From Dehalococcoidia bacterium (GTDB lineage: Bacteria; Chloroflexota; Dehalococcoidia; Lucifugimonadales; Lucifugimonadaceae): a DNA stretch of 64,000 bases. A model generated the notes under the pieces. The model had not been told where the DNA came from, ran no database searches, and saw only the letters and a program-made list of their open reading frames with translations. Both the position numbers and the translations under genes were made by a program. How positions within the stretch are numbered: the first letter of the stretch is position 1; each line of letters starts with the position of its first letter. The DNA is taken from the NCBI GenBank assembly GCA_965208645.1, contig OZ242350.1:2535475-2599474 (forward strand), in the 5' to 3' direction. Below are positions 1-64,000 of the stretch, piece by piece.

Positions 1-423
1 TGACATGCGATCCTCCCAAGACCCCGCCGTGTGACAGAAACCGACTTTATCCGACCACCTTCCGAGTTCGGCATACGACCATCTTTCCCTGTCATACAAA
101 TACCCAAGAGCGCTAATATCGTACCCATTGCTCTTCGTCACGCTCTTGGGGGACTTGGGGATGAGAAGCACTTCGTGGTCGGTGCCGCTCACTGCATCTT
201 CATATCTCGGCAATTCTTGGAACTCTTTAACCTTGTCAAATTCAAGCGCACCTTTACATTCGACCAACACAACCGTTTTTCCTTTGAGGATGAAATCAGG
301 GTACCATCCGCCGTAGGTTTTCTGGGGTCTTTCCCATTCCCATCTATACTTGTCGAAGAGTGCCGAGCAAATTGCTTCATGCTCCGTATCGAACTCGCGC
401 TTCTTAAATTTCACCTTTTCCAT
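1..423 (-). CDS. partial CDS running off the left edge: PD-(D/E)xK nuclease, phage T7 endonuclease I / junction-resolvase-like
   Basis: I translated the minus strand from the ATG at 423: MEKVKFKKREFDTEHEAICSALFDKYRWEWERPQKTYGGWYPDFILKGKTVVLVECKGALEF... It stays open to position 1 (141 codons, no stop), so it is absent from the supplied track. The motif YPDF-x11-VECKG fits the D...ExK nuclease core. The opposite-strand track ORF 31..477 shows no recognisable features. Confidence 0.55.
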   Translation of the reverse strand, partial: MEKVKFKKREFDTEHEAICSALFDKYRWEWERPQKTYGGWYPDFILKGKTVVLVECKGALEFDKVKEFQELPRYEDAVSGTDHEVLLIPKSPKSVTKSNGYDISALGYLYDRERWSYAELGRWSDKVGFCHTAGSWEDRMS

Positions 424-497
424 GTCGCTCCTTCAGTGAATACTTTAATCACATGGCGAGAACAAAACCCAGTCTGAGAGTTCTCGATTTGATCGAG

Positions 498-579
498 TCT
501 GGTGGGGGAGGCGGGATTCGAACCCGCACGGCCTAAGCCACATGCTCCTAAGGCATGCGCGTCTACCATTCCGCCACTC
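498..579. repeat. 82-bp exact direct repeat, copy 1 (identical to 2599..2680); candidate att-type island boundary
   Basis: Base-by-base comparison with 2599..2680 (offset 2101) shows no mismatch. Identity breaks at 497/2598 and at 580/2681. Confidence 0.9.
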
Positions 580-583
580 GCCA
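500..583 (-). pseudogene. tRNA-Leu(UAG) remnant with a decayed 5' acceptor strand
   Basis: The 3' 80 nt are identical to the intact tRNA at 2601..2684. The 5' acceptor strand reads TGGCGAG instead of GGGGGAG, which gives 1-72 (T.C) and 4-69 (C.C) mismatches. Confidence 0.7.
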
Positions 584-672
584 ATGTCTAATAGTACTGC
601 CCGTCGGACATTCGCAGTCGTTCATCGCTCCTTGACGATGAGGCAGTCAATTGGTTTCCGAGTTTATGCGTT

Positions 673-1254
673 TTACGCACCGGGAGTGGTCTTTACTTCG
701 CCAGCATCGGCGAAACGGACTAGCTCATCGACAGCATTACACAGGCGACGGAACGACCTCGAGGCATGGAACGCCGCATCGATATCCATCGTCGCCGAAA
801 ACCGTACTTGGTCTTTCGTTTCCTTATACGTCAACCCCGATGCAACTCTACGGTTGAGCCATTGCTTTGCCCCGTTGTACTCCTCAGCGTCGCCGTTAAA
901 GTCTTTGTCAGATGCGAGAAACCAACTCTCGTACTCACGCTTGGCGCAAACTACGACTGTAGGAACGCCGACCGTGGTGGCACGAGCCCTATCCGCCAAT
1001 TCGATCCCCAACTCCTTTGGGCAATCGGCATCCGCGTCTACTAGCACAAGAATCGCTGCACAACCATCGGTGATCGTTGCGTACCCCAAAAAGTCTTCAA
1101 GTCGTCTGACGATTCCTCCCTTGCCTTTCGCCATTTTGGGTCGCAACACACCGATGTCGTAGCGATCGCTTCGTTCGTGGAGAATTCGCCGCAACAAAAC
1201 TGGCACCGCCGCCACATCGCCCGGACCTTCCACGATTGGCACGATAAACCGCAT
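673..1254 (-). CDS. DUF4276-like (Toprim-like) small protein
   Basis: Track ORF 673..1266, with the start trimmed to the ATG at 1254. The N-terminus is MRFIVPIVEGPGDVAAVPVLLRRIL (xVEGxxD/E motif) and there is an acidic LVLVDADADCP (DxD) motif. It begins about 9 nt downstream of the ATPase stop, or overlaps it by 4 nt if the TTG at 1266 is used. Confidence 0.65.
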   Translation of the reverse strand: MRFIVPIVEGPGDVAAVPVLLRRILHERSDRYDIGVLRPKMAKGKGGIVRRLEDFLGYATITDGCAAILVLVDADADCPKELGIELADRARATTVGVPTVVVCAKREYESWFLASDKDFNGDAEEYNGAKQWLNRRVASGLTYKETKDQVRFSATMDIDAAFHASRSFRRLCNAVDELVRFADAGEVKTTPGA

Positions 1255-1262
1255 CGAGGGTG

Positions 1263-2522
1263 TCAACTGCGCGGTACCAAACCTTCCATGCTGTGCAGTT
1301 CACCGCTAGTAAAAAGACCGTTCATCACCGCTTTCGCTTGTGCCTGCGAAACAGGCCCGACCTCAGTGCATCCGTCCCGCATCTCAACCGCTCTCAAAGA
1401 TTCGATCGGCAGTCGGTCGATGAGGTCAGGGCTGTGCGTAGTAGCCACTACCTGTGTTCGACTTGATGCTTCGACCATTACATCGGCAAGTACCGCGAGC
1501 GCACCGGGGTGTATCGTTAGCTCTGGCTCCTCAACTCCAACCAATGAATTGGGCACGTCTTGGTAAAAGGCCGTCAGTAACCCTAATAGGCGCACCGTGC
1601 CGTCAGATTCTTGAGTCAGATCGAACAGTGAGCCCGTACCGCCGTCTTCACCGACTTCGTGCCGCAACTTGACAACCAAGTATCCACCCGACTGGTCTAC
1701 GCGCAAGTCGTTTAATCCCGGCACGATTTGGTTCAGGCTATTTTTTATCTCTCCAAGGTATGGCGAATCCAACTTGACCATCTCGCTTAAGACTGACCCC
1801 AGGTTTTGCCCGTCCTCAACTAAGAGATGCGGGTTCATCAACTTTCGCGGTTCACGCATCGCGTCGGGAAACAGTCGGTAAAACTGCATCCCTCTCACGA
1901 ATTTCATAGCTTCGTCAACATCGCTTCCGATACCGCGGCCCATCAAATGCTGCGAACTGCGATTTTGCTCTATGGGACGGAAAAGGAAAAGCGCCCAAAA
2001 TGGCATTGCAAGTTCAGAATCGTCGAACACGTAATCGTTGAACAGATCGCCGTACAGATTATCGCGGAACCCTTTAGGTGTGACTGCAATGCCGCCTTTA
2101 ATCTCGAACTCAATCGGTTCCCAATTACTCGCGGCAGTTACTAGGGTACCGTGTTCCCTTTCTACGCGATAAACACCTTCCTGACTACTGATCTCGAACT
2201 CGTACCGCATCTCGAATTCGTCTTTGGCTACTTCGAAACCAACCTCGACGTTGCTGTGACAGCGCTGAGGATTCGTCATTCTGACCGCGTCAATCCCATG
2301 TCGAGAAGTCACAGCCGAATCGAGATTTCTATCGAGTGCGTCTTTGATGAAACGCAGGACGTCTAGCACGTTGCTCTTGCCGGACGCGTTCGGTCCAACA
2401 AGCACCGTCAACGGACCAAGTTCAAGGTCTAGGCTACGAATGCTCTTGAAGTTTCGAGCCCAGATCCTCGTCAAACGAAAATCTGATTTGTTTCGATTCG
2501 TCTGGTTTTGCATCGCACTCAT
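1263..2522 (-). CDS. ABC/SMC-type AAA ATPase (AAA_15/AAA_21-like)
   Basis: 419 aa. Walker A is GPNASGKSN near the N-terminus. The C-terminal VGVEEPELTIHP (Walker B) and ATTHSPDLI (H-loop) are typical of OLD/abortive-infection-type ATPases. Confidence 0.8.
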   Translation of the reverse strand: MSAMQNQTNRNKSDFRLTRIWARNFKSIRSLDLELGPLTVLVGPNASGKSNVLDVLRFIKDALDRNLDSAVTSRHGIDAVRMTNPQRCHSNVEVGFEVAKDEFEMRYEFEISSQEGVYRVEREHGTLVTAASNWEPIEFEIKGGIAVTPKGFRDNLYGDLFNDYVFDDSELAMPFWALFLFRPIEQNRSSQHLMGRGIGSDVDEAMKFVRGMQFYRLFPDAMREPRKLMNPHLLVEDGQNLGSVLSEMVKLDSPYLGEIKNSLNQIVPGLNDLRVDQSGGYLVVKLRHEVGEDGGTGSLFDLTQESDGTVRLLGLLTAFYQDVPNSLVGVEEPELTIHPGALAVLADVMVEASSRTQVVATTHSPDLIDRLPIESLRAVEMRDGCTEVGPVSQAQAKAVMNGLFTSGELHSMEGLVPRS

Positions 2523-2598
2523 CCCATCACAATCCTATCTTTTCGGTTCCTCTACGATTCGAACTTCAAGACGAAGGAACCGATGCAATTTCCCACTC

Positions 2599-2680
2599 TC
2601 TGGTGGGGGAGGCGGGATTCGAACCCGCACGGCCTAAGCCACATGCTCCTAAGGCATGCGCGTCTACCATTCCGCCACTC
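2599..2680. repeat. 82-bp exact direct repeat, copy 2
   Basis: Identical to 498..579. Confidence 0.9.
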
Positions 2681-2684
2681 CCCC
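2601..2684 (-). tRNA. tRNA-Leu (anticodon UAG), class II, CCA encoded
   Basis: Manual cloverleaf. Acceptor GGGGGAG/CTCCCCC, A73 and CCA. D arm GCG-GAATGGTAGA-CGC. Anticodon arm CATGC-CTTAGGA-GCATG. Long variable arm TGGCTTAGGCCGT. T arm GCGGG-TTCGAAT-CCCGC. Confidence 0.9.
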
Positions 2685-2715
2685 GCAACTTCAATGGTAC
2701 TTGCCACCCCCACTC

Positions 2716-2765
2716 CTCTGGACTCCGGCTTTCCCCGGAGTGACGGTCTTTCGCCGGAATGACGG
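2716..2765. repeat. palindromic repeat family A (GTCATTCC-GGCGAAAGCCGG-AATCCAG type), two adjacent units, reverse orientation
   Basis: The reverse complement reads GTCATTCCGGCGAAAGACC + GTCACTCCGGGGAAAGCCGGAGTCCAG. The same family recurs at more than 10 sites in the window. Confidence 0.8.
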
Positions 2766-2803
2766 TGGTTATGTACAGTTCCCACAGTGGATGTCTGGTC
2801 GGT

Positions 2804-2849
2804 GTCTAAACCCCCTTCAATTCCCCCTTGGGCATCAAGGGGGAGGGTT
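2804..2849. repeat. 46-bp repeat family E (contains hairpin CCCCCTTG-GGCAT-CAAGGGGG)
   Basis: It matches 30535..30580 with one mismatch. Both copies lie just downstream of a family A unit. Confidence 0.85.
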
Positions 2850-4470
2850 ATGTGATGTTCGACATCTGCCAAGCGTCCAGCGACTTCAATACGGCGTCGG
2901 TCCCCTGCGCTCGCAGCGAAACTCCCACACTATCCTCCCGTCCCGGATACACCCGAGCGGCGATGCATTGCTGGTCGTTCACGAACATCTCGACAATGCT
3001 CTTGTCGATGTAGACGCGGAGGCGCAACGGCTCGTCGTCTCCGAGCACGATCGGCGCCGTCTCCGGCGGTCGCGAGAGCGCGTCGGGGAGCGTGGACGAA
3101 TACGACGTATCGAGCGACACGATGCTCTGCATGACGGGCACCTTTCTCGGTGCGCCGAACTTCGGCACTGCCGGTGCGCCGCTCGCCAGCAATGCTCCGC
3201 TCTTGGGCAGGTCGCGGTGCATCCGGAAGCCGCGCTCTTTGAAGAACGATATGCGGGTGTACTCCTCGCGGTTCGGCGACCGCAACACGTTCAGTTCTAC
3301 CATCGGCGAGTCTTTGGCGTCGACCTCCAACACCAGCTCCATCGCGTTGCCCGATACATCGTCCAGCACCAGCTCCTCGTTCGCCGGCAACACCGTCTCC
3401 CCTAGTGAAGTGTGCTCACCGCGCAGCGACTCGACATCGCCCGCTGGTTCGATCTTCAACTCATCTTCGTAATCGCCGAGCGTTACCCGACGTGGCAACG
3501 ACATGATCTGGTTCCAGCCTTCGGACGGGTAGCCGGGGTTCATGTTGTGGATGATGATCACGCCGCCCTCGCCGTCGGGCGTCGCCGATGGTGCGTGGAC
3601 GCCTGACGGTGTCGACGCGCCGAAGTTGAACAGCCCGGCGCTGGTCACGACGAACTTGTCGCGCTCCATGTCGTAGTCGCCGAGGAGATACTGGCCGCCG
3701 CTCATGTGGCTGAAGAACGGGAGTATCCACCTGTCCCCTATCGGCCAAAAATACGGACATGCCCCGTCGTCGCCGACCAGCGTGAACCGGTCGTCCTCGG
3801 TAAACGGATGCAGGTACTCCCACGTCGCAAGATCCTTCGAGCGGAAGAGAAAATCGGCGGCGATCCGCTTCCCACCCGGACCGTCGGGCAACATTCCCGC
3901 TGAAAGCGAATAGTAGTAGTCACCCTTCTTCCAGATGCACGGGTCGAAGACCGTGTATTCCTGCGGCGAGCCGTCCTGCGGGGGCGTCGGTATAACCGCC
4001 TGCCCCGTCACCTTCTCCCAGTTCAGCAGCAATGGATCGCTCGAAGTTGCCACCATGTTACCCACCTGCGTCCCGTGATACATCGCAATCACCCGGTCAT
4101 CCTCTACCAACGTCGCACCCGAAAAACAGCACTCCTCAGGGTCGGGGTAGATCGCATACGGCAAATCCCGCCAATGGATCAAATCGTCGCTGATCGCATG
4201 ACCCCAGTGCACCCGCGGGTCTTCCGGCGGATACCCCTGATAGAAAAGGTGCCACCTGCCCTGCCAGAAGCACAACCCGTTCGGGTCGTTCAACGTGTTC
4301 TCGGGATTGACGTAGTGGTAAATCGGCCGATGTGGATCCCCCGCCTTCGCATTTCGGGAGGCGATCATGCGTTGGAGCAAGGGGTTTTCCTTCAACTGCG
4401 CCTCCTGCTCCTCCAACGTCTCCGCCCACGTGTAATGCGGCGCCAGGGATTTATATTCGCTCTCGGTCAT
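2848..4470 (-). CDS. glycoside hydrolase family 32 (beta-fructofuranosidase / levanase-like)
   Basis: HYVNPENTLNDPNGLCFWQGRWHLFYQ carries the GH32 NDPNG catalytic motif. The start is trimmed to the ATG at 4470 (MTESEYK...) because the track N-terminal extension is translated repeat (IPASAGMT). Confidence 0.85.
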   Translation of the reverse strand: MTESEYKSLAPHYTWAETLEEQEAQLKENPLLQRMIASRNAKAGDPHRPIYHYVNPENTLNDPNGLCFWQGRWHLFYQGYPPEDPRVHWGHAISDDLIHWRDLPYAIYPDPEECCFSGATLVEDDRVIAMYHGTQVGNMVATSSDPLLLNWEKVTGQAVIPTPPQDGSPQEYTVFDPCIWKKGDYYYSLSAGMLPDGPGGKRIAADFLFRSKDLATWEYLHPFTEDDRFTLVGDDGACPYFWPIGDRWILPFFSHMSGGQYLLGDYDMERDKFVVTSAGLFNFGASTPSGVHAPSATPDGEGGVIIIHNMNPGYPSEGWNQIMSLPRRVTLGDYEDELKIEPAGDVESLRGEHTSLGETVLPANEELVLDDVSGNAMELVLEVDAKDSPMVELNVLRSPNREEYTRISFFKERGFRMHRDLPKSGALLASGAPAVPKFGAPRKVPVMQSIVSLDTSYSSTLPDALSRPPETAPIVLGDDEPLRLRVYIDKSIVEMFVNDQQCIAARVYPGREDSVGVSLRAQGTDAVLKSLDAWQMSNIT

Positions 4471-4504
4471 GGTTGTTCCTTGGTGGGTGTTATTGCAAGA
4501 TGTC

Positions 4505-4533
4505 GTCATTCCCGCGCTGGCGGGAATCCAGGG
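4505..4533. repeat. palindromic repeat family A unit (GTCATTCCCGCGCTGGCGGGAATCCAGGG)
   Basis: Read directly from the sequence. It lies in the divergent intergenic region between the GH32 and gluconolactonase genes. Confidence 0.8.
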
Positions 4534-4629
4534 TGGGATGCATGACGGGTGTTTCGGTTCAACGTGCAACAACGATAATATCCACTGTGAACTAAGCGGA
4601 ACGCAACTCTGTTGCACGAGGAGAACCAA

Positions 4630-5535
4630 ATGTCAGACATGCAGATCGAGATGATTGTTGACGAACAAGCCCTGGTCGGCGAGGGTCCGGTTTGGGAACC
4701 CAAGACCTCGGTCCTCTACTGGACCGACATCCGCGGCGGACGGTATTTCAAATACGATCCTGCAACCAATGTGAACGTGACGATCCACAACGGCATCTTC
4801 GTCGGCGGTGCGGCCGTCAACAAGAACGGCGGCCTGACGTTCGGGACGTGGGAAGGCGTCATGCTTTGGCGCTCCGACTCCGACTGGCAGTGGTTGCACC
4901 ACGAGCCGGAGATGCGGGAGCGGATGCAGTTCAACGATGTCACCGCCGGGCCTGACGGCAGCTTCTACGCCGGCAGCTATTTCGAGGACGCGCCCCGCGG
5001 CGAACTCCTCCGTTTCAATCCCGACGGCTCCCACGAACTCATCGCCGACGGACTCGGCATTAGCAACGGAATGGGCTTCTCACCCGATCTCACCGTCTTC
5101 TACCACACCGATTCGCTGGCGGGCGAGATTTACGCCTACGACTACCACGCCGCAACGTCGGAACTCACGAACCGTCGCATTTTGGTGAAGTTGGATCCGA
5201 GTGAAGGCATTCCGGACGGTATGACGGTCGACGGCGAGGGCAACATCTGGTCGGCCACTTGGGGCGGCGCTCAAATTATCCAGTTCGATCCCGACGGCAC
5301 CGAGATGAGTCGCATTAAGTTCCCGGCCGTTCAGACCTCGGCAGTAATGTTCGGCGGCGCTGGTCTCACTGACATCTACGTCACAACCGCCACATTCGGC
5401 ACCGGAGACCCGATCACCGACAACGATCCGCCCGCGTACCACTCAATCTCAAACCGCGGCGGTCAGCTATACCGCGTTCGGCAGGACAAGGTCCAAGGCA
5501 AAGCAGAATTCGAGACCGACTTTCACTGGGAGTGA
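4630..5535 (+). CDS. SMP-30/gluconolactonase/LRE family protein
   Basis: LVGEGPVWEPKTSVLYWTDIRGGRYFKYDP is a typical N-terminus, and beta-propeller-like repeats follow. An AGGAG lies about 8 nt upstream of the ATG at 4630. Confidence 0.8.
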   Translation: MSDMQIEMIVDEQALVGEGPVWEPKTSVLYWTDIRGGRYFKYDPATNVNVTIHNGIFVGGAAVNKNGGLTFGTWEGVMLWRSDSDWQWLHHEPEMRERMQFNDVTAGPDGSFYAGSYFEDAPRGELLRFNPDGSHELIADGLGISNGMGFSPDLTVFYHTDSLAGEIYAYDYHAATSELTNRRILVKLDPSEGIPDGMTVDGEGNIWSATWGGAQIIQFDPDGTEMSRIKFPAVQTSAVMFGGAGLTDIYVTTATFGTGDPITDNDPPAYHSISNRGGQLYRVRQDKVQGKAEFETDFHWE

Positions 5536-5557
5536 ATGTAAGAGCGGAGTTCGTCGA

Positions 5558-5947
5558 TCAATCGACCGATGCTAGGCGGCGCACCAGCTGATCAACGTCG
5601 TCCAAACCCACAGCCACGGCATCAGCTTCCAACCAATTCTCGTAAAAGTTGACGTGTAGACCGCTGGCGGTGAGGAACCAGCGATGGATGTCATCATCTT
5701 CGGATTCTGCCGCCAACTGACCAGCGGCTCGGAACAAGGCCGCATGGTTGCGGTGCTGCCAACCGCGAACATCCGCGATGGCCTTGACTGCCTGAGCAGC
5801 CGCGCCCCAACCCTTTTCCGACGCCTGCCGGGCATCGCCAGCAGCGAGCTCGGTTCGCGCCTGCTCCAACAGAGCAGCGGCGGAACTACGGTATGTGGAT
5901 TGGGTCGTCATCGGAATTCTCAATGCGGAACTGATCGGCAACGCCAT
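5558..5947 (-). CDS. PaREP1-like (HEPN-superfamily-like) small helical protein
   Basis: The core GDARQASEKGWGAAAQAVKAIADVRGWQHRNHAALF...LHVNFYENWLE is clearly homologous to ORF 35037..35396. The start is uncertain; an alternative ATG lies at 5911. Confidence 0.55.
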   Translation of the reverse strand: MALPISSALRIPMTTQSTYRSSAAALLEQARTELAAGDARQASEKGWGAAAQAVKAIADVRGWQHRNHAALFRAAGQLAAESEDDDIHRWFLTASGLHVNFYENWLEADAVAVGLDDVDQLVRRLASVD

Positions 5948-6015
5948 TTTATCAGGGACACTGCCAAGTCCTTCTGAAAGCAGCGTAGGTGGGTGAATAA
6001 TCTAAGACGCCTGCC

Positions 6016-6594
6016 CTACCCCCGCCGGTTCTCATCAAATCCCAGATGAGCGCGTGACGCCGTAGGCTCTGTCTGCCCCTGATACCGACTCCGCAAAGCC
6101 TCGGACCCGTATGGATTCTCCGCTGGTGTCGAGAGATATTGGAAAGAGATCTGCCCTATCGGCATTCCTTTGTATAGCGTCAGGGGCAACCGCGAAACGT
6201 TCGACAGCTCCAGCGTCAAATGTCCGTCCCATCCAGGGTCCACGAACCCGGCTGTAGAGTGGATGAGCAATCCGATGCGACCAAGCGAGCTTTTGCCTTC
6301 CAACCGCGCTACAACCGAGTCGCTGAGACTGATCCGTTCAAGGGTATTTCCCAAAACAAACTCGCCGGGATGAAGAATAAACGGCTCGTCGTCCTCAATC
6401 AATACCATCTCGTTCAGATTCGGTACGTCCTCCCGGAGGTCAACGTAAGGTGCGGTCGAGTTGCGAAATACTAGTACTTTGTCGTCCAGATGAAGGTCAA
6501 CGGAGGCCGGTTGGACATCCGTCGAATTGAACGGGGTAATTCCGATGTGCCCGGAAGCGATCTCATCCCGTATGCTCTTGTCGCTCAATACCAT
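6016..6594 (-). CDS. dcd: dCTP deaminase
   Basis: MVLSDKSIRDEI...VQPASVDLHL...LEGKSSLGRIGLLIHSTAGFVDPGWDGHLTLEL are canonical Dcd motifs. The start is trimmed from the track ORF (6864) to the ATG at 6594. Confidence 0.9.
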   Translation of the reverse strand: MVLSDKSIRDEIASGHIGITPFNSTDVQPASVDLHLDDKVLVFRNSTAPYVDLREDVPNLNEMVLIEDDEPFILHPGEFVLGNTLERISLSDSVVARLEGKSSLGRIGLLIHSTAGFVDPGWDGHLTLELSNVSRLPLTLYKGMPIGQISFQYLSTPAENPYGSEALRSRYQGQTEPTASRAHLGFDENRRG

Positions 6595-6670
6595 TTCACT
6601 AACCAAAGCACGCCCCACAGTCCTTGCCGTGGAGCGTGCGTTATCGGATTCTAACTTAGCGATTCTTGGA

Positions 6671-7630
6671 CTATTCGGTATCCCCGTCGGCGTTCTTGTC
6701 GACGCAACCCGACTGAGCAATCGCGAACTTCGCCGTGATGCTCGCACGGACCTCGACATCGCCTGCGCTGATGGGTGTGCTCGGGCCATCAAATGCGGCC
6801 GATTCTGCCCTCGCAAATTGAACGTTGTCGAACACCGGAGTGGAAGCGACCACTTCGCTGGCACTCAGCAACATGCCAACTTCAACACCGAACGCGTCGG
6901 CATATAGTTCTGCGCGATGCAACGCGTCTTGGACAGCCAGATTACGCGCCTCGTCGACCGTTTCAGACGATTGATCTGCCCGGAACGAGATTGAATCGAT
7001 CCGAACGTTGTCGCCAGCGGCGGTAGCCGCGACATCGATCACCGCACTGAGAATGTCCGCATTCTTGTCTTCCGACGTGTCGGATGCGCCTACCTCGATG
7101 CCGTCATCAGACGTCTCGGCGACGTCGATCTCGATGCGAACTCGGTTTGACACGCGGTATCCGGTGATGACTTGACGGCTCCTGCGTCCGGTGAGTCCCT
7201 CGCCCACTTGGACATCTTCCTCAACCCAAGTAGTCTCGGGCCGGATATTCAATCGCGTCGTCGTGATTTGATCGTCTGTGACGCCCTGCTCCTTGACCGC
7301 ATCGATGACAAGTTGCATCGAAGATGCCGCCGTGCTGCGAGCTTCGACCACCGTTTCAGCGGTCACATCGACGCCCAGCTCGACGACGCCGATATTTGCG
7401 GGTAGCGTAACGACGCCGGATCCCTGAACCGTGATTCCATCGGTCCGGTAATCGCAGTACGTCACCTTGCTGTTTTCCTGTTCAGATAAACGAGCAACGA
7501 AACTGCTCAACGGTTCGGGCGTGGGCGTCGCGGGGTCTTGGGCACTCAAGCTGAGCACCGATACTGTCGAACCGACAACGGCCAAAGTTGCCACGATCGC
7601 GATGGCGATGTGTTTCCTCATTTTCAACAT
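6671..7630 (-). CDS. SIMPL/DUF541 domain secreted protein
   Basis: A signal-like MLKMRKHIAIAIVATLAVVGS is followed by SIMPL-like VELGVDVTAETVVEARSTAASSMQLVIDAVKEQGV...ITTTRLNIRPE. It lies downstream of the sigma/anti-sigma pair. Confidence 0.7.
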   Translation of the reverse strand: MLKMRKHIAIAIVATLAVVGSTVSVLSLSAQDPATPTPEPLSSFVARLSEQENSKVTYCDYRTDGITVQGSGVVTLPANIGVVELGVDVTAETVVEARSTAASSMQLVIDAVKEQGVTDDQITTTRLNIRPETTWVEEDVQVGEGLTGRRSRQVITGYRVSNRVRIEIDVAETSDDGIEVGASDTSEDKNADILSAVIDVAATAAGDNVRIDSISFRADQSSETVDEARNLAVQDALHRAELYADAFGVEVGMLLSASEVVASTPVFDNVQFARAESAAFDGPSTPISAGDVEVRASITAKFAIAQSGCVDKNADGDTE

Positions 7631-7760
7631 GTTGATGTTTCCTCTCCAATTAACTGGTTCGTGAATGCCAATCAAATTGGCTTCTGTAAACAAAGACGAA
7701 CCACGACTTTACTTTGTTCCATGCCAACCCTTGATTATCGTCAACGAAGCGTTCGAGGTG

Positions 7761-8852
7761 TTAAGGAGTCGGGGTCGGTGTTGCGGTCGGAGTGGGAGAT
7801 GGCGTAGGTGTCGGTGTACACATGGGTATCGGCGACATCGTGGCGGTCGGTTCGGGTGCCGTAGATGCTGTTGGAGAACCAGTCGGTACAGGTGCCACAG
7901 TCGGCGGTATGGCACACGGCAACGGAGTAGGGGTCTCCATACCATCGAGAGTTTCGGTAGATTCTGCTTGTTGTGCTTTCATCGCAGTAGCGGCAGCGGG
8001 CGTAGGCATAGCGGTAGGCTCTGGCACAGATTCACGTTCAACCACGACGGTGACTTCTCGCACAACCTCTTTTTCAACCTCCACGATCCTCTCGACTTCC
8101 ACCTCTTTTTCAACGAGAACGGTTCGGACGGCGATCTCGCCGACAACCTGTACTTCCTTCTCAATAACTACGGTGATTGGCACCTCCTTCTCAACGACTA
8201 CGGTGACTGGCACCTCCTTCTCAACGACTACTTTTTGCTCGACAACTTTCTCGACTTCGACGATCTTTTCCACCTCGACGGTCTGCACAACCGTTTCACC
8301 TGCCACTTGTACTTCCCTTTCAACGACCACAGTGACGATCACATCTTTTTCGACTTCGAAGACCTCGGCACCTCCAAACGCAGCGGGGGCAGCCGACGCG
8401 CTCGACAGCTGAGATTCTTCGGATTCAACGTCAAACTGATCAATCGTGTCAGTCGCGTATTCTGTTATGTCTCCAATCGTGAGAGCCGCGACCCCAATAA
8501 CCGCGACGGCGACAACCACTAATGATCCAGCAACTAAGGCACCACGTAAGCCAATGCCGCGGCGTTCAGCACCCGGATTGAGTATCTTTTCCACCTCGTC
8601 GTTTGAATATCCCTGATCAGCCAAAGTCTCTGGCGTGAGCGCGAACGATCGTGGTGCTTCGATGGTGTCCAGCGATCGTAGCAACCGGGATGTCTCGCGC
8701 ACGGTTCGCAGTTCGTCGACATCCACACCCGCTGCGCGCAGACGTTGTTCTACGCCTTCGAGTTGTGTGTTACTCGCCGAATCGAGGTACGCGGTGATCA
8801 GAGCATCCACGGGGTCCGGACTTCGAATCATTCTTCGCAACCTATCGATCAC
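7761..8852 (-). CDS. single-pass membrane protein, putative anti-sigma factor, with VVEKEV-type repeat stalk and Pro/Thr-rich tail
   Basis: It lies directly downstream of the ECF sigma gene. There is one transmembrane segment (LVAGSLVVVAVAVIGVAALTI), then degenerate repeats (VVEKEVPVTVVVEKEVPITVVIEKEVQVVGE...) and a PTPTPSPTPTATPTPTP tail. Confidence 0.6.
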   Translation of the reverse strand: MIDRLRRMIRSPDPVDALITAYLDSASNTQLEGVEQRLRAAGVDVDELRTVRETSRLLRSLDTIEAPRSFALTPETLADQGYSNDEVEKILNPGAERRGIGLRGALVAGSLVVVAVAVIGVAALTIGDITEYATDTIDQFDVESEESQLSSASAAPAAFGGAEVFEVEKDVIVTVVVEREVQVAGETVVQTVEVEKIVEVEKVVEQKVVVEKEVPVTVVVEKEVPITVVIEKEVQVVGEIAVRTVLVEKEVEVERIVEVEKEVVREVTVVVERESVPEPTAMPTPAAATAMKAQQAESTETLDGMETPTPLPCAIPPTVAPVPTGSPTASTAPEPTATMSPIPMCTPTPTPSPTPTATPTPTP

Positions 8853-8958
8853 CGCAAGTCACTCCTAATCGACTCGTAGCTCGATAGGCTATTTTTTCGC
8901 GGGTCCCTCATATTGAAATGACGTTGCGTGAGCCTATTTTGTTCCTTTTTCAACATCG

Positions 8959-9549
8959 TCATGAACTCCGGGCCACCAATCCATCTGACAACAACCCCGG
9001 AATACTCTGCAAGCAGTCTCGAACGCGTCGTCGAGCGCGGTTCAATCTCGACTTCACGGTGCCGACGTTTACGCCGCAGACAGCCGATGCGTCGTCATAG
9101 CTCTCGCCCTGAACGTCGATCAACACGATGACCTCACGGTGTTCGTGGCTCAGATCGCCGACGCAGTGCTCCAACGCGTCGCGTAACTCGACGTTGACGG
9201 CGACAGCGTGTGGCGAAGGATTGTTGTCGGCAAGCGTGGTGAGGAACGGTGCGTCCTCTTCATCGACCGAGGCCTCGCGTCGTCGTTTCTGGCGTCGGAA
9301 ATGGTCGTACGCCTTATTTCGCGCAATCCGTAATAGCCAAGCTCGCAAATTACTACCTTGCAACTTCGAGATGCTACGGAACGCGGAGATGAAAGTCTCC
9401 TGCGTGACATCGTCGGCGATCGCATGCTGGCGCGTCAGGCTCATGGCGAGTCCGTACACGGCGTTTTGATGCAGCGCGACCAGACGATTGAAGGCGTCGA
9501 CATCGCCATTCTTCGCCATCGCCAACACCAAATGTTCAGGAGTCTGCAT
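8959..9549 (-). CDS. ECF-type RNA polymerase sigma-70 factor
   Basis: Region 2 is DVTQETFISAFRSI...LRAWLLRIARNKAYDHFR. Region 4 is EVIVLIDVQGESYDDASAVCGVNVGTVKSRLNRARRRV. Confidence 0.9.
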   Translation of the reverse strand: MQTPEHLVLAMAKNGDVDAFNRLVALHQNAVYGLAMSLTRQHAIADDVTQETFISAFRSISKLQGSNLRAWLLRIARNKAYDHFRRQKRRREASVDEEDAPFLTTLADNNPSPHAVAVNVELRDALEHCVGDLSHEHREVIVLIDVQGESYDDASAVCGVNVGTVKSRLNRARRRVRDCLQSIPGLLSDGLVARSS

Positions 9550-9602
9550 CTAAATCTCGTCGGATTAGCGTATCTGAGGGTGGCAATAGAATTGCTTAGG
9601 AT

Positions 9603-10160
9603 ATGACGCACCACATCTGGTCACAGCTACGCGACGTCGCAGAGATGTTCATCATAACCGCGCTCGTGATCGTATTCATCCGCACCGTCGCCATTACCTA
9701 CACTGTAAACGGCCCGAGCATGGAGCCGACGTTCATGGAAAATCATCGCGTCTTGGTCAACCGATTCGGCGCGATCGGTTTCTGGGGTGTGTCGCTCTAC
9801 GGTCAACCGAACTTCGTATTCGCGGGTCCCGAACGCGGCGACATCATCGTTTTCGAACCGCAGCAGCCCGGAACCGAGAAAATCGTCAAACGCGTCATCG
9901 GCCTTCCCGGCGACAAAGTCGACATCCACAACGGGACCGTAATCGTCAATGACATCATGACTAGCTACACCGATTCCCACACCGCACCTAAGAACCATCT
10001 CGATTTTCCCATAATCGTGCCGCCCCACGAGTATTTCGTCCTGGGCGATAACCGCGACCAGTCCAACGACTCACGAAACTGGGGCTACGTCCCAACGGAA
10101 GACATCGTAGGTAAAGTCTGGCTGCTCTACTGGCCGTGGCGCAAAACCTCAACCTATTGA
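9603..10160 (+). CDS. lepB: signal peptidase I
   Basis: Catalytic Ser box NGPSMEPT, plus KRVIGLPGD and GDNRDQSNDSRNWGYV boxes. Confidence 0.9.
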   Translation: MTHHIWSQLRDVAEMFIITALVIVFIRTVAITYTVNGPSMEPTFMENHRVLVNRFGAIGFWGVSLYGQPNFVFAGPERGDIIVFEPQQPGTEKIVKRVIGLPGDKVDIHNGTVIVNDIMTSYTDSHTAPKNHLDFPIIVPPHEYFVLGDNRDQSNDSRNWGYVPTEDIVGKVWLLYWPWRKTSTY

Positions 10161-10544
10161 CACCGTCAAAAAGTGCGTCATTCCGATAGCCAGATTCATC
10201 TTCAACATAACGCTGCTGCTCCCAAGCACAGGAATCACCCTTTGACGTGTTCGCGAACCAAAGGCGGCGCGGCGAGCGAAGCGACGGCATAGGCGCGCTA
10301 CCGATTGGCGCTGTTGCAGTTACCCGTTAATCCCCGTCCGTGGTCCATCCTTGGCGGAAGTTCTACGCTGGATTCCCAATGCGCCGCAAACTGGTGCCGC
10401 CGGTCATTCATTAACACGTTGCTCTGCTTTGACGATGGTTTTCTTCCCTGGCTACCTTTCGGATTTCGGTGCTTGTCTCGAATTTATTTCTGATTCTTTC
10501 GGTAGAGAGGGAGATCGTTAAAACCACGCCCTAGCCATGTCAAT

Positions 10545-10805
10545 TCATCGCGATCGAAACGACGTAACGCGGTTCCACCATTTGTTGTCGCGCCCGTTCT
10601 CCATAAGTCTCTTTTCCACCTCCGGCGAAAGCTCAATTCCTTGTTCGCGGAGGTCCACCTTAATGCGTTCCATGGCTCGTTGCTCTCCAATTTTCTCACC
10701 ACGTTTTTCGCCTTTTGCGAATGCCTTTGCGATGGCTTTTTGCCTAGCCTGTTTACGGATCTCGGTTCGTGTTTCGAACAATTGCCTGACTCCTTCGATA
10801 ATCAT
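10545..10805 (-). CDS. hypothetical Lys/Glu-rich coiled-coil protein
   Basis: Track ORF only. It overlaps ORF 10753..10989 in another frame, so a frameshifted single gene is possible. Confidence 0.3.
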   Translation of the reverse strand: MIIEGVRQLFETRTEIRKQARQKAIAKAFAKGEKRGEKIGEQRAMERIKVDLREQGIELSPEVEKRLMENGRDNKWWNRVTSFRSR

Positions 10806-10989
10806 GGCGATCGCGACGACGAACGCCCAGTTGAGTTACGGCGAGCCGGTAAACTCCGATGCTCCAGTGGTCTGCTTCAGAGTATACCCACCACAGAAAC
10901 AGCGAGACCGCACCGATTAGTGCGAACCCGCTGCCATGCCATGCCACGCCGCGTTCTTCTAAATTCGCAGTCAGTTCGTCTATCGTCAA
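10753..10989 (-). CDS. hypothetical small membrane protein (N-terminal part plausible)
   Basis: A hydrophobic segment GSGFALIGAVSLFLWWVY is present. The C-terminal part overlaps the 10545..10805 ORF. Confidence 0.25.
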   Translation of the reverse strand: MTIDELTANLEERGVAWHGSGFALIGAVSLFLWWVYSEADHWSIGVYRLAVTQLGVRRRDRHDYRRSQAIVRNTNRDP

Positions 10990-11088
10990 TGTTCGTTAGT
11001 CTTCCTTGTACCGGCGCAGCCGATGCCATTTTCATGGACAGCTTGTAGTTGAATCCAGCGCGAATTGTGTTCCTGCAATTCGTTCGTT

Positions 11089-12654
11089 TCAAGCCGAAGT
11101 TTTGTGTCGGTACATCAACGCCTCTGCCAAATGGTGGTTCTCGATCAACGCCGTCTGCTCAAGATCCGCTATCGTCCGTGCAACCTTCAACACTCGGTGG
11201 CACGATCGCGCCGACATCCTCAGGTGTTTCATCGCGCTCTGCAACAACGATTTCGCGTCGTCGGACATCTTGCACGAATCCCAAACCTCAACCGGACCCA
11301 TCAGAGCATTCGACATCACGGTTGATCCCTGGAATCGTTCGTGTTGTAATTGAACCGCGACCATGATGCGCTCCCGCGCCGATGCGGACCCTTCTTCGAC
11401 CGGCGGCGTGATCAACTTCTCGTATTCGACCCGCGGAACGTCAACAAACATGTCAATGCGATCGATCAACGGTCCCGAGATTCGTCGCTGATATCGCGCT
11501 ACTGCAGGTTCGCCGCAAGTGCACGGCTGCTGCGAATCGCCGTGATAACCACACGGACAGGGATTCATTGCGCCCACCAGCATAAAACTCGCCGGGAACG
11601 TTGAACTTGTCCGAGCCCTGCTGATCGTTACCGTCCGGTCCTCGAGTGGTTGACGTAACGTCTCCAAAGTCGCATTCCCAAACTCCGGCAACTCATCGAG
11701 GAACAACACCCCACGGTGGCTGAGCGTCACCTCGCCCGGTCGTGGTATGCTCCCGCCGCCGATGAGTCCCGCATTGGAAATCGTGTAGTGCGGGGCTCGG
11801 AACGGCCGATGTGTGATCAATGGACTTCCCGAAGGCAGTAATCCGGTAACCGAATAGATCGTCGTGACCTCCAATGCCTCCTCGGCCGTCATCGGCGGCA
11901 AGATCGATGGCAGACACCGTGCCAACAGAGTCTTTCCGCACCCCGGTGCTCCCATCAAAACGATGTTGTGATTCCCAGCCGCCGCGATCTCCAACGCCCG
12001 TTTCGCTTGTTCCTGTCCGCGCACGTCGCGGAAATCGTATCCTGTCCTAACAGCAGGTATCCCGTCGAGATCAGGGATGCCACCACCTTGCACCGACGGT
12101 AGGTCTGCTTCGTCACGAAGATACTCTACGACTTGGCGCAAAGTTTCCACCGGTCGTATATCGATTCCAGGGACTAGAGACGCCTCCTTCGAGTTGACGC
12201 GCGGCACGAACGCGGTGTCGTACCCCCGCTCCTTGCCTTCGCGCAACATCGGCAACATCCCATGCGTCGTCCGCAACTTGCCGTCGAGCGCGAGTTCGCC
12301 CAAAAACAACGACTTGCTTACCGCATCCGGTATCTGTCCACTGCATACCAAGATTCCGATGGCGATCGGCAGATCGTAAGAAGGTCCCGTCTTCTTGATG
12401 TCCGCCGGTGCCAGTGAAACAGTGATTCGCCGCAACGGGAACTCCGCACCCGAATTTCTGATCGCCGCGCGCACTCGCTCTCGCGACTCCTGAACCGACG
12501 AATCGGGTAATCCGACGATGTTGAACCGGGGTACGCCCGGCGATATATCCACCTCAACCTCGACTAGCTGACCATCTACTCCATGAACTGCGCATGTGTT
12601 CGTCTTTGCCAACAATTTTTCGTCCTTTTCTTTTATAGTTATGCCCAAGGTCAC
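11089..12654 (-). CDS. comM: YifB/ComM family Mg-chelatase-like ATPase
   Basis: Lon-like N-terminal domain (VEVDISPGVPRFNIVGLPDSSVQESRERV), Walker A GAPGCGKT and LFLDELPEF; about 510 aa. These are the typical family hallmarks. Confidence 0.85.
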   Translation of the reverse strand: MTLGITIKEKDEKLLAKTNTCAVHGVDGQLVEVEVDISPGVPRFNIVGLPDSSVQESRERVRAAIRNSGAEFPLRRITVSLAPADIKKTGPSYDLPIAIGILVCSGQIPDAVSKSLFLGELALDGKLRTTHGMLPMLREGKERGYDTAFVPRVNSKEASLVPGIDIRPVETLRQVVEYLRDEADLPSVQGGGIPDLDGIPAVRTGYDFRDVRGQEQAKRALEIAAAGNHNIVLMGAPGCGKTLLARCLPSILPPMTAEEALEVTTIYSVTGLLPSGSPLITHRPFRAPHYTISNAGLIGGGSIPRPGEVTLSHRGVLFLDELPEFGNATLETLRQPLEDRTVTISRARTSSTFPASFMLVGAMNPCPCGYHGDSQQPCTCGEPAVARYQRRISGPLIDRIDMFVDVPRVEYEKLITPPVEEGSASARERIMVAVQLQHERFQGSTVMSNALMGPVEVWDSCKMSDDAKSLLQSAMKHLRMSARSCHRVLKVARTIADLEQTALIENHHLAEALMYRHKTSA

Positions 12655-12787
12655 AACTCACATTTATGAAATGATACATCTATGCTATTCATTGCAAGAT
12701 GTCGATGGCGAAATTTTTTGGAATTTTCACACATAATTTTCGCTAAGTTACTCCCAAACCGAAAATCCCCGCGCCCGATCCGCAAAA

Positions 12788-13705
12788 ATGAGCATCCGCT
12801 ACCAATCCGACGGTCACATCGCGGTCATCACACTTGACAACGCTCGTCGAGCCAACGCAATTGATAAGGCCCATGCGCTCGAGCTCGCTGACGCTTGGCG
12901 CAACGCTTGGGAGGATCGCGCGGTCAGAGCTATCGTCGTAACCGGGGAGGGTGACCGTCATTTCTGTGGCGGTCACGACCTGTCCCTGCGCGATGACGTC
13001 TCCGACGAAGAACACCACTTCCTGTCGTTGGAGCGCATCTTCCGACAACCCGCCGGTTACATCAACGGAATGCAATCTGGCATCGACGGTGGTATGGCCG
13101 ACCATTTCCCACGCATACACAAACCCGTCATCGCCGCCGTTAACGGCTGGGCTGTCGGCGCCGGACTCTACCTCCTACTTGCCTCCACCGATATCCGCAT
13201 CGCCGCCATCGGGCAAGCCAACTTCCGCTTCGGCCTGATTTCCCGTGGCTGGGTCGGCGCGGGTCCCGGAGCAACGCTCCTTCTCAAGCAACTTCGATAC
13301 GTCGATGCGATGAATATGCTCCTCGCCGACACAACGGTCAACGCCGAAGAAGCCGTCCGAATCGGTCTCGTCAATGAAGCGGTTCCGCCCGACCAACTCA
13401 TGGCTCGCGCCTTCGAGATCGCCCATCGCATCGCCGAAATGCCACCACTCGCCACCATCAAAATGAAGGAGTTCGTCCACCGATTCGCAGACCTACCGGT
13501 CGAACAGGCCTGGAACATCCAATCGTTGATCAACTCCCTCCTCCTTCACACAACGCAAGACGCCCAAGAAGGTCGAGATTCGTTCCTCGAACGCCGCGAC
13601 CCTACCTACACTGGCGAGTATTCCGGCCTAGAAGGCTTTTACGAGAACACATCCGACGAAGAACGCGCCCGTCTAGATGAACTCAAACGACAGATAGACT
13701 GGTAG
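12788..13705 (+). CDS. enoyl-CoA hydratase/isomerase (crotonase) family protein
   Basis: ITLDNARRANAI...VVTGEGDRHFCGGHDL...KPVIAAVNGWAVGAG is the crotonase fold signature. Confidence 0.8.
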   Translation: MSIRYQSDGHIAVITLDNARRANAIDKAHALELADAWRNAWEDRAVRAIVVTGEGDRHFCGGHDLSLRDDVSDEEHHFLSLERIFRQPAGYINGMQSGIDGGMADHFPRIHKPVIAAVNGWAVGAGLYLLLASTDIRIAAIGQANFRFGLISRGWVGAGPGATLLLKQLRYVDAMNMLLADTTVNAEEAVRIGLVNEAVPPDQLMARAFEIAHRIAEMPPLATIKMKEFVHRFADLPVEQAWNIQSLINSLLLHTTQDAQEGRDSFLERRDPTYTGEYSGLEGFYENTSDEERARLDELKRQIDW

Positions 13706-13738
13706 CCATAGAGGCACACCGAAGAGTCATCGTTAACT

Positions 13739-13909
13739 ATGGACCGTTGGAATTACGCACGCGACGAACATCCGCCCTACTGCACCTGCGTCAAGTGCGT
13801 CGAGGATCGGAAAGACGGCAAGAGCCCGCGTGCGCGAAGATCGGCGCATTCAGGCAACCCGATTGAACGCTTACTCTCTAGGTTGAAGCGTTTTTTCGGC
13901 GGGCACTGA
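13739..13909 (+). CDS. hypothetical 56-aa protein with a CxCxxC element
   Basis: My own reading: MDRWNYARDEHPPYCTCVKCVEDRKDGKSPRARR... It is below the track size cut-off and there is no further support. Confidence 0.2.
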   Translation: MDRWNYARDEHPPYCTCVKCVEDRKDGKSPRARRSAHSGNPIERLLSRLKRFFGGH

Positions 13910-14170
13910 ACACCCTCGCTCGGTTCATTCGCGGCCCAACATCCACCACCAAATCCATCCGAACAGCGCGCCTAAAACCACGCACACTGGCAACGACGCG
14001 ATCACGATCACTTCAGTTCCCGCCGCGTCGAACTGAAACCACAATGCCAGACTGAAGCCGATCGCCACGCAGGCTCCAACTACGGCCCCCAACAATATGT
14101 AACGTTTGACGCTCACTTCGTCAATGTTAATCCAAGGCTTGCCCTGTACAATTTCGCTGCGCAAAGGTAG

Positions 14171-15925
14171 GTGACACTGATGACCAACTCCAACGGCAAA
14201 GTTCTTCGCAGCGAGGCATGGTTCGGCCCCCGCGATCTCGAGGGTTTCCTTCACAGATCCGGTCTTAAGAACCAAGGTTGGGACGAAGATTCCTTCGTTG
14301 GGAAACCCGTCATCGGCATCGCCAACTCGTGGAGCGAAGCCACACATTGCAACTCCCACCTCCGCGTCATTGCTGAACACGTAAAACGCGGTGTCATTGC
14401 CGCCGGAGGCTTCCCCCTCGAATTCCCGACCATCTCCCTCGGGGAGTTCTTTCTCACTCCCACGTCCATGCTCTACCGCAACCTCATGGCCATGGATGTC
14501 GAGGAAATGATCCGCGGTCTGCCCATCGACGGCGTCGTCCTGCTGTCGAACTGCGACAAAACCACTCCAGCAATGCTCATGGGTGCCGCCTCTGCAGATC
14601 TCCCAGCAATCATCGTCACTGGAGGGCCGCAACTCAAAGGCAACTGGCGAGGCGAAGAGCTCGGTTCATGCACCGATTGTCGCCGGTACTGGTCAGAACT
14701 GCGCGCTGGCACCATAACCCAAGCCGAATACGACTCGATGGAAGAAGCCATCTATCGCTCGCCCGGCCACTGCATGGTCATGGGCACCGCCAGCACGATG
14801 TCGGTCATATGCGAAGCCCTCGGCATGACGCCACCCGGCGGTGCGGCCATCCCCGGCGCCGATTCCCGGCGCCGGGTATTCGCAGAACGCGCCGGTACCG
14901 TCGCCGTAGATCTCGTTCGGCGAAAAACTCGACCGTCCGAACTCTTGACCGAAGGAGCCTTCGAAAACGCCGCCCTCGCCTTGCTCGCCTTGGGCGGATC
15001 CACAAACGCCATAATTCATCTCACCGCCATCGCTGGTCGGGCAGGCATCGAACTACCCCTCGCCAAGTGGGAAGAACTCTCAGAAAGAGTCCCGGTAATT
15101 GCCAACCTCAAACCCTCCGGCAAATACCTGATGGAAGACTTCTTCTACGCTGGCGGAGCTCCTGCATTCTTCAAGAAAATACTGCACTTGTTGAACCAAG
15201 ACTGCGTAAACGTAAACGGCAAGACCCTCGCCCAAAACGTTGCCGATGCCGAATGTCATGACGACAACGTAATCCTCGATCCCGGCCACGCCTTGTACCC
15301 GGATGGCGGGATTTCAATCCTCAAAGGCACGCTTGCACCCGACGGCGCGGTGATCAAACGCTCCGCAGCATCTTCTGACCTATTGCAACACACCGGCCGA
15401 GCCGTCGTGTTCTCCAGTCCGGCAGACCTCCATCGACGCATCGACGACCCGGATCTCGATGTAACTGAAAACGACATCCTCGTGATGCAAGGCGCTGGTC
15501 CCATCGGCGGCCCGGGCATGCCCGAAGCTGGTTTCATGCCGTTGCCACGCAAAATCCTCGAACAGGGGATTCGCGACATGGTCCGCATCTCCGACGCCCG
15601 CATGAGCGGCACTGCATTCGGAACCGTCGTCCTCCACGTGGCACCCGAGTCCGCCATCGGAGGTCCGCTAGCCCTCGTCCGAAATGGCGACATGATTTCC
15701 CTTGACGCCGATGGTGGTCGCCTCGACCTCTTAGTCGACAACGCCGTATTAAGAAGGCGGCAAGCTGACTTCGAAACGTCCGAAGCAGTCACCCAAATGC
15801 AACCCGAACGCGGTTACATGCACGTATACAACCGCCACGTCATGCAAGCCCAACACGGCTGCGATTTTGATTTCGCCGTTGGCAGCACACCCGTTGCGAC
15901 GCATGTTGAGATGGAGGGACACTGA
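14171..15925 (+). CDS. IlvD/Edd family dehydratase (probably a sugar-acid dehydratase)
   Basis: LRSEAWFGPRDLEGFLHRSGLKNQG...IGIANSWSEATHCNSHL...SNCDKTTPAML. This N-terminus and the 584-aa length resemble the arabonate/xylonate dehydratase branch. The neighbouring genes are sugar-acid genes. Confidence 0.8.
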   Translation: MTLMTNSNGKVLRSEAWFGPRDLEGFLHRSGLKNQGWDEDSFVGKPVIGIANSWSEATHCNSHLRVIAEHVKRGVIAAGGFPLEFPTISLGEFFLTPTSMLYRNLMAMDVEEMIRGLPIDGVVLLSNCDKTTPAMLMGAASADLPAIIVTGGPQLKGNWRGEELGSCTDCRRYWSELRAGTITQAEYDSMEEAIYRSPGHCMVMGTASTMSVICEALGMTPPGGAAIPGADSRRRVFAERAGTVAVDLVRRKTRPSELLTEGAFENAALALLALGGSTNAIIHLTAIAGRAGIELPLAKWEELSERVPVIANLKPSGKYLMEDFFYAGGAPAFFKKILHLLNQDCVNVNGKTLAQNVADAECHDDNVILDPGHALYPDGGISILKGTLAPDGAVIKRSAASSDLLQHTGRAVVFSSPADLHRRIDDPDLDVTENDILVMQGAGPIGGPGMPEAGFMPLPRKILEQGIRDMVRISDARMSGTAFGTVVLHVAPESAIGGPLALVRNGDMISLDADGGRLDLLVDNAVLRRRQADFETSEAVTQMQPERGYMHVYNRHVMQAQHGCDFDFAVGSTPVATHVEMEGH

Positions 15926-15934
15926 ATGTAGGGA

Positions 15935-17608
15935 TCAACCAAACTGAACCCCCTGATCCGCTAGATCAATCATGTCCGGTTCGCGATTGGCGAATGCGGT
16001 CAACATGACTGGCAAATCCGGATATTTTCCGGAGAAGTAATCCTCGATCGTAAACAGTTGAAGCTTCGGATACGTTCGTCCAGCGATTTCGACCGTTCCG
16101 ACGGCGAGGTCACTGCGCACACCAGATGTAGTCGAATTGTTGTCCATCACTATTAGGACACCCATGATCGCTCCGCTGTCGGCCATGCTGCCCAACATCT
16201 CGCGTACAACACTCGCACCGACGTTTTTGCCGCCTTTGACTTGCGCCATCACCAAATGGCGTTGTCCATTATCGCGAGCGTAACCGCGCCCATCAATCCC
16301 GCGATCCCCCGTTTTCCGTTCATTTGGCAACATCCCGCGCAGTCGCGAAACCGCCCATGCTTCAAATTGAAACGGGTCCCGATCGAATAAGTCACGGGCC
16401 GCGTCCATGTCTTCAGGTCGTCCGATCACGTTCGGCTGTTCATTCAAACGCTCGCGAAATCGGAATTCAACCACTGCGATGGCAAGGTGTGTGATGTCGA
16501 TTCCGATCCAAGGGCGGCCTGAAGCTTGCGCGACATGCAGCGTAGTACCGCAACCGCAATATGGGTCCATCACCAATCCATCCTTCGGACAAGCCACTTC
16601 GACCAGTTGCTTTAACAACCCTTCCGGCTTTTGCGTTGGATAACCTAAATACTCCTTGCCCTTGTTGTAGTTCGTGAAACCGATCGGGTCGAGTACCAGG
16701 TTCTGCGGACCGGAAGGCGTGTCCGCTGCCGCGTATCGTTTCAATCCTGGCCAAAACCCTCGTTGAGGGTGATGAATCAATCCAGCATCATCCAACGCGT
16801 CCAACCTGTCGTGGACACCAACGATTGCCCGATAGTCGGGAATGAAATTCTCTTCGATCCACTCTGCGTAACTGCTGGTTTTAGGGATCGCCCAATGGCG
16901 ATTCCTAGCGTCAACATCGTAACCACTCCATGGTTTGCCGCTCTCCCCTCCCCGTTTTTCGGCTGCTGTGAGGTCTCCAGTTCTAAACCGACCAAATTCG
17001 TCCGAAGACGGATAGCGTTTTGCCAGCTCCGATTCTGTGCGACTGACGGATATTGCTTGACCTCGCCAATACGAGACGTCGCCCTTCGCGTACAGAAAAA
17101 TCGTATCGACTATCCGACCAAATCGTTTCGCATCGTTGTGCGCGGTAGCCCGACGCCAATAAACTGCGTTTCGATAATTTGTGGCTCCGAAAACCGCGTC
17201 CAAAAGCAACTTCACGTGATGACTAGCGGTGTCGTCACAATGCAGATACAGAGAACCTGATTGCTTCAATAGCCGCCGCATTTCATGAAGCCTCGGAGCG
17301 AGATGGCAAAGATATGCGAACATGCCGGAACGGCCCAGCATAGTCTCAAATCCTTGGATCACGGTTGCCAATTCGCCACCAGCCGCTAACGCAGAGTCAC
17401 GGTCCTTAACGGCCTGTTGCCCCCAACGCCAAGTGTCCTCGAATGCGCGCGCTTGAGCCGACGCATCTCCGAGACCAGATACAAAAAGTTGGTTGTAGGT
17501 TTGGTTCGAATTGAACGGCGGATCAAGATAAATCAGGTCAACCGAATCGGATGGCCATTGACGCATCCAGTCAAAGTTGTCACCGTAGTACAGGGAGTTT
17601 GGAAGCAT
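15935..17608 (-). CDS. beta-class N6/N4 DNA methyltransferase fused to a C-terminal Mrr-like PD-(D/E)xK domain
   Basis: Motif IV (IYLDPPFNS) precedes motif I (MDPYCGCGTTLHVA), which is the beta-class order. The C-terminus TGDRGIDGRGY...LVMAQVKGGKNVGASVVREMLG resembles the Mrr catalytic core. The start is trimmed to MLPNSLYYGDN (17608). Confidence 0.75.
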   Translation of the reverse strand: MLPNSLYYGDNFDWMRQWPSDSVDLIYLDPPFNSNQTYNQLFVSGLGDASAQARAFEDTWRWGQQAVKDRDSALAAGGELATVIQGFETMLGRSGMFAYLCHLAPRLHEMRRLLKQSGSLYLHCDDTASHHVKLLLDAVFGATNYRNAVYWRRATAHNDAKRFGRIVDTIFLYAKGDVSYWRGQAISVSRTESELAKRYPSSDEFGRFRTGDLTAAEKRGGESGKPWSGYDVDARNRHWAIPKTSSYAEWIEENFIPDYRAIVGVHDRLDALDDAGLIHHPQRGFWPGLKRYAAADTPSGPQNLVLDPIGFTNYNKGKEYLGYPTQKPEGLLKQLVEVACPKDGLVMDPYCGCGTTLHVAQASGRPWIGIDITHLAIAVVEFRFRERLNEQPNVIGRPEDMDAARDLFDRDPFQFEAWAVSRLRGMLPNERKTGDRGIDGRGYARDNGQRHLVMAQVKGGKNVGASVVREMLGSMADSGAIMGVLIVMDNNSTTSGVRSDLAVGTVEIAGRTYPKLQLFTIEDYFSGKYPDLPVMLTAFANREPDMIDLADQGVQFG

Positions 17609-17718
17609 TTCGACGATGCAATAATCCTCGGAGTTGATACAGATCAACTATACGGACATTTTCGAATTCGTCACGAGGAAATGGCAGGTTATTCAGACGA
17701 TCTAGCGGTTCCAGCGCT

Positions 17719-18732
17719 CTACGGTGTAACCGCATCCGCAGGTATCAACCCTTCGGCCTTCATCTCAGCCCACACGTCGCCCGGTATCGTCTGCCCTACC
17801 AGCGCGAAGTTCTCCTCCAACTCCGGCACTGATTGCGCGCCAGGAACTACGGTCCCAACGACCGGATGCGCCAGCACGAACTGCAAGGCGGCAGCCTTCA
17901 AATCCACATCGTGCCGACGGCAAACCGCATCTAACATGCGCGCCCGTTCGACGAGATGCGGCGGCGCGATTTCGTAGTTGAATGTCACATCGCCATCGAG
18001 GTCGCGAGCCAGAATGCCGCTGTTGTAGGGCCCGCCGACGATAATCTTAACGTCTCGCTCGACAGATAACGGCAGGAACTCGGGATAGGCATCGTGGTCA
18101 AGCAGGGTGTATCGTCCTGCCAGTAACACCGCATCAATGTCGAACCGACGTATGAACGCCGCCGGCATCTGCCACTCGTTCATGCCGCACCCGATCGCCT
18201 TGATCACGCCCTGTTCTCGCAGATCGATCAACGTCGGAAACGCCTCCTCAACCGCCTGTTTCTCACCATACGGCTGTGTATCCGGGTCATGAACCAACAC
18301 AATCTCGACATGATCCGTACGCAATCGCTCCAAACTATCTTCGATCGACCGCATCACATCGTTCCGCGTCCAACTATCCACGCTGTAGTGGTCGGCGAAA
18401 TTGTCTGGCGATTCTGCTGCGGTCATGCCGCCCTCATACACCTCCAACACGCGTCCAACCTTCGTAGAAATAACGTAGCTGTCGCGGTCGATGCCTGCGA
18501 GCGCCGCGCCGTACCTGACCTCACTCCTTCCTGAACCATACAGCGGTGCCGTGTCGAAATAGTTGATGCCGAGTTCATGGGCCCGTCTGATGATCCGACC
18601 AGCCTCGTCGCTCGCCGTCCCTCCGAACACCCCGTCGCCAAGCACCATGCCGCTCAGAGGCGCGCCGCCCAATCCGAGTTGCGTAACCTCGACGCCGTGT
18701 TTTCCGATTGCGACTTTATCTAGCGGGTTCAA
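17719..18732 (-). CDS. aldo/keto reductase
   Basis: LGLGGAPLSG...INYFDTAPLYGSGRSE...VHDPD are AKR motifs. Confidence 0.85.
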   Translation of the reverse strand: MNPLDKVAIGKHGVEVTQLGLGGAPLSGMVLGDGVFGGTASDEAGRIIRRAHELGINYFDTAPLYGSGRSEVRYGAALAGIDRDSYVISTKVGRVLEVYEGGMTAAESPDNFADHYSVDSWTRNDVMRSIEDSLERLRTDHVEIVLVHDPDTQPYGEKQAVEEAFPTLIDLREQGVIKAIGCGMNEWQMPAAFIRRFDIDAVLLAGRYTLLDHDAYPEFLPLSVERDVKIIVGGPYNSGILARDLDGDVTFNYEIAPPHLVERARMLDAVCRRHDVDLKAAALQFVLAHPVVGTVVPGAQSVPELEENFALVGQTIPGDVWAEMKAEGLIPADAVTP

Positions 18733-18757
18733 CGTATTGCCTCAATATTCTGATCGT

Positions 18758-19822
18758 TCAAGAAACCATCGCCGCAATCGAATCTCCGACCGCGGCGGTA
18801 GTCGACGATCCACCTAAGTCCGGTGTCAGTATCTCGCCTTCGCTTAACACATCCTCGACCGCGCTGCGCACGGCATCGGCCGCATCACTCTCTCCTAAGT
18901 GGTCCAACATCAACGCCGAGGTCAGTATCTGTGCCATCGGGTTGGCAATACCCATGCCAGCAATGTCCGGCGCACTGCCATGCGTCGGTTCGAACATCGA
19001 TGGACTCGTCCGCGTTGGATCGAGATTGGCACTCGACGCCAATCCCATCGAACCGGTGATAATTGCGCCGATGTCAGTCAAGATGTCGCCGAAGAGGTTC
19101 GAAGCCACTACCACATCGAAATTCTGCGGCCGACGAATGAAGTCCATGCACGCGGCGTCGATCAGCAATGAATCGGTCGTGATATCGGGATAATCTCCCT
19201 TAACCGCGTCGAACGTCCGATCCCATAGCACCATACCGTAGCCCTGCGCGTTCGATTTGGTGATTGACGTTACGTGCTTTTTCTTGTTGCGCTCACGACA
19301 TAGCTCGAACGCGTAGCGAATGACTCGCTCGCATCCCTTGCGGGTGAATACCGCCGACTGCACCGCTACCTCGTCCGGAAAGTCCCGGTACTGGAATCCA
19401 CCTACGTTGGCATACTCGCCTTCGGTGTTCTCACGCACCACAATCAGATCAATGTCATACGGTTTAACGTCCTTCAACGGAGAGTCAACGCCGGGCAACA
19501 AGACCGACGGCCGCACGCATGCGTACTGATCGAACGCACGCCGGATCGGCAATAGTAGTCCGTTCAGCGTAATGTGATCCTGCACCTCCGGGTGCCCTAC
19601 CGCGCCGAGGAATATGGCGTCAAATCCCTTCAGCTGCTCCACGCCGTCCGACGGCATCATCTCACCGTGTTCGAAGTAGTACTCCGAACTCCACGGGAAT
19701 TCAACGAACTCCCACTCGATGTTGTGCCTGCCCGCAAGTGCGCGCAAGACTTTCAGCGCTTCGTCGACGACATCGACGCCGATACCATCGCCCTTGATCA
19801 CCGCGATACTGTGTTTACCCAA
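18758..19822 (-). CDS. tartrate dehydrogenase / 3-isopropylmalate dehydrogenase family oxidative decarboxylase
   Basis: IAVIKGDGIGVDV...VRENTEGEY...NLFGDILTDIGAIITGSMGLASSANL. Confidence 0.85.
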   Translation of the reverse strand: MGKHSIAVIKGDGIGVDVVDEALKVLRALAGRHNIEWEFVEFPWSSEYYFEHGEMMPSDGVEQLKGFDAIFLGAVGHPEVQDHITLNGLLLPIRRAFDQYACVRPSVLLPGVDSPLKDVKPYDIDLIVVRENTEGEYANVGGFQYRDFPDEVAVQSAVFTRKGCERVIRYAFELCRERNKKKHVTSITKSNAQGYGMVLWDRTFDAVKGDYPDITTDSLLIDAACMDFIRRPQNFDVVVASNLFGDILTDIGAIITGSMGLASSANLDPTRTSPSMFEPTHGSAPDIAGMGIANPMAQILTSALMLDHLGESDAADAVRSAVEDVLSEGEILTPDLGGSSTTAAVGDSIAAMVS

Positions 19823-19842
19823 TTTCAGACCTTTCCCACAAT

Positions 19843-19892
19843 GTCATTCCCGCGTAGGCGGGCGCTTCAGCGGGCGGGACGCCCATCCAGAG
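19843..19892. repeat. family A-derived palindromic repeat (GTCATTCCCGCGTAGGCGGG...GCGGGACGCCCATCCAGAG)
   Basis: Read directly from the sequence; intergenic. Confidence 0.7.
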
Positions 19893-19925
19893 CAGACCAA
19901 ACAAAGCACGACGCTACACCACACC

Positions 19926-20792
19926 TCAAGCCGATCGCGCTTCGATAATCTCCAACACACCGGCGATGTCGTTCTCGCCCCAATCGTTGTCCATCATCGC
20001 GTGGAATAGCTCCTCGGACTTGATCGCCAATTCCAGCGATAGGTTCTCGGCCTTTGCCAAGTCTTTGATGATGCCCATGTCCTTGTCGAGGTTGCGGACC
20101 GGCGCAGCCGAGTTCTCAAAGTCTCGAGCCGCCGTTATCGGAGTACTGCGCTCAACCATCGCGCTACCGCCCCAAGCGACACTCAGCAACTCGCCTGCAA
20201 CCTCGATATCAACACCCGCGGCGTTTGCCAACGCGAATGCTTCGGCGGCCGCAACCGTGTTGACCCCAACCAGCAACTGGTTGATTAGCTTCATCGCCGT
20301 CCCCGCGCCGTTCTGTCCCATGTAACGCACGTTGGCACCCATCAACTCGAAATACGGCATCGCTTTCGTAAATGCCTCTTCCGAACCGCCGCACATGATC
20401 GCCAGCGTCCCGGCGGCAGCACCAGTTGGCCCGCCGCTAATCGGGGCATCAATGAACATCGCCCCTTTCGCCTCCGCAGCCTCCGCACACGTTCGAGAGG
20501 TTCCGATGTCGACCGTGCTGTGGTCCACGATAATCTGACCGGGCTCACACGCCGGGATGACCTCGCCGACTATCACATCCAAAGATGTCTGCACACTCGG
20601 TAGACAAGCCAGAACCACATCAACCTTCGAAACCAGATCCGACGACGAACTCGCACCCTTGGCGCCGCGATCGATCATCGCCTCGATCTTCGACTGCGTC
20701 CGCGTGTAAACGACGGGATCCGCACCCTTGGCGAGCAGATTATCCGCCATGCCTTGGCCCATGTAACCCAGTCCGATGAATCCTACCGACAT
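19926..20792 (-). CDS. NAD(P)-dependent oxidoreductase, 3-hydroxyisobutyrate / tartronate-semialdehyde reductase family
   Basis: N-terminal Rossmann signature VGFIGLGYMGQGMADNL, plus PISGGPTGAAAGTLAIMCGG. Confidence 0.85.
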   Translation of the reverse strand: MSVGFIGLGYMGQGMADNLLAKGADPVVYTRTQSKIEAMIDRGAKGASSSSDLVSKVDVVLACLPSVQTSLDVIVGEVIPACEPGQIIVDHSTVDIGTSRTCAEAAEAKGAMFIDAPISGGPTGAAAGTLAIMCGGSEEAFTKAMPYFELMGANVRYMGQNGAGTAMKLINQLLVGVNTVAAAEAFALANAAGVDIEVAGELLSVAWGGSAMVERSTPITAARDFENSAAPVRNLDKDMGIIKDLAKAENLSLELAIKSEELFHAMMDNDWGENDIAGVLEIIEARSA

Positions 20793-21097
20793 GTTCAGTC
20801 GCTCCTTAAACTAGCATGCTGAGACGACGCCGTGCGCGCCGATAGTCAATTGTGCATCAAAAATCGACGCACTCGTTCGCTTTAGATAGACGCCGAAAGT
20901 ATATAAGCGACGGCAGGTACCATTCCTGCGAACTCGGGAACCCAAAGGCAATTCACGAGGCAGACCTCCTGATCTGCTTGAGCAACGTTATGCGATTACC
21001 TAACCACCGATTCTTCGCCAACACACGAATATCAACGCTTGCGATGGTGGTAGAAATAGAAAGCGCCTTGCATGAACCGGGCGCTTGGTGAGCTAAC

Positions 21098-21190
21098 GGA
21101 GGGTGCCGTCGAGGCGACGAACGGGACTGCAACTCCCGGGGTTGCTAGACAGATCCTAGCATCGCGGTTCGATTCCGCCACCCTCCGCCA
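21098..21190 (+). tRNA. non-canonical 93-nt tRNA (allo-tRNA / tRNA-Sec-like fold, anticodon GCA, discriminator G, CCA encoded)
   Basis: Manual fold. 8-bp acceptor 21098-21105/21179-21186. D stem 21107-21111/21115-21119. Anticodon stem 21122-21126/21134-21138 with loop CTGCAAC (U33, GCA at 21129-21131, A37). Variable arm 21139-21163 with a 6-bp stem. 4-bp T stem GCGG/CCGC around the TTCGATT loop. G at 21187, then CCA. Confidence 0.75.
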
Positions 21191-21290
21191 ATAAAAAGCT
21201 GTGCGCTTTCGTGAACCGCGACACGCGCTATTGTATACGCTCAACCACGAGCGCGCAGTTGCTCAACCACACATCCATGTCCGACTGACT

Positions 21291-22340
21291 TTAGTCGAGT
21301 TGCCGCAGTCTCGGATCCAATCGGTCTCGCAACCAATCCCCGAAGAAGTTCATCGCCATCACCAGCAAGAAGATGGACAGTCCGGGGAAGAATGACGACC
21401 ACCAGACATCGTTTATGAGGTACTGATAGCCCTCGTCAACCATCTTGCCCCACGTCGGAGTCGGGTCCGGTATTCCAACGCCCAAAAAGGACAACACCGA
21501 CTCTGTCAATATCAATCCGCCAACTCGTAGTGTCGCGATCACGAGAACGGTGCTAACGGTACCCGGCAATATGTGTCGCATCATCAAGCGCAGATTGCTC
21601 GCACCCATGATACGCGCCGCCGCGATGTAATCTAGCGACCGAATGGTAAGAACGTCGGCACGAATCTGCCTAACGAACGGCGGCCAGGCGATCATCGCGA
21701 TGATGATGATCACAGTCGTCTCCGTCGCGCCGATGGTGGCGCCCACCATGATGGCGACCAACAGGAATGGCAACGCGTTCCAAATATCGACGAATCGCAT
21801 CAGTAGCTCGTCGATCCATCCACCGTAGTACCCGCCAAGGATGCCCATCGCCGTCCCGATAATCACACCGGAAAGCAAAGCGTATCCCGATACCTTCAGC
21901 GAAACCCTCGCACCGTGAATGATGCGCGAAAGCACGTCCCGGCCCAGTCCGTCGCTGCCCAGGATGAATTCGTTGCGAGCGAACCCCTTCTTCGCCGCGA
22001 TCTTGTACCCAATCAAACCTTCATCGGTTGTCAGGTCAAAATCGGCCTCGTTGGCAGCGGTTTCGTTCGCCGGATGCGCCTGTCCCCAAGTCGGAGCCAA
22101 CAAATTAAAGTTCAACTTCTGGAGTGCTGGGTCCGTCGGCGAGATGAAATCCGCAGCAAACGCAACGAAAGCGATCGAGACCAGGATCACGATCGGGATT
22201 ATCGGCCAACGTCGCAACACGTACCAGATCTGAGATGGTATCGAGCGACGAACACTTCGAAGACCAGTCGTCGGGGCGTCCAGTTGCTGAACCGCCTCTG
22301 CAGCGGCTAATCCGCCTTCTTGTCTCTGGTCAGTCGCCAA
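21291..22340 (-). CDS. ABC transporter permease (DppC/OppC-like)
   Basis: Multi-pass membrane protein with the BPD_transp_1 signature (LDYIAAARIMGASNLRLMMRHILP). Confidence 0.85.
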   Translation of the reverse strand: MATDQRQEGGLAAAEAVQQLDAPTTGLRSVRRSIPSQIWYVLRRWPIIPIVILVSIAFVAFAADFISPTDPALQKLNFNLLAPTWGQAHPANETAANEADFDLTTDEGLIGYKIAAKKGFARNEFILGSDGLGRDVLSRIIHGARVSLKVSGYALLSGVIIGTAMGILGGYYGGWIDELLMRFVDIWNALPFLLVAIMVGATIGATETTVIIIIAMIAWPPFVRQIRADVLTIRSLDYIAAARIMGASNLRLMMRHILPGTVSTVLVIATLRVGGLILTESVLSFLGVGIPDPTPTWGKMVDEGYQYLINDVWWSSFFPGLSIFLLVMAMNFFGDWLRDRLDPRLRQLD

Positions 22341-22374
22341 TGTTTCGTCTCAATGCTTGTCGCCGTTGGTTGGT

Positions 22375-23325
22375 TTAGTCGAACCTTATCCGTGGATCCA
22401 CCAACGCGTAAACGATGTCCGTCAAGAATGTCGCGAGCACATAAACCAAGATGAACATCAATACCGCGCCCTGCAACGTCGGAAAGTCGTTACCGTGAAC
22501 AGCTTGGATCGCCATCTGGCCGATGCCCGGACGTGAAAATATCGTCTCCACTACCAACGCACCCTCGATAAATCCAGCGAAGGCCAATGTCGATGCCGTC
22601 AGCGGTTGAATCAACGCGTTGCGAAACGCGTGCTTCCAAATCACATAGGACGTCGCAACACCCTTCGCCCGCGCCAACTTCACGTACTCAGAATCGAGCA
22701 CCTCCAGCATCGCAGAACGAGTTAAGCGAAGATAACCCGCCAATCCACCCAAAGTCATCGCTGTCACCGGTAACACGAGATACTCCAGCTGCCAAAGTGA
22801 CGGTTCCTGCGTCGAATCGCCCGCCAATCCCGCAGGTAACCAATCTAACCACACTGCGAACACATAGATAAGAATTATCGCGAACCAAAAAATCGGTATC
22901 GATTGACCGATTAAGGCAAGAAATCTACCGCCATAGTCCGGCAATGACGCCCTTTTGACCGCTGACAACACACCCAGTCCCACACCGATAACTCCTGAAA
23001 ATACCCAAGCGAATGTGCCAAGTTGGAGACTATGCGGAATCTTCTCGGTGATTATCCGGGCCACCGGCAACTTGAACGCCAATGTCTGCCCCAGGTCGCC
23101 ACGCAGCACCCGACCAAGCCAAAGAATGTATTGCACCGGATAGCTCCTGTCGAGCGCGAGCTCCTTGCGAATCTCAGCAACCGCTTCGTCAGAAATGCCG
23201 TAGCCAGACGTGGCGAAAAGCAACAAAGGGTCACCCACCGCACGTGACAACGAAAATACGATCGCCGTCGCCGCGATCGTGCTCAAGATCATGAAGAGAA
23301 ATCTTCTTATGAGAAAGCGACGCAT
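22375..23325 (-). CDS. ABC transporter permease (DppB/OppB-like)
   Basis: MRRFLIRRFLFMILS is the typical start, and EYVKLARAKGVATSYVIWKHAFRNAL follows. The start is trimmed from 23415. Confidence 0.85.
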   Translation of the reverse strand: MRRFLIRRFLFMILSTIAATAIVFSLSRAVGDPLLLFATSGYGISDEAVAEIRKELALDRSYPVQYILWLGRVLRGDLGQTLAFKLPVARIITEKIPHSLQLGTFAWVFSGVIGVGLGVLSAVKRASLPDYGGRFLALIGQSIPIFWFAIILIYVFAVWLDWLPAGLAGDSTQEPSLWQLEYLVLPVTAMTLGGLAGYLRLTRSAMLEVLDSEYVKLARAKGVATSYVIWKHAFRNALIQPLTASTLAFAGFIEGALVVETIFSRPGIGQMAIQAVHGNDFPTLQGAVLMFILVYVLATFLTDIVYALVDPRIRFD

Positions 23326-23551
23326 GGTCAGATTAGTTGCTAGTTCACGCACTCGCGTGCAATTGAGTTTACTCCAATAGCGTGCATCACGCGTGAACCG
23401 CCTTAGACGATCCACCCTCGCGGCGAACCAGATCGCGGCATCTTTCGCCGCGCATACTCGTCAACCGCGAGGGTGCACTGTGCTTACGTCACCGGACATT
23501 GTCGGATTGCGCCGAAAAGTCCGATGACGTGTAATTCAGGTTTGAAGCTGA

Positions 23552-25765
23552 TCAGTTAGCCAGCTCGATGTCCCAAAGGTTGTTGATACCGCTTGCCGCT
23601 GCTCGGTCCTGTGGCCAAGATGCGATCTTCTTGCGGTTCCAGAACCAGTCCTGCGGGACTGCCACGACGCCGGGCTGCAGGTTCCAGTAGTAGACGTACT
23701 GGAGATAGCGGTTCGCGAAGTCGGTAGCCTCTGCAGTGTCACTTGCGGACGCCATTCCCTCGTAGAGTTCAAGGATTTTCGGCGACTCAAAGCCACATGC
23801 GAAACCACCACGCGTCAGGCTGGTCTGAACCAGACCCTTCGGGAAGTGCCACGGGTTCGACTCGCGACCTTTGTCGCAAGAGGTGATCCACGGGTGAACG
23901 TTTGCCCGGTTGACAACCGTCGGGCGGAAGGTCACATAGGTGAACTTCAGCGAGAAGGTCGAAAGTCCGATGTCGGACCAGTAACCGGCAACTGCGTCTG
24001 CAACTTCACCGGTAACCGATGCGCCACCACCAAGCTCAGGACCTGCGTAGACCGAGACCTCGAAACGGTGGTCCCCCAAGTCGGAGGCCACGTTGGTCTT
24101 GCGCCAGTCAGGGTCTTGCGCCTTGATGATCTGCACTGCTTGAACCGGGTCGTACTCGTACGTGCAAGGGCCATCACCTGCGGGAGCTTCGTCGGTGAAC
24201 GCTGCACCTGCGGCCTGCGTGCACTGCACATTCGCAAAGTTGGGGTGCGAAGAGGCGAAGTACTCAATGTCGACAACATTTCCGAGACCGGCCAACAACG
24301 AGTCGTTTACCGCATCGCGGTCAACTGCGATCGCCATGGCGTAGCGCACGTTTCGTGCCTGCTCCATGTCGTCGGCGCCGTGCGAATCACTGTCGGAGTT
24401 ACCAATCCATGCGTGGTCGTGCACGAACGGGCCTTTGGGCGGAAGCGGTTCGCCTGACTTGGCGTCTGTAGTCTCCCAGAGGTTTCCGGAGAAGAAGATA
24501 CCGAGTTGGACTGCGCCACCGGTTCCAGACTGACCCCAGTTGGACGAGTCGACGATCAAGTTCGCCGCGTCCTTGGGCTCAAGCTGGGCCGTGTCGATCT
24601 GACCAGTGCGCAACAGCGTTGCACGGTTGGTCGGGTCGCCTGCCTGCACCATGATTATGGTGCTGGTCTTCGGGTTGAAATTCCAATGATCTGGATCTGC
24701 CGTCAAAACAATTCGGTCGTCGGCAATCCATGTGTCGACCAAATACGGCCCGCTAGCAACGATGGTGTCTCGTACGAAGTCTTCGCCTTCGGTGTCAAAA
24801 GCGTTCTTCGAGAGAACCGGGAATGCTTGACCGGACTGGTTGACGTAGTCGTCTTTCCAAGTTCCGTCAAACGCCGGAGTACCATCCGCTTTCGTGGCGA
24901 AATTCCACTCAACGGTGTTTGCGTCGACGACGCGCCACTCACCCCAGAGACCGGCAAAGTCGCCAGCCTGACCGTGGATCGAGGTCTTGTTAGTCGCGTT
25001 GTTGGCGTCGTTCATGCTCCAAGCAACATCTTCGGCAGTCAATTCGCCGTAGCTCTTGTCCTTGGTGCGGAAAGTGATGCCGTCTTGAATCGTTACGCTA
25101 CCAGTAGTTAGGTCTGGGCTGATGGTCCAGTCGGTCGCGACCCACGGGACAGTCTCGTCGCTCGCACCACGGCGGAACAGCGTCTCTGCAACTCCCCAGT
25201 TCTTGAGCGCGTCGGATGCCTGGTTGGCATTCCTGCCGACCTGCTGCCCAATTGTCGCGTTACCGATCACGGCGGCGCCGCCTTCAGTCTTGGGGTCCGG
25301 CGCTCCGACGGTGCCAATCAAGCTCGCAGTCGCCGTAGGTTCTGGTGCCATCACCTCAACCTCTTTGATGACCTCGACGGTCTGGACGACCTCGACCTCT
25401 TTCTCGACGACGACGGTCTGGACGACGGTTTCGCCCGCCACCTGGACCTCTTTCTCGACGACGACGGTCTGGACGACGGTTTCGCCCGCCACCTGGACCT
25501 CTTTCTCGACGACGACGGTCTGGACGACGGTTTCGCCCGCCACCTGGACCTCTTTCTCGACGACGACGGTCTGGACGACGGTTTCGCCCGCCACCTGGAC
25601 CTCTTTCTCGACGACGACGGTCTGGATTACTGTCTCACCCTGTACTTGGACCTCTTTTTCGACGACGACGGTCTGAATCACCGTCTCGCCACAGGCCCAA
25701 GCTGCCAGCGCGGCTATAGCTACCGCACTCGCCAGCAAGAACTTTCTACTTGTACTCATCTTCAA
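23552..25765 (-). CDS. ABC transporter substrate-binding protein (family 5, peptide/opine/nickel type) with lipoprotein signal and 17-aa repeat stalk
   Basis: A signal plus Cys (LAAWAC) is followed by (GETVVQTVVVEKEVQVA)n repeats and then an SBP_bac_5-like body. It lies upstream of two permease genes. Confidence 0.85.
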   Translation of the reverse strand: MKMSTSRKFLLASAVAIAALAAWACGETVIQTVVVEKEVQVQGETVIQTVVVEKEVQVAGETVVQTVVVEKEVQVAGETVVQTVVVEKEVQVAGETVVQTVVVEKEVQVAGETVVQTVVVEKEVEVVQTVEVIKEVEVMAPEPTATASLIGTVGAPDPKTEGGAAVIGNATIGQQVGRNANQASDALKNWGVAETLFRRGASDETVPWVATDWTISPDLTTGSVTIQDGITFRTKDKSYGELTAEDVAWSMNDANNATNKTSIHGQAGDFAGLWGEWRVVDANTVEWNFATKADGTPAFDGTWKDDYVNQSGQAFPVLSKNAFDTEGEDFVRDTIVASGPYLVDTWIADDRIVLTADPDHWNFNPKTSTIIMVQAGDPTNRATLLRTGQIDTAQLEPKDAANLIVDSSNWGQSGTGGAVQLGIFFSGNLWETTDAKSGEPLPPKGPFVHDHAWIGNSDSDSHGADDMEQARNVRYAMAIAVDRDAVNDSLLAGLGNVVDIEYFASSHPNFANVQCTQAAGAAFTDEAPAGDGPCTYEYDPVQAVQIIKAQDPDWRKTNVASDLGDHRFEVSVYAGPELGGGASVTGEVADAVAGYWSDIGLSTFSLKFTYVTFRPTVVNRANVHPWITSCDKGRESNPWHFPKGLVQTSLTRGGFACGFESPKILELYEGMASASDTAEATDFANRYLQYVYYWNLQPGVVAVPQDWFWNRKKIASWPQDRAAASGINNLWDIELAN
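25396..25690. repeat. 51-bp coding tandem repeat (4 perfect, then about 2 degenerate units)
   Basis: The units 25396-25446, 25447-25497, 25498-25548 and 25549-25599 are identical (CCTCTTTCTCGACGACGACGGTCTGGACGACGGTTTCGCCCGCCACCTGGA). The following units diverge. Confidence 0.95.
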
Positions 25766-25994
25766 TACATGACCTCCATGTATGCGTTACCGCAACCTCT
25801 TGATGCGCTGTCACATAGACGGCTTGAAGCCGTCACGTTGGATATCCAACTTGCCTAGCGCCAATAGTCTAACCCAAATATGCTCATCGTCAAAATCCAA
25901 ACCTGATCCGATTTCGTAAAACCTCGACGGTATCCCCAGTTTAGCTTCCATAGAATCAAAATATCGTTCCGTATTCCTAACCCCGGTTGATCCT

Positions 25995-26336
25995 ATGCCC
26001 TCCCGAGTAAGCATCCTCTATTGGAAAGAAATTCCCGTCCAGATCAAAGCCGAAAACGACGAAACCACCGTCTCAACCCAGCTTGACCGCCGCTTCCAAG
26101 AAGCCGCCGATGCCGTCGCCATGATGGATGGATCATACGGCTCAGACGCCTATCTCGACGCTTGGGAATGGGGTGACGGAATTGAATCCGACCTCGACCC
26201 GCAACCCGCCGCACAACAGGTAGCGGACCGCATTAACACAGGTATGCCGCGCGACTTTGTTGCACGAATTCGCGACCTCCGCGACGCTGGCAAACGCGTC
26301 GAAAAACCAGGCGCAATCGACGACTGGGTAGAATAG
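25995..26336 (+). CDS. 'virulence factor' domain (PF13769-like) small protein
   Basis: SILYWKEIPVQIKAE...LDRRFQEAADAVAMMDGSYGSDAYLDAWEW matches my recollection of the conserved YWRDIPAQV...RF..AID..AM....DDYL..W pattern. Confidence 0.6.
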   Translation: MPSRVSILYWKEIPVQIKAENDETTVSTQLDRRFQEAADAVAMMDGSYGSDAYLDAWEWGDGIESDLDPQPAAQQVADRINTGMPRDFVARIRDLRDAGKRVEKPGAIDDWVE

Positions 26337-26340
26337 ACGC

Positions 26341-27234
26341 ATGACAACTCAGGTCTCAACCTCCCACGAAATCCTCAGCCGCCTCGACAATGAAATTCTC
26401 GTTTTCGACGGCGCAACCGGCACGTACCTCCAGCAGCACGGACTCGAATCCGGCGGCTGCCCAGAGCTCATGAACGCCGACACGCCCGACACCATACGTG
26501 GCATGACGCGCGACTACTTCAACGCCGGTTCCGACATCGTCCTAACCAACTCCTTTGGCGGCACCAAGTTCCGCCTCCAGCACTACGACGCGCAAGACCG
26601 CGTTCGTGAGCTGAACGCCCTCGCCGCCGAACTCGCCAAATCACAAGCCGGACCCGGGCAATACATCGCCGGCTCCGTCGGCCCGACCGGAGAGTTCATC
26701 GAACCCCTCGGAACGGTCTCAAAATCGGAGATGTACGACGCATTCGTAGAGCAGATCACCGCCCTCGAAGAAGGCGGTGCAGACGCGGTGATGATCGAGA
26801 CCCAGATGGTCCTTGACGAAGCCCAAATCGCCATCAAAGCCACCCGCGAAAACACCGACCTCGTAGTCATGGCCACTATGGTCTTCGACAAAGGCCCCCG
26901 CGGTTTCTTCACCATGTGGGGCACCTCGCCCGAAGACGCTGCGATCGGCCTCCGAGAAGCCGGTGCCGATATCGTCGGCTCAAACTGCGGCAACGGTATC
27001 GATAAGATGATCGAAATCGCCGAGCAGATGCGACCCGTCGTCGACTGCCCTATCGTCATCGAGTCCAACGCCGGAATACCCGTCTACAAAGCCGGGGACA
27101 TCATCTATCCCGAAACGCCGGAATACATGGCCGAACGATACGAGAAACTCGCCGAAATCCCAGTCCAGATCCTAGGCGGTTGCTGCGGAACCACCCCCGA
27201 ACACATCCGAGCTCTCGTCGAAGCGGTAAAGTAG
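26341..27234 (+). CDS. homocysteine S-methyltransferase domain protein (MetH N-terminal-domain-like)
   Basis: VFDGATGTYLQ...GSDIVLTNSFG...GSNCG...LGGCCGTTPEHIRAL. The Zn-binding Cys pattern of Pfam S-methyl_trans is present. Confidence 0.8.
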   Translation: MTTQVSTSHEILSRLDNEILVFDGATGTYLQQHGLESGGCPELMNADTPDTIRGMTRDYFNAGSDIVLTNSFGGTKFRLQHYDAQDRVRELNALAAELAKSQAGPGQYIAGSVGPTGEFIEPLGTVSKSEMYDAFVEQITALEEGGADAVMIETQMVLDEAQIAIKATRENTDLVVMATMVFDKGPRGFFTMWGTSPEDAAIGLREAGADIVGSNCGNGIDKMIEIAEQMRPVVDCPIVIESNAGIPVYKAGDIIYPETPEYMAERYEKLAEIPVQILGGCCGTTPEHIRALVEAVK

Positions 27235-27337
27235 CTATCAACAATTAGGAGAAACAGCCGTTACTTATTCAAAGGGAATAACCCGCAAAAACGTCATCGC
27301 CGATCCTCTCCGAAACCTCGGCAGATGTATTGAACTC

Positions 27338-27943
27338 GTGGCGATCGATCCGCACTTCCACGACATCACCGTCGGGCTATACATGCGCGACCGGACCCTC
27401 ACCATCCACACGTTCTCCCAAATCGACGGCACCGCCGAACGCATCGAAACCATCCGCGACCGGCTTTGCGCCTTAGCCGATATCGATCCGACACCCGACG
27501 CCACCAATCAAGCCGAACTAATCTCCCAAGAGTTCTACGACCGCCCACTCCGCTTCGCCTTCACAGAAGCCGTCGAAAAGATCAACCCGATACCGACCGG
27601 TCCCATCACCGTCAACGACACCAAGTCGCGACTCGTCTTCACCGTCACCCCTGAACGCTCCGACGAAATCGGCTGGACCTACCACGTCACCGCCGAAGGC
27701 GAATTCGCCCGACCCAAGATGCGCATCATGGCCGTCGTCGGCGGATACATGCGCTACGGCGAATGCGAACGCGTCGGCGAAGATCGCGACCGCTTCCGCT
27801 TCAAGCATGGCGAACGCCTCGACCGCTTCGCCCGGCTCCTACTCCCCTACGCCCGAAACGTCAGCGCCGTCGACAACATGCTTGAACAAGCCGACCTCGC
27901 CGGGCAGATGACAACCCAAACCCTGGGTTTCGCCAGCAACTAA
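27338..27943 (+). CDS. hypothetical protein (201 aa) embedded in the corrinoid cassette
   Basis: Clean ORF with a GTG start, on the same strand and closely spaced with its neighbours. I recognise no motif. Confidence 0.55.
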   Translation: MAIDPHFHDITVGLYMRDRTLTIHTFSQIDGTAERIETIRDRLCALADIDPTPDATNQAELISQEFYDRPLRFAFTEAVEKINPIPTGPITVNDTKSRLVFTVTPERSDEIGWTYHVTAEGEFARPKMRIMAVVGGYMRYGECERVGEDRDRFRFKHGERLDRFARLLLPYARNVSAVDNMLEQADLAGQMTTQTLGFASN

Positions 27944-27946
27944 CAC

Positions 27947-27975
27947 GTCATTCCGGTGAAAGCCGGAATCCAGAG
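27947..27975. repeat. family A palindromic repeat unit
   Basis: GTCATTCCGGTGAAAGCCGGAATCCAGAG. Confidence 0.8.
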
Positions 27976-28040
27976 AAAACAATCCAAAAGCGACGAAGTC
28001 GCACCCTTATCCATACTGTCGCTACACAAGGAGGGCCAAT

Positions 28041-29099
28041 ATGCCATCCACAAAATTCGCCGGAACTCTTACCGCCAGAGAGCGAACCCTTCGCGCCCTC
28101 CGGGGAGAAGCGGTTGACCGCCCTCCCGTAACTAACCCCACGAACGTCGCAACCGTCGAGCTCATGGACCTCGTCGAAGCACCGTTCCCCGACGCCAACC
28201 GCGACCCCGAGATGAACGCACGTCTAGCCGCGACCGGTTACACGCAGCTCGGTTTCGACGCCATCGCGCCCTACTTCTCCATCATCCAAGAGTCGTCAGC
28301 GCTCGGATGCGAGATGCAGTGGGAAGGCAAAGACAACTGGCCGACCGTCAGAATGTCCTACCCAATTTGGAAGACCGTCGACGACATCAAGATGCCGAGC
28401 GACTTCCTAGAGCACCCAGACAACCGCACGATCATCGAGTCGATACGTCTCCTCAAGCAGGAGTTCGGCGATGAGGTCGCCATCGTCGGCAAGACCATGG
28501 GCCCGTGGACACTCGCCTATCACGTCTTCGGGGTCGAACCGTTCCTGCTCGCAACCGTTGACGACCCGCCGATGGTCATGGACATGTTGCACCGCCTCAA
28601 GCAGTTCACCATTGAATTTGGCATTGCACAGATCGAAGCCGGTGCCGACGTCCTGACTCTTCCTGACCACGCAACCGGAGACCTGGTAAGTGGCGAATAC
28701 TACCGGCGCTTCCTTATGGACCTCCATCACGAGTTCGTCGAAGACCTCCCCGTCCCGATCATGCTCCACATCTGCGGTGCCACCACCGACCGCATGCCTT
28801 ACATTGCAACCACAGGCATGGCCGCATTCCACTTCGACTCCAAAAACGACCCCCAAGAGGCCATGGACGCCGTAGACGGCGGCATAAACCTCGTGGGCAA
28901 CCTCAACAATCCCGTCACCTTATACTCCAAAGGCCCCGAAGAAGTCCGAGCCGAAGTCTTCAAATGCCTAGATGCCGGCGTCCAACTAATCGCCCCCGAG
29001 TGCGCCATCCCTCTCAAGACCAAACTAGAAAACCTCCTCGAAATCCCAAGAGCCGTAGAAGATTGGGCCGCCGAACACTGGGACTACTCCGAAAATTGA
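28041..29099 (+). CDS. uroporphyrinogen decarboxylase (URO-D) family methyltransferase (MtaA/CmuA-like)
   Basis: About 350 aa. LTARERTLRALRGEAVDRPPV is the typical MtaA-type N-terminus, with LHICG.. downstream. It is adjacent to a corrinoid protein. Confidence 0.75.
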   Translation: MPSTKFAGTLTARERTLRALRGEAVDRPPVTNPTNVATVELMDLVEAPFPDANRDPEMNARLAATGYTQLGFDAIAPYFSIIQESSALGCEMQWEGKDNWPTVRMSYPIWKTVDDIKMPSDFLEHPDNRTIIESIRLLKQEFGDEVAIVGKTMGPWTLAYHVFGVEPFLLATVDDPPMVMDMLHRLKQFTIEFGIAQIEAGADVLTLPDHATGDLVSGEYYRRFLMDLHHEFVEDLPVPIMLHICGATTDRMPYIATTGMAAFHFDSKNDPQEAMDAVDGGINLVGNLNNPVTLYSKGPEEVRAEVFKCLDAGVQLIAPECAIPLKTKLENLLEIPRAVEDWAAEHWDYSEN

Positions 29100-29189
29100 T
29101 GCCCAACTCGGCACTACAGGGTCATCCGCTCGCGGCGATCGCTGTAAACACAAGAGGTTCTAGCCGACGGCAAGTGTAGAATCTGACTT

Positions 29190-29981
29190 ATGCGCGATTC
29201 GTCGCTCCATCCACAATCCACTACTGCAATAACCCCTATGCCAATCGTCAACGAAGGTCTGCAACGAGAGTTCGAATGGGTTACCCGGCCCGGCGAGCAG
29301 AAACACATCAGCGAAGCGCTGGACCTTGCCGACGAGATGATGCAAGAAATCGCCTACCAGCTCATCATCGGCAAGAACCTCGAAGTCGACCGCCTCACAA
29401 AAGAGTGCCTCGACAAGGGTTACACCGCTAACCACATCCTCGACAACGGGCTTCTCAACGGCATGGCCATCGTCGGAGTCAAGTTCCGAGACAACGTCAT
29501 CTTCGTACCCGAAGTCCTCGTCGCCGCACGCGCCATGAAGGCCGGCATGGCTCACCTCGAACCTATCCTCTCCGCGTCCGGCATCGAGCCCATCGGCACC
29601 GTCATCATGGGAACCGTAAAAGGCGACCTCCACGACATCGGCAAGAACCTCTGCATCATGATGCTCAGAGGCGCCGGATGGGTAGTCCACGACCTCGGAG
29701 TCGACACCGCCCCCGAGGAGTTCGCCGACGCCGTGATGGAGTTCGAAGCGCAAGTCGTCGGTATGTCCGCCCTCCTCACCACTACCATGCCCAACATGGG
29801 ACGCACCATCTCGTATTTCGAGGACATCGGGCTCCGCGACGAAGTCCGCATCATGGTCGGCGGCGCACCCGTCACCCGCGAATTCGCCGACGAAATGGGC
29901 GCCGACGGTTATGGAGAAAACGCCGTAGACTGCGTAGAGACAGCCGTCAGCCTCCTCGCGCTCCAAAAAGAGCTCGCCTGA
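29190..29981 (+). CDS. cobalamin-binding corrinoid protein (B12-binding_2 cap + B12-binding Rossmann domain)
   Basis: GTVKGDLHDIGKNL is the DxHxxG His-on ligand motif, with MSALLTTTM and VGGAP also present. The real start may be the internal Met at 29238. Confidence 0.85.
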   Translation: MRDSSLHPQSTTAITPMPIVNEGLQREFEWVTRPGEQKHISEALDLADEMMQEIAYQLIIGKNLEVDRLTKECLDKGYTANHILDNGLLNGMAIVGVKFRDNVIFVPEVLVAARAMKAGMAHLEPILSASGIEPIGTVIMGTVKGDLHDIGKNLCIMMLRGAGWVVHDLGVDTAPEEFADAVMEFEAQVVGMSALLTTTMPNMGRTISYFEDIGLRDEVRIMVGGAPVTREFADEMGADGYGENAVDCVETAVSLLALQKELA

Positions 29982-30080
29982 CACAAAACCCAAGGCACTA
30001 CCGCCATGGAAAGCGGCCAAAAAAACGGCCAACCCAAACCCTCCACTCACGCGAAACACGGCATTTCGGCGACGCCTCCC

Positions 30081-30108
30081 GTCATTCCCGCGGACGCGGG
30101 AACCCAGC
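30081..30108. repeat. family A palindromic repeat unit (GTCATTCCCGCGGACGCGGGAACCCAG)
   Basis: Read directly from the sequence. Confidence 0.8.
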
Positions 30109-30184
30109 AGGCCAGTAATGGGGCCGGGCAGATCAAACGTCCCCAACAGATACAAAATGTCGACGTCGAAGCCGCGCGCAAAAG

Positions 30185-30395
30185 CATGGCCCGCATGGCA
30201 AACATCTTCGCCGACATCGCCCAACACGCCGAAGACTCCAGCCTCACCCGCTGCCCCTACAAAGACGCCCGATCCCGCTGCACCGCCAAATTCGGCTGCA
30301 CAAACCAACACTTCACCAAAAACCCCCTAGACCCACCAATCTGCACCGCCAAAGACGGCGATTTGGACTACCGATCGGCGTGGGAAATAGATTAG
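30185..30395 (+). CDS. hypothetical 69-aa Cys-containing protein
   Basis: Track ORF 30006..30395 trimmed to the ATG at 30185, because the upstream part is translated repeat. Four Cys are present: CPYKDARSRCTAKFGC...PPIC. Confidence 0.3.
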
Positions 30396-30414
30396 GGTTG
30401 CCGCCGCCGCGCGG

Positions 30415-30642
30415 GGGAAATTTCCGAAGGACAAAGGGGGCCTACCCCATCGGGTGCTGTGCACAACTACCGTCATTCCGGCGAAAGCCGGAATCCAGAG
30501 GGGCCGGGCAACGGAGTGCAAAGCGAAACGCCAAGTCTAAACCCCCTTTAATTCCCCCTTGGGCATCAAGGGGGAGGGTTGTGCACAGCACCCCATCGCG
30601 CTGTAGCTGTATGGACAGGTTTCAAGCCTGCCTCTACCAACC
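30415..30642. repeat. composite cluster of nested repeat elements (families D, A, E and F) with a 16-bp flanking inverted repeat
   Basis: GGAAATTTCCGAAGGACAAAGGGGG is family D. GGGTGCTGTGCACAAC (30452-30467) pairs with GTTGTGCACAGCACCC (30577-30592). Family A lies at 30472-30501, family E at 30535-30580, and a degenerate GGACAGGTTTCAAGCCTGCCTCTACCAACC at 30613-30642. Confidence 0.75.
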
Positions 30643-30682
30643 AATCCTTCGCTTCCTTCAAATTCTTTAGAATCCTAGTTCA

Positions 30683-32344
30683 ATGCCCCTAATCCATAAC
30701 CAAACTTCCCTCCCCCTAGAACCCGGCAAATCCCTCTTCGACTACGCTGACGATCTCGCTGTCCGCGTGCCCACATCCTGCGGACGAACCGGCGAGTGCC
30801 ACGAATGTATCGTCGAGGTCCGGCGCGGCATGGAAGCCCTCGACCCACTAACCGACTCCGAGAAGTTCCTCCGAGAGAACTACCGCCTAGCCTGCCAAGC
30901 AACCGTCGTCGACATCGAAGCCGACATAGAGTTCAACATCCTTAGACGCCAACCCCGCATCCTGACCGAGTCCATAGCCACCGACAACATCGAGCTCGAC
31001 CCTCTAACCGTCCGCGAAGACGACCAAATCATCTTCAAAGGGCCCGAAGGCCCCCGCCTCATCGATCGCTACCGAGGCCGCATCCTCGGCATCGCCGCCG
31101 ACATCGGCACCACCACCGTCGCCATGAACCTGGTCGACCTCGAGACCGGCGACATCCTCTACACCGCCTCCTTCGAAAACCCGCAGCGCTTCGGCGGCTC
31201 CGACGTCATGCACCGCATCTCATACGAGACCGACTCCTACCGCGGTGAACTCCAAGCGGTCCTCATCTCGTCCATCAACTACGAAATCGGCGAGATGGTC
31301 CGCACATTAAAGATCCGGCGACGCCAGATCGTCGAACTCGTCGCCGTCGGAAACACCACGATGCGCGACATCCTCTTCGGCATCGACGTCGAACCCATCG
31401 GCCAGAAACCCTACAAATCCCACATCGAAACCGATTTCAACTACGGCAACCGCGAAACCACCGCCCTCAACGTCTCGGCCCACGACCTCGGCATCCGCAT
31501 TAACCCCAACGCCAATGTCTATAGCGGACCTCTCATCGCCTCCCACATCGGCTCCGACGTCGCCGCCGACCTCCTAACCATCGCCATCGACGAACAAGAC
31601 GAAACCGTCATGCTCATCGACATCGGCACCAACACCGAAATCATCGCCGGCAACCGCCACCAACTCCACGCCGCCTCCTGCCCCGCCGGCCCAGCCTTCG
31701 AAGGCGGCAACGTAACCTACGCAATGCCCGGCTACGACGGAGCTGTAGAACGCGTGGTCATCCCTTCCAATTCCCAAAGAAGAGGAAAAGAGCAAGAGAA
31801 ACGAAGTTCGCAGGGGATGCCAGTCCTAACCACCATCGGCAACACCACGCCCATCGGCATTTGCGGATCCGGACTAATCGACCTCCTAGCAGAACTCCGA
31901 CGTCACAACATCATGAACGAACTAGGAGCCTTCAACGACGGCTCCGACGAATTCACCTTCCACCGCGAAAACCGTCTCACCCTCTCACGCGCCGACATCT
32001 CAGCCCTTGCCCAAGCTAAAGCCGCCAACTACTGCGGACAAAACATCGTGCTCGAAACCGTCGGAACATCCGCCAACGACTACTCCTGTCTTTATCTAGC
32101 CGGCGGCTTCGCCAACTACATCAACATCCAAAACGCCATCGACATCGGCTTCATCCCCAACATCGACCCAAACCGCATAACCAAAATCGGCAACGCCTCC
32201 CTCCAAGGCGCCACCATCATGCTCACCAACGCCACCAAAAGAGCCGCCATCGAACACCTAACCCAAACCATCACCCATATCGAACTAGAAACCAATCCTA
32301 ACTTCTTCGATCACTTTGTGGAGGGCTGTCAATTCAAAACCTGA
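30683..32344 (+). CDS. corrinoid reductive activase-like protein: N-terminal plant-type [2Fe-2S] ferredoxin + ASKHA/DUF4445 domain (RACo/RamA-like)
   Basis: SCGRTGECHECIVEV...YRLACQ is the 2Fe-2S Cys pattern. ADIGTTTVAMNLVD and IDIGTNTEI are the ASKHA phosphate motifs. Confidence 0.8.
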   Translation: MPLIHNQTSLPLEPGKSLFDYADDLAVRVPTSCGRTGECHECIVEVRRGMEALDPLTDSEKFLRENYRLACQATVVDIEADIEFNILRRQPRILTESIATDNIELDPLTVREDDQIIFKGPEGPRLIDRYRGRILGIAADIGTTTVAMNLVDLETGDILYTASFENPQRFGGSDVMHRISYETDSYRGELQAVLISSINYEIGEMVRTLKIRRRQIVELVAVGNTTMRDILFGIDVEPIGQKPYKSHIETDFNYGNRETTALNVSAHDLGIRINPNANVYSGPLIASHIGSDVAADLLTIAIDEQDETVMLIDIGTNTEIIAGNRHQLHAASCPAGPAFEGGNVTYAMPGYDGAVERVVIPSNSQRRGKEQEKRSSQGMPVLTTIGNTTPIGICGSGLIDLLAELRRHNIMNELGAFNDGSDEFTFHRENRLTLSRADISALAQAKAANYCGQNIVLETVGTSANDYSCLYLAGGFANYINIQNAIDIGFIPNIDPNRITKIGNASLQGATIMLTNATKRAAIEHLTQTITHIELETNPNFFDHFVEGCQFKT

Positions 32345-32348
32345 CCCC

Positions 32349-32375
32349 GTCATTCCGGCGAAAGCCGGAATCCAA
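32349..32375. repeat. family A palindromic repeat unit
   Basis: GTCATTCCGGCGAAAGCCGGAATCCAA. Confidence 0.8.
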
Positions 32376-32430
32376 CCACTGCCCCATTCCCTCCAATATC
32401 GTTAAAACAACAAGTCACAATTCCCACCTC

Positions 32431-32682
32431 ATGCTCCAACTCACAGTAACAGAAGCCAAATCCAGATTTTCCGAACTCCTTAGCACCGTCGAGCGAGGCG
32501 AAACCGTCGTCATCACGCGACACGGCAAAAATATAGCCCACATCGTACCCGCACCAGACCAAGAACGCGCCGAACGAAAAGCCGCCGTCGAACGATTCAT
32601 CGAGAAACGCAAATCTTGGGGGGCCACGGGAATGACGAGAGAAGAAATCCTCGCAGCCCGTCACGAAGGACACCGTTATTGA
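32431..32682 (+). CDS. type II antitoxin, Phd/YefM family
   Basis: MLQLTVTEAKSRFSELLSTVERGETVVITRHGKNIAHIVP is the canonical Phd/YefM N-terminal domain. Confidence 0.8.
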   Translation: MLQLTVTEAKSRFSELLSTVERGETVVITRHGKNIAHIVPAPDQERAERKAAVERFIEKRKSWGATGMTREEILAARHEGHRY

Positions 32683-32782
32683 CCGAACGGTGATCGACGC
32701 AAAACTCAACTGCAACACCAAACAACCAACAACCATCCTTAAAATCCTTAAACATCCTTAGCATCCTAGTTCTCACCCCGTC

Positions 32783-34039
32783 ATGCACCCCCATCAAATC
32801 CTGAACGCCATCGCCGATCTCCCGCGCATCCCCCTCGCGCGCAAAAATACGCCCTTCGAGGAGATGCCCCGCCTCCGCGCCGCCATCGCCGAATCCATGG
32901 ACGCCGAAATATCTGCCGTCCCTCCCCTCTTCATCAAGCGCGACGACACCACCGGCTTTGCCTTTGGAGGCAACAAAGCCCGACATATGGAGTTCCTCTT
33001 CGCACACCTCATCGAGCGCGGTATCGACACCATCGTTAACATCAACCACTTCGACTCCAACAACGCCCGATTAGCCGCGGCGGCTAGTGCAAAAACCGGC
33101 ATGAAATACCACTGGGTAGCCTTCGACGAGCTAGACGCACCCATCCAAGGCAACATGCTCATAGCCCACCTCACTGGCGCCAACATCCACCGCATTTCCA
33201 AAGACGAAACCCGACCTTACGCCGAAAACCTCCTAGCCCAAGAAACCAACCTCGGGCGCAACCCCACAATCCTTCTAGACAACCCTTTCTCCAACATAGC
33301 CGGCATGATCGCCTTCCTAGAAACCGCTCACGAAATAGACAACCAAATCAAACGTCATTCCGAAGCACCCTCCCGTCATTCCCGCGAAAGCGGGAACCTA
33401 GAGGCAGGGCCGGGTACGGGAGACAACCGTCCCCTTTCGGAACGAAAGGGGACGCGAGCGAGCGCAGCGAGATCGCAGGGGTATGCGGAGGTGGACGCGG
33501 GGCATACCGCGCAACCCCTCTCCACCAACTCCCCCATTCATTTCTGGGGACTATGCGGACGCTCCATCGCCGGCATAATCCTCTACGCCCGCAACACCGG
33601 AAAATCTTGGACCGCAACCGCCGTAGCACAACCCCACTACACCCCCGAAAACTACGAAGAACTATACCTAGACCGCTCAACCCGAGTAGCCGAGCTCCTA
33701 AACTTAGACACCCCCCTTAAACCCGACGACATCACCACCCTAACCGGCTACACCAAAACCTACGGCGTTCCTACGGATCTAGGCATCGAAGCGATGCACC
33801 TAGTAGCCACAACCGAATCCATCATCCTGGATCCGACCTACACGGCTAAATCGATGTCCGCCCTAATCGCCGAAATCCAACTCGGCAACCTCGACTCAGA
33901 CGTACCGGTAGTCTTCATCCACTCCGGCGGCCAACCTCAAACCTTCGCTTTCCCTAACCAAATCTGGAACCACAACCTCAAAGTTCTCATTCATGGTGGA
34001 AATGTTCTAAGGCCAAAGGGTCACACCGCGATATCCTGA
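32783..34039 (+). CDS. PLP-dependent ACC deaminase / D-cysteine desulfhydrase family protein carrying an in-frame repeat-element insertion
   Basis: FIKRDDTTGFAFGGNKARHMEF carries the PLP Lys, with LDPTYTAKSM and FIHSGG also present. Residues encoded by about 33354-33520 are translated repeats, and the last ~15 codons also lie in a repeat. Confidence 0.7.
   Translation: MHPHQILNAIADLPRIPLARKNTPFEEMPRLRAAIAESMDAEISAVPPLFIKRDDTTGFAFGGNKARHMEFLFAHLIERGIDTIVNINHFDSNNARLAAAASAKTGMKYHWVAFDELDAPIQGNMLIAHLTGANIHRISKDETRPYAENLLAQETNLGRNPTILLDNPFSNIAGMIAFLETAHEIDNQIKRHSEAPSRHSRESGNLEAGPGTGDNRPLSERKGTRASAARSQGYAEVDAGHTAQPLSTNSPIHFWGLCGRSIAGIILYARNTGKSWTATAVAQPHYTPENYEELYLDRSTRVAELLNLDTPLKPDDITTLTGYTKTYGVPTDLGIEAMHLVATTESIILDPTYTAKSMSALIAEIQLGNLDSDVPVVFIHSGGQPQTFAFPNQIWNHNLKVLIHGGNVLRPKGHTAIS
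33354..33520. repeat. repeat-element cluster (family A half-site, family A unit, family C hairpin element) inside a CDS
   Basis: GTCATTCCGAAG..., GTCATTCCCGCGAAAGCGGGAACCTAGAGG (33375-33404), and TCCCCTTTCGGAACGAAAGGGGACGCGAGCGAGCGCAGCGAGATCGCAGGGGTATGC (33430-33486). The last is related to 35492-35542 and 36490-36540. Confidence 0.85.
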
Positions 34040-34112
34040 AAACCACTACCCCGCCAATGGTGATACAAAGTAACGTGCAGATCAACTATCTCAAACCGCG
34101 AACGAGGTTCAC

Positions 34113-34559
34113 ATGCAATACATCAGATTCATAGCCGCATTCTTGGTCTACACGATCATCGACGTAGGCTGGAACCTCTCGCCCATCGCTATGGGTATGT
34201 ACGAAAACCTCCACGAATCGAACGGTAGCAAGGAGATACTTGACACATTCGGAAAACAGATGGATACGTGGGGCGGCGGCGAGATACTAGCCTTGCTAGC
34301 ATTCCTCATGCTAATCGCCTTCGGAAACAGCTACCTCGCCATCGAACCAGCCATCAAGCAAAAAAGCCTCAGCGTCGCTGTGCGGAACAGCTTCGTTCTA
34401 GGCTGTGCCGCTTATGCAACCTACATCGTGCCGATCTTCGTAACGTTTTCAAAGTGGCCCGGCATTCTCGTGCCAATCGACATCCTCATCGGAGGGCTCC
34501 TCAGCCTCATCACCTCCACAGTCATCACCTACGTGGCACTCCGAAGAAGTAGCTCATAG
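34113..34559 (+). CDS. integral membrane protein (DUF2177-like, 4 predicted TM segments)
   Basis: MQYIRFIAAFLVYTIIDVGWNLSP... has a hydrophobic periodicity. The family assignment is from memory only. Confidence 0.55.
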   Translation: MQYIRFIAAFLVYTIIDVGWNLSPIAMGMYENLHESNGSKEILDTFGKQMDTWGGGEILALLAFLMLIAFGNSYLAIEPAIKQKSLSVAVRNSFVLGCAAYATYIVPIFVTFSKWPGILVPIDILIGGLLSLITSTVITYVALRRSSS

Positions 34560-34747
34560 AGTCCAGCTCAACTCCACAACCTGATTTGATCCGCCCAGTG
34601 TTAGCCGACGCGGTTCGGAAACGTCGACATGGACGCCTTTTTGTCGACCCCCTTAATACGCAGTGAGATGGCCCGGCCAGTCATTAAGTTCCGGCATTGA
34701 GTTGCGTCTTCCAATTGCGTTTGCCTATGAAGACATTTGCCGCCCCC

Positions 34748-35006
34748 GTCATACCCGCGCACTACCACGTCATTCCCGCACACTACCACGTCATTCCCGC
34801 GCACGCGGGAACCCAGAGGGCCAGTGTCCCCTCTCCCTCGATGGGAGAGGCTAGGGAGAAGGTGAACAGGGCGGACAAGGGGCCGGGTTTCCCTCGATCG
34901 CAGGGAAATGTCCGGGGTCTGCCCCGTACCACGATACGGGGGACAAGGGGGGCGGACATCGAAATCGTGGGGACAAAACCTGCCCGGAGAGACGCGGAGA
35001 ACACCC
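34748..35006. repeat. dense repeat-element cluster (3 tandem family A half-sites/units, GGGAGAGGCTAGGG element, family D-like units)
   Basis: GTCATACCCGCGCACTACCAC + GTCATTCCCGCACACTACCAC + GTCATTCCCGCGCACGCGGGAACCCAGAGG, then CCCTCTCCCTCGATGGGAGAGGCTAGGGAGAAGGTGAACAGGGCGGACAAGGGG. Confidence 0.85.
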
Positions 35007-35036
35007 TGTAGAATCGACACAGGAAGGTTCTGACAA

Positions 35037-35396
35037 ATGGCAGTCACCACAATGTCCCCCAGAGAGCACCGCCAGATCGCGCTCGATTTCCTCGCGGCTT
35101 CCGACGAGGAGTTCGAACGTGGCGACGTCTTGCAGGGCGCCGAGAAGTTATGGGGCGCGGCGGCCCACTCCATCATGTCCATCGCGAAAGAACGCGATTG
35201 GCCCCACCAAAGCCACCGCGCTTTGAAGAACGCCGCCGCACGCATCGCCGATGAACGACACGATGCCTTGATAGCATCCAACTTCGCAGTCGCCGAAAAA
35301 TTCCACGTCTACTTCTACCACGGCATCATGGAAGATTGGGAACGCGACGCCGACAGGCCGAAAGTGCACGACCTCGTTCAGAGGGTGTTGAAGTAG
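35037..35396 (+). CDS. PaREP1-like (HEPN-superfamily-like) small helical protein
   Basis: GDVLQGAEKLWGAAAHSIMSIAKERDWPHQSHRALK...KFHVYFYHGIME is a paralog of 5558..5947. Confidence 0.6.
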   Translation: MAVTTMSPREHRQIALDFLAASDEEFERGDVLQGAEKLWGAAAHSIMSIAKERDWPHQSHRALKNAAARIADERHDALIASNFAVAEKFHVYFYHGIMEDWERDADRPKVHDLVQRVLK

Positions 35397-35399
35397 CAC

Positions 35400-35800
35400 C
35401 ACCACCCGCCAACCCCCGCCTTCACGAGACCATCCACTTTCACCCCCTCCTCTAGGAGGTCGCCGGAGAGGATCGCCGCAAGGCGGAACCATCCCCTTCG
35501 CTACGCGAAGAGGACGCGGAGCAAAGCGAACGCAGGGGATGCCCACCCCGAACAGCCACTCCACCGCCATTCCTGCCAACAGTTACGTCATACACGCATC
35601 TCAACCGTCATACCCGCGCAGACGGGGTATCCAGAAGCGCGCGGAAGGCGGCGGTCTCCTTCACCCTCGATGGGAGAGGCTAGGGTGATGGTGAACAGGG
35701 GGGACAAGGGGGCGGGTTTCCCCCGCTGTGCGGTGGAAATGTCCGAAGGGCAAAGTGGGTACACCGCGATATCCTAAAAACCACTAGCCCGCCAACAAAT
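35400..35800. repeat. dense repeat-element cluster (families C, A, GGGAGAGGCTAGGG element, D)
   Basis: Family C at 35492-35542. GTCATACCCGCGCAGACGGGGTATCCAG at about 35607-35634. CACCCTCGATGGGAGAGGCTAGGGTGATGGTGAACAGGGGGGACAAGGGGG. GGTGGAAATGTCCGAAGGGCAAAGTGGGT... Confidence 0.85.
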
Positions 35801-35802
35801 CC

Positions 35803-36480
35803 ATGCCCCGCAACTACAAAATGCACGTCTGGGAGGTCCAGCAAGCCGCCCAAGCAATCCTCGAGTTCACCGACGGAAAGACTCTCCACGACTACGCCAC
35901 CGATCGAATCCTCAGATCCGCTGTCGAACGCCAAATCAACAAAATCGGCGGCGCGTTAGCGCGACTCATCGTCAACGACGACCCTAACGTCCGACGCATC
36001 GGCGGTTACGGCGGTACCCTTGGTTGGGGCAAAATGCTTGAACCCTTTGACCCTGTCGAAGAACGCGAGGTCTGGGACTTCATTCAAGACAATCTGCCCG
36101 AATTGCTTAAGGAAACAACTGCAGTTCTCGAAACAGAATCCGTTGATCAGCCAGCCAGCGCAAAACCCCAACGAAGAAAAATCGTCCCTTTAGTAGCTAG
36201 TCGCAAACAACAGATAGGAAACCTCTGCCGACGCCACCACGTCAAGCGCCTCGACGTCTTCGGTTCAGCCGTCAACGGCGACTTCCGCCCCGACGAAAGC
36301 GACATTGACTTCCTAGTCCAATTCGACGACTCTCCCGAAGGCCAGCAATTCGAAACCCGCTTCCAACTCACCAAAGAACTCAAAGCCCTATTCGGACGAT
36401 CAGTCGATGACTCTGCCATCCAAAACCCCTACTTACGAGACGAGGTCGATCAGACTAAAGAACAAATCTACAAGAGCTAA
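35803..36480 (+). CDS. fusion protein: N-terminal DUF86/HepT-like HEPN domain (Rx4-6H motif not detectable) + C-terminal MNT-type nucleotidyltransferase domain
   Basis: The N-terminal part ILRSAVERQINKIGGALARL...EVWDFIQDNLPELL follows the DUF86 pattern but has no R-x4-6-H. The C-terminal part RLDVFGSAVNGDFRPDESDIDFLVQF carries the GS...D.D NTase motif. Confidence 0.65.
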   Translation: MPRNYKMHVWEVQQAAQAILEFTDGKTLHDYATDRILRSAVERQINKIGGALARLIVNDDPNVRRIGGYGGTLGWGKMLEPFDPVEEREVWDFIQDNLPELLKETTAVLETESVDQPASAKPQRRKIVPLVASRKQQIGNLCRRHHVKRLDVFGSAVNGDFRPDESDIDFLVQFDDSPEGQQFETRFQLTKELKALFGRSVDDSAIQNPYLRDEVDQTKEQIYKS

Positions 36481-36489
36481 CAGTCTCCC

Positions 36490-36540
36490 TCCCCTTCGCA
36501 AAGCGAAGGGGACGCGGAGCGAAGCGAACGCAGGGGATGC
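36490..36540. repeat. family C repeat element (hairpin TCCCCTTCGCAAAGCGAAGGGGA + GCGGAGCGAAGCGAACGCAGGGGATGC)
   Basis: Near-identical to 35492-35542. It explains the spurious N-terminal extension of track ORF 36537..37997. Confidence 0.85.
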
Positions 36541-36656
36541 TCGAAGATAGGCGGCTGGGTTACACCAGATTGAGGGTTTTAGTTCGATTTGCTATCCTTT
36601 ATAATTGCGGTCGCTCCGCCGTCCATTTAACGACCACGCCAAAGAAACGACTTAAC

Positions 36657-37997
36657 ATGCAAATCCGCGAAATCCGAGTTCAAGGTCTGTTCGGCCGTTT
36701 CACTCACGAAATTGCGTTCGAGCCAGATGATCGAATCAAGATCATTTACGGACCAAACGGCGTGGGAAAGACCGTGACCTTGCGAATCATCAACGATCTT
36801 TTCAACCGCTCACTCTTGAGTTTGTTGCGGATCCCCTTCCAACGAATCGAGGTTACATTCGACAACAATAATCACCTTGAAGTAGTCAGAACAAACAACG
36901 AAGCTGCTGAAGCCCATCAGTCATATGCTCCTTCGACCGTTTTGAATTTCATTTTCAATGACAACGAACCATATATGCTTCAGTTAAGCGATTTGAATGA
37001 ATTTCTGAATCCGCGCTTGATCGATGCCGCGATACCAAACATTCACCGTATCGGCCCAAACGACTGGATGGACTTCGAAACCGATGAAAGATATGATATC
37101 GAAGATCTTTGGGAACTCTACGCCGATGTTCTCCTTGAACAAGCGTCGGCACAGCAACAGGAATTACCAGCCTGGCTCGACGATCTCCGTGAATCAGTCC
37201 CAGTACAATTTATCGATACCGAACGATTGTTCACAACTCCAGCCAGCGTCAGACCGGGGACAGTCGCAAGGCGCCGACACGTCCCAGCTTTCAACCGCAC
37301 GGTCACTAAGCATTCAACAGACCTAGCCAATCGTATCCGCCAAGTTTTGACCAAATATGGCAATGAATCCCAATCACTCGATAGTTCATTTCTTGAAAGA
37401 TTAATACAGCGACCAGCGGATTCACAAGTATCACTGGGAGAACTCCAAGCACTTTGGGGGAAAAACGAATCGAAAAGATTGTTAATTGAAGCAACCGGGA
37501 TGTTGCTACCTGAACAAGGACAACTAGAATCGGAGTCGCTAGGTTCGATCGACGAATCCAATAGGGCTGTTTTGGAACTTTATGCGCTTGATGTTGCCGA
37601 CAAACTGACGGTTTTCGACGAGTTATACCCACGAGTCAACATGATGATCGAAATCTTGCAGTCGTTGTTCGAGTACAAACAGATCAAGGTAAGTTCCAAC
37701 GGATTTGACATTACATCCGACGGTAGCAATCTTGACTTACGTCATCTATCATCAGGCGAACAACATGAACTTGTCTTGATATACGATCTGCTATTCAATG
37801 TCAGACATAACTCATTGATTTTGATTGACGAACCAGAGTTGTCTTTGCACGTTGCTTGGCAGGAGCAAATGTTAAAATCCTTCCAACGAATTGGCGACCT
37901 TTCCAAATGTCACTTCCTTCTAGCCACTCACTCGCCTCAAATCATAGATGATCGATGGGAACTCACGGTCGAACTCAAAGGGTCGGCCGATTCATGA
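36657..37997 (+). CDS. AriA-like ABC/AAA_15-type ATPase (PARIS-like system, component A)
   Basis: MQIREIRVQGLFGRFTHEIAF...IIYGPNGVGKT (Walker A), LILIDEPELSLHVAWQ (Walker B) and LLATHSPQII. An ATGA overlap links it to the next gene. The start is trimmed to the ATG at 36657. Confidence 0.75.
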   Translation: MQIREIRVQGLFGRFTHEIAFEPDDRIKIIYGPNGVGKTVTLRIINDLFNRSLLSLLRIPFQRIEVTFDNNNHLEVVRTNNEAAEAHQSYAPSTVLNFIFNDNEPYMLQLSDLNEFLNPRLIDAAIPNIHRIGPNDWMDFETDERYDIEDLWELYADVLLEQASAQQQELPAWLDDLRESVPVQFIDTERLFTTPASVRPGTVARRRHVPAFNRTVTKHSTDLANRIRQVLTKYGNESQSLDSSFLERLIQRPADSQVSLGELQALWGKNESKRLLIEATGMLLPEQGQLESESLGSIDESNRAVLELYALDVADKLTVFDELYPRVNMMIEILQSLFEYKQIKVSSNGFDITSDGSNLDLRHLSSGEQHELVLIYDLLFNVRHNSLILIDEPELSLHVAWQEQMLKSFQRIGDLSKCHFLLATHSPQIIDDRWELTVELKGSADS

Positions 37998-38800
37998 CTC
38001 GAGAAAACCCTCACGCGATAGCAAACTATATCCGCATGATGCGATCCCGATTTGAGGGAGTGTTTCTGGTCGTTGAAGGATATCACGATTCTCAGTTGCT
38101 TCGTCAATTCGTACATGAAAACAATTGCAAACTCAAAATCGCCCATGGTAAGGCTGAAGTTTTACAGGTTCTAGGTATTTTGAACGATTATCAAACCACT
38201 GGGGTTTTAGGCATAATAGATGCCGATTTCGATAGGATTGAATGCCAGTGCCGCGCTGTTGAAAATGTCGTTTCACCTGAATGCCATGATATGGACGCTA
38301 TGTTAGTCCAGTCCGGTGCATTGAGATCAATCTTGATAAATTACGGAAGTCCGGATAAGTTAGGAGCTTTAGCCCATGATCCGTTAAGCGAGCTCTATGA
38401 AGGTGCTCGCAAAATCGCCGCTCTCAGACTTTATTCAGAACGAAATGGGCTGAGATTGAAATTCAACGGAATCCGATACAGTCGTTTTGTAGATTCCGTG
38501 ACGCTTCAAGTTAACATTCCGCAATTGGTTCAGGTAGTTGCTAACAATTCACAAAACACACAGATCGACATTCCAAATATCGTATCCGAAATCAACATGA
38601 TTCAACAGCAAGGGTACTCAGACGTTGAGACTTGCGCAGGAAGGGATTTAATCTCGCTATTGTCAATTGGGCTAAGACGCAGATTTGGTAGTGTCAAGAA
38701 CCACAATATAGTTGCGCCTGACGAAATCCGCAAATATCTTCGCATGGGATTTCATAGAAGCGAATTCGAAGTTTCCCAACTTTATTCCTCGATTATGTAA
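37994..38800 (+). CDS. AriB-like DUF4435/Toprim-like protein (PARIS-like system, component B)
   Basis: FLVVEGYHDSQLL (xVEGxxD) and LGIIDADFDRIE (DxD) motifs. The start codon overlaps the upstream stop (ATGA at 37994-37997). Confidence 0.7.
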   Translation: MTRENPHAIANYIRMMRSRFEGVFLVVEGYHDSQLLRQFVHENNCKLKIAHGKAEVLQVLGILNDYQTTGVLGIIDADFDRIECQCRAVENVVSPECHDMDAMLVQSGALRSILINYGSPDKLGALAHDPLSELYEGARKIAALRLYSERNGLRLKFNGIRYSRFVDSVTLQVNIPQLVQVVANNSQNTQIDIPNIVSEINMIQQQGYSDVETCAGRDLISLLSIGLRRRFGSVKNHNIVAPDEIRKYLRMGFHRSEFEVSQLYSSIM

Positions 38801-38978
38801 TGGGTGGATGAATCCAATCATCCTTCAATCTTCAAATAAATTGACCATATCGCATGGCAATCTCTCGATGAGTTCCTATCATACTTAAATTCCGTTCTCC
38901 GGCCCCCAAAGTTCAACATCTCATCTGTCCACACAACGCTGCCACATCACAGTCCATCATCAAATCCCTCCACCCCCT

Positions 38979-39209
38979 TCAAACAGCCCTAACCAACCGC
39001 GCCCTCAAATACTCCATCGGACGATCCCCCTTCAACGAGTTGCAGTGCCCACAAAGCAGCTGCAAGTTATCCAGATGGTTAGTCCCGCCCTTCGACCTCG
39101 CGATGATATGGTCCACCTTCAGATGCTGAGGCAAGAAGTGGGTCCCCACCACCACCCATTGCAGTTCCCTCCCTGCGTCACATTTAGGAGCACCCTCGAC
39201 TCGCTCCAT
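38979..39209 (-). CDS. small HNH endonuclease
   Basis: HLKVDHIIARSKGGTNHLDNLQLLCGHCNSLKG is the HNH core. The N-terminal CxxC pair looks degenerate. Confidence 0.7.
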   Translation of the reverse strand: MERVEGAPKCDAGRELQWVVVGTHFLPQHLKVDHIIARSKGGTNHLDNLQLLCGHCNSLKGDRPMEYLRARLVRAV

Positions 39210-39289
39210 GTCGACCTTCTTGGTGATTGATTACGCTGTTTTCAAACGTAACCCATACTGCGCGCCCAATACGACGATCAGGCGGACGT

Positions 39290-39883
39290 TCAACGTAAAT
39301 CGCATCTGCGATTCAACTCTCGGATCAGATCCTCGGCGAAAGAAATAGCCTCGTCAATCTTCGCCTTTGTCCACATATCCGTCCTGCCGTCCGACACGTC
39401 GTAGGCGATGGAATCATAATCGTCGATGATATTGTCCAGCTTCCAGCCATAGTCGTCCCAGTCGATGTCGCCGCGGAGCACGCACTGCTGCATGGGTTCA
39501 ACCTGGTTGGTGAACCAATTGTTGGTATCTTGGATGCGCCGGGTGAACGCCGCATACTCTGCCTCTGTGGGTGTTGCGTTGGCTTTTGCCGTCGCCGCCG
39601 CTCTCTCTGTTGCGCGAGCCTCTGCTCGGGCTGTGGCCAACGGGGCCGCATTAACCGTCGCTTCTGCTCCTTTTGCGGAAGCGGTCGCAGTAACCACGTC
39701 GGCAGTTGCTTTGACGATCTCCCGTTCACGCGTCGCTGTCGCATTGCGCTGTTCAGATGCGACGGTCAATTCAGCGTGTCGGATTTCCGCCGTGGCCGTA
39801 ACATCATAATTTGGTGCTCCTGAACTGCAACTTGCAAGGATTGCGGCAGCGAGCCCACTCGCTATCATCACGTACCAGAACAT
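39290..39883 (-). CDS. hypothetical lipoprotein with Ala/Thr-rich low-complexity region
   Basis: MFWYVMIASGLAAAILASCSS contains a lipobox (LASC). The start is trimmed from 39925 to 39883. Confidence 0.55.
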   Translation of the reverse strand: MFWYVMIASGLAAAILASCSSGAPNYDVTATAEIRHAELTVASEQRNATATREREIVKATADVVTATASAKGAEATVNAAPLATARAEARATERAAATAKANATPTEAEYAAFTRRIQDTNNWFTNQVEPMQQCVLRGDIDWDDYGWKLDNIIDDYDSIAYDVSDGRTDMWTKAKIDEAISFAEDLIRELNRRCDLR

Positions 39884-40373
39884 TTGAGGTGCCCCCTTCG
39901 GACCGTTGAGCATGGTTCCTGCCACGGTTCCGTCTCAAGTGGGTGCATTCAGGGGGCATGGGGTTTCCATGCCCGACAAACAGAAGCAGACCCGTTGAGA
40001 CAACGGAACCGTGGCAACTGGCAGGATAGCACATGATTCCATAACCAACACAACATCCTTACAACCCTTGAAATCCGGGGTCAGACAACAACCCTCATCC
40101 CACCAATCCGCAAGCTTGTCCCGTAATCCGACTACGGTATCGCAGTAATCACGGGTTCAGACAACCTCCAACACATCCCCAACAACCAAATCACAAACCC
40201 CATGAACCCCACCGACGCGGCGATGCTTCGACAACCAGTCGACCAAAATCCCCTGAAAGGGAGTTTTGAACGCGTCCATCGTTCGCATCATTCCCAGTCA
40301 TGCCCATCCCACTCGAAAACTGCTACCCTAACGTAATCGAAAACATAATCACCAACACCAACCCACCACACCC

Positions 40374-41357
40374 ATGAAAAAAGCCTTAATCACCGACTAT
40401 GTCTGGCCAAACATCGACGTCGAATCCGAAGTCCTCAGAGCCGCCGGTGTTGAACCCGTCGTCGCCCCTGACACCTCCGAACAGACCCTAGCCAACCTAG
40501 CAACCGACGCCGATATCATCATGTTCTGCTTCGCCCAAGTCACTGGCAACGTGCTGAGGGCTGCCGAAAGGTGCATGGTCGCTTCCCGGTATGGCATCGG
40601 TGTCGACAATATCGATATCCCGACCGCCACCGAGCTCGGCATCGTCGTCACGAATGTGCCCGACTACTGCATGGATGAGGTCACCGACCACGCCATCGGC
40701 ATGATCCTTGCGCTCAACCGTCGCCTCCTGCCCCACGACTCCCAAGTCAAAGACGGCGGCTGGCACGACGTAGTCCTCGACCAACCAATGCATCGGACTA
40801 GGGGTGCGACCCTCGGCATCCTCGGCTACGGACGCATCGGGCGCGCCATCGCCGATAAAGCCGCCAGTTTCGGGATGAACCTGATCGCCTACGACCCCAT
40901 GATCGAACCCGGGCAGACCATAGACGGAACCGAGATCACGACCTTCGATGAAGTCCTCAAACGCTCCCACTTCATCACCGTCCACACTCCCTTGACACCC
41001 GAAACCGAAGGCATGATCGGCCCCGACCAACTAGCCATGATGATGCCCGGCGGAATCATCGTCAACTGCGCCCGCGGGGGAATAATCCAAGAGCAAGCGC
41101 TTGCCGACGCCCTAAACTCCGGCCACCTGGCAGGAGCCGGGTTAGATGTCCTAGAACCAGCGCCACCTCCCAATGACCACCCTCTACTGACCGCGCCCAA
41201 CGTCATCATCACCCCCCACACCGCCTTCTTCTCCCAAGCCTCGACCGTCGAGCTGGAACGTAGAACCGCCCAGGAAGCTCTGCGCGTTCTGAGCGGCAAC
41301 GCGCCGGAAAACTTGATCAATCCTGACGTTCTGGGAAGGACCCGGGTGGGAATTTGA
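40374..41357 (+). CDS. D-isomer-specific 2-hydroxyacid dehydrogenase
   Basis: LGILGYGRIGRAIA (NAD-binding motif), NCARGGII and TPHTAF are the catalytic His region motifs. Confidence 0.85.
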   Translation: MKKALITDYVWPNIDVESEVLRAAGVEPVVAPDTSEQTLANLATDADIIMFCFAQVTGNVLRAAERCMVASRYGIGVDNIDIPTATELGIVVTNVPDYCMDEVTDHAIGMILALNRRLLPHDSQVKDGGWHDVVLDQPMHRTRGATLGILGYGRIGRAIADKAASFGMNLIAYDPMIEPGQTIDGTEITTFDEVLKRSHFITVHTPLTPETEGMIGPDQLAMMMPGGIIVNCARGGIIQEQALADALNSGHLAGAGLDVLEPAPPPNDHPLLTAPNVIITPHTAFFSQASTVELERRTAQEALRVLSGNAPENLINPDVLGRTRVGI

Positions 41358-41367
41358 ATCGCAACCC

Positions 41368-41536
41368 GTAGGGGCGGTTCGCGAACCGCCCCTACATTGC
41401 CACCACCCAAACCGCAGAAAATCCGATCAACGAAGCCAAGGACACCCGTAGGGGCAGGTTTCAAACCTGCCCCTACCAACCAGACAACACCATCAATCCC
41501 CTCTCCCGCTCGGCGGGAGAGGGCTAGGGTGAGGGC
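41368..41536. repeat. cluster of three hairpin repeat elements (family F GTAGGGGC...GCCCCTAC x2; CCCTCTCCC...GGGAGAGGGCTAGGGTGAGGGC)
   Basis: Hairpins at 41368-41395 and 41448-41476, and an element at 41497-41536 related to those at about 34829 and about 35662. Confidence 0.8.
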
Positions 41537-41542
41537 CCGAAA

Positions 41543-42694
41543 ATGAAAATCACCAACGTAACCGCCATCCCTGCCTCTTCTGCCCCGCGTGGCCAAGCCC
41601 GCAACTACGTCTTCGTTAAGGTCGAGACTGACGAAGGCATCACTGGATGGGGCGAGGCAACCGCCGGACCTCTAGCCGTCGCCACCATGGTCGACGAGTT
41701 CGGCGAGGTTTTGATCGGTCAAGACCCTAGTCGCATCGAGCAGCATTGGCAGACGCTCTACCACCACTTCCATGTCCGAGGCGGCGTAGTCCAGCTCTCC
41801 GCAATCTCCGGCATCGAAATCGCCCTCTGGGACATCAAAGGCCAAGCTCTGGGCGTTCCCGTCTACGAACTTCTCGGCGGCAAGATGCGAGAAAAGATCT
41901 GGTGCTACGGACGCTGGGACGGCCTCACCCCCGAACTCGCCGTCGAAAACGCCCTCCGCCATACCGAACAAGGTCTAACCGCGCTCAAGGGCGACCCCTT
42001 CGATCACCGCGGACTATTCATCCCCATCGAAGCCGAGCGCATCGCCATCCAGAAACTCGCGGCAGTCCGAGAAGCTGTCGGCGATGACGTCGAACTCCTC
42101 GTCGAAGTCCACGGACGCCTCGCACCCGCCGACGCCATCCGCATCGGCAATGCCATGGAGCCATACCGGCCATTCGTCTACGAAGAACCCGTCCCGCCGC
42201 AGAACCTCGACGCCTTAGCCCGCGTTGCCGAAGCGGTAAACATCCCCCTCGCTACCGGCGAACGCCACCTCACCAAGTGGGACTACACCGACCTCCTCTC
42301 CCGTCAGATCGTCAAGATGATCCAGCCCGACATCGTCCAAGCCGGCGGCATCCTCGAACTAAAGAAGATCGCCGCCATGGCCGAAGCCCACTACGTCGGC
42401 TTCCAACCGCACAACCCATATGGGCCGTTCTGCACTATCGCATCCCTCCACGTCGACGCCTGCACACCCAACTTCATGATCCAAGAAGGCGGCATTCACC
42501 CCTGGTTCCAAGACGCCACCATCGGCGATTTTCCACAGCAGAAAGATGGATATTTGCCGCTGCCAACCACCCCCGGCCTAGGCGTATCCATGAACGAAGA
42601 CTGGCTTAAAGCCAACCCTTGGCGGAAAGACGCCGCCCCTTGGCGAGCGCCCGACGGCACCATCGCATCGTTGCAGGAGACGAATTGGTCCTAG
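41543..42694 (+). CDS. enolase superfamily enzyme (mandelate racemase/muconate lactonizing family; galactonate-dehydratase-like)
   Basis: MKITNV...VFVKVETDEGITGWGEAT, AISGIEIALWDIKG and LVEVHGRL/YEEP/GERH form the metal-ligand pattern. Confidence 0.85.
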   Translation: MKITNVTAIPASSAPRGQARNYVFVKVETDEGITGWGEATAGPLAVATMVDEFGEVLIGQDPSRIEQHWQTLYHHFHVRGGVVQLSAISGIEIALWDIKGQALGVPVYELLGGKMREKIWCYGRWDGLTPELAVENALRHTEQGLTALKGDPFDHRGLFIPIEAERIAIQKLAAVREAVGDDVELLVEVHGRLAPADAIRIGNAMEPYRPFVYEEPVPPQNLDALARVAEAVNIPLATGERHLTKWDYTDLLSRQIVKMIQPDIVQAGGILELKKIAAMAEAHYVGFQPHNPYGPFCTIASLHVDACTPNFMIQEGGIHPWFQDATIGDFPQQKDGYLPLPTTPGLGVSMNEDWLKANPWRKDAAPWRAPDGTIASLQETNWS

Positions 42695-42713
42695 CGGCTG
42701 AAAGGACAACGCC

Positions 42714-42944
42714 ATGAGTGCAAAACGCATTCAAACGACAATAAATGTCGACGACGAACTCTACGAACAAGCTCGTCAAATGACAGGCATTGAACGTCTG
42801 TCGAATTTATTCGAGGAAGGGATCCGCGCCCTCATCCAACGAGAGTCGGCGCGTCGGTTTGCGGCCCAAGACGGCACGGATCCGAATTTGCGAATCAACC
42901 GACTTAGAATGCGCCCCAGAACCCAAAACGACGACCAATCATAG
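42714..42944 (+). CDS. type II antitoxin, VapB (DUF2191-like)
   Basis: RIQTTINVDDELYEQARQMTGIERLSNLFEEGIRALIQRE fits the TIDIDDELL..A...TG pattern. Confidence 0.65.
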   Translation: MSAKRIQTTINVDDELYEQARQMTGIERLSNLFEEGIRALIQRESARRFAAQDGTDPNLRINRLRMRPRTQNDDQS

Positions 42945-42986
42945 CCAACGCGCACACACGCATTTTCAAAACCAACTTACGCTCGA

Positions 42987-43769
42987 TCACCAACCCCAAA
43001 CCCTCGCCGCGCACCTACCCATAACCCACTCCAACTCACCATCGCCCGCAAACGCCGGATGCTCCATCACTCCCCGCAGCGCATTCGAGTATCCCTCACG
43101 ACCAGCCGCTGGAGGAAAGTCGCTTCCCCACATCATCCGCTCGACACCAAATGCATCCTTAGCCATCTCGAACACCGGCGGCACACCCTCAAACTTCAGC
43201 TCCGGCAACAACCGAGACGGACGCTTAGCAACCTCTCCCAAACCGGGAACTTTGATCGTAGTATTGCCACGCTCTGCGAGTTTCATGGCCCTCTCGTAGT
43301 CCGCTTCCCAAGGTTCGTCCGTTGCGGCGATCCCTGCCAAATGCTCAATCACAACCTGCGTATCCGGACACGCATCCAAAACCCTCGCAAATTCGTCCGC
43401 CGCAAACCGAGCCGGATCGCCCTGACAAGTGACGATTAAACCCAATTCTCCGGTCTTCTTCCACATATCGTACGGACCAGCATTCACGAACACAGCGTCC
43501 GGCGCCAACCGAATCCCCGCAGCACCATGCTCTGCCAATTTCTCCAAATCTCCCAATGGGTCCCGCGACTCAGGATCCACCAACACCGCCACCTTGAACC
43601 GATCCTCCCGATTTGCCGCCGTCTCGAGAAGATACCCATTGTCAAACGTGCCCCCGTGCTGCACCAACAATGCCTTATCAACACCATTGCGGTCCATCTG
43701 AAACTCGAGCACCTCGATCGGCTCGAACCAGTTGTTTCCGGCATGGGTGTGAGTGTCGATGATCAACAT
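42987..43769 (-). CDS. amidohydrolase_2 family protein (lactonase/decarboxylase-type TIM-barrel metallohydrolase)
   Basis: MLIIDTHTHAG carries the HxH motif, with WGSDFP near the C-terminus. The start may instead be at 43811. Confidence 0.75.
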   Translation of the reverse strand: MLIIDTHTHAGNNWFEPIEVLEFQMDRNGVDKALLVQHGGTFDNGYLLETAANREDRFKVAVLVDPESRDPLGDLEKLAEHGAAGIRLAPDAVFVNAGPYDMWKKTGELGLIVTCQGDPARFAADEFARVLDACPDTQVVIEHLAGIAATDEPWEADYERAMKLAERGNTTIKVPGLGEVAKRPSRLLPELKFEGVPPVFEMAKDAFGVERMMWGSDFPPAAGREGYSNALRGVMEHPAFAGDGELEWVMGRCAARVWGW

Positions 43770-43916
43770 GGGATGACTACCTCCGTACGCAATAGTAAGC
43801 CAATTCTTCAACCCGTTTGCTAGCAGATATACGCCTGCGCAACCCTACAATTAATAGGATTCGAGGGGCATTGCATTCGGTCCCAACGACTCGTCCGTCA
43901 CCAACAAGGATAAGAA

Positions 43917-45482
43917 TTGCACCACGAACACCCGGTAGATTTCGAACTCCAATTCGACCCTTGGATTTTGTCGATCTTCATCGTCTATTTCGTCGTCCTC
44001 ATCGGCATTGCATTGTTTCGCGCCCGCCAGCTACGGAACATGTCCGACTTTGTGTTAGCAGGTCGGAACGTCTCCAGTTTTACCACGGCACTGAGTACTG
44101 GCTCTTCCGCAACCAGTGGTTGGACGATACTGGTATTCCCTGCGATGGCCTTCGAAATGGGTGTCAGTGCGCTCTGGATCGGAGTATGGATCGTGGCAGC
44201 GACGTGGTTGGTTTGGGTCTTGATGGCGAAACGCTTACGCCGTTACACTTTGGCAGCGACAGATTCGTTGACTTCGCCCGAATTCTTCGAAAAACGGTTC
44301 GGCGACCACACCGGAACGTTGCGCACCATCGCCGCGGTAATCACTATCTTCTTCGTCTTCTTCTACGTCAGTTCTGGGTTTATCGCCGGCGCCAAGCTTC
44401 TAGAGAACATCTTCCAAGTTCACCATCCTCAAGCAGTAGTAATCACCGCCATCGCAGTCGCTTCATACACCTTGATCGGCGGATTCTTGGCGGTATCCAG
44501 AACTGACGTCTTCCAAGCATTCATCATGCTCAGCGGCTTCGTCATCATCGTAGTTACGCTCTTCGCTATATCGTCCGATCCCTTCGGTCCAACGGCATCA
44601 GATACGGATGGTTTCTGGAATCCGTTTACCGATGTAGGCGGTACTGTAATCACGCCCTTCTACATACTCTCATCACTCGGTTTTGGGATCGGAGCGTTTG
44701 GAGCTCAGAGGATTCTGCAGAGATTCATGGCGATTGAGAGCGAGAAGAGCATCAAACCCAGCCGCAACATGTCGATGATATGGGTCACCATGACGTTCTT
44801 GCTGAGCCTGAGTGTAGGACTGTTTGCATACCAAGCAATGGATGAAGCCGGTGCTCTCGACACCGTTTTGAACGACCCTGAGAGGCTCTATTACATCATC
44901 GTCGACACTCTGTTTCATCCTGTGGTCATCGGATTACTTCTCACTGCCGTCATCGCCGCTGTGATGAGCACCGCCGACTCCCAGTTGCTCCTTGCTTCGG
45001 CAGTCGCGACCGACGACCTGCCTTTTATCCGAAGATTCGCCTACTCACTCCAAGCAACCTCCCGCGTATGGCTTGGAAGAGGGCTGCTGGTGCTCATCGG
45101 AGCGGTAGCTGCTTTATACTCCATCTACTTCCCCGACTCCGTAGCCAACCTTGTCGTATTCGCTTGGGGTGGAATGGGAGCTGCGTTCGGGCCGGTAACA
45201 CTTCTCGCCCTCTATTGGCGGCGTTTCAACTTCTGGGGGGCGCTGGCCGCGATGGTTTCTGGTACCTTGCTTGCGACACTATGGGGAGTGATGTCAGGCG
45301 GACCAGATTTCTTCGGCGGACCAATCTGGGACATGAACCCAGCGACACTCGCATTCTTCCTAACATTCCCGATCGCGTACTTAGCCACGATTCTTACGGC
45401 TCAACCGTCCGAAGAGGTAACCAAGCTCTTCGACGAGGTAACCGCTGCAAAACCAGAGCTGCGTTCTGAGCGCGCGGTATGA
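43917..45482 (+). CDS. sodium:solute symporter family transporter (PutP-like)
   Basis: About 13 TM segments. DFVLAGRNVSSFTTALSTGSSATSGW is the SSS signature region. Confidence 0.85.
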   Translation: MHHEHPVDFELQFDPWILSIFIVYFVVLIGIALFRARQLRNMSDFVLAGRNVSSFTTALSTGSSATSGWTILVFPAMAFEMGVSALWIGVWIVAATWLVWVLMAKRLRRYTLAATDSLTSPEFFEKRFGDHTGTLRTIAAVITIFFVFFYVSSGFIAGAKLLENIFQVHHPQAVVITAIAVASYTLIGGFLAVSRTDVFQAFIMLSGFVIIVVTLFAISSDPFGPTASDTDGFWNPFTDVGGTVITPFYILSSLGFGIGAFGAQRILQRFMAIESEKSIKPSRNMSMIWVTMTFLLSLSVGLFAYQAMDEAGALDTVLNDPERLYYIIVDTLFHPVVIGLLLTAVIAAVMSTADSQLLLASAVATDDLPFIRRFAYSLQATSRVWLGRGLLVLIGAVAALYSIYFPDSVANLVVFAWGGMGAAFGPVTLLALYWRRFNFWGALAAMVSGTLLATLWGVMSGGPDFFGGPIWDMNPATLAFFLTFPIAYLATILTAQPSEEVTKLFDEVTAAKPELRSERAV

Positions 45483-45488
45483 ATTTCG

Positions 45489-46490
45489 CTAGGTCGCGAT
45501 CTCCATCTCTGGAGTTCCCACGCCCGCGCCTTCTAAGATCACGAGATTGTCGATCTGTTGCTTTACCTCTGTCGACATTTCCCAGTCGCCGCCGATGTTG
45601 TCATCCACCTCTGAGTCCTTCACCATTCCGCATAGCGCGACAGTTACAGTAAGGTTCGCCAACACCCACGCTATCGCCAGCTGCGCGACCGTTTTTCCAT
45701 GGTCTGACGCTATACCTTTCAACTTCTCGACGACGGCGATGTTCTTTGCGAGGTTTTCGGGTCCGAACGAAGCGAGGCCGAAGTTTGCTCCATTCGCGCG
45801 CCAGTCGTTGTCGCCAAAAGCGTGATCTGATGACCATGCGCCTGTCAGCAAACCATGCGCCAGCGTGCCGTATGCCATAACGCCCATGCCGTTGGATTCG
45901 ACGAACGGCATAACGCCGGATTCTGCCCGACGATCAAAGATGTGATAGCCGATCTGGTTGGTGACGATTGGGCTGTGTTCGCGACACTGCGCCATCATCT
46001 CAGGGCTGAAGTTCGAGACTCCGGTATGCCGGAGTTTGCCGGCAGCCTTGGCGTCTTCCAAAGCGCGCATCGGCTCTTCGAATGAACGCGTGTGGTCGGG
46101 CCAGTGGATTAGGAACAGGTCGATATAATCGGTATTGAGACGTTCTAGGCTCTCGTCGATGCTACGTAAGAGGGTTGCTCGGTCGCTGATGGATACGGTC
46201 GCGGCGGTTCGGTCGGGATTGTCGCGGACCCATTCGCGGCCGCCTTTGGTAACCAGCACGATGTCGTTGCGGAATGGTGCGATCGCTTTGCCCATCAGCT
46301 TCTCGCCGTAGCCCCATCCGTAGACGGCGGCGGTGTCGAAGAGCGTGATGCCGGAATCGTAGGATTTATGGGCAGCTCCGATCGCTTCGTCGTCGTCGAA
46401 ATCTCCGTACTGTCCTCTGCCCATCGGCCAGCCACCATAGCCGATGACCGATGATGCTAATCCTGAATCGCCAAACGTTCGCCGTCGCAT
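45489..46490 (-). CDS. aldo/keto reductase
   Basis: GYGGWPMG...ITLFDTAAVYGWGYGE...LIHWPD. Confidence 0.85.
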   Translation of the reverse strand: MRRRTFGDSGLASSVIGYGGWPMGRGQYGDFDDDEAIGAAHKSYDSGITLFDTAAVYGWGYGEKLMGKAIAPFRNDIVLVTKGGREWVRDNPDRTAATVSISDRATLLRSIDESLERLNTDYIDLFLIHWPDHTRSFEEPMRALEDAKAAGKLRHTGVSNFSPEMMAQCREHSPIVTNQIGYHIFDRRAESGVMPFVESNGMGVMAYGTLAHGLLTGAWSSDHAFGDNDWRANGANFGLASFGPENLAKNIAVVEKLKGIASDHGKTVAQLAIAWVLANLTVTVALCGMVKDSEVDDNIGGDWEMSTEVKQQIDNLVILEGAGVGTPEMEIAT

Positions 46491-46569
46491 AATTTCCTCG
46501 CGTCTTTGTTAGCTCGATGTCGCGTGTCCGCTAATGATATTGCGTCCGAGTGCCGGGTTCGCTCAGAAC

Positions 46570-47652
46570 CTAGATTTGCGACACTTCTCCTTCAGACGAA
46601 ACACCAATAACATCCCCCTCCCCAACAAACGCCGACGCCGCGATATCAACTGTCAAGGTCTCGCCGGCAGCCAAGAGACGAGCTGATCCGTTATCCATCG
46701 AGTGCTCTAATCCGCGGTTGTCCCAGCTCGTGCAAGGTTCTAAACCAACGTTGTAACACCGCCCGTACCACGGATATCCCCAACCGCCGCCAAGGTTGCG
46801 CCAGTACCACAGGTACTTGAAGACATCGGTCGGGAACGACACCGCAAAACCGACGTTCGACTCCTTGTTGTGGACTGCGTACCACCCCTCATCCATACCA
46901 GTCATGTAAGCCATATCCAGCGAGCGATCATCTTTGGGAGGCATCTCCCTAAAATCGATCTCACCGCCATCCGTCGATGGCACCATGGGCCACTCACCTT
47001 CCCAACCCAGCACCAACTTCTGTGTATCGACGAACGCTTCGGGGTGTGTCAACACTTTGCAATCGGGAACGTAGAGCCGGCACTGGTCAGATAGGAACGG
47101 CGGGCCGATGGCGATGTGTTCAAGCCAGACGATGTCGACCGATTCCTCGCCTTCATTGATCGCGGTCTTCGACAGTTTGAGTGTCGAAGACCCTTCCTCC
47201 AACGACATCGTCATCTCAACCGCCACGGGCATCCTTACACCCTTCGTGGCGAACTTCACAACAACCCGTTCGGCGGTATCTTCGACGATTGTCGCGTCCC
47301 AAGGCAGATTGTTCAACTCGGCATGTAACCCGAAATCTGCGCCATAGACCTGATCCGGGTAACCACCATGTGGAAGCGCCGTCTGCCATCCTCCCTCGTA
47401 GTAGTCGAGCCACATTCCTTGCGAATCGCCGGTGGACGGCACGAACTTCCGCGGGTCTCGAACGCCCCAAGGAGACCGCCACATGAATTCGGTATCCGTC
47501 GGTTTATGAACGAACGAGTAGACATCCGCGCCTTTGTCGGCAAGGATCATGACGCGAATCGACGAATTCTCCATGACGACCGTCTTCAACCCGCGGTAGG
47601 TCCAGGAATCGGAAATCCGACATCCGTGCGTTCGTTCGTCGGCGTAATGCAT
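46570..47652 (-). CDS. DUF4432 / aldose-1-epimerase-like protein (paralog A)
   Basis: It is homologous along its whole length to 56241..57335 (MHYxDERTHGCRISDxWTYRGLKTVVMEN...). The start is trimmed to the ATG at 47652 to match the paralog. Confidence 0.7.
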   Translation of the reverse strand: MHYADERTHGCRISDSWTYRGLKTVVMENSSIRVMILADKGADVYSFVHKPTDTEFMWRSPWGVRDPRKFVPSTGDSQGMWLDYYEGGWQTALPHGGYPDQVYGADFGLHAELNNLPWDATIVEDTAERVVVKFATKGVRMPVAVEMTMSLEEGSSTLKLSKTAINEGEESVDIVWLEHIAIGPPFLSDQCRLYVPDCKVLTHPEAFVDTQKLVLGWEGEWPMVPSTDGGEIDFREMPPKDDRSLDMAYMTGMDEGWYAVHNKESNVGFAVSFPTDVFKYLWYWRNLGGGWGYPWYGRCYNVGLEPCTSWDNRGLEHSMDNGSARLLAAGETLTVDIAASAFVGEGDVIGVSSEGEVSQI

Positions 47653-47776
47653 AACTGGCAACCTCGGCTTCGTGTGTGGTTGGATCGGCGGTTAGTAGAT
47701 TATCGCAGAATCGGCCTGCTACCCTTCGAGAATATGCACCGAGGTCTTGCGAATGAATTCGATCAGGAGTTGAAGA

Positions 47777-48277
47777 ATGGCCACACGGTGGCGCTGGATA
47801 TTGTTAGCGGGGTTGGTGGTCATTTCGCTGGCGAGCGCTTGCGGTTCGGATGATGGGCTAAACGACAGTTCGGTCGCGGAATCAGACGATCCGGTTGAGC
47901 GTGGGGAGCGGATATACGTGACGTATTGCGCGTCGTGTCATGGTCAAACGGGTGAAGGTGAGCCGCACTGGAACATCAAAAAGAGCGACGGGACGCTGCC
48001 ACCACCGCCATTGAACGGAAGCGGTCACACCTGGCATCACGGCGACGGCACCCTTTACAAGCAGGTTAAACTCGGTGGCGGTTATCTGGATCTGCCGGGG
48101 TTTAAATCTGGGATGCCAGCGTTCGGCGAGCAACTGTCGGATCGGGAGATCGTCGACGTTTTGGCGTACGTGAAGAGCCTTTGGGGCGATCAGACCATTC
48201 GGGGCGTGTCAATACGCGAGGCTCAGATTGAGGTCAGCAAGAACGATCCCTTTCCGGTCGCGTCGTTTGATGACTAA
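47777..48277 (+). CDS. class I c-type cytochrome lipoprotein
   Basis: Signal plus lipobox (LASAC), a CASCHG haem-binding motif and a distal GMPAF Met ligand region. Confidence 0.8.
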   Translation: MATRWRWILLAGLVVISLASACGSDDGLNDSSVAESDDPVERGERIYVTYCASCHGQTGEGEPHWNIKKSDGTLPPPPLNGSGHTWHHGDGTLYKQVKLGGGYLDLPGFKSGMPAFGEQLSDREIVDVLAYVKSLWGDQTIRGVSIREAQIEVSKNDPFPVASFDD

Positions 48278-49329
48278 TCGGGTCGGTAGTCCGACGTCAC
48301 CATGATCCGGAAGACATCCTTTTCCGGGCGTAACATTCGCTCGAAGCCGTCTTCCATTACGCGTTCCAATGGGATAACCGCGGATACAAGTTCCTCGAGG
48401 AGAATTTTGCCGTCTGCGATGAGTTGGATCCCTTTCTCCATGTCTCCCGGTGATGCGGCTACTGACCCGATGACGGTCCTTTCGGTTCCTACAATCTCGT
48501 TGAAATCGAAATTGGCAGCATCCGAGTGGATTCCGACAAGTACCGTGGTTCCACCGGGGCGGGTCCAATTGATCGCGATGCGGGGCGTTACAACTGCGCC
48601 GGCGGTCTCGACGACGATGTCCGCTCCGACACCGTCGGTCAAATCCATCAGCTGCTCGAGGGCGTCTTCATCACCGGTGTTTATCGCCGCGTCGGCGCCG
48701 AGTTTCAAAGCGAGTTCGAGAGACTGCGCTCGCAGGTCGCCAGCAATGACGCGGGCTCCTGCGGCGCGCAGGACCTGCATTGTCAACATGCCGACAGTGC
48801 CGCATCCGATCACCGCGACAGTGTCGCCTACCTTGATGCCGGTTCTACGAGTGGCATGAACGGCGACCGATGTCGGTTCGATTAGGGGCGTTTGGACGTC
48901 GGGGATGTTGTCGGGTAATTTAATCAGGTGACTTTCCGGCCAGACCATGTATTCCGCCAATCCGCCATCCAAAGCGAACCCGGCGGAGTTCACGTTCGCG
49001 CAACTTGACTGCGATCCAAGTACGCACCAGTGGCATACACCGCAAGGTCGGATGTTGTTCACCATGACGCGGTCGCCGACGGACAAACCGCGAACGTTGG
49101 TACCGACGGCTTCGACTCGACCTGAAGTTTCGTGGCCGACGGTCTTGGGCTCCGTCTGCCATCGAGCCATGGTCGGCCCGTGCCACCACCGTTCGACGTC
49201 CGTCTGGCAGATCGAAGCGTACGAGATGACGAGGCGCGCCTCGTCATCGGCCGGCAAGGGGACCGGCACATCCTCTAATCGCATGTCTCTGCGACCGTAG
49301 TAACGCAATGCTTTCATGCTGTCTGACAT
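48274..49329 (-). CDS. Zn-dependent MDR alcohol/polyol dehydrogenase (paralog A)
   Basis: ICQTD...GHETSG, a structural Zn Cys cluster CGVCHWCVLGSQSSC, and GCGTVG. Confidence 0.85.
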   Translation of the reverse strand: MSDSMKALRYYGRRDMRLEDVPVPLPADDEARLVISYASICQTDVERWWHGPTMARWQTEPKTVGHETSGRVEAVGTNVRGLSVGDRVMVNNIRPCGVCHWCVLGSQSSCANVNSAGFALDGGLAEYMVWPESHLIKLPDNIPDVQTPLIEPTSVAVHATRRTGIKVGDTVAVIGCGTVGMLTMQVLRAAGARVIAGDLRAQSLELALKLGADAAINTGDEDALEQLMDLTDGVGADIVVETAGAVVTPRIAINWTRPGGTTVLVGIHSDAANFDFNEIVGTERTVIGSVAASPGDMEKGIQLIADGKILLEELVSAVIPLERVMEDGFERMLRPEKDVFRIMVTSDYRPD

Positions 49330-49428
49330 CTTCTCTCCCGTTGTGGTCGATGCTGCGATCCGCGCATATTTCTGAGGAATTGACTAACATGCATAGTACT
49401 CTGACCGCGATACGGAGGTCACTCGACC

Positions 49429-51939
49429 ATGGACTATGAGCTACTCGACATTTCCGCTTTATGTGACGCAGGTACGGAGTGCCTACCGGGTGAAGACCCG
49501 CGATTGGGCAAACAGTCCATGCGGGGTCTCCCCTTCACCGTCGGATCACCTGACGGCAACCCATCCGCGAAGTGCTACATCTCTTTGGCGGAAGGCGACT
49601 CGTCAATAACGTTGCCGATCGGCAAGACTGCGAACAACGTGATTTTCGCTCACCGGCAGTTGGAAACGGAACAGGCTGCGAATGGACCGATTGGGGTTCA
49701 TGTGGCGGACTACGTTATCCGATTTGAAGACTCTGAGACTGTGACGGTTCCAATTCGCGAACGGTACGAGATCAGCGCCGTTGGCGACCGCCAAGGGATA
49801 TCGCGCTACGGCGTAGGGTACCCATATATTGCGGTAACCGACCAAGGCGACCAATTGATACCGCGCTACGAAGGGCGTTTCGACGAGACGGGTAGGCGTC
49901 AGACCGAAGTCGTACAGGCGCAGCCGAAGTGGTACTGGCTTTGGGCGTGGCGCAACCCGACGCCAGAACGCGTGATCGAGTCCGTCGAGTTCGTGCCTCA
50001 GGGTCATCGCTTCATCGTCGCTGGCGTGACCATTGGACACGTCAACGAACATCCCTTTTCTCGTGCCGCTCGTCGTCCGGTTCGAGTCGACCTCAAGGAT
50101 GCCGAGCAAGCGGAAAAACCATTCAACCTTGACGTGACAATCGACCGCGGTGAGCGCACCTATACTCATCCGCTTCCAGAGCAGTCCGCCGAAGATTTCC
50201 TGAATGATGACTACAAAGGTTTCGGCGAACCTCAGAACCCCAAGTCGAGCCCGGCCTATGTTGAGTTATCGGGAGTTCCATCGGCGACGGTTGAAGTTAC
50301 TCAGGAAGGAGAGAAGATCGACAGCGTCGAGTGGGGAGAGGTTGAGGACAAAGGATCTGTCGACACCGAAAAGATTCAGATTTCGCTTACGGAACCGGGC
50401 AAGAACTGGGTGAAGGTGCGCGTGGTCGACGACGAGACCGGGAAGATCGTTCCGTGCCGCATCCACTTCAGATCCCCTGACGGTGTGCCATACCAACCGC
50501 ATGGCCATCACAACCAAGTCAACTCCAATCTCGATACGTGGCACATTGATGTCGGTGGCGACACCCGGCTTGGTCAGATCAGTTACGCCTACATCGATGG
50601 CACGGCGCAGGGCTGGCTTCCACGAGGCGAAGTGATCGTTGATGCGGCCCGCGGCTACGAATACGAACCGCTCCGTACCAAGATCGAGATCGCACCAGGG
50701 CAACAGGAGCTTGAGTTGCGACTCAAGCGCTGGATCAACATGAACGAGCGCGGGTGGTACTCTGGCGACTCGCACGTCCACTTCCTCTCGACGCAGGGAA
50801 GCCACTTCGAATCTCAGGCCGAAGACCTGAACGTCGTCAACCTGCTCCAGTCGCAGTGGGGCAGCCTATTCACGAATGTTGAGGACTTCACCGGGCATCC
50901 AAGCGTGACACGTGAAGGCAACAACATCGTCTACACCTCGCAGGAAAACCGTCAGCACTTCATGGGACACATGATTCTTTGGGGTCTAAAGAATCCGGTG
51001 ATGCCTTTCTGCTCAGACGGCCCGGGCGAGGCCGAGATCGGCGGTCCGATGGAGACGACTTTGAGCTACTGGGCCGACGAGGCACACGCTCAGGGCGGGT
51101 TCGTCATCAACCCACACTTTCCGTTCCCGAACGGAGAACCGGCAGCGTTGGTTGCGACCGGGCGTCTCGATGCCATCGAGATGATTCAGCAACAAGAGTT
51201 CATGCACAACGAGTGGTACCGGTATCTGAATTGCGGGTATCGCCTGCCGCTGGTTGGTGGCACCGACAAGATGTCGAGCGACGTTCCCGTAGGGATGTAT
51301 CGGACCTATGTCCGGATCCCGGACGACGAAGAGTTCACCTACGAAAGTTGGTGCCGAAACGTAGCAAAAGGCCGGACAGTCCTGAGCGGCGGCCCGATCA
51401 TCCATTTCACCGTCAACGGATATGAGGTAGGTGACACGGTCGAGTTGTCGAGCGCCGGTATCGTCGAGGTGTCCGCTTGGGCCGAGAGCGTCGTGCCGAT
51501 GTCCAAGCTCGAGAACATCCAAGAGGGAAAGGTCGTCGCTTCGTCCGAGGTAGATAGACCGACGCGAAAACTGAGCCTCAGTGAATCGATCAAGATCGAC
51601 GGCAACTCGTGGCTCGCCGCGCGCGCTGGAGGCCCAGGTTACTACGCGGGCTACAAGTACTACGACGTTTGGGAGCGTGGCATCTTTTCGCACACCTCGC
51701 CGGTCTATGTGTCGGTTGGCGGTCCGTGGACCATGTTCGACGAGGCAACGGCCAAATACATGCTCACGCTGATGCACGGTTCGTTGACCTACATCGACAA
51801 CAGTTCACGCCAGCATGCGCACGGGCACGTCACGCACCATCATGGTGAAGACGACCACATCGGTTACCTCAAACGGCCATTCAACGAGGCTATCGACGCG
51901 GTCCACAAGCGGTTGCACGACCAAGGGCATAGCCACTAG
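49429..51939 (+). CDS. 836-aa protein: unknown N-terminal half + CarboxypepD_reg-like segment + CehA/McbA-type PHP metallohydrolase domain, His-rich C-terminus
   Basis: VKVRVVDDETGKIVPCRIHF is followed by WYSGDSHVHF (the PHP HxH motif). The tail is HAHGHVTHHHGEDDH. I recognise no motif in residues 1 to about 330. Confidence 0.6.
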   Translation: MDYELLDISALCDAGTECLPGEDPRLGKQSMRGLPFTVGSPDGNPSAKCYISLAEGDSSITLPIGKTANNVIFAHRQLETEQAANGPIGVHVADYVIRFEDSETVTVPIRERYEISAVGDRQGISRYGVGYPYIAVTDQGDQLIPRYEGRFDETGRRQTEVVQAQPKWYWLWAWRNPTPERVIESVEFVPQGHRFIVAGVTIGHVNEHPFSRAARRPVRVDLKDAEQAEKPFNLDVTIDRGERTYTHPLPEQSAEDFLNDDYKGFGEPQNPKSSPAYVELSGVPSATVEVTQEGEKIDSVEWGEVEDKGSVDTEKIQISLTEPGKNWVKVRVVDDETGKIVPCRIHFRSPDGVPYQPHGHHNQVNSNLDTWHIDVGGDTRLGQISYAYIDGTAQGWLPRGEVIVDAARGYEYEPLRTKIEIAPGQQELELRLKRWINMNERGWYSGDSHVHFLSTQGSHFESQAEDLNVVNLLQSQWGSLFTNVEDFTGHPSVTREGNNIVYTSQENRQHFMGHMILWGLKNPVMPFCSDGPGEAEIGGPMETTLSYWADEAHAQGGFVINPHFPFPNGEPAALVATGRLDAIEMIQQQEFMHNEWYRYLNCGYRLPLVGGTDKMSSDVPVGMYRTYVRIPDDEEFTYESWCRNVAKGRTVLSGGPIIHFTVNGYEVGDTVELSSAGIVEVSAWAESVVPMSKLENIQEGKVVASSEVDRPTRKLSLSESIKIDGNSWLAARAGGPGYYAGYKYYDVWERGIFSHTSPVYVSVGGPWTMFDEATAKYMLTLMHGSLTYIDNSSRQHAHGHVTHHHGEDDHIGYLKRPFNEAIDAVHKRLHDQGHSH

Positions 51940-51944
51940 ACGTG

Positions 51945-53003
51945 TTACCCATTGGGTGTCACCAAAATTCGGAAGACGTCTTTTTCCGGACTGAGCATAC
52001 GTTCGAAGCCGTCCTGGATCACACGATCGAGTGGGATGACCGCCGAGATCAGTTCTTTCACCGACAGCTTGCCGTCGGCGAGGAGTTGGACAGTTGCCAC
52101 CATATCGCCGGGGGATGCGGCTACGGATCCTATGACGGTCTTCTCCTGCCCCACGATTCTGTTGAAGTCGAACTTCGGGGTTGCGGAGTAGATCCCGACG
52201 AGTACCGTCGTGCCGCTCCGTCGTGTCCATTCGATGGCCATGTTGGGAGTCTCGGCTGCGCCCGCGGTTTCGGCGACAATGTCGGGTCCGATTCCACCAG
52301 TCAATTCGAGCAATTGATCATGAGCGCCGTGATCCGATGAGTTCAAGGTTTCGTCGGCCCCGAGTTCTTTCGCCAATGCAATGCTCTGCTCTCGGACATC
52401 TACGGCTATGACGCGTGCCCCTGCCGCGCGGAATGCTTGCATCGTGAGCAAACCGACGGTGCCGCAACCGATCACGGTAACGTTGTCGCCGACCTTGACG
52501 CCGGATCTTCGAACCGCGTGAACCGCTACCGTTGCGGGTTCGATCAAAGGTGCTTCTCGATCCGACACATTGTCTGGCAACTTGATCAAGTGACTCGCCG
52601 GCCATGTCATGTATTCTGCGAGACCGCCATCTGCGGATAGACCCGCGACGCACATACTGTTGCAGGTCGCTTGAGATCCCCTCATGCACCAGAAACATGC
52701 CCCGCACGTTCTCACGTTGTTAACGACTACTCGGTCACCGACGGCCAAACCATCTGCGCCATCGCTCAACTCCGCGACATGACCCGAGATTTCGTGTCCG
52801 AGAATCAGCGGCATCTCCTGACCGCTTATGGGATTGGGGCCGCCGTGTTGCGTCCAGAGCGGTCCGTACTGCCACTCCTCGATGTCGGTGGCACATATCG
52901 AGGTGTTGGTGATCCGCAATTTTGCCTCGCCGATGCCGGGAGTCGGCTCCGGAAGGTCCTCCATGCGGATGTCTTTATTGCCGTGGATTCTCAGTGCTTT
53001 CAT
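51945..53003 (-). CDS. Zn-dependent MDR alcohol/polyol dehydrogenase (paralog B)
   Basis: MKALRIHGNKDIRMEDLPEP..., GHEISG, CGACFWCMRGSQATC and GCGTVG. It is colinear with paralog A. Confidence 0.85.
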   Translation of the reverse strand: MKALRIHGNKDIRMEDLPEPTPGIGEAKLRITNTSICATDIEEWQYGPLWTQHGGPNPISGQEMPLILGHEISGHVAELSDGADGLAVGDRVVVNNVRTCGACFWCMRGSQATCNSMCVAGLSADGGLAEYMTWPASHLIKLPDNVSDREAPLIEPATVAVHAVRRSGVKVGDNVTVIGCGTVGLLTMQAFRAAGARVIAVDVREQSIALAKELGADETLNSSDHGAHDQLLELTGGIGPDIVAETAGAAETPNMAIEWTRRSGTTVLVGIYSATPKFDFNRIVGQEKTVIGSVAASPGDMVATVQLLADGKLSVKELISAVIPLDRVIQDGFERMLSPEKDVFRILVTPNG

Positions 53004-53159
53004 GATGAGGCGATTCTCTCATACTCGAATCGTGTCGGCAACTCGCGGTGGATCAATAGTCCTCTGTCGTGAGGAACATTGATCGAATACCAATAGGAAC
53101 GTGCATAGAATTACACCTGAAACATACCCCGCCATGCAATCGCTTAGGAGTCAGATGCC

Positions 53160-54335
53160 GTGAGACCTGCCGCAAAGATAATTCGAATCGAAGTCACATC
53201 CTTCGAGCACGAACTCGAGAACGTGGGCAAGGATTACAACACGTTCAACATGGTGTACGAGCCTGACACCTCGATGAAAGCGGGTGGCGCGATCCTGTCC
53301 ATCTACACCGATCAAGGCGTGGTAGGCGAGTACCCTGCCGGGCGTGGGAATGCACTGGCCGATATTGAGACCGTCACGCCGTACCTCATTGGTAAAGACG
53401 CGATGAGGCGCGAGGTGCACTACAACGCGATGAAGCGTGGGTTGCGGCACACCGCGGCGCTCGGTTTAGGTATCGTCGACATCTGCCTTTGGGACATCGC
53501 AGGGAAAATTTACGAAGAGCCGTTGTTCCAGCTTTTAGGCGGGGAACGCAAACCGTTGCCAGCCTACGCCTCGACGCTGCATGGCGACGAAAACGGGGGG
53601 TTAACCACCCCTCAGGACTTCGCCGATTTCGCGGTGACGTGCAAGGAGATGGGTTACCCGGCGTTCAAGATCCACGGATGGGGGCTGGCTGGTGAAAACA
53701 TCAAGCGAGAGGTCGATAACGTTTTGGCGGTTCGAGATGCGGTCGGGCCAGAGATGGACCTTATGATCGACCCTGCAAACGAGGTGAAAAACTTCGGCGA
53801 TGCGCTCAAACTAGGCAAAGCATGTGATGAGGCCGAATTCTTCTGGTGGGAGGATGTCTTCATGGACGGTGGCGTCTCGACTTTTGCGCACCGCAAACTG
53901 CGCCAGCTCATCAAAACACCTTTGCTGCAGACCGAACACATCCGTCTACCCGAGCAGCACATGAACTTCGTAATCGCGGATGGCACCGATTACGTCCGGG
54001 TTGGTGCACACGAGGACGGTGGTATCACCGGAGCGATGAAGATCTTCCACGCCTGCGAAAGCGTGGGGTTGGATGTTGAGACGCATGGTCCTGATCCGGC
54101 ACATCGACACCTAATGTCGGCGGTTCGGAATACGAACTACTACGAACTCGGTTTGGTACATCCCAACGTCAGGACAACCAAACCGCCGATCTGGGTTAAC
54201 TACTCAGACGATCTCGATGCAGTTGATGAAAACGGCTGCGTCTACGCACCGACCGGGCACGGTATTGGTGTCCCGTTGGACTGGGATTGGATCAACGCAC
54301 ACAAGACGGGAACACGGGTGCTCGCGGAGGCGTGA
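53160..54335 (+). CDS. enolase superfamily enzyme (mandelate racemase/muconate lactonizing family)
   Basis: GLGIVDICLWDIAGK and a MIDPAN/WWED/... metal-ligand spacing. GTG start. Confidence 0.75.
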   Translation: MRPAAKIIRIEVTSFEHELENVGKDYNTFNMVYEPDTSMKAGGAILSIYTDQGVVGEYPAGRGNALADIETVTPYLIGKDAMRREVHYNAMKRGLRHTAALGLGIVDICLWDIAGKIYEEPLFQLLGGERKPLPAYASTLHGDENGGLTTPQDFADFAVTCKEMGYPAFKIHGWGLAGENIKREVDNVLAVRDAVGPEMDLMIDPANEVKNFGDALKLGKACDEAEFFWWEDVFMDGGVSTFAHRKLRQLIKTPLLQTEHIRLPEQHMNFVIADGTDYVRVGAHEDGGITGAMKIFHACESVGLDVETHGPDPAHRHLMSAVRNTNYYELGLVHPNVRTTKPPIWVNYSDDLDAVDENGCVYAPTGHGIGVPLDWDWINAHKTGTRVLAEA

Positions 54336-54546
54336 AATAGTCGAGAAACAGATTAATCGTTCCTGCGAAGTCGGGAATCCTGCCATATTGACGCGTGCCT
54401 ACCAGCATCGTGAGGCCATTCAGAAGAGGTGGGTGGAAGTCACTTTTGAGATGGCTGAGCTCGTTGAGACACACCGGGATGGCCAGTCAGGTTACTCCGT
54501 TGGACCTGATGACCAATACTGTGGTTGGAGCATGCTGGAATAGCCG

Positions 54547-54696
54547 ATGATCTTTATAGCGGCCATATGGATCATTCTGCTCGTCGCCTTCATCTGGACC
54601 GTGGCGGATTATCGCAAATACTTGAGCCGGTACAGAGTCGAGATGACCTACTGGCAGTTCCTTAAGTCTTACTGGAATCGGTTTTGGCGGTTATGA
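54547..54696 (+). CDS. 49-aa single-TM micro-protein, translationally coupled to the serpin gene
   Basis: My own reading: MIFIAAIWIILLVAFIWTVADYRKYLSRYRVEMTYWQFLKSYWNRFWRL. Its TGA (54694-54696) overlaps the ATG at 54693 of the serpin ORF (ATGA). Confidence 0.35.
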   Translation: MIFIAAIWIILLVAFIWTVADYRKYLSRYRVEMTYWQFLKSYWNRFWRL

Positions 54697-56219
54697 ACGG
54701 CAAACACCATACACAGAACATAAAACGCGGCAACTTCTGGTCGGTCCGGCGTGCCATCTTAGTTGTCGCTATGTTCTGGATAATCGCAACCGCTGTTTCG
54801 GCGTGTGGACAGCAGACTCAACCCGATCAACCAGCAACGCTAGAGCCACAGGTTTCCATCAGCACCCAACAATCGGCTACCGCAATACCTACAGCTACTG
54901 CTAAGCCAACATCAACACCGAAGAATACTCCGATACCGGTCCATACCGTTACTCACACGCCAACGGCGACTCCGACCGCAACACCCACCATTGATGAACC
55001 TGAAATCACCAAAGAACGCGCCACTCCATCCGCCACCAACGAGGAACTGAATAATCTCGTTGACGGCAATAACAACTTCGCGTTCGACCTTTACAGCGCA
55101 CTCGTCAATGAAGACGAGAATCTGTTCTTCTCGCCATACAGCATATCTTTGGCGCTTGCAATGACCTACGCCGGAGCGCGCGGTGAGACAGAACGTCAGA
55201 TGGCCGAAACGCTCAGCTTCAATCTGCCACAAGAAAGGTTGCATCCAGCATTTAATGACCTTGAACAGCGACTGGAGTCGCGTGGAGCATCCGAAGACAA
55301 ATTCCGTTTGAAGAACGCAAACGCGGTGTGGGGACAGCAAGACCACGCTTTCCTTGGGGAGTATCTCGACCTGCTTGGTGAGCATTACGGCGCTGGTGTG
55401 AGACTGACTGACTTTCGGGATGCGCCTGAAGCATCTCGTGCCACCATCAACCAGTGGACGGCCGAACAAACGGAACAACGGATCAAGGACTTGATACCAG
55501 AAGGTGGGATCGCAAGCGACACCAGGTTGGTTCTCACCAACGCCATTTACTTCAACGCAAACTGGGAAGATGCCTTCACCGAAGCATTTCCTTCTATGCA
55601 ACCATTCTTCATGTTGGATGGGAGCGACATAGACGTTGCTATGATGTTCCGGGACGCGAAATTCGGCTATGCAGAAGGTCATGGATACCAGGCGTTGGAA
55701 TTGCCTTATATCGGTCGAGAGCTAGCGATGATCATCATAGTTCCAGACAAAGGACGCTTCAAAGAATTCGAAGGTTTGATCGATGCGGAGTTTGTCTCTC
55801 AAATCATTGGGAGCACGCTTGGCAGAGATGTCCTTCTGACCATGCCCAAGTTCGAATTTAGGTCGCGATTTGATCTCGGACAAACTCTAAAAAAGATTGG
55901 AATAACACACGCTTTTGCCCCTAATTCCGCCGACTTTTCCGGTATGGACGGCAAGTCATGCCCTCCTCAAGACACCGTCCCCTGTCTGCTCATCTCGAAA
56001 GTTCTTCACGAGGCGTTTGTATTGGTGGATGAGGAGGGAACTGAAGCCGCCGCTGCTACGGCTGTTTTCGGTGGGGCCGTGTCCGATTCGGCGATGGAAC
56101 CGCCTCCTCCGATTCGACTGACGATCGACCGTCCATTCATATTCCTGATCCGAGATCGCGAAACTGGCACCATACTCTTTTTAGGTCGCATCGAGAATAT
56201 GAACGGATTATCGCCTTAA
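54693..56219 (+). CDS. serpin (serine protease inhibitor) with N-terminal membrane anchor/signal and Thr/Pro-rich linker
   Basis: NNFAFDLYSAL...FFSPYSISLALAMTYAGARGET, with a canonical inhibitory hinge EEGTEAAAATAV and the PF.F motif DRPFIFLIRD. The track start is 54684 (TTG) and the ATG is at 54693. Confidence 0.85.
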   Translation: MNGKHHTQNIKRGNFWSVRRAILVVAMFWIIATAVSACGQQTQPDQPATLEPQVSISTQQSATAIPTATAKPTSTPKNTPIPVHTVTHTPTATPTATPTIDEPEITKERATPSATNEELNNLVDGNNNFAFDLYSALVNEDENLFFSPYSISLALAMTYAGARGETERQMAETLSFNLPQERLHPAFNDLEQRLESRGASEDKFRLKNANAVWGQQDHAFLGEYLDLLGEHYGAGVRLTDFRDAPEASRATINQWTAEQTEQRIKDLIPEGGIASDTRLVLTNAIYFNANWEDAFTEAFPSMQPFFMLDGSDIDVAMMFRDAKFGYAEGHGYQALELPYIGRELAMIIIVPDKGRFKEFEGLIDAEFVSQIIGSTLGRDVLLTMPKFEFRSRFDLGQTLKKIGITHAFAPNSADFSGMDGKSCPPQDTVPCLLISKVLHEAFVLVDEEGTEAAAATAVFGGAVSDSAMEPPPPIRLTIDRPFIFLIRDRETGTILFLGRIENMNGLSP

Positions 56220-56240
56220 CAGACGGTATGCTTTGAGGTG

Positions 56241-57335
56241 TCACCCCCGCAAATCCACATTCCCATCCTCGTCAATCATCATCACGCCGTTGCTACCCTG
56301 GTATATCACCGCCCTCACCGTTGAGCTTCGCGATTCTCCCGGCTCAAAGATCATTGAAGTCGATTCGTCGCTTCCAGGCTCCGCCATCCCGCTTGGCAGA
56401 CTGGTGAATGGTTCTAAACCTACGTTGTAGGTGCGCTTGTACCACGGGTAGCCGCTGTGACCACCGAAGACCTGCCAGTACCAGAGGTATTTGAATACAT
56501 CGCTGTCCCAGCGCAGACCGATGCCTACGCCGCGATCCGGGTTGGTTACCGCGTACCACCCATCGGCGAGGTTGTTGAAGGAGAGATAGTCCACCAGTCG
56601 ATCGGACTTCGGCGGAAACACCTTGAGATCGACTTCGGAACCGTCAGGAGCCTCGGCGACCGGCCACGTTCCGGTGCGGTCGGGCATCAATCGAGAACCG
56701 GATGGTACTGAGCCGTCAGGGGATTCGGGCACGATGAAGTCGCCACCGGCGAAATCTAAGATGCAGTTCGGCGTCAGGAATGGGTCGCCAAGCGCCAAGT
56801 GTTGGCCCCACTGGGCTGGAGCAGGCTCGTCGGCCTCGTTTTTCAGCGTGTCGGTTACCGTAACGACTGGCGAATTGGATTCTAACGAGACCGTTTTCTC
56901 GATCCAGAACGGCGTTCGCACCGCACGCACGGAGAATTTCGCCGTGACACGCTCTGGCGAATCCTCGACGATCTGCGCGTCCCACGGCATCATGTTCGTC
57001 TCGTTGTGCTGCCCTATCTCGGCGCCCATGTAGTCTTGCTGGAAACCGCCCGTGGGAGCAATCGTGTTCCATCCGCCGATGTAAAGGTCGTGGAATATCC
57101 CTTCGCCCCAACCGGTCGACGGTACCCACAAGGCCTGATTGCGAACGCTCCATGGGGTGCGCCACATGAAATCGGTGTCGCTCGGTTTGTGGACCAACTC
57201 GAACATGTCGGCGCCTTTGTCAGCGATAAGGCTTATTCGAAGCTGTTCGTTTTCCATGACGACCGTCTTGAGGCCACGATATGTCCAAGCGTCGGATATT
57301 CTGCATCCATGAGTGCGTTCGTCTTGGTAGTGCAT
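56241..57335 (-). CDS. DUF4432 / aldose-1-epimerase-like protein (paralog B)
   Basis: See 46570..47652. Confidence 0.7.
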   Translation of the reverse strand: MHYQDERTHGCRISDAWTYRGLKTVVMENEQLRISLIADKGADMFELVHKPSDTDFMWRTPWSVRNQALWVPSTGWGEGIFHDLYIGGWNTIAPTGGFQQDYMGAEIGQHNETNMMPWDAQIVEDSPERVTAKFSVRAVRTPFWIEKTVSLESNSPVVTVTDTLKNEADEPAPAQWGQHLALGDPFLTPNCILDFAGGDFIVPESPDGSVPSGSRLMPDRTGTWPVAEAPDGSEVDLKVFPPKSDRLVDYLSFNNLADGWYAVTNPDRGVGIGLRWDSDVFKYLWYWQVFGGHSGYPWYKRTYNVGLEPFTSLPSGMAEPGSDESTSMIFEPGESRSSTVRAVIYQGSNGVMMIDEDGNVDLRG

Positions 57336-57437
57336 CTGTCTAGGCTCCGAGGGCTAATGAATGGGATTCATCATCGACGCGCATTGTAGTCTATCCCCAG
57401 CCCAATCGACCTCGTTGCGCCATTTCTTACCCCCACC

Positions 57438-58361
57438 GTGCCACCGTTAGCCATTTTGCTCGTCGTTTCATCGGCGTTCGCTCACGCTTCGTGGAATCTG
57501 ATGGTTCGGCGGGCGACCAGACCCGCGGTCACAACCGGGTTAATGGCCGTCACGTCGGCAATACTCGTTCTTCCGCTTGCTATCTACATTCTCATCGTTG
57601 ACTTTCCAAGCGGGACCGGGTGGTGGTTCATCTTGGCGACCATCGTACTGCACATCTGGTACTTCGCCACTCTGGGCTACGCGTACAACACCGGTGACCT
57701 CTCGATCGTGTATCCAGTTGCTCGCGGACTAGGATTAGCGATAATCCCTATTCTGGGCGTGTTCGTCGTGGGCGAATCGATGTCATGGCTGGCGGCTGTT
57801 GGCGCGACGCTGATCGTGACCGGCCTCGTATTTGTCGCGACGTCAGACATCGAAACAGCCACGATTAAACGAACCGTGCGTTCGTGGTGGATGTTGGTGA
57901 GAAGGTGGAGAGCCGTGAAACGTTTCCGAGCTCAAGTAAGACCAGCTTGGATGCTGGCGATACTAACTGGATTGGTCATCGGCATTTACTCGGTGGTCGA
58001 CGCACAAGGTGTGAAGCACGTCCAACCGGCGCTGTACATGTTCTTCCTACAATTTGGCGGCGGGTTGGGGATGATGGCGATCCAATCACGTCTTGAAACG
58101 CGCGACGCGTTCATTGACGAAGCGCGGCGCCACTGGAAGATCCTGGTAGTTGGCGGTCTGCTCCAGTTCGCCGCCTACACCCTCGTGTTGACCGCCCTGA
58201 CATTTTCACCCGTCAGCTACGTTGGGCCGTTTAGGGAAATCTCAATCTTGGTTGCGGTTGCATACGGCGCGGTCGTGCTCAAAGAACGAGTTACACCGGC
58301 CCGGGCATTGGGTGCGATCTGCATCGCTGGCGGCGGGGTGACGATCGCCTTGGCGCCTTAG
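57438..58361 (+). CDS. EamA/DMT superfamily transporter
   Basis: 10-TM pattern, with a SAFAHASWNLM N-terminus typical of EamA repeats. Confidence 0.75.
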   Translation: MPPLAILLVVSSAFAHASWNLMVRRATRPAVTTGLMAVTSAILVLPLAIYILIVDFPSGTGWWFILATIVLHIWYFATLGYAYNTGDLSIVYPVARGLGLAIIPILGVFVVGESMSWLAAVGATLIVTGLVFVATSDIETATIKRTVRSWWMLVRRWRAVKRFRAQVRPAWMLAILTGLVIGIYSVVDAQGVKHVQPALYMFFLQFGGGLGMMAIQSRLETRDAFIDEARRHWKILVVGGLLQFAAYTLVLTALTFSPVSYVGPFREISILVAVAYGAVVLKERVTPARALGAICIAGGGVTIALAP

Positions 58362-58379
58362 CCGCCGAATTCAATTCGA

Positions 58380-59348
58380 CTATCCCAATCCCGAAGGTGC
58401 CTGTCGACGCAATTTCCGTCGCAGCTCTTTGTGGTCGGGGATCACACCCTCGACGATTTTCCAAAAATCAGCCGAATGGTTCAACTCGATCAGATGCGAC
58501 AACTCGTGAACAACTACATAGTCGATTAGGCGATCGTCCAGCATAATCAAACGCCAATTCAAGTTGATGGAGCGCTTACCGCTGCAACTGCCCCACCGTT
58601 TTTTGGCATTGCTCAACTTCAATTGGCTTGGTTTGACGCCCATGACGTTTCCGAATTCGCCGACCCGCGACCTGAGATGATCCCACGCCTCCTGCCGGTA
58701 CCAATCCTCTAAACATCGCCGGACGATTCTCGGTCGTTCTTCTGCTGAGATACCCGGCGGAATGGTCACTTCAACGATATCCCCTTCCAATGACTTGGCA
58801 ACTGTAGGAGGTAGATCTCTGCCAAAGTCGTCCCATTCTCGCTCTTTGACCACGACATTTGCTGTTCGTCCCCGCAACATCGTCGTACCGCCGTTGCCCC
58901 AATCCACTTGATTTTTAGTGTCTACGATATTGACGCGATGTTCGAGTATCCAATCTGAACGTTGGATCAGAAAGTCGTTGATCTCCTTTTCGGTCAAGGT
59001 ATGCGGGACGAGTACTTTGAGCCCCTCTTCCGGATCGAGTTGGAGTTGGATGGTACGGCGGCGGCGAGTGCTGCGTTGCAAGACATAGGAGACGTCTTCG
59101 CCGTTTAAGTTGATCGTGCGCGTTTCCCGTGACAATCGGGCACGGATTGGGATTCGTACAGCCACTGATCGTGGTTTCTCGCGGGTCACGAAAGATTCGC
59201 CCGCGACGTTGTCATCGCGGGCGTAACTCGCTGGTGGAGACGGGGGAGGGTCGAACTCCCCGTCCAGAAAGTTTCCCGTCAAAGCTTCTACGTGTGTAGC
59301 CGTTGGTTGCTTATACCGCTTCCGGACGATGCCAACGGCGTCCGCCAC
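58380..59348 (-). CDS. DUF45/YgjP-like M48-family zinc metallopeptidase with ~100-aa N-terminal extension
   Basis: KKRWGSCSGKRSINLNWRLIMLD...VVVHELSHLIELNHSADFW (WGSC plus the HExxH motif). Confidence 0.75.
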   Translation of the reverse strand: MADAVGIVRKRYKQPTATHVEALTGNFLDGEFDPPPSPPASYARDDNVAGESFVTREKPRSVAVRIPIRARLSRETRTINLNGEDVSYVLQRSTRRRRTIQLQLDPEEGLKVLVPHTLTEKEINDFLIQRSDWILEHRVNIVDTKNQVDWGNGGTTMLRGRTANVVVKEREWDDFGRDLPPTVAKSLEGDIVEVTIPPGISAEERPRIVRRCLEDWYRQEAWDHLRSRVGEFGNVMGVKPSQLKLSNAKKRWGSCSGKRSINLNWRLIMLDDRLIDYVVVHELSHLIELNHSADFWKIVEGVIPDHKELRRKLRRQAPSGLG

Positions 59349-59673
59349 AGGTCACGGTTGCCGGTTACCTTTGGACGTGCTACCGGCATTGCACATCCGC
59401 ACCTCAGATTTTCGGTGCCCGATAAGTGCCGCTGAGGGCGACTCCTACCGGACATCGCGGCTGATTAAGCAGCTGCGAGGGCGACTTCTCGTTCGCCGTT
59501 TGTGTTTTTGCCCGTTTTATCGTGGTCAGGCACCACGACACGCAACCTTGCGGTACGCTCCCTGTCGAATCCACTCGTCCCCTTACGTTTACTGATTATA
59601 CCTGACAATCAGTGATCCATAATCGTTGAACTACCCCTGTTCTTGTATCATTGCGGCTCTACTCTACTCACCG

Positions 59674-60501
59674 ATGAACCCGCAAAATATGGATCAACGC
59701 ATCGAAATCAACCGTCGCAATTGGAACGAAAGAACGCCGATCCACGTCGCGTCAAATCTGTATAACGTCGAAGGATTCAAAGCTGGGCGAATCACACTGA
59801 GTGACATTGAGATCGATGAGTTGGGTTCGGTTGCAGGCAAGTCGTTGCTCCACCTACAGTGCCACTTCGGCATGGACACGATGTCTTGGGCACGCCTTGG
59901 CGCCGAGGCCACCGGCGTCGATCTTTCGGATGCCTCTATCGTTGTGGCTCAAGAATTGAATGGCGAACTTGGACTGGGTGTGCGCTTTCTCCGTTCAAAC
60001 ATCTACGATTTGCCGAATGTCCTCCAAGAGCGGTTTGACGTCGTGTACACGGCTTTGGGAGCACTGTGTTGGTTACCGGACTTGACGAGGTGGGCGCAGA
60101 TCGTTGCCCGCTATCTGAAACGGGGCGGAACTTTCTATATGCTCGACGAGCATCCAACCGGCCGCATCTTCGCGTCCGTGCAAAACGCCGACGGCGGCTA
60201 CGATCTCGAAACCAAAAACCAGTATTTCCCAAATCCAGAAGGCCTGTTAGACGACGGCGAACGCAACTCTTATACGGGATCAGACACGATCAAGACGCCG
60301 GTATACGAATGGCAACACAGCATGTCGGAGATCGTTAACGCCCTGATCGGAGCCGATTTGAAGATTGAATACGTGCATGAATATCCGTTTTCATTCTTCC
60401 AAGCGTTACCTCAGATGCGACAACGTATCGATGGTTGGTGGGATTTGGACGAATATGGTGGCAATATACCATTCATGCTTTCGATTAAGGCGAACATTTA
60501 G
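59674..60501 (+). CDS. class I SAM-dependent methyltransferase (tandem paralog 1)
   Basis: RRNWNERTPIH..., LLHLQCHFGMDTMSWARLGAEATGVDLS (motif I region). The start is trimmed to MNPQNMDQ (59674). Confidence 0.75.
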   Translation: MNPQNMDQRIEINRRNWNERTPIHVASNLYNVEGFKAGRITLSDIEIDELGSVAGKSLLHLQCHFGMDTMSWARLGAEATGVDLSDASIVVAQELNGELGLGVRFLRSNIYDLPNVLQERFDVVYTALGALCWLPDLTRWAQIVARYLKRGGTFYMLDEHPTGRIFASVQNADGGYDLETKNQYFPNPEGLLDDGERNSYTGSDTIKTPVYEWQHSMSEIVNALIGADLKIEYVHEYPFSFFQALPQMRQRIDGWWDLDEYGGNIPFMLSIKANI

Positions 60502-60564
60502 ACGTATTTACTTTCGGATGTCCGAACACACATTGCTGGACATCAACCGCACGAAAATCAAGAC

Positions 60565-61377
60565 ATGAACGAGAAATTCGACATCATCCGACGCAACTGG
60601 AACGAACGTACGCCGATACACGCGGCGTCGGACTTCTACGACGTGGAGAGTTTCAGGTCCGGAAAAATCACGCTAACGGACATCGAGATTGAGGAAATAG
60701 GCTCGGTGACCGGAAAGACTCTGCTACACCTCCAATGTCATTTCGGGATGGACACCTTGTCTTGGGCACGGCTAGGGGCTGATGTGACCGGGGTCGACAT
60801 ATCTGATGTTGCGATTGATCTGGCAAACGAATTGAACGACGAGTTGGGCTTGTCCGCACGGTTCATTCGATCTAACGTTTACGACCTCCCCAAGATTCTC
60901 GCCCAACAGTTCGACATCGTCTACACCGCGATCGGTGCCCTGTGTTGGCTACCAGACATGACGGCTTGGGCTCAAATCGTCGCACGTTTTCTCAAGCCGG
61001 GCGGTATGTTCTACATCCTTGACGGACACCCAACGTCTCACATCTTCGAGTCGATTCCGGCTTCAGATGGCTCTAAATCGCTGAAACCGATTCATCCTTA
61101 TTTTCCGAAACCGGAGGGCATTTACGATGCGGGAGGAGGATGCACGTACACCGGTTCAGACATGATCGAAACGCCCAGTTACGAATGGCAACACAGCATG
61201 TCTGAAATCGTTAACGCAATCATTGATGCCGGTCTCACGATCGAGAAACTAAACGAGTTTCCTGTTTCCGGCTACCGCGCGTACCCCCAAATGATTCGCC
61301 ACGATGACGGTTGGTGGCGTCTCAACGAAAATCACGGCACAATACCGTTCCTTTTTTCGATCAAGGCGACCAAATGA
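60565..61377 (+). CDS. class I SAM-dependent methyltransferase (tandem paralog 2)
   Basis: Colinear with and highly similar to 59674..60501 (RRNWNERTPIHAAS..., LLHLQCHFGMDTLSWARLGADVTGVDIS). Confidence 0.75.
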   Translation: MNEKFDIIRRNWNERTPIHAASDFYDVESFRSGKITLTDIEIEEIGSVTGKTLLHLQCHFGMDTLSWARLGADVTGVDISDVAIDLANELNDELGLSARFIRSNVYDLPKILAQQFDIVYTAIGALCWLPDMTAWAQIVARFLKPGGMFYILDGHPTSHIFESIPASDGSKSLKPIHPYFPKPEGIYDAGGGCTYTGSDMIETPSYEWQHSMSEIVNAIIDAGLTIEKLNEFPVSGYRAYPQMIRHDDGWWRLNENHGTIPFLFSIKATK

Positions 61378-61384
61378 GGATTAA

Positions 61385-62203
61385 TTAGCTGACCAACTCA
61401 AAATAGGCGTAGAGACTCATCGTGGCTTGATCGTAATTCGCGTTACTCGATACCCACCAAGCGATCACCGACGCCACAAGCAACCCCATACCGCCCGCGG
61501 CCAGCGTCCTCGAGAGCTTCGCCCTTGCGAACCGAGTTCGAACTGTCGGCGCGCCAAAGATAAAGAAATCGTCTTCGATGGTCACAACTCGCCGAGGACT
61601 CACCACCCAACCCATGGCGGCACCTGCGATCAACCCTCCGATGTGGGCACCTTGATCGATTCCCGGAACCAACATTCCGAACACTATATTGATCACCAGC
61701 ACTATCGCCAGATTCAAGATTACAGGGTTCGCAGCTACACCGAAGTCTTTACGATTGCGGATGAGGAATACCCCGTAGGCGCCTACGATACCGAAGACTG
61801 CACCGCTCGCTCCCACGCTCAATGCAGGGGAAACAAGATAACTGGCCGCAACACCGCAAACACCAGCAACCACGTACGTTGCTAGAAAAGCGGGCCAACC
61901 GAATTCACGTTCTAAACGAGGACCGAACAACACCATCGCAAATGTGTTCGCCCCGAGATGCCACAATCCCGCGTGAAGAACTACCGGTGACAACATTCGG
62001 TACCAGTCGCCAGCTTGGATCGCGGGTCCGAATTTCGCTCCCCAACGGTAGAGGTTTGCACTTTCAGTCGATCCTCCGGTGACACTGAGCACTACAAACA
62101 TTGCGACGTTTATCGCGACAAAAACGGCGGTCACCCGACTTTGAACCAATGGCTCGATCAGCCCGTTCAGTGATTGCGTATGTGTCTGTTCTCGCCTATT
62201 CAT
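61385..62203 (-). CDS. rhomboid family intramembrane serine protease
   Basis: GASGAVFG (catalytic Ser) and HIGGLIAG (catalytic His) motifs in a multi-TM protein. Confidence 0.85.
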   Translation of the reverse strand: MNRREQTHTQSLNGLIEPLVQSRVTAVFVAINVAMFVVLSVTGGSTESANLYRWGAKFGPAIQAGDWYRMLSPVVLHAGLWHLGANTFAMVLFGPRLEREFGWPAFLATYVVAGVCGVAASYLVSPALSVGASGAVFGIVGAYGVFLIRNRKDFGVAANPVILNLAIVLVINIVFGMLVPGIDQGAHIGGLIAGAAMGWVVSPRRVVTIEDDFFIFGAPTVRTRFARAKLSRTLAAGGMGLLVASVIAWWVSSNANYDQATMSLYAYFELVS

Positions 62204-62529
62204 TTCGATTGGCTCGTCCCGAATTGTGCGATTTTCCGATCAGCCTTGCGGAATCCCGTCGGTCGCGATTCTAACGACGAGGATTCTGATTGGGTCTCAA
62301 TGCATGTCGTAAAGATACATAGTTTCACTTGAAAAAATGGACTAATTTCCGGATTCTTCCATCCGCAAACGGTAGTGACGCGATTTCGAACGATTGCATC
62401 TGGGTAGTTCGTGTAAAATGGAAAGTAGCGAAGATATGGAAATCTTGTTGGATCAACTTATTTTGGATTGTAAGACCGAGTTCCAAACAAGCGTCAACGA
62501 TCACGTGACTGAATAGGTTTGATGGAGAA

Positions 62530-63081
62530 ATGCCGATGCCGATAGAAATAGTCGAAGTCGATCTCACGGAAATGCGCCGCACCGCTTTGCTAAGCAGAGC
62601 CAAAAGCCCAAACGTGCGAGCGCTGTACGAGGCGATGTTTTCACTTGAGCCAGGCGGGGCGAAAGCAGTCATCGCGGAGCCGGGTGAAGAACTCTCACAG
62701 ATCCGTAATTTGGTCACGCAATGTGCGGCACGCGCCGACATGAATCTGCAGATTGTAGTAGATCGCATCGGTGGACGCGTCCTTTTCACGCACAAACCGC
62801 ACGATTCGAACGATGGTGAAACAACTCCGCCTCGACCATCAGTGTCCCGCACACCGGAAGAACAAGCCGCGCAGGTCGAACGTCGCGAAAAAATACGTGC
62901 CGCGGCACTTGCTCTCGGACGGGAACGTCCGCAGATCAGCGCCCAAGAAGTCGTCGACTATCTCCGACATTCCGGCAACGAACTCGATTTGCCTCGGCCC
63001 ACGACCGCGGTTAGCGCAGTGATGCGCAACATGTCCGAGTTTGAGCACATCAACCGCAGCCGATTCTCGTACCGCGGGTAG
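62530..63081 (+). CDS. hypothetical protein (183 aa)
   Basis: Clean ORF following an AT-rich intergenic region, with no motif I recognise. The antisense track ORF 62325..62852 is judged spurious. Confidence 0.5.
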   Translation: MPMPIEIVEVDLTEMRRTALLSRAKSPNVRALYEAMFSLEPGGAKAVIAEPGEELSQIRNLVTQCAARADMNLQIVVDRIGGRVLFTHKPHDSNDGETTPPRPSVSRTPEEQAAQVERREKIRAAALALGRERPQISAQEVVDYLRHSGNELDLPRPTTAVSAVMRNMSEFEHINRSRFSYRG

Positions 63082-63121
63082 AGGACTGCGTTATGCTTTG
63101 GTTGGCGGGAGATGCTACCCG

Positions 63122-63979
63122 TCAACGAGGGCGGACCACGTCTAGCGGCGGAACTTCGTCAATAATTCCGTTCGCCGTCGCCATTCCAAACAATCTCTGT
63201 AACGCAGAGACCCCCTCGTCGCCCATGTCGAGCGTGTCGTCGTTGACGTACATTCGCACGAAACGTCGACCGTCTTCACGTTCGATGCCGCGCCCGTAAC
63301 CGAGCGCGTAATCCAACGCAGCATCCTCGTTCGCGTGCGCGTATTCGATCGACGATCGGAGCGCCGACGCGACGCTTGTGCACAACTCTTCGCCGAGCGA
63401 ACGGTTAACCACATCTAGACCGAGCGGTATCGGCAAGCCGGTTTCGGCAAACCAATGCTTGCCTAGGTCTAGCAAGGACTTGAAGCCGCGTTGCTCAAAG
63501 AGGATCTGGCCCTCGTGCAAAAGTATTCCGGCTTCGGCGCGGCAAGATTTGACAGCACCTTCTACCTCGTCAAAATCCAGAAACAAAGGCCGCACTCCGG
63601 CCGGTCCGAAGATCTGGAACAACATCCAAGATGTCGTGTTTTCGCCCGGAACCGCGACCGTGCAGCCTGCCAAATCTTCGAGGTTCAAATCGTCACGAAC
63701 TGTAACCACTACCGGGCCGTAGTTCCGCCCTACCGAAGCACCGCAAGACATGATCCGGTATCGATCAGCGATCTTGGGATAGTGCGCCGCCGATATCGCG
63801 GTTACCGGTAAATCTCCTGATTCGGCCAGAAGGTTTAGCGACTGGATATCTACCATGTGATGTCCGATCTCGTAACCTTCAATCTTGACTACTCCTTCTG
63901 CCAAACCGAAAAACATGAAGGCGTCGTCGGCATCCGGACTGTGTCCGAAAACTATTTTTCCCTTTTCAGGCATTTTCAA
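63122..63979 (-). CDS. MqnA/MqnD/SBP family protein (putative 1,4-dihydroxy-6-naphthoate synthase-like, futalosine pathway)
   Basis: FGHSPDADDAFMFFGL...DIQSLNLLAESGDLPVTAISAAHY...GASVGRNYGPVVV resembles the MqnD pattern. Confidence 0.65.
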   Translation of the reverse strand: MKMPEKGKIVFGHSPDADDAFMFFGLAEGVVKIEGYEIGHHMVDIQSLNLLAESGDLPVTAISAAHYPKIADRYRIMSCGASVGRNYGPVVVTVRDDLNLEDLAGCTVAVPGENTTSWMLFQIFGPAGVRPLFLDFDEVEGAVKSCRAEAGILLHEGQILFEQRGFKSLLDLGKHWFAETGLPIPLGLDVVNRSLGEELCTSVASALRSSIEYAHANEDAALDYALGYGRGIEREDGRRFVRMYVNDDTLDMGDEGVSALQRLFGMATANGIIDEVPPLDVVRPR

Positions 63980-64000
63980 CCTCTCTGTGTCTGCGGAAAT

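Follow-up and report, generated by a model that had tools for sequence, protein, structure and literature searches.

Positions 673 to 2,522 of the window (the whole stretch of 64,000 nucleotides that was analysed) hold a cassette of two genes, 1.9 kb in length, both read from the minus strand:

673..1266, minus strand: HEC-01B, a DUF4276 Toprim-like putative nuclease effector of 197 aa (open reading frame with TTG start)
1263..2522, minus strand: HEC-01A, an ABC-type (AAA_21/AAA_15) ATPase of 419 aa (open reading frame with ATG start; Pfam and PADLOC matches)

The two open reading frames overlap by the 4 nt TTGA, which combine the start codon of the small gene (TTG, 1266-1264) with the stop codon of the ATPase gene (TGA, 1265-1263). 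An alternative start, ATG at 1254 (MRFIV...), gives a protein of 193 aa and leaves a gap of 8 nt between the genes. Both arrangements agree with the original prediction, which had described a ~193-aa form starting within ~10 nt of the ATPase stop and a 4-nt overlap if the TTG at 1266 is used. The small DUF4276 protein is translationally coupled to the ATPase. Since 365 homologs were found for the small protein and 3937 for the ATPase, both open reading frames are real genes and not chance occurrences.

By their profile matches, both genes fall in HEC-01, a candidate anti-phage family that had been catalogued before; the pair is an ordinary new member of it. PADLOC matched each protein at full length, with HEC-01A (PDLC04178) for the ATPase (1.1e-91, 305.9 bits, residues 13-418 versus profile positions 5-383 of 399) and HEC-01B (PDLC04196) for the small protein (4.5e-48, residues 5-184 versus profile positions 1-193 of 197). 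The Pfam matches were AAA_21 (2.1e-33) and AAA_15 (6.5e-19) for the ATPase and DUF4276 (PF14103) for the small protein, the latter with 37.1 bits versus a cut-off of 30.2 over profile positions 1-191 of 192; all 47 aligned homologs of the small protein matched DUF4276 as well. The DUF4276-like character that had been proposed for the small protein is therefore borne out, and the question of a named family, which the original prediction had left open, is answered by HEC-01. The name stands for Hma-embedded candidate 01, as the family was discovered inside Hma systems, and embedding is not known to be needed for its detection. Like HEC-01 in general, the pair consists of two adjacent and co-oriented genes for an ABC ATPase and a small TOPRIM-like protein with conserved acidic metal-site residues. 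Unlike Hma-embedded HEC-01, it stands alone, bounded by a tRNA-Leu copy at either end and with a GH32 gene farther out.

The following features of the ATPase were located by translation, an alignment of 38 homologs, the identity among relatives and breaks in blastn alignments:

2370..2396, minus strand: Walker A / P-loop GPNASGKSN (residues 43-51)
1878..2156, minus strand: hypervariable middle segment (residues 123-215), a candidate specificity/sensor insert
1419..1610, minus strand: signature ESDGT (residues 305-309), Walker B with catalytic Glu VGVEEPE (residues 328-334) and H-loop TTHSPD (residues 361-366)

The Walker A motif and the C-terminal VGVEEPE...TTHSPD motifs noted originally are all present, and their key residues are invariant in the 38 homologs. 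The invariant positions are G43, N45, A46, S47, G48, K49, S50 and N51 in Walker A, and E305, S306, G308, T309, E331, E332, P333, T362, H363, S364 and P365 in the C-terminal motifs. The nearest solved relatives of the ATPase are OLD 6p74 (6e-15), PtuA 8ee4 (8e-11), GajA (~5e-9) and AriA (3e-4). Identity among relatives was 26-58% for residues 123-215, compared with 58-94% for the N-terminal part and 72-88% for the C-terminal part, and blastn alignments with syntenic relatives were interrupted at about 1890-2155. Inserts in ABC ATPases have been proposed to determine specificity (Payne et al., bioRxiv 10.1101/2024.01.29.577857), and residues 123-215 are an obvious candidate for such a determinant in this protein.

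The small protein, for which the AF2 model had a pLDDT of 92.9, carries two acidic motifs that were placed by alignments and by the model:

1228..1230, minus strand: E13 codon in the VEG motif; the Glu follows strand beta-1 and is predicted to bind metal
1030..1038, minus strand: DxD motif, codons for D77-A-D79, closing strand beta-3

The arrangement of VEGxxD/E plus DxD described originally was recovered in IVPIVEGPGD (E13) and LVLVDADADCP (D77, D79), which are conserved in the 47 homologs. E13 is at least 90% conserved in the 47-homolog alignment (A2) and invariant in a further alignment (A4); in the model it comes after strand 6-12, and in the comparison with the DUF4435 profile it pairs with position E41. 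Among the 47 homologs D77 never varies and D79 is at least 90% conserved, with the DxD motif closing model strand 69-77. A second Glu, E113, is likewise invariant or at least 90% conserved. Judged by conservation, which was shown both for the ATPase motifs and for E13, D77, D79 and E113, the pair is predicted to be catalytically competent.

The Toprim-type reading of the small protein, also part of the original prediction, found moderate support. The acidic residues are conserved, and the predicted order of secondary structure is beta1-alpha1-beta2-alpha2-beta3-alpha3-beta4, with the Glu after beta1 and the DxD after beta3. This order agrees with the one in Toprim domains, which have a three-layer alpha/beta fold and a 2-1-3-4 parallel sheet. 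In hhalign comparisons with DUF4435/AriB-like profiles (probabilities of 59% and 46%, E-values of 9e-5 and 2e-4), all three acidic motifs (E...DxD...E) of DUF4276 were in register with those of DUF4435, DxD being aligned with DAD. The DUF4435 profile itself matches the Toprim enzyme RNase M5 (E-value 0.015), and 11 of the 47 homologs matched OLD-like_TOPRIM below threshold. A Foldseek search of the PDB with the full-length model, in contrast, gave no match at E <= 1e-3, and its top 50 contained no Toprim entry. The core (residues 1-125) was modelled separately to take out the C-terminal helices, and its top 50 PDB matches likewise contained no solved Toprim, only generic sandwiches of the lumazine-synthase type coming up. 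The best PDB matches found by Foldseek were generic alpha/beta sandwiches and flavodoxin-like folds (lumazine synthase, TM 0.57, E-value about 2e-3), and a search of PDB sequences with the DUF4276 profile HMM returned chance-level matches and no PDB Toprim. As Foldseek gave no solved Toprim structures, the assignment rests on the motifs, on moderate profile similarity and on published work. The Menshen paper assigned DUF4276 to the Toprim superfamily, grouped DUF4276 and RloB as divergent Toprim members, and named Mad4 of MADS as a DUF4276 homolog; Payne et al. (bioRxiv 10.1101/2024.01.29.577857) described a TOPRIM-like protein as the partner of the ABC ATPase in HEC-01. There is thus moderate support for a Toprim-like small protein, from motif register, moderate hhalign scores and these published analyses.

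The nearest structural neighbour of the small-protein model is an RloB-like protein, its best match in BFVD (probability 1.0, TM 0.50). Proteins of this type (PF13707) are partners of RloA/AAA_21 ATPases in type I restriction-modification/anticodon-nuclease loci and also occur as the NsnC-C domains of Menshen. Since sequence-level RloB matches were found in only 2 of the 47 members, the small protein represents a different Pfam family from RloB. OLD and GajA combine an ABC ATPase with a Toprim, as the pair does with its Toprim-like protein, and OLD 6p74 and GajA are among the nearest solved relatives of the ATPase. In OLD and GajA, however, ATPase and Toprim are fused in one polypeptide, whereas the pair is made up of two separate open reading frames, and unlike in Gabija there is no GajB-like helicase gene between the tRNA copies. 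Membership in OLD or Gabija was rejected on the separate open reading frames and on PADLOC Old/GajA matches that were limited to the N-terminal P-loop region.

PARIS resembles the pair in its split ABC ATPase and small Toprim-type effector, and the ATPase matches PADLOC AriA models (3.7e-32). The differences are an effector of DUF4276 rather than DUF4435 and an ATPase that matches the solved AriA at only 3e-4. Membership in PARIS was rejected, as the small protein has no PADLOC AriB or Pfam DUF4435 match; weak DUF4435 matches were seen in only 2 of its 47 homologs. The window contains a separate PARIS-like pair at 36537-38800. Its AriB-like protein at 37994-38800, pointed out originally, was identified as DUF4435 / PADLOC AriB, and the small protein described here does differ from it, as had been stated. 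According to the published description of PARIS, a sequestered effector is set free on trigger binding and then cleaves tRNA. By analogy, PARIS is a plausible mechanistic template for the pair.

In the survey of homologs, the ATPase gene lies directly upstream of the small gene on the same strand in 76 of 80 genomic loci. The loci bearing the pair are spread over Chloroflexota, Acidobacteriota, Armatimonadota, Proteobacteria and others in a patchy, cross-phylum pattern. Neighbour families recur in 12 of the 80 loci at most, showing that the gene pair is a conserved functional unit whose neighbours vary. In 5 of the 80 loci the pair lies inside an Hma-like system, with a DUF1156 methylase (HmaB-like) on one side and a DUF499 ATPase (HmaC-like) on the other, the arrangement from which HEC-01 takes its name. 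Many loci have housekeeping neighbours (e.g., SDR, sulfatase, XdhC). About 70 of the 80 loci are stand-alone with intact genes. A search for phage-borne copies found none, the small protein had no match in PHROGs, and a plasmid search returned only 3 distant matches, from Streptomyces. In the closest relative (locus L015) the effector gene is frameshifted, and at locus L081 it is absent while the ATPase is intact, suggesting either a dispensable system or assembly errors.

Two tRNA genes, both found by ARAGORN, bound the cassette in the window:

500..583, minus strand: degenerate second tRNA-Leu(tag), att-like repeat bounding the cassette (Rfam 49.2 bits)
2601..2684, minus strand: intact tRNA-Leu(tag) with a perfect 7-bp acceptor stem (Rfam tRNA 63.7 bits)

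The second copy has acceptor-stem mismatches at pairs 1-72 and 4-69, and the two copies share an exact direct repeat of 82 nt (498-579 = 2599-2680). Orthologous first copies are present in loci L002-L006, L015 and L081, and second copies in relatives are degraded too. The cassette lies directly downstream of the tRNA-Leu(tag), and the two HEC-01 genes are the only genes between the repeats. The description of the pair as the sole cargo of a tRNA-flanked insertion is thus literally true, but the insertion is one of several cassettes that make up a larger hotspot, and no integrase was found. None lies between the repeats, and none was recognisable among the open reading frames of at least 90 aa within 9 kb beyond the L015 array. 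A Pfam scan of six of these gave Mrr_cat, FRG/pentapeptide, DUF1801, N6_N4_Mtase and, for two, no match; an SDR-like and an aldolase-like one were judged by sequence only. The same tRNA-Leu hotspot carries a type IV Mrr-like restriction endonuclease, a PDC-S15 FRG protein and a type II restriction-modification system in L015. The hotspot around the pair has a lower GC content (about 0.50-0.55, compared with about 0.6). It is a variable defence hotspot without an integrase, and related Dehalococcoidia-like genomes have it in common. Metagenome contigs were scanned with an exact 48-nt sequence for an unoccupied tRNA-Leu site, and none was found, since the only locus retrieved, L081, is occupied by the ATPase without a DUF4276 gene. 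Scanning the cassette for sigma-70 promoters and terminators gave nothing above chance. A 49-nt hairpin at 2804-2852 was considered as a cassette boundary because it flanks the cassette in locus L001, and was ruled out as a dispersed REP-like repeat.

We think it probable that the locus is a stand-alone HEC-01 candidate defence member, with an ATPase related to OLD, PtuA and AriA and a Toprim-like DUF4276 effector. The original prediction of a PARIS/OLD-analogous module with a sensor ATPase and a Toprim effector agrees with the tools and the literature, and from these we infer defence by this locus. By analogy with PARIS, OLD and Gabija, an oligomer of the ATPase would bind and restrain the DUF4276 effector. 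The ATPase may sense an invader-derived cue through the hypervariable middle insert (residues 123-215), and ATP binding or hydrolysis would then free or activate the metal-dependent Toprim-like nuclease. Cutting of nucleic acid by the nuclease (DNA or tRNA/RNA) could halt the infection or the infected cell. Published protection tests of HEC-01, two tests on other members, conflict: the representative of Payne et al. (bioRxiv 10.1101/2024.01.29.577857) gave no protection against the phages tested, whereas another representative gave E. coli B protection from one or more of T7, T5 and T4. In the MADS system of P. aeruginosa, deletion of mad3 or mad4 reduces defence. Together with these MADS data, the Hma embedding, the company in the hotspot, the one positive assay and the hypervariable insert point indirectly to a defence role, the insert being what would be expected of a sensor in an arms race.

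HEC-01 is abundant in environmental genomes, with 488 relatives in a single-pattern genome scan and a place among the 12 most abundant system types in a cold-seep survey. The locus is no new class of system. It adds a clean, minimal, stand-alone example of 1.9 kb in a Dehalococcoidia-like genome, evidence for these two genes by themselves as the conserved and mobile unit, and a sharply delimited hypervariable ATPase segment (residues 123-215). Its value lies in annotation and in the choice of constructs and mutants for work on ABC-ATPase/Toprim defence.

Instead of acting against phages, the pair might be a selfish addiction module resembling a toxin-antitoxin (TA) system, in which a DUF4276 toxin is checked by the ATPase and mainly stabilises the island; we regard this as unlikely. 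The Pfam description of AAA_21 reads 'putative AbiEii toxin, Type IV TA system', one of the two HEC-01 members tested did not protect against phages, and the variable hotspot holds other selfish-looking genes, including two small open reading frames after the L081 ATPase that resemble a HigBA-type pair on a look at their sequences only. The loss or frameshift of the effector with retention of the ATPase (L081, L015) is also how a module with the small protein as its toxic partner would be expected to decay. The Hma embedding and the positive phage assay nevertheless favour defence, and the hypervariable insert is better explained by recognition of changing invaders. The two explanations are not truly exclusive, given the blurred boundary between TA modules and abortive-infection defence.

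It is improbable that the pair belongs as an accessory to a methylation-based system, either MADS (Mad3/Mad4) or Hma, and is inactive alone and present here as an orphaned remnant. MADS Mad3/Mad4 resembles it in combining an AAA_21-type ATPase with a DUF4276 partner, as Mad4 is a DUF4276 homolog; the ATPase matches PADLOC mad3 (7e-24) and NCBIfam MAD3 (3e-31), full MADS defence needs mad3 and mad4, and Hma-like embedding does occur in the 5 loci mentioned above. However, the MAD3 match reaches 108.9 bits, far below the cut-off of 420, and for the small protein NCBIfam has no match. Beyond the tRNA copies lie the GH32 gene and, at the other end, an unrelated open reading frame of 197 aa, and unlike in MADS no methylase, Mad6-8 core or Hma core adjoins the pair. 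MADS membership was rejected on the MAD3 score and these neighbours. The many stand-alone loci with intact genes and the protection of E. coli by a stand-alone HEC-01 also speak against an orphaned remnant.

A more speculative view, to which we give little credence, concerns the tRNA-Leu(tag) locus as a recombinase-less, integron-like cassette array, or in a bolder variant a tRNA-cleaving DUF4276 effector. The repeated tRNA(-like) units each carry a conserved upstream motif, AAGTAC[CT]AT. In such an array, the tRNA unit would be a handle for homologous recombination by which small defence cassettes (HEC-01, the unknown 197-aa protein, the Mrr-like restriction endonuclease) are captured and swapped, and might also provide a promoter or a processing signal to the cassette downstream, which runs in the same direction. 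In the bolder variant, the DUF4276 effector would cut tRNA like AriB of PARIS, and a functional link would tie the neighbouring tRNA copies to it. Against a functional link, tRNA flanks were found only in syntenic relatives (6 of 80 loci, plus the ATPase-only L081), and L001 has the same cassette without tRNAs.

A housekeeping role in DNA repair, with a pair built like the ABC ATPase RecF and the small Toprim protein RecR and suggested by weak ATPase matches to RecF/SMC/Rad50 N-termini, is highly improbable given the RecF score (NCBIfam TIGR00611, 29.1 bits versus a cut-off of 172), the patchy cross-phylum distribution and variable context, the tRNA hotspot of lower GC, the gene decay in close relatives, the hypervariable insert, and strong ATPase matches that are all to defence-system ATPases.

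The two-gene module consists of co-oriented ORFs, called as follows:
1263-2522, minus strand: ATPase ORF, 419 aa
673-1266, minus strand: small-protein ORF, 197 aa, TTG start

The TTG start of the small protein and the stop codon of the ATPase share the tetranucleotide TTGA, a 4-nt overlap, and an in-frame ATG at 1254 offers an alternative start giving a 193-aa product. Judging from homology, both ORFs are real genes: database searches gave 365 homologs for the small protein, almost all of them carrying DUF4276, and 3937 for the ATPase (E <= 1e-10). In Pfam, the ATPase matched AAA_21 (2e-33) and AAA_15, and the small protein matched DUF4276 (37.1 bits; cut-off 30.2). PADLOC gave full-length matches to HEC-01A for the ATPase (1.1e-91) and to HEC-01B for the small protein (4.5e-48), far above the AriA, AbiLi, mad3, Old, and GajA models. 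The small protein had no match in NCBIfam, and the sole notable match of the ATPase there was MAD3, below threshold (109 bits; cut-off 420). The motifs quoted in the original prediction were all found in the two ORFs, and its interpretation of the pair as a sensor ATPase with a Toprim-type effector was a good one that reflects a genuine finding.

The pair falls in a family that already has a name, PADLOC models, a published structural discussion, and two protection tests behind it. HEC-01 ('Hma-embedded candidate 01') was described as an ABC ATPase paired with a TOPRIM-like protein whose metal site is in common with that of B. pseudomallei OLD, and the representative assayed in that study protected against none of the phages used (Payne et al., bioRxiv 10.1101/2024.01.29.577857). 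In a cold-seep study, E. coli B carrying one HEC-01 representative was protected from one or more of the phages T7, T5, and T4. The 2025 Menshen paper placed DUF4276 and RloB in the Toprim superfamily and identified the MADS protein Mad4 as homologous to DUF4276; MADS defence drops on deletion of mad3 or mad4. The remaining interest lies in the mechanism of HEC-01, the sharply bounded variable segment of its ATPase, and the tRNA-repeat cassette array.

A genome scan recovered 488 relatives, of which 80 loci were fetched for context analysis. The closest relatives among these were Dehalococcoidia MAGs, and the scan also placed the family in Anaerolineae, Acidobacteriota, Armatimonadota, Proteobacteria, and others. 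The pair itself is the conserved unit: an ATPase homolog lay directly upstream of the DUF4276 gene in 76 of the 80 loci, and the other four had a contig end, no ATPase match, an ATPase 4 kb away, and a split ATPase, respectively. The surroundings are variable, with no neighbour family present in more than 12 of the 80 loci. In five loci the pair was flanked by an HmaB-like DUF1156 methylase and an HmaC-like DUF499 ATPase, as in the embedding after which the family is named; elsewhere the neighbours were housekeeping or assorted defence-like genes. Reading the pair as an orphaned MADS or Hma accessory is less well supported than reading it as a sensor-effector defence unit. No phage-borne copies of the small protein were found, and the only plasmid copies were three distant ones on Streptomyces megaplasmids.

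Homolog alignments of the small protein revealed invariant E13, G14, G16, D77, E113, and W115, together with an invariant SRSFRRL-type motif (S169-L175) in which R170, S171, F172, and R174 do not vary; D17 and D79 were at least 90% conserved. Its AlphaFold2 model is confident (pLDDT 92.9, pTM 0.90), with the element order beta1(6-12)-alpha1-beta2-alpha2-beta3(69-77)-alpha3-beta4(103-108) and then a C-terminal helical region. This order puts E13 after beta1 and the DxD after beta3. Toprim domains carry a Glu after beta1 and a DxD after beta3. Independent fold searches with the predicted structures were not diagnostic: Foldseek of the whole model against the PDB returned nothing at E <= 1e-3, the separately modelled core (residues 1-125, pLDDT 84) retrieved lumazine-synthase-like generic sandwiches alone (TM about 0.57), and the best BFVD neighbour was an RloB-like protein (prob 1.0, TM 0.50). 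Profile comparisons gave moderate but consistent support for a Toprim-like protein. A DUF4435/AriB-like alignment of 60 sequences was seeded with the second system of the window; against it, hhalign scored DUF4276 at prob 59% (E 9e-5), and at prob 46% when a 79-sequence DUF4276 alignment was used; both runs paired VEGxGD with VEGxxD, DAD with DAD, and E113 with the Glu of HDLE. The DUF4435 profile matched RNase M5, a Toprim enzyme (E 0.015), and 11 of 47 DUF4276 members had sub-threshold OLD-like_TOPRIM matches. From the profile and motif evidence, with fold searches non-diagnostic, the small protein is therefore likely, but not proven, to be a Toprim-like metal-dependent nuclease.

Across 38 ATPase homologs, the Walker A (G43-N51), the ESDGT signature motif, the Walker B (E331-E332-P-E, including the catalytic Glu), and the H-loop (T362-H-S-P) were invariant. 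The ATPase has no close solved structure; the nearest by sequence were OLD (6p74, 6e-15), PtuA (8ee4, 8e-11), GajA (~5e-9), and AriA (3e-4). Residues 123-215 are hypervariable, with 26-58% identity among relatives whose N-terminal parts are 58-94% and C-terminal parts 72-88% identical, and blastn alignments against syntenic relatives were interrupted exactly at this segment. It lies within the region to which Payne et al. (bioRxiv 10.1101/2024.01.29.577857) assigned the ABC-ATPase inserts, their proposed determinants of specificity, and it is the natural candidate for the sensor surface.

On the model of PARIS, OLD, and Gabija, the best-supported reading is that the ABC ATPase would sense or regulate, and that a Toprim-like nuclease coupled to it would be the effector. 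The two proteins would form a complex, sensing would occur through the variable ATPase insert, and the effector's nuclease activity would be switched on in an ATP-dependent manner. A TA-like addiction module and a RecF/RecR-like repair pair are both less well supported than this sensor-effector reading.

The pair lies between two tRNA-Leu(tag) copies called by ARAGORN:
2601-2684: copy 1, perfect acceptor stem, Rfam 63.7 bits
500-583: copy 2, mismatches at pairs 1-72 and 4-69, Rfam 49.2 bits

The two share an 82-nt exact repeat running from about tRNA position 5 to 2-3 nt beyond the CCA, and GC is about 0.50-0.55 over 1-2600 versus about 0.6 rightward. The tRNA-side flank is common to six related genomes (L002-L006 and L015; 70-93% DNA identity), all with the cassette at the same tRNA and five with two to three tRNA copies. 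Repeat, copy, and synteny evidence thus bear out the tRNA-flanked insertion originally proposed, which is a single unit of a variable defence hotspot in which no integrase was seen, either in the cassette or in the ORFs of the 9 kb past the array in L015. The two-gene cassette is mobile, presumably via recombination through the tRNA repeats. In L001, another relative, the 1.9-kb cassette (window 657-2543) recurs at 76% identity and sits at a different site without tRNAs. Up to three tandem tRNA-Leu(tag) units lie between small cassettes (L002 8613-11532; L015 8583-11535; window 500-583 and 2601-2684). Every unit, degenerate ones included, is preceded by a conserved AAGTAC[CT]AT motif about 10-15 nt upstream, so the repeated unit seems to include a promoter-like element beyond the att core.

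Beyond the array, L015 (11659-18250) carries a 584-aa type IV Mrr-like restriction enzyme (Mrr_cat), a protein combining pentapeptide repeats with FRG (PDC-S15), and a type II R-M system of a small REase and an N6/N4 methylase. These are absent between the same backbone genes in the metagenome contig L081, and the neighbourhood thus shows at least two variable defence spots. L081 retains the tRNA, and its stretch 1152-2700 has an intact ATPase (83% identical) and no DUF4276 effector gene; next come other genes, among them an apparent HigBA-type pair, before the shared SDR-DUF1801-aldolase backbone resumes. In L015, the ATPase is 96% identical and the DUF4276 gene is frameshift-split into two overlapping ORFs (10001-10593). 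Decay of the effector gene in these close relatives could be real pseudogenisation or long-read assembly error.

A further ORF is truncated by the left end of the window:
1-423, minus strand: MEKVKFKKREFD..., with its full-length orthologue at L015 10842-11435

Its orthologue in L002 and L015 is a 197-aa protein forming the second cassette, between tRNA-Leu copies 2 and 3, and had no match in Pfam, PADLOC, or PHROGs. A 'PDF.L...VLVECKG' stretch in this protein looks like a PD-(D/E)xK nuclease motif.

A second ABC-ATPase/Toprim system occupies 35803-38800 on the plus strand:
35803-36480, plus strand: 225-aa fusion of a HepT-like N-terminus and an NTP_transf_2 (MNT) domain (PADLOC PDC-S09), directly upstream of the pair
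36537-37997, plus strand: 486-aa AAA_15/AAA_21 ATPase (PADLOC AriA, 1.7e-27)
37955-38800, plus strand: 281-aa DUF4435 protein (PADLOC AriB, 7.7e-18)

Given these AriA and AriB matches, the pair at 36537-38800 is assigned as PARIS-like. Its AriB-like protein is distant from the solved E. coli AriB: a PDB search with its DUF4435 family profile returned RNase M5 (E 0.015) and no AriB.

A GC-rich hairpin (CCCCCTTGGGCATCAAGGGGGAGGG) is repeated exactly over 25 nt at 2823-2847 and 30554-30578 on the plus strand; chance alone would give no such repeat. L001, L005, and L015 have further copies, with imperfect ones on both sides of the HEC-01 cassette in L001; the element looks like a dispersed REP-like intergenic repeat. 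ARAGORN called a tRNA-Cys(gca) at 21098-21190 (plus strand) of 93 nt, unusually long for tRNA-Cys, which the Rfam tRNA model did not match at its gathering threshold; the call could be spurious, or could mark a tRNA-like element or one with an intron. A tmRNA gene lies at 59232-59582 on the minus strand (Rfam 139.5 bits), with the tag peptide GEREVALAAA.

Follow-up and report, generated by a model that had tools for sequence, protein, structure and literature searches.

We found that a 64,000-nt stretch of DNA from a Dehalococcoidia bacterium (hereafter referred to as the window) carries a 93-nt tRNA gene in which the cysteine anticodon GCA is joined to a body of the serine type. Judged from its sequence, this tRNA belongs to the family of phage-type (8/4) tRNA-Ser/allo-tRNAs that Mukai et al. 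described (Nucleic Acids Res 2017, PMC5389517). The reading that we prefer, with a probability of about 0.5, is that it represents a horizontally acquired, probably phage-derived, 8/4 tRNA-Ser/allo-tRNA whose anticodon is now GCA, and that it would be charged with serine and bring about low-level Cys-to-Ser missense decoding. The tRNA type as such is already known, having been published since 2016–17. What appears to be new is the Chloroflexota host, the cysteine anticodon on a phage-type serine scaffold, the setting of the gene in a cassette at a hotspot with natural empty and alternative alleles, and the evidence for constraint. The allo-tRNA class was published with anticodons for 35 codons, and the taxa listed for it do not include Chloroflexi (PMC5389517).

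The gene was called by ARAGORN at positions 21098–21190 of the plus strand, the coordinates also given in a first-pass annotation that had been made from the letters of this DNA. Read in order, its 5′ half is GGAGGGTG-C-CGTCG-AGG-CGACG-AA-CGGGA-CTGCAAC-TCCCG and its 3′ half is GGGT TGCTAG ACAGATC CTAGCA TC-GCGG-TTCGATT-CCGC-CACCCTCC-G-CCA. The acceptor stem has 8 bp, with GGAGGGTG (21098–21105) as its 5′ strand and CACCCTCC (21179–21186) as the partner. The D arm (21107–21119), as seen in the sequence and in the family alignment described below, consists of the 5-bp stem CGTCG/CGACG and the 3-nt loop AGG, and the anticodon arm (21122–21138) of the 5-bp stem CGGGA/TCCCG and the loop CTGCAAC, a regular 7-nt loop with U33 and A37 in which the anticodon GCA occupies positions 21129–21131. 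The tRNA is of class II, with a 25-nt variable arm (21139–21163) made up of the 6-bp stem TGCTAG/CTAGCA and the 7-nt loop ACAGATC. In the T arm (21164–21178), a 4-bp stem, GCGG/CCGC, closes the loop TTCGATT, and a fifth T-stem pair would be C.C; the acceptor-T branch is 12 bp long and has no bulge. The sequence ends with the discriminator G73 and an encoded CCA (21187–21190).

A strict purine/pyrimidine cloverleaf pattern derived from the tRNA's own sequence matched the window at 21098–21190 only, and gave no match in 100 shuffles. Single-sequence minimum-energy folding did not recover the cloverleaf, the z-score being only −2.4, so that support for the structure must come from relatives. For the counts of pairing and covariation we used an alignment of 18 family sequences (A3), in which 93.7% of the cells were paired according to the 8/4 cloverleaf, as compared with ~50% in slid controls. 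The eighth acceptor pair (8:66) was formed in 18 of 18 sequences (GC in 10, AU in 7 and GU in 1), whereas the alternative fifth T-stem pair of a 7/5 geometry was formed in only 7 of 18. All four T-stem pairs varied on both sides with 100% of the cells paired, and four of the eight acceptor pairs varied on both sides. The patterns used for retrieval were derived from the window tRNA, so that the resemblance in its 5′ half and in its D and anticodon stems is overestimated, and the pairing of the D and anticodon stems, which the patterns partly fixed, weighs less. Acceptor positions 5–8 and the T stem were unconstrained in the search patterns, and their covariation is therefore no artefact of selection. 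The 8/4 geometry is thus supported by covariation. The structure claimed in the first-pass annotation (8/4 helices, D stem, anticodon loop, variable arm, G73 and CCA) thus stands on the sequence, the ARAGORN call and the compensatory changes in the 8/4 helices.

The same alignment placed the remaining features of the tRNA within its family. The D-loop AGG was invariant, its GG being presumably G18-G19, and the discriminator was G73, U73 or, in one case, C73. The relatives had the anticodon loops TTTGAAC, CTTGAAC or TTCGAAC, from which that of the window tRNA differs only at positions 34–35. The outermost (fifth) D-stem pair was C:G only in the window, in the syntenic locus L117 (see below) and in the phage gene of L145; it was C.A in most family members. 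A 9-bp acceptor stem including a C-1:G73 pair, as in the Rfam alignment, was also considered and was rejected, as the -1:73 pair is not conserved in the relatives.

To place the tRNA quantitatively, we used a covariance model (R1) that rests on 15 of the 8/4 tRNA-Ser genes from phages and metagenomes, themselves retrieved with patterns taken from the window tRNA; the window sequence was excluded. It gave the window tRNA 77.3 bits (E 6e-19), and gave outsiders 20–27 bits (8/5 tRNA-Sec(GCA)), 23 bits (a 7/5 Ser-like tRNA) and 19 bits (the window's own tRNA-Leu). Architecture scans of viral contigs and metagenomes yielded dozens of 84–92-nt tRNAs with the layout of the window tRNA: a GGAG start, 16 nt between the acceptor and anticodon stems, AGG as the D loop, a T stem of 4 bp and 8 nt in the 3′ strand of the acceptor stem. 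All the relatives found bear the serine anticodons UGA or CGA; tRNAs with CUA, GUA or GCU anticodons, which the broad viral scan matched as well, were left out of the family set. The window tRNA departs at two of its first 25 nt from the phage genes of L145, L178 and L179, and its acceptor stem is identical to those of L175, L184 and L185. Where neighbouring tRNAs were called, the relatives sit in phage-type tRNA clusters beside ordinary tRNAs, and some of these clusters include normal 76–80-nt tRNA-Cys genes.

The anticodon of the window tRNA had no counterpart among the family members found. GCA was present in 0 of the 11 relatives from the metagenome scan, and the viral scan for long-arm tRNAs of the form GGAG...CTCC with GCA gave no match. 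We also scanned 185,579 species genomes for tRNAs that combine a long variable arm with GCA, G73 and GGTTCGANTCC as the T loop. None of the 114 loci obtained resembles the window tRNA: 74 are Burkholderiales tRNA-Sec(GCA) genes, a few are 7/5 Ser-like tRNAs, and the rest are unlike this tRNA type. No further 8/4 tRNA with GCA was thus found in any of the collections scanned (species genomes, viral and metagenome).

The forms of (8/4) tRNA-Ser from phages and from some bacteria have been classed within the (8/4) allo-tRNAs (PMC5389517). The window tRNA fits this tRNA-Ser subgroup rather than the acidobacterial consensus, since the phage members with serine anticodons have the same 3-nt D loop and 5-bp anticodon stem. 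The score on the window-free model bears out the earlier assignment to an 8/4 allo-tRNA class with a long variable arm and G73.

The tRNA gene lies on the plus strand between two minus-strand genes and is antisense to both. On one side is a 3-hydroxyisobutyrate-dehydrogenase-like (oxidoreductase) gene (19926–20792, minus strand), for which an exact-protein look-up returned no identical protein, and on the other is a peptide-type ABC operon (21291–25765, minus strand), whose last permease adjoins the tRNA. Alignments A1 and A2 delimit a strain-variable intergenic cassette of ~360 bp (20912–21275) that carries the tRNA and occurs only in the window and L117. The cassette sits in a hypervariable spot directly after the conserved motif AAAGTATATAAGCGA and after a REP-like hairpin, CATTCCTGCGAACTCGGGAAC (20921–20941, plus strand), which marks the left cassette edge and is one of five copies dispersed in the window (five matches as against 0 expected). 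Another hairpin, AAGCGCC...GGCGCTT (21061–21087), was read from the sequence 10 nt upstream of the tRNA, and its loop recurs downstream at 21206–21218 (direct repeat D1). Positions 21213–21221 are complementary to part of the tRNA's T arm. A search around the tRNA gene revealed neither a sigma-70-type promoter nor a terminator.

Syntenic loci were gathered through homologues of the adjacent permease, the more distant of which were named Chloroflexi and Dehalococcoidia. In L117, whose permease is 99% identical at the protein level, the same tRNA is present. In L180 (permease 98%), it is replaced by an unrelated, conserved and structured element of ~90 nt, which is shared by L123, L125, L126, L181 and L182 and which, in L123, matched no Rfam family. 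L118–L121, L124 and L183 (permease ~85%) have an empty intergenic region of ~160 nt, and L122 and L127 have other sequence at the tRNA spot. A blastn search with the cassette flanks against all the fetched loci returned only L117, apart from the REP-like repeat inside the window. The gene is thus accessory and strain-variable, with close relatives lacking it, and cannot be the organism's only cysteine tRNA. This variability was beyond the view of the first-pass annotation, as was the conservation of nearby Cys codons described below.

In the mechanism that we propose, a phage serine tRNA was acquired horizontally and its serine anticodon, which is UGA or CGA in the relatives, changed to GCA. 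SerRS ignores the anticodon and reads the long variable arm, to which G73 adds its share. The host SerRS would charge the window tRNA with serine by way of this arm, helped by G73, and EF-Tu should accept the product, as with other 12-bp 8/4 tRNAs. At UGC/UGU codons, the seryl-tRNA would then be in competition with the normal tRNA-Cys, leading to Cys-to-Ser substitution at a low level; the predicted outcome is tolerated ambiguous decoding, without reassignment of the code. Serylation and reading of UGC/UGU are to be expected because all the family features are kept except for anticodon positions 34–35.

Published work bears on several of these steps. A long variable arm together with G73 or U73 has been taken as the SerRS identity set (PMC5389517), and this set is present in the window tRNA as a 25-nt arm with a 6-bp stem plus G73; the first-pass annotation had pointed to these elements, and serine identity is indeed the best inference, given the family to which the sequence belongs. 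An 8/4 allo-tRNA(GAG) put serine at the Leu codon CUC in E. coli (PMC5389517), which shows that this shape can be used by SerRS, EF-Tu and the ribosome alike. Mukai et al. also found some of their tested allo-tRNAs to be inactive in translation (PMC5389517), which counts against the mechanism, as do the antisense position of the window gene and the failure to find a promoter or terminator around it. As to its cost, an engineered yeast tRNA-Ser(GCA) gave high Ser-for-Cys misincorporation, the highest measured in the set examined, while growth was almost unimpaired (Zimmerman et al., Nucleic Acids Res 2018, PMC6125640), and by analogy tolerance of Cys-to-Ser decoding is plausible.

We then compared the Cys codons (UGC/UGU) in eight neighbouring genes of the window with the corresponding genes of relatives that lack the tRNA. 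These codons align with Cys: against L118, this was so for 9 of 9 in IlvD, 5 of 5 in the solute-binding protein and 5 of 5 in the homocysteine methyltransferase, and for 4 of 5 in the last of these against the more distant L127. Cys accounts for a normal share (0.95%) of the window codons. Codon reassignment was rejected on the ground that the Cys codons of the neighbouring genes align with conserved Cys. Genes for serS, cysS, SepRS and SepCysS were absent from the 64-kb window.

The conserved Cys codons would also fit the main rival to serine charging, namely that the host CysRS reads GCA and charges the tRNA, partly or fully, with cysteine. In its full form, this would produce an extra cysteine tRNA that decodes faithfully even though it has G73 and a class II body. 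GCA counts among the major CysRS identity elements (PMC5389517), so that some cysteinylation is possible; some methanogens pair a G73 tRNA-Cys with an altered CysRS (PMC8762117), and the purifying selection suggested below would fit any translational role. The other major CysRS determinant, U73, is however G in the window tRNA (PMC5389517), and the scaffold is that of a serine tRNA. Moreover, phages with the same scaffold use an ordinary 76–80-nt tRNA-Cys beside it, and close relatives live without the gene, which is accordingly not the essential tRNA-Cys. We consider faithful decoding by such an extra tRNA-Cys unlikely.

Canonical bacterial tRNA-Cys is a class I molecule of ~74 nt with 7/5 geometry and U73. 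That identity was rejected for the window tRNA, which has 93 nt, class II form, 8/4 geometry and G73.

No less probable than the extra cysteine tRNA, and still unlikely, is a tRNA-shaped RNA with no part in decoding, which might act in regulation, be a target of recombination or a passenger of the hotspot, serve as a decoy for enzymes that attack tRNAs, or donate its aminoacyl group in a non-ribosomal reaction. The hotspot itself invites this idea, as other strains hold a different conserved and structured ~90-nt element at the same place, and so do the repeated hairpins flanking the gene, the segment complementary to part of the T arm and the failure to find a promoter. In addition, several allo-tRNAs were inactive in translation, and Mukai et al. 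proposed non-translational roles (PMC5389517). All the features required for translation are nevertheless intact in the window tRNA, namely the D-loop GG, the TTCGATT loop, an anticodon loop of 7 nt that has U33 and A37, and an encoded CCA. Its stems are all perfect and unchanged between strains, and no biosynthetic, toxin-antitoxin or defence gene directly adjoins it.

If the tRNA does insert serine, as in our preferred reading, the resulting ambiguity could itself have been selected. In this version, a natural adaptive ambiguity of sense codons that a free-living Chloroflexota lineage would retain on a mobile intergenic cassette, the tRNA would make Cys codons ambiguous in a regulated manner, substituting Ser for Cys under, for example, cysteine or sulfur limitation or oxidative stress; alternatively, some enzyme would convert Ser-tRNA(GCA) to Cys-tRNA. 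We regard these possibilities as more doubtful than the two rivals considered above.

Whether the gene is under constraint was assessed from the two carrier sequences, the window and L117. Between them, the flanking genes differ by 5–9%, and the part of the cassette outside the tRNA differs at 22 of 271 positions (8.1%). The tRNA shows three differences, all within the 7-nt loop of the variable arm, and none at its other 86 positions. The comparison of this body (0/86) with the cassette flanks (22/271) gave p = 0.003 by Fisher's test, the variable-arm loop having been excluded after the data were seen; with the whole tRNA included (3/93), the difference was not significant (p = 0.15). These results provide moderate evidence, drawn from two sequences, that purifying selection may act on a functional tRNA body.

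This constraint bears on the notion that the gene is merely a recent and neutral remnant, that is, a phage tRNA-Ser with a mutated anticodon that is unexpressed and decaying. Such a remnant could explain why just two of the related loci examined carry the tRNA and a strain with a 98%-identical permease lacks it, why no promoter was found, and why the collection scans returned no second 8/4 tRNA with GCA. A decaying gene is, however, hard to reconcile with a body that remained unchanged at 86 positions while the cassette flanks changed by 8% over the same time, with stems of which none is disrupted, or with two anticodon changes in a loop that otherwise conforms to the family consensus. We consider neutral decay improbable, somewhat more so than selected ambiguity.

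The first-pass annotation had also raised a selenocysteine route, and tRNA-Sec hallmarks were examined with this in mind. At the gathering threshold, Rfam reported nothing at 21098–21190, and its general tRNA model (RF00005) did not match the window tRNA even at E up to 10. In permissive mode, the Rfam tRNA-Sec model (RF01852) gave 44.1 bits, just under the 47-bit cut-off. The phage 8/4 tRNA-Ser genes score 35–42 bits on the tRNA-Sec model and genuine Burkholderiales tRNA-Sec(GCA) genes 72–76 bits; since the phage serine tRNAs score likewise, the match of the window tRNA is the usual near-miss of its family and not evidence for Sec. Indeed, allo-tRNAs were first found as sub-threshold matches to tRNA-Sec models (PMC5389517).

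Published tRNA-Sec hallmarks are a 13-bp branch (8/5), or else one of 12 bp with an additional bulged nucleotide, and a 6-bp D stem with a 4-nt loop (PMC5389517; PMC5330540). With an 8/4 branch lacking both the bulge and the 13th pair, a D arm of 5 bp and 3 nt and a score below the cut-off, the window tRNA was rejected as a tRNA-Sec. It was likewise rejected as a selC* tRNA-Cys, a type with a GCA or UCA anticodon in which U73 serves as CysRS identity (PMC5389517): it has GCA, but also G73 instead of U73, no A51a bulge and no adjoining selB* or cysS*. A tRNA-Sec or selC*-type tRNA reading Cys codons, converted by SelA and delivered by SelB like the Burkholderiales tRNA-Sec(GCA), is accordingly the least likely rival and very improbable, for its G73, its 8-bp acceptor stem, the near-threshold score, the 12-bp tRNA-Sec forms known from Chloroflexi and Dehalogenimonas (PMC5389517; PMC5330540) and the GCA versions in 74 of the scanned species genomes are outweighed by the unspecific nature of the match, the wrong architecture, the discriminator as regards selC*, the lack of selA, selB and selD within the 64-kb window and the serine anticodons of all the close relatives.

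Natural tRNAs in which amino-acid identity and anticodon clash are rare, and they show how the code becomes ambiguous or changes. With the gene described here, probably a serine tRNA with a cysteine anticodon, the class of 8/4 allo-tRNAs would come to include Chloroflexota and cysteine codons, and its chromosomal missense forms would be tied to the ordinary serine tRNAs of phages, which seem to be their source. Strains having the tRNA, the other element or an empty site at one and the same locus offer a natural comparison set for mistranslation and fitness. If the tRNA is active in the way we propose, the 'tRNA-Cys' label given by annotation pipelines would be wrong about the amino acid carried.

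Among known systems, the tRNA-Sec(GCA) of 74 Burkholderiales genomes (L014 and L033, for instance) shares with the window tRNA the GCA anticodon, G73, an 8-bp acceptor stem, a long variable arm and the ARAGORN label 'tRNA-Cys'. The Burkholderiales genes differ in having an 8/5 branch (13 bp) and a 6-bp D stem with a 4-nt loop, and they score high on the Rfam tRNA-Sec model and low on R1, whereas the window tRNA behaves in the opposite way on both models. A bacterial tRNA-Sec with a cysteine anticodon was reportedly described by Mukai et al. in Angew Chem in 2016. The selC* tRNA-Cys species have in common with the window tRNA a Sec-like shape, the 8/4 branch and, in some members, GCA (PMC5389517). 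They differ in U73 and the A51a bulge and in their occurrence in anaerobes that possess the complete Sec machinery, often beside selB* or cysS* (PMC5389517), whereas the neighbours in the window are an ABC permease and a dehydrogenase-like gene. The yeast tRNA-Ser(GCA) (PMC6125640) likewise combines a serine body with GCA and has the same predicted decoding outcome, but as a synthetic 7/5 eukaryotic construct it serves as an analogy for tolerance only.

The acidobacterial missense allo-tRNAs, such as the (8/4) allo-tRNA(GAG) of Silvibacterium bohemicum (PMC5389517), resemble the window tRNA in combining serine identity elements with a non-serine anticodon and in being accessory genes; this acidobacterial tRNA is the one that put serine at a Leu codon in E. 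coli. They have a Sec-like D arm with a long stem and a tetraloop, and a longer anticodon stem (PMC5389517), in contrast to the 3-nt D loop and the anticodon stem of 5 rather than 6 bp in the window tRNA; they also differ in host phylum, and the window tRNA is without adjoining toxin-antitoxin genes. The (8/4) tRNA-Ser (PMC5389517) shares the 8-bp acceptor stem, the 4-bp T stem, the single-nucleotide linker, the compact D arm with its AGG loop, the 5-bp anticodon stem, the long variable arm, G73 or U73, the encoded CCA and the sub-threshold match to tRNA-Sec. The window tRNA departs from it in its 25-nt variable arm, which is among the longer ones of the family, in the extra fifth C:G pair of the D stem, in being encoded by a solitary gene on a Chloroflexota chromosome rather than in a phage tRNA cluster and in carrying GCA where the (8/4) tRNA-Ser has UGA, CGA or GCU.

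The tRNA with anticodon GCA (window 21098–21190, + strand) is flanked by two similar hairpins, one on either side. Their loops are direct repeats of each other, CTTGCATGAACCG at 21067–21079 and CTTTCGTGAACCG at 21206–21218, with the copies lying 139 nt apart. The downstream copy has a 9-nt perfect complementarity to the 5′ side of the tRNA T arm (21162–21170 with 21213–21221). The flanking repeats and the T-arm complementarity could represent the trace of an insertion, a pair of terminators serving the opposite strand, or chance.

At the left edge of the strain-variable cassette carrying this tRNA is a REP-like hairpin, (GT)CATTCCCGCGnAnGCGGGAACCCAGAGG, of which the window has five copies in 64 kb against 0 expected, all on the + strand (20921, 30083, 33377, 34792 and 54358). 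The copy at 33377 is located inside ORF 32783–34039, whose product belongs to the D-cysteine desulfhydrase family of PLP enzymes. Because this copy falls within a segment of ~66 amino acids that the family profile lacks, it may represent an in-frame insertion of the repeat. At the same intergenic spot, other strains have a different conserved element of ~90 nt in place of the tRNA cassette. This element was found in six of the syntenic loci fetched from relatives (L180, positions 2700–2790; also L123, L125, L126, L181 and L182), and has the sequence GGCCGGAGGTCGCCTA..AAGCGTAATTGG.GTCGCATC...CCTCCGGCC with an outer stem of 9 bp. Its fold gave z-scores of −2.5 and −3.4, and it matched none of the Rfam families; it may be a small RNA of unknown kind or a mobile hairpin element.

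A second variable spot of the tRNA neighbourhood, 3.5 kb from the GCA tRNA, is marked by a gene that fuses an N6/N4 DNA methylase to an Mrr-like endonuclease (window 15935–17647, − strand). This fusion gene is present in the relatives' loci L117, L119 and L121 and is missing or replaced in L118, L120 and L122–L127, the replacement being in some cases a DUF2442/DUF4160 pair. Elsewhere in the window, tRNA-Leu(UAG) occurs in two copies, both on the − strand: an intact one at 2601–2684 (63.7 bits) and one at 500–583 (49.2 bits) whose 5′ acceptor strand (UGGCG...) is mismatched. The gene between the two (ORF 1263–2522) codes for an AAA-ATPase similar to the anti-phage MADS3/PtuA proteins, and the arrangement resembles a small island that has integrated at tRNA-Leu and carries a duplicated remnant of the attachment site. 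The window also contains a tmRNA gene (59232–59582, − strand, 139.5 bits), with the predicted tag peptide GEREVALAAA.

tRNAs of other kinds were encountered in viral contigs and other genomes. Eight viral contigs (L139, L146, L148, L156, L161, L162, L166 and L167; for instance, L139 1197–1290) have in common a 91-nt tRNA of identical sequence that combines a long V arm, G73 and the anticodon CUA. It is an amber suppressor, given the label 'tRNA-Pyl' by ARAGORN, and its presence suggests phages in which UAG is a sense codon. MAGs of Acidobacteria and Verrucomicrobia contain a 7/5 class II serine-like tRNA (GGAGAGGTGGCTGAGTGG...) whose anticodon loop includes CTGCAAAG (L024 424–514, L031 6679–6771 and L104 662–757); ARAGORN reads it as having an 8-nt loop with the four-base anticodon 'gcaa', and the gene may encode a tRNA of the missense or frameshift type. 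Among the loci L003–L116, obtained by scanning species genomes for long-V-arm GCA/G73 tRNAs, 74 carry a canonical 8/5 tRNA-Sec with the Cys anticodon GCA and G73 (for example, L014 3275–3371 and L033 6483–6576), scoring 72–76 bits with the Rfam tRNA-Sec model. Their hosts are Rubrivivax, Piscinibacter and other Burkholderiales, among whose species genomes the gene is widespread, and this occurrence agrees with published work in which Sec has been recoded to Cys codons.
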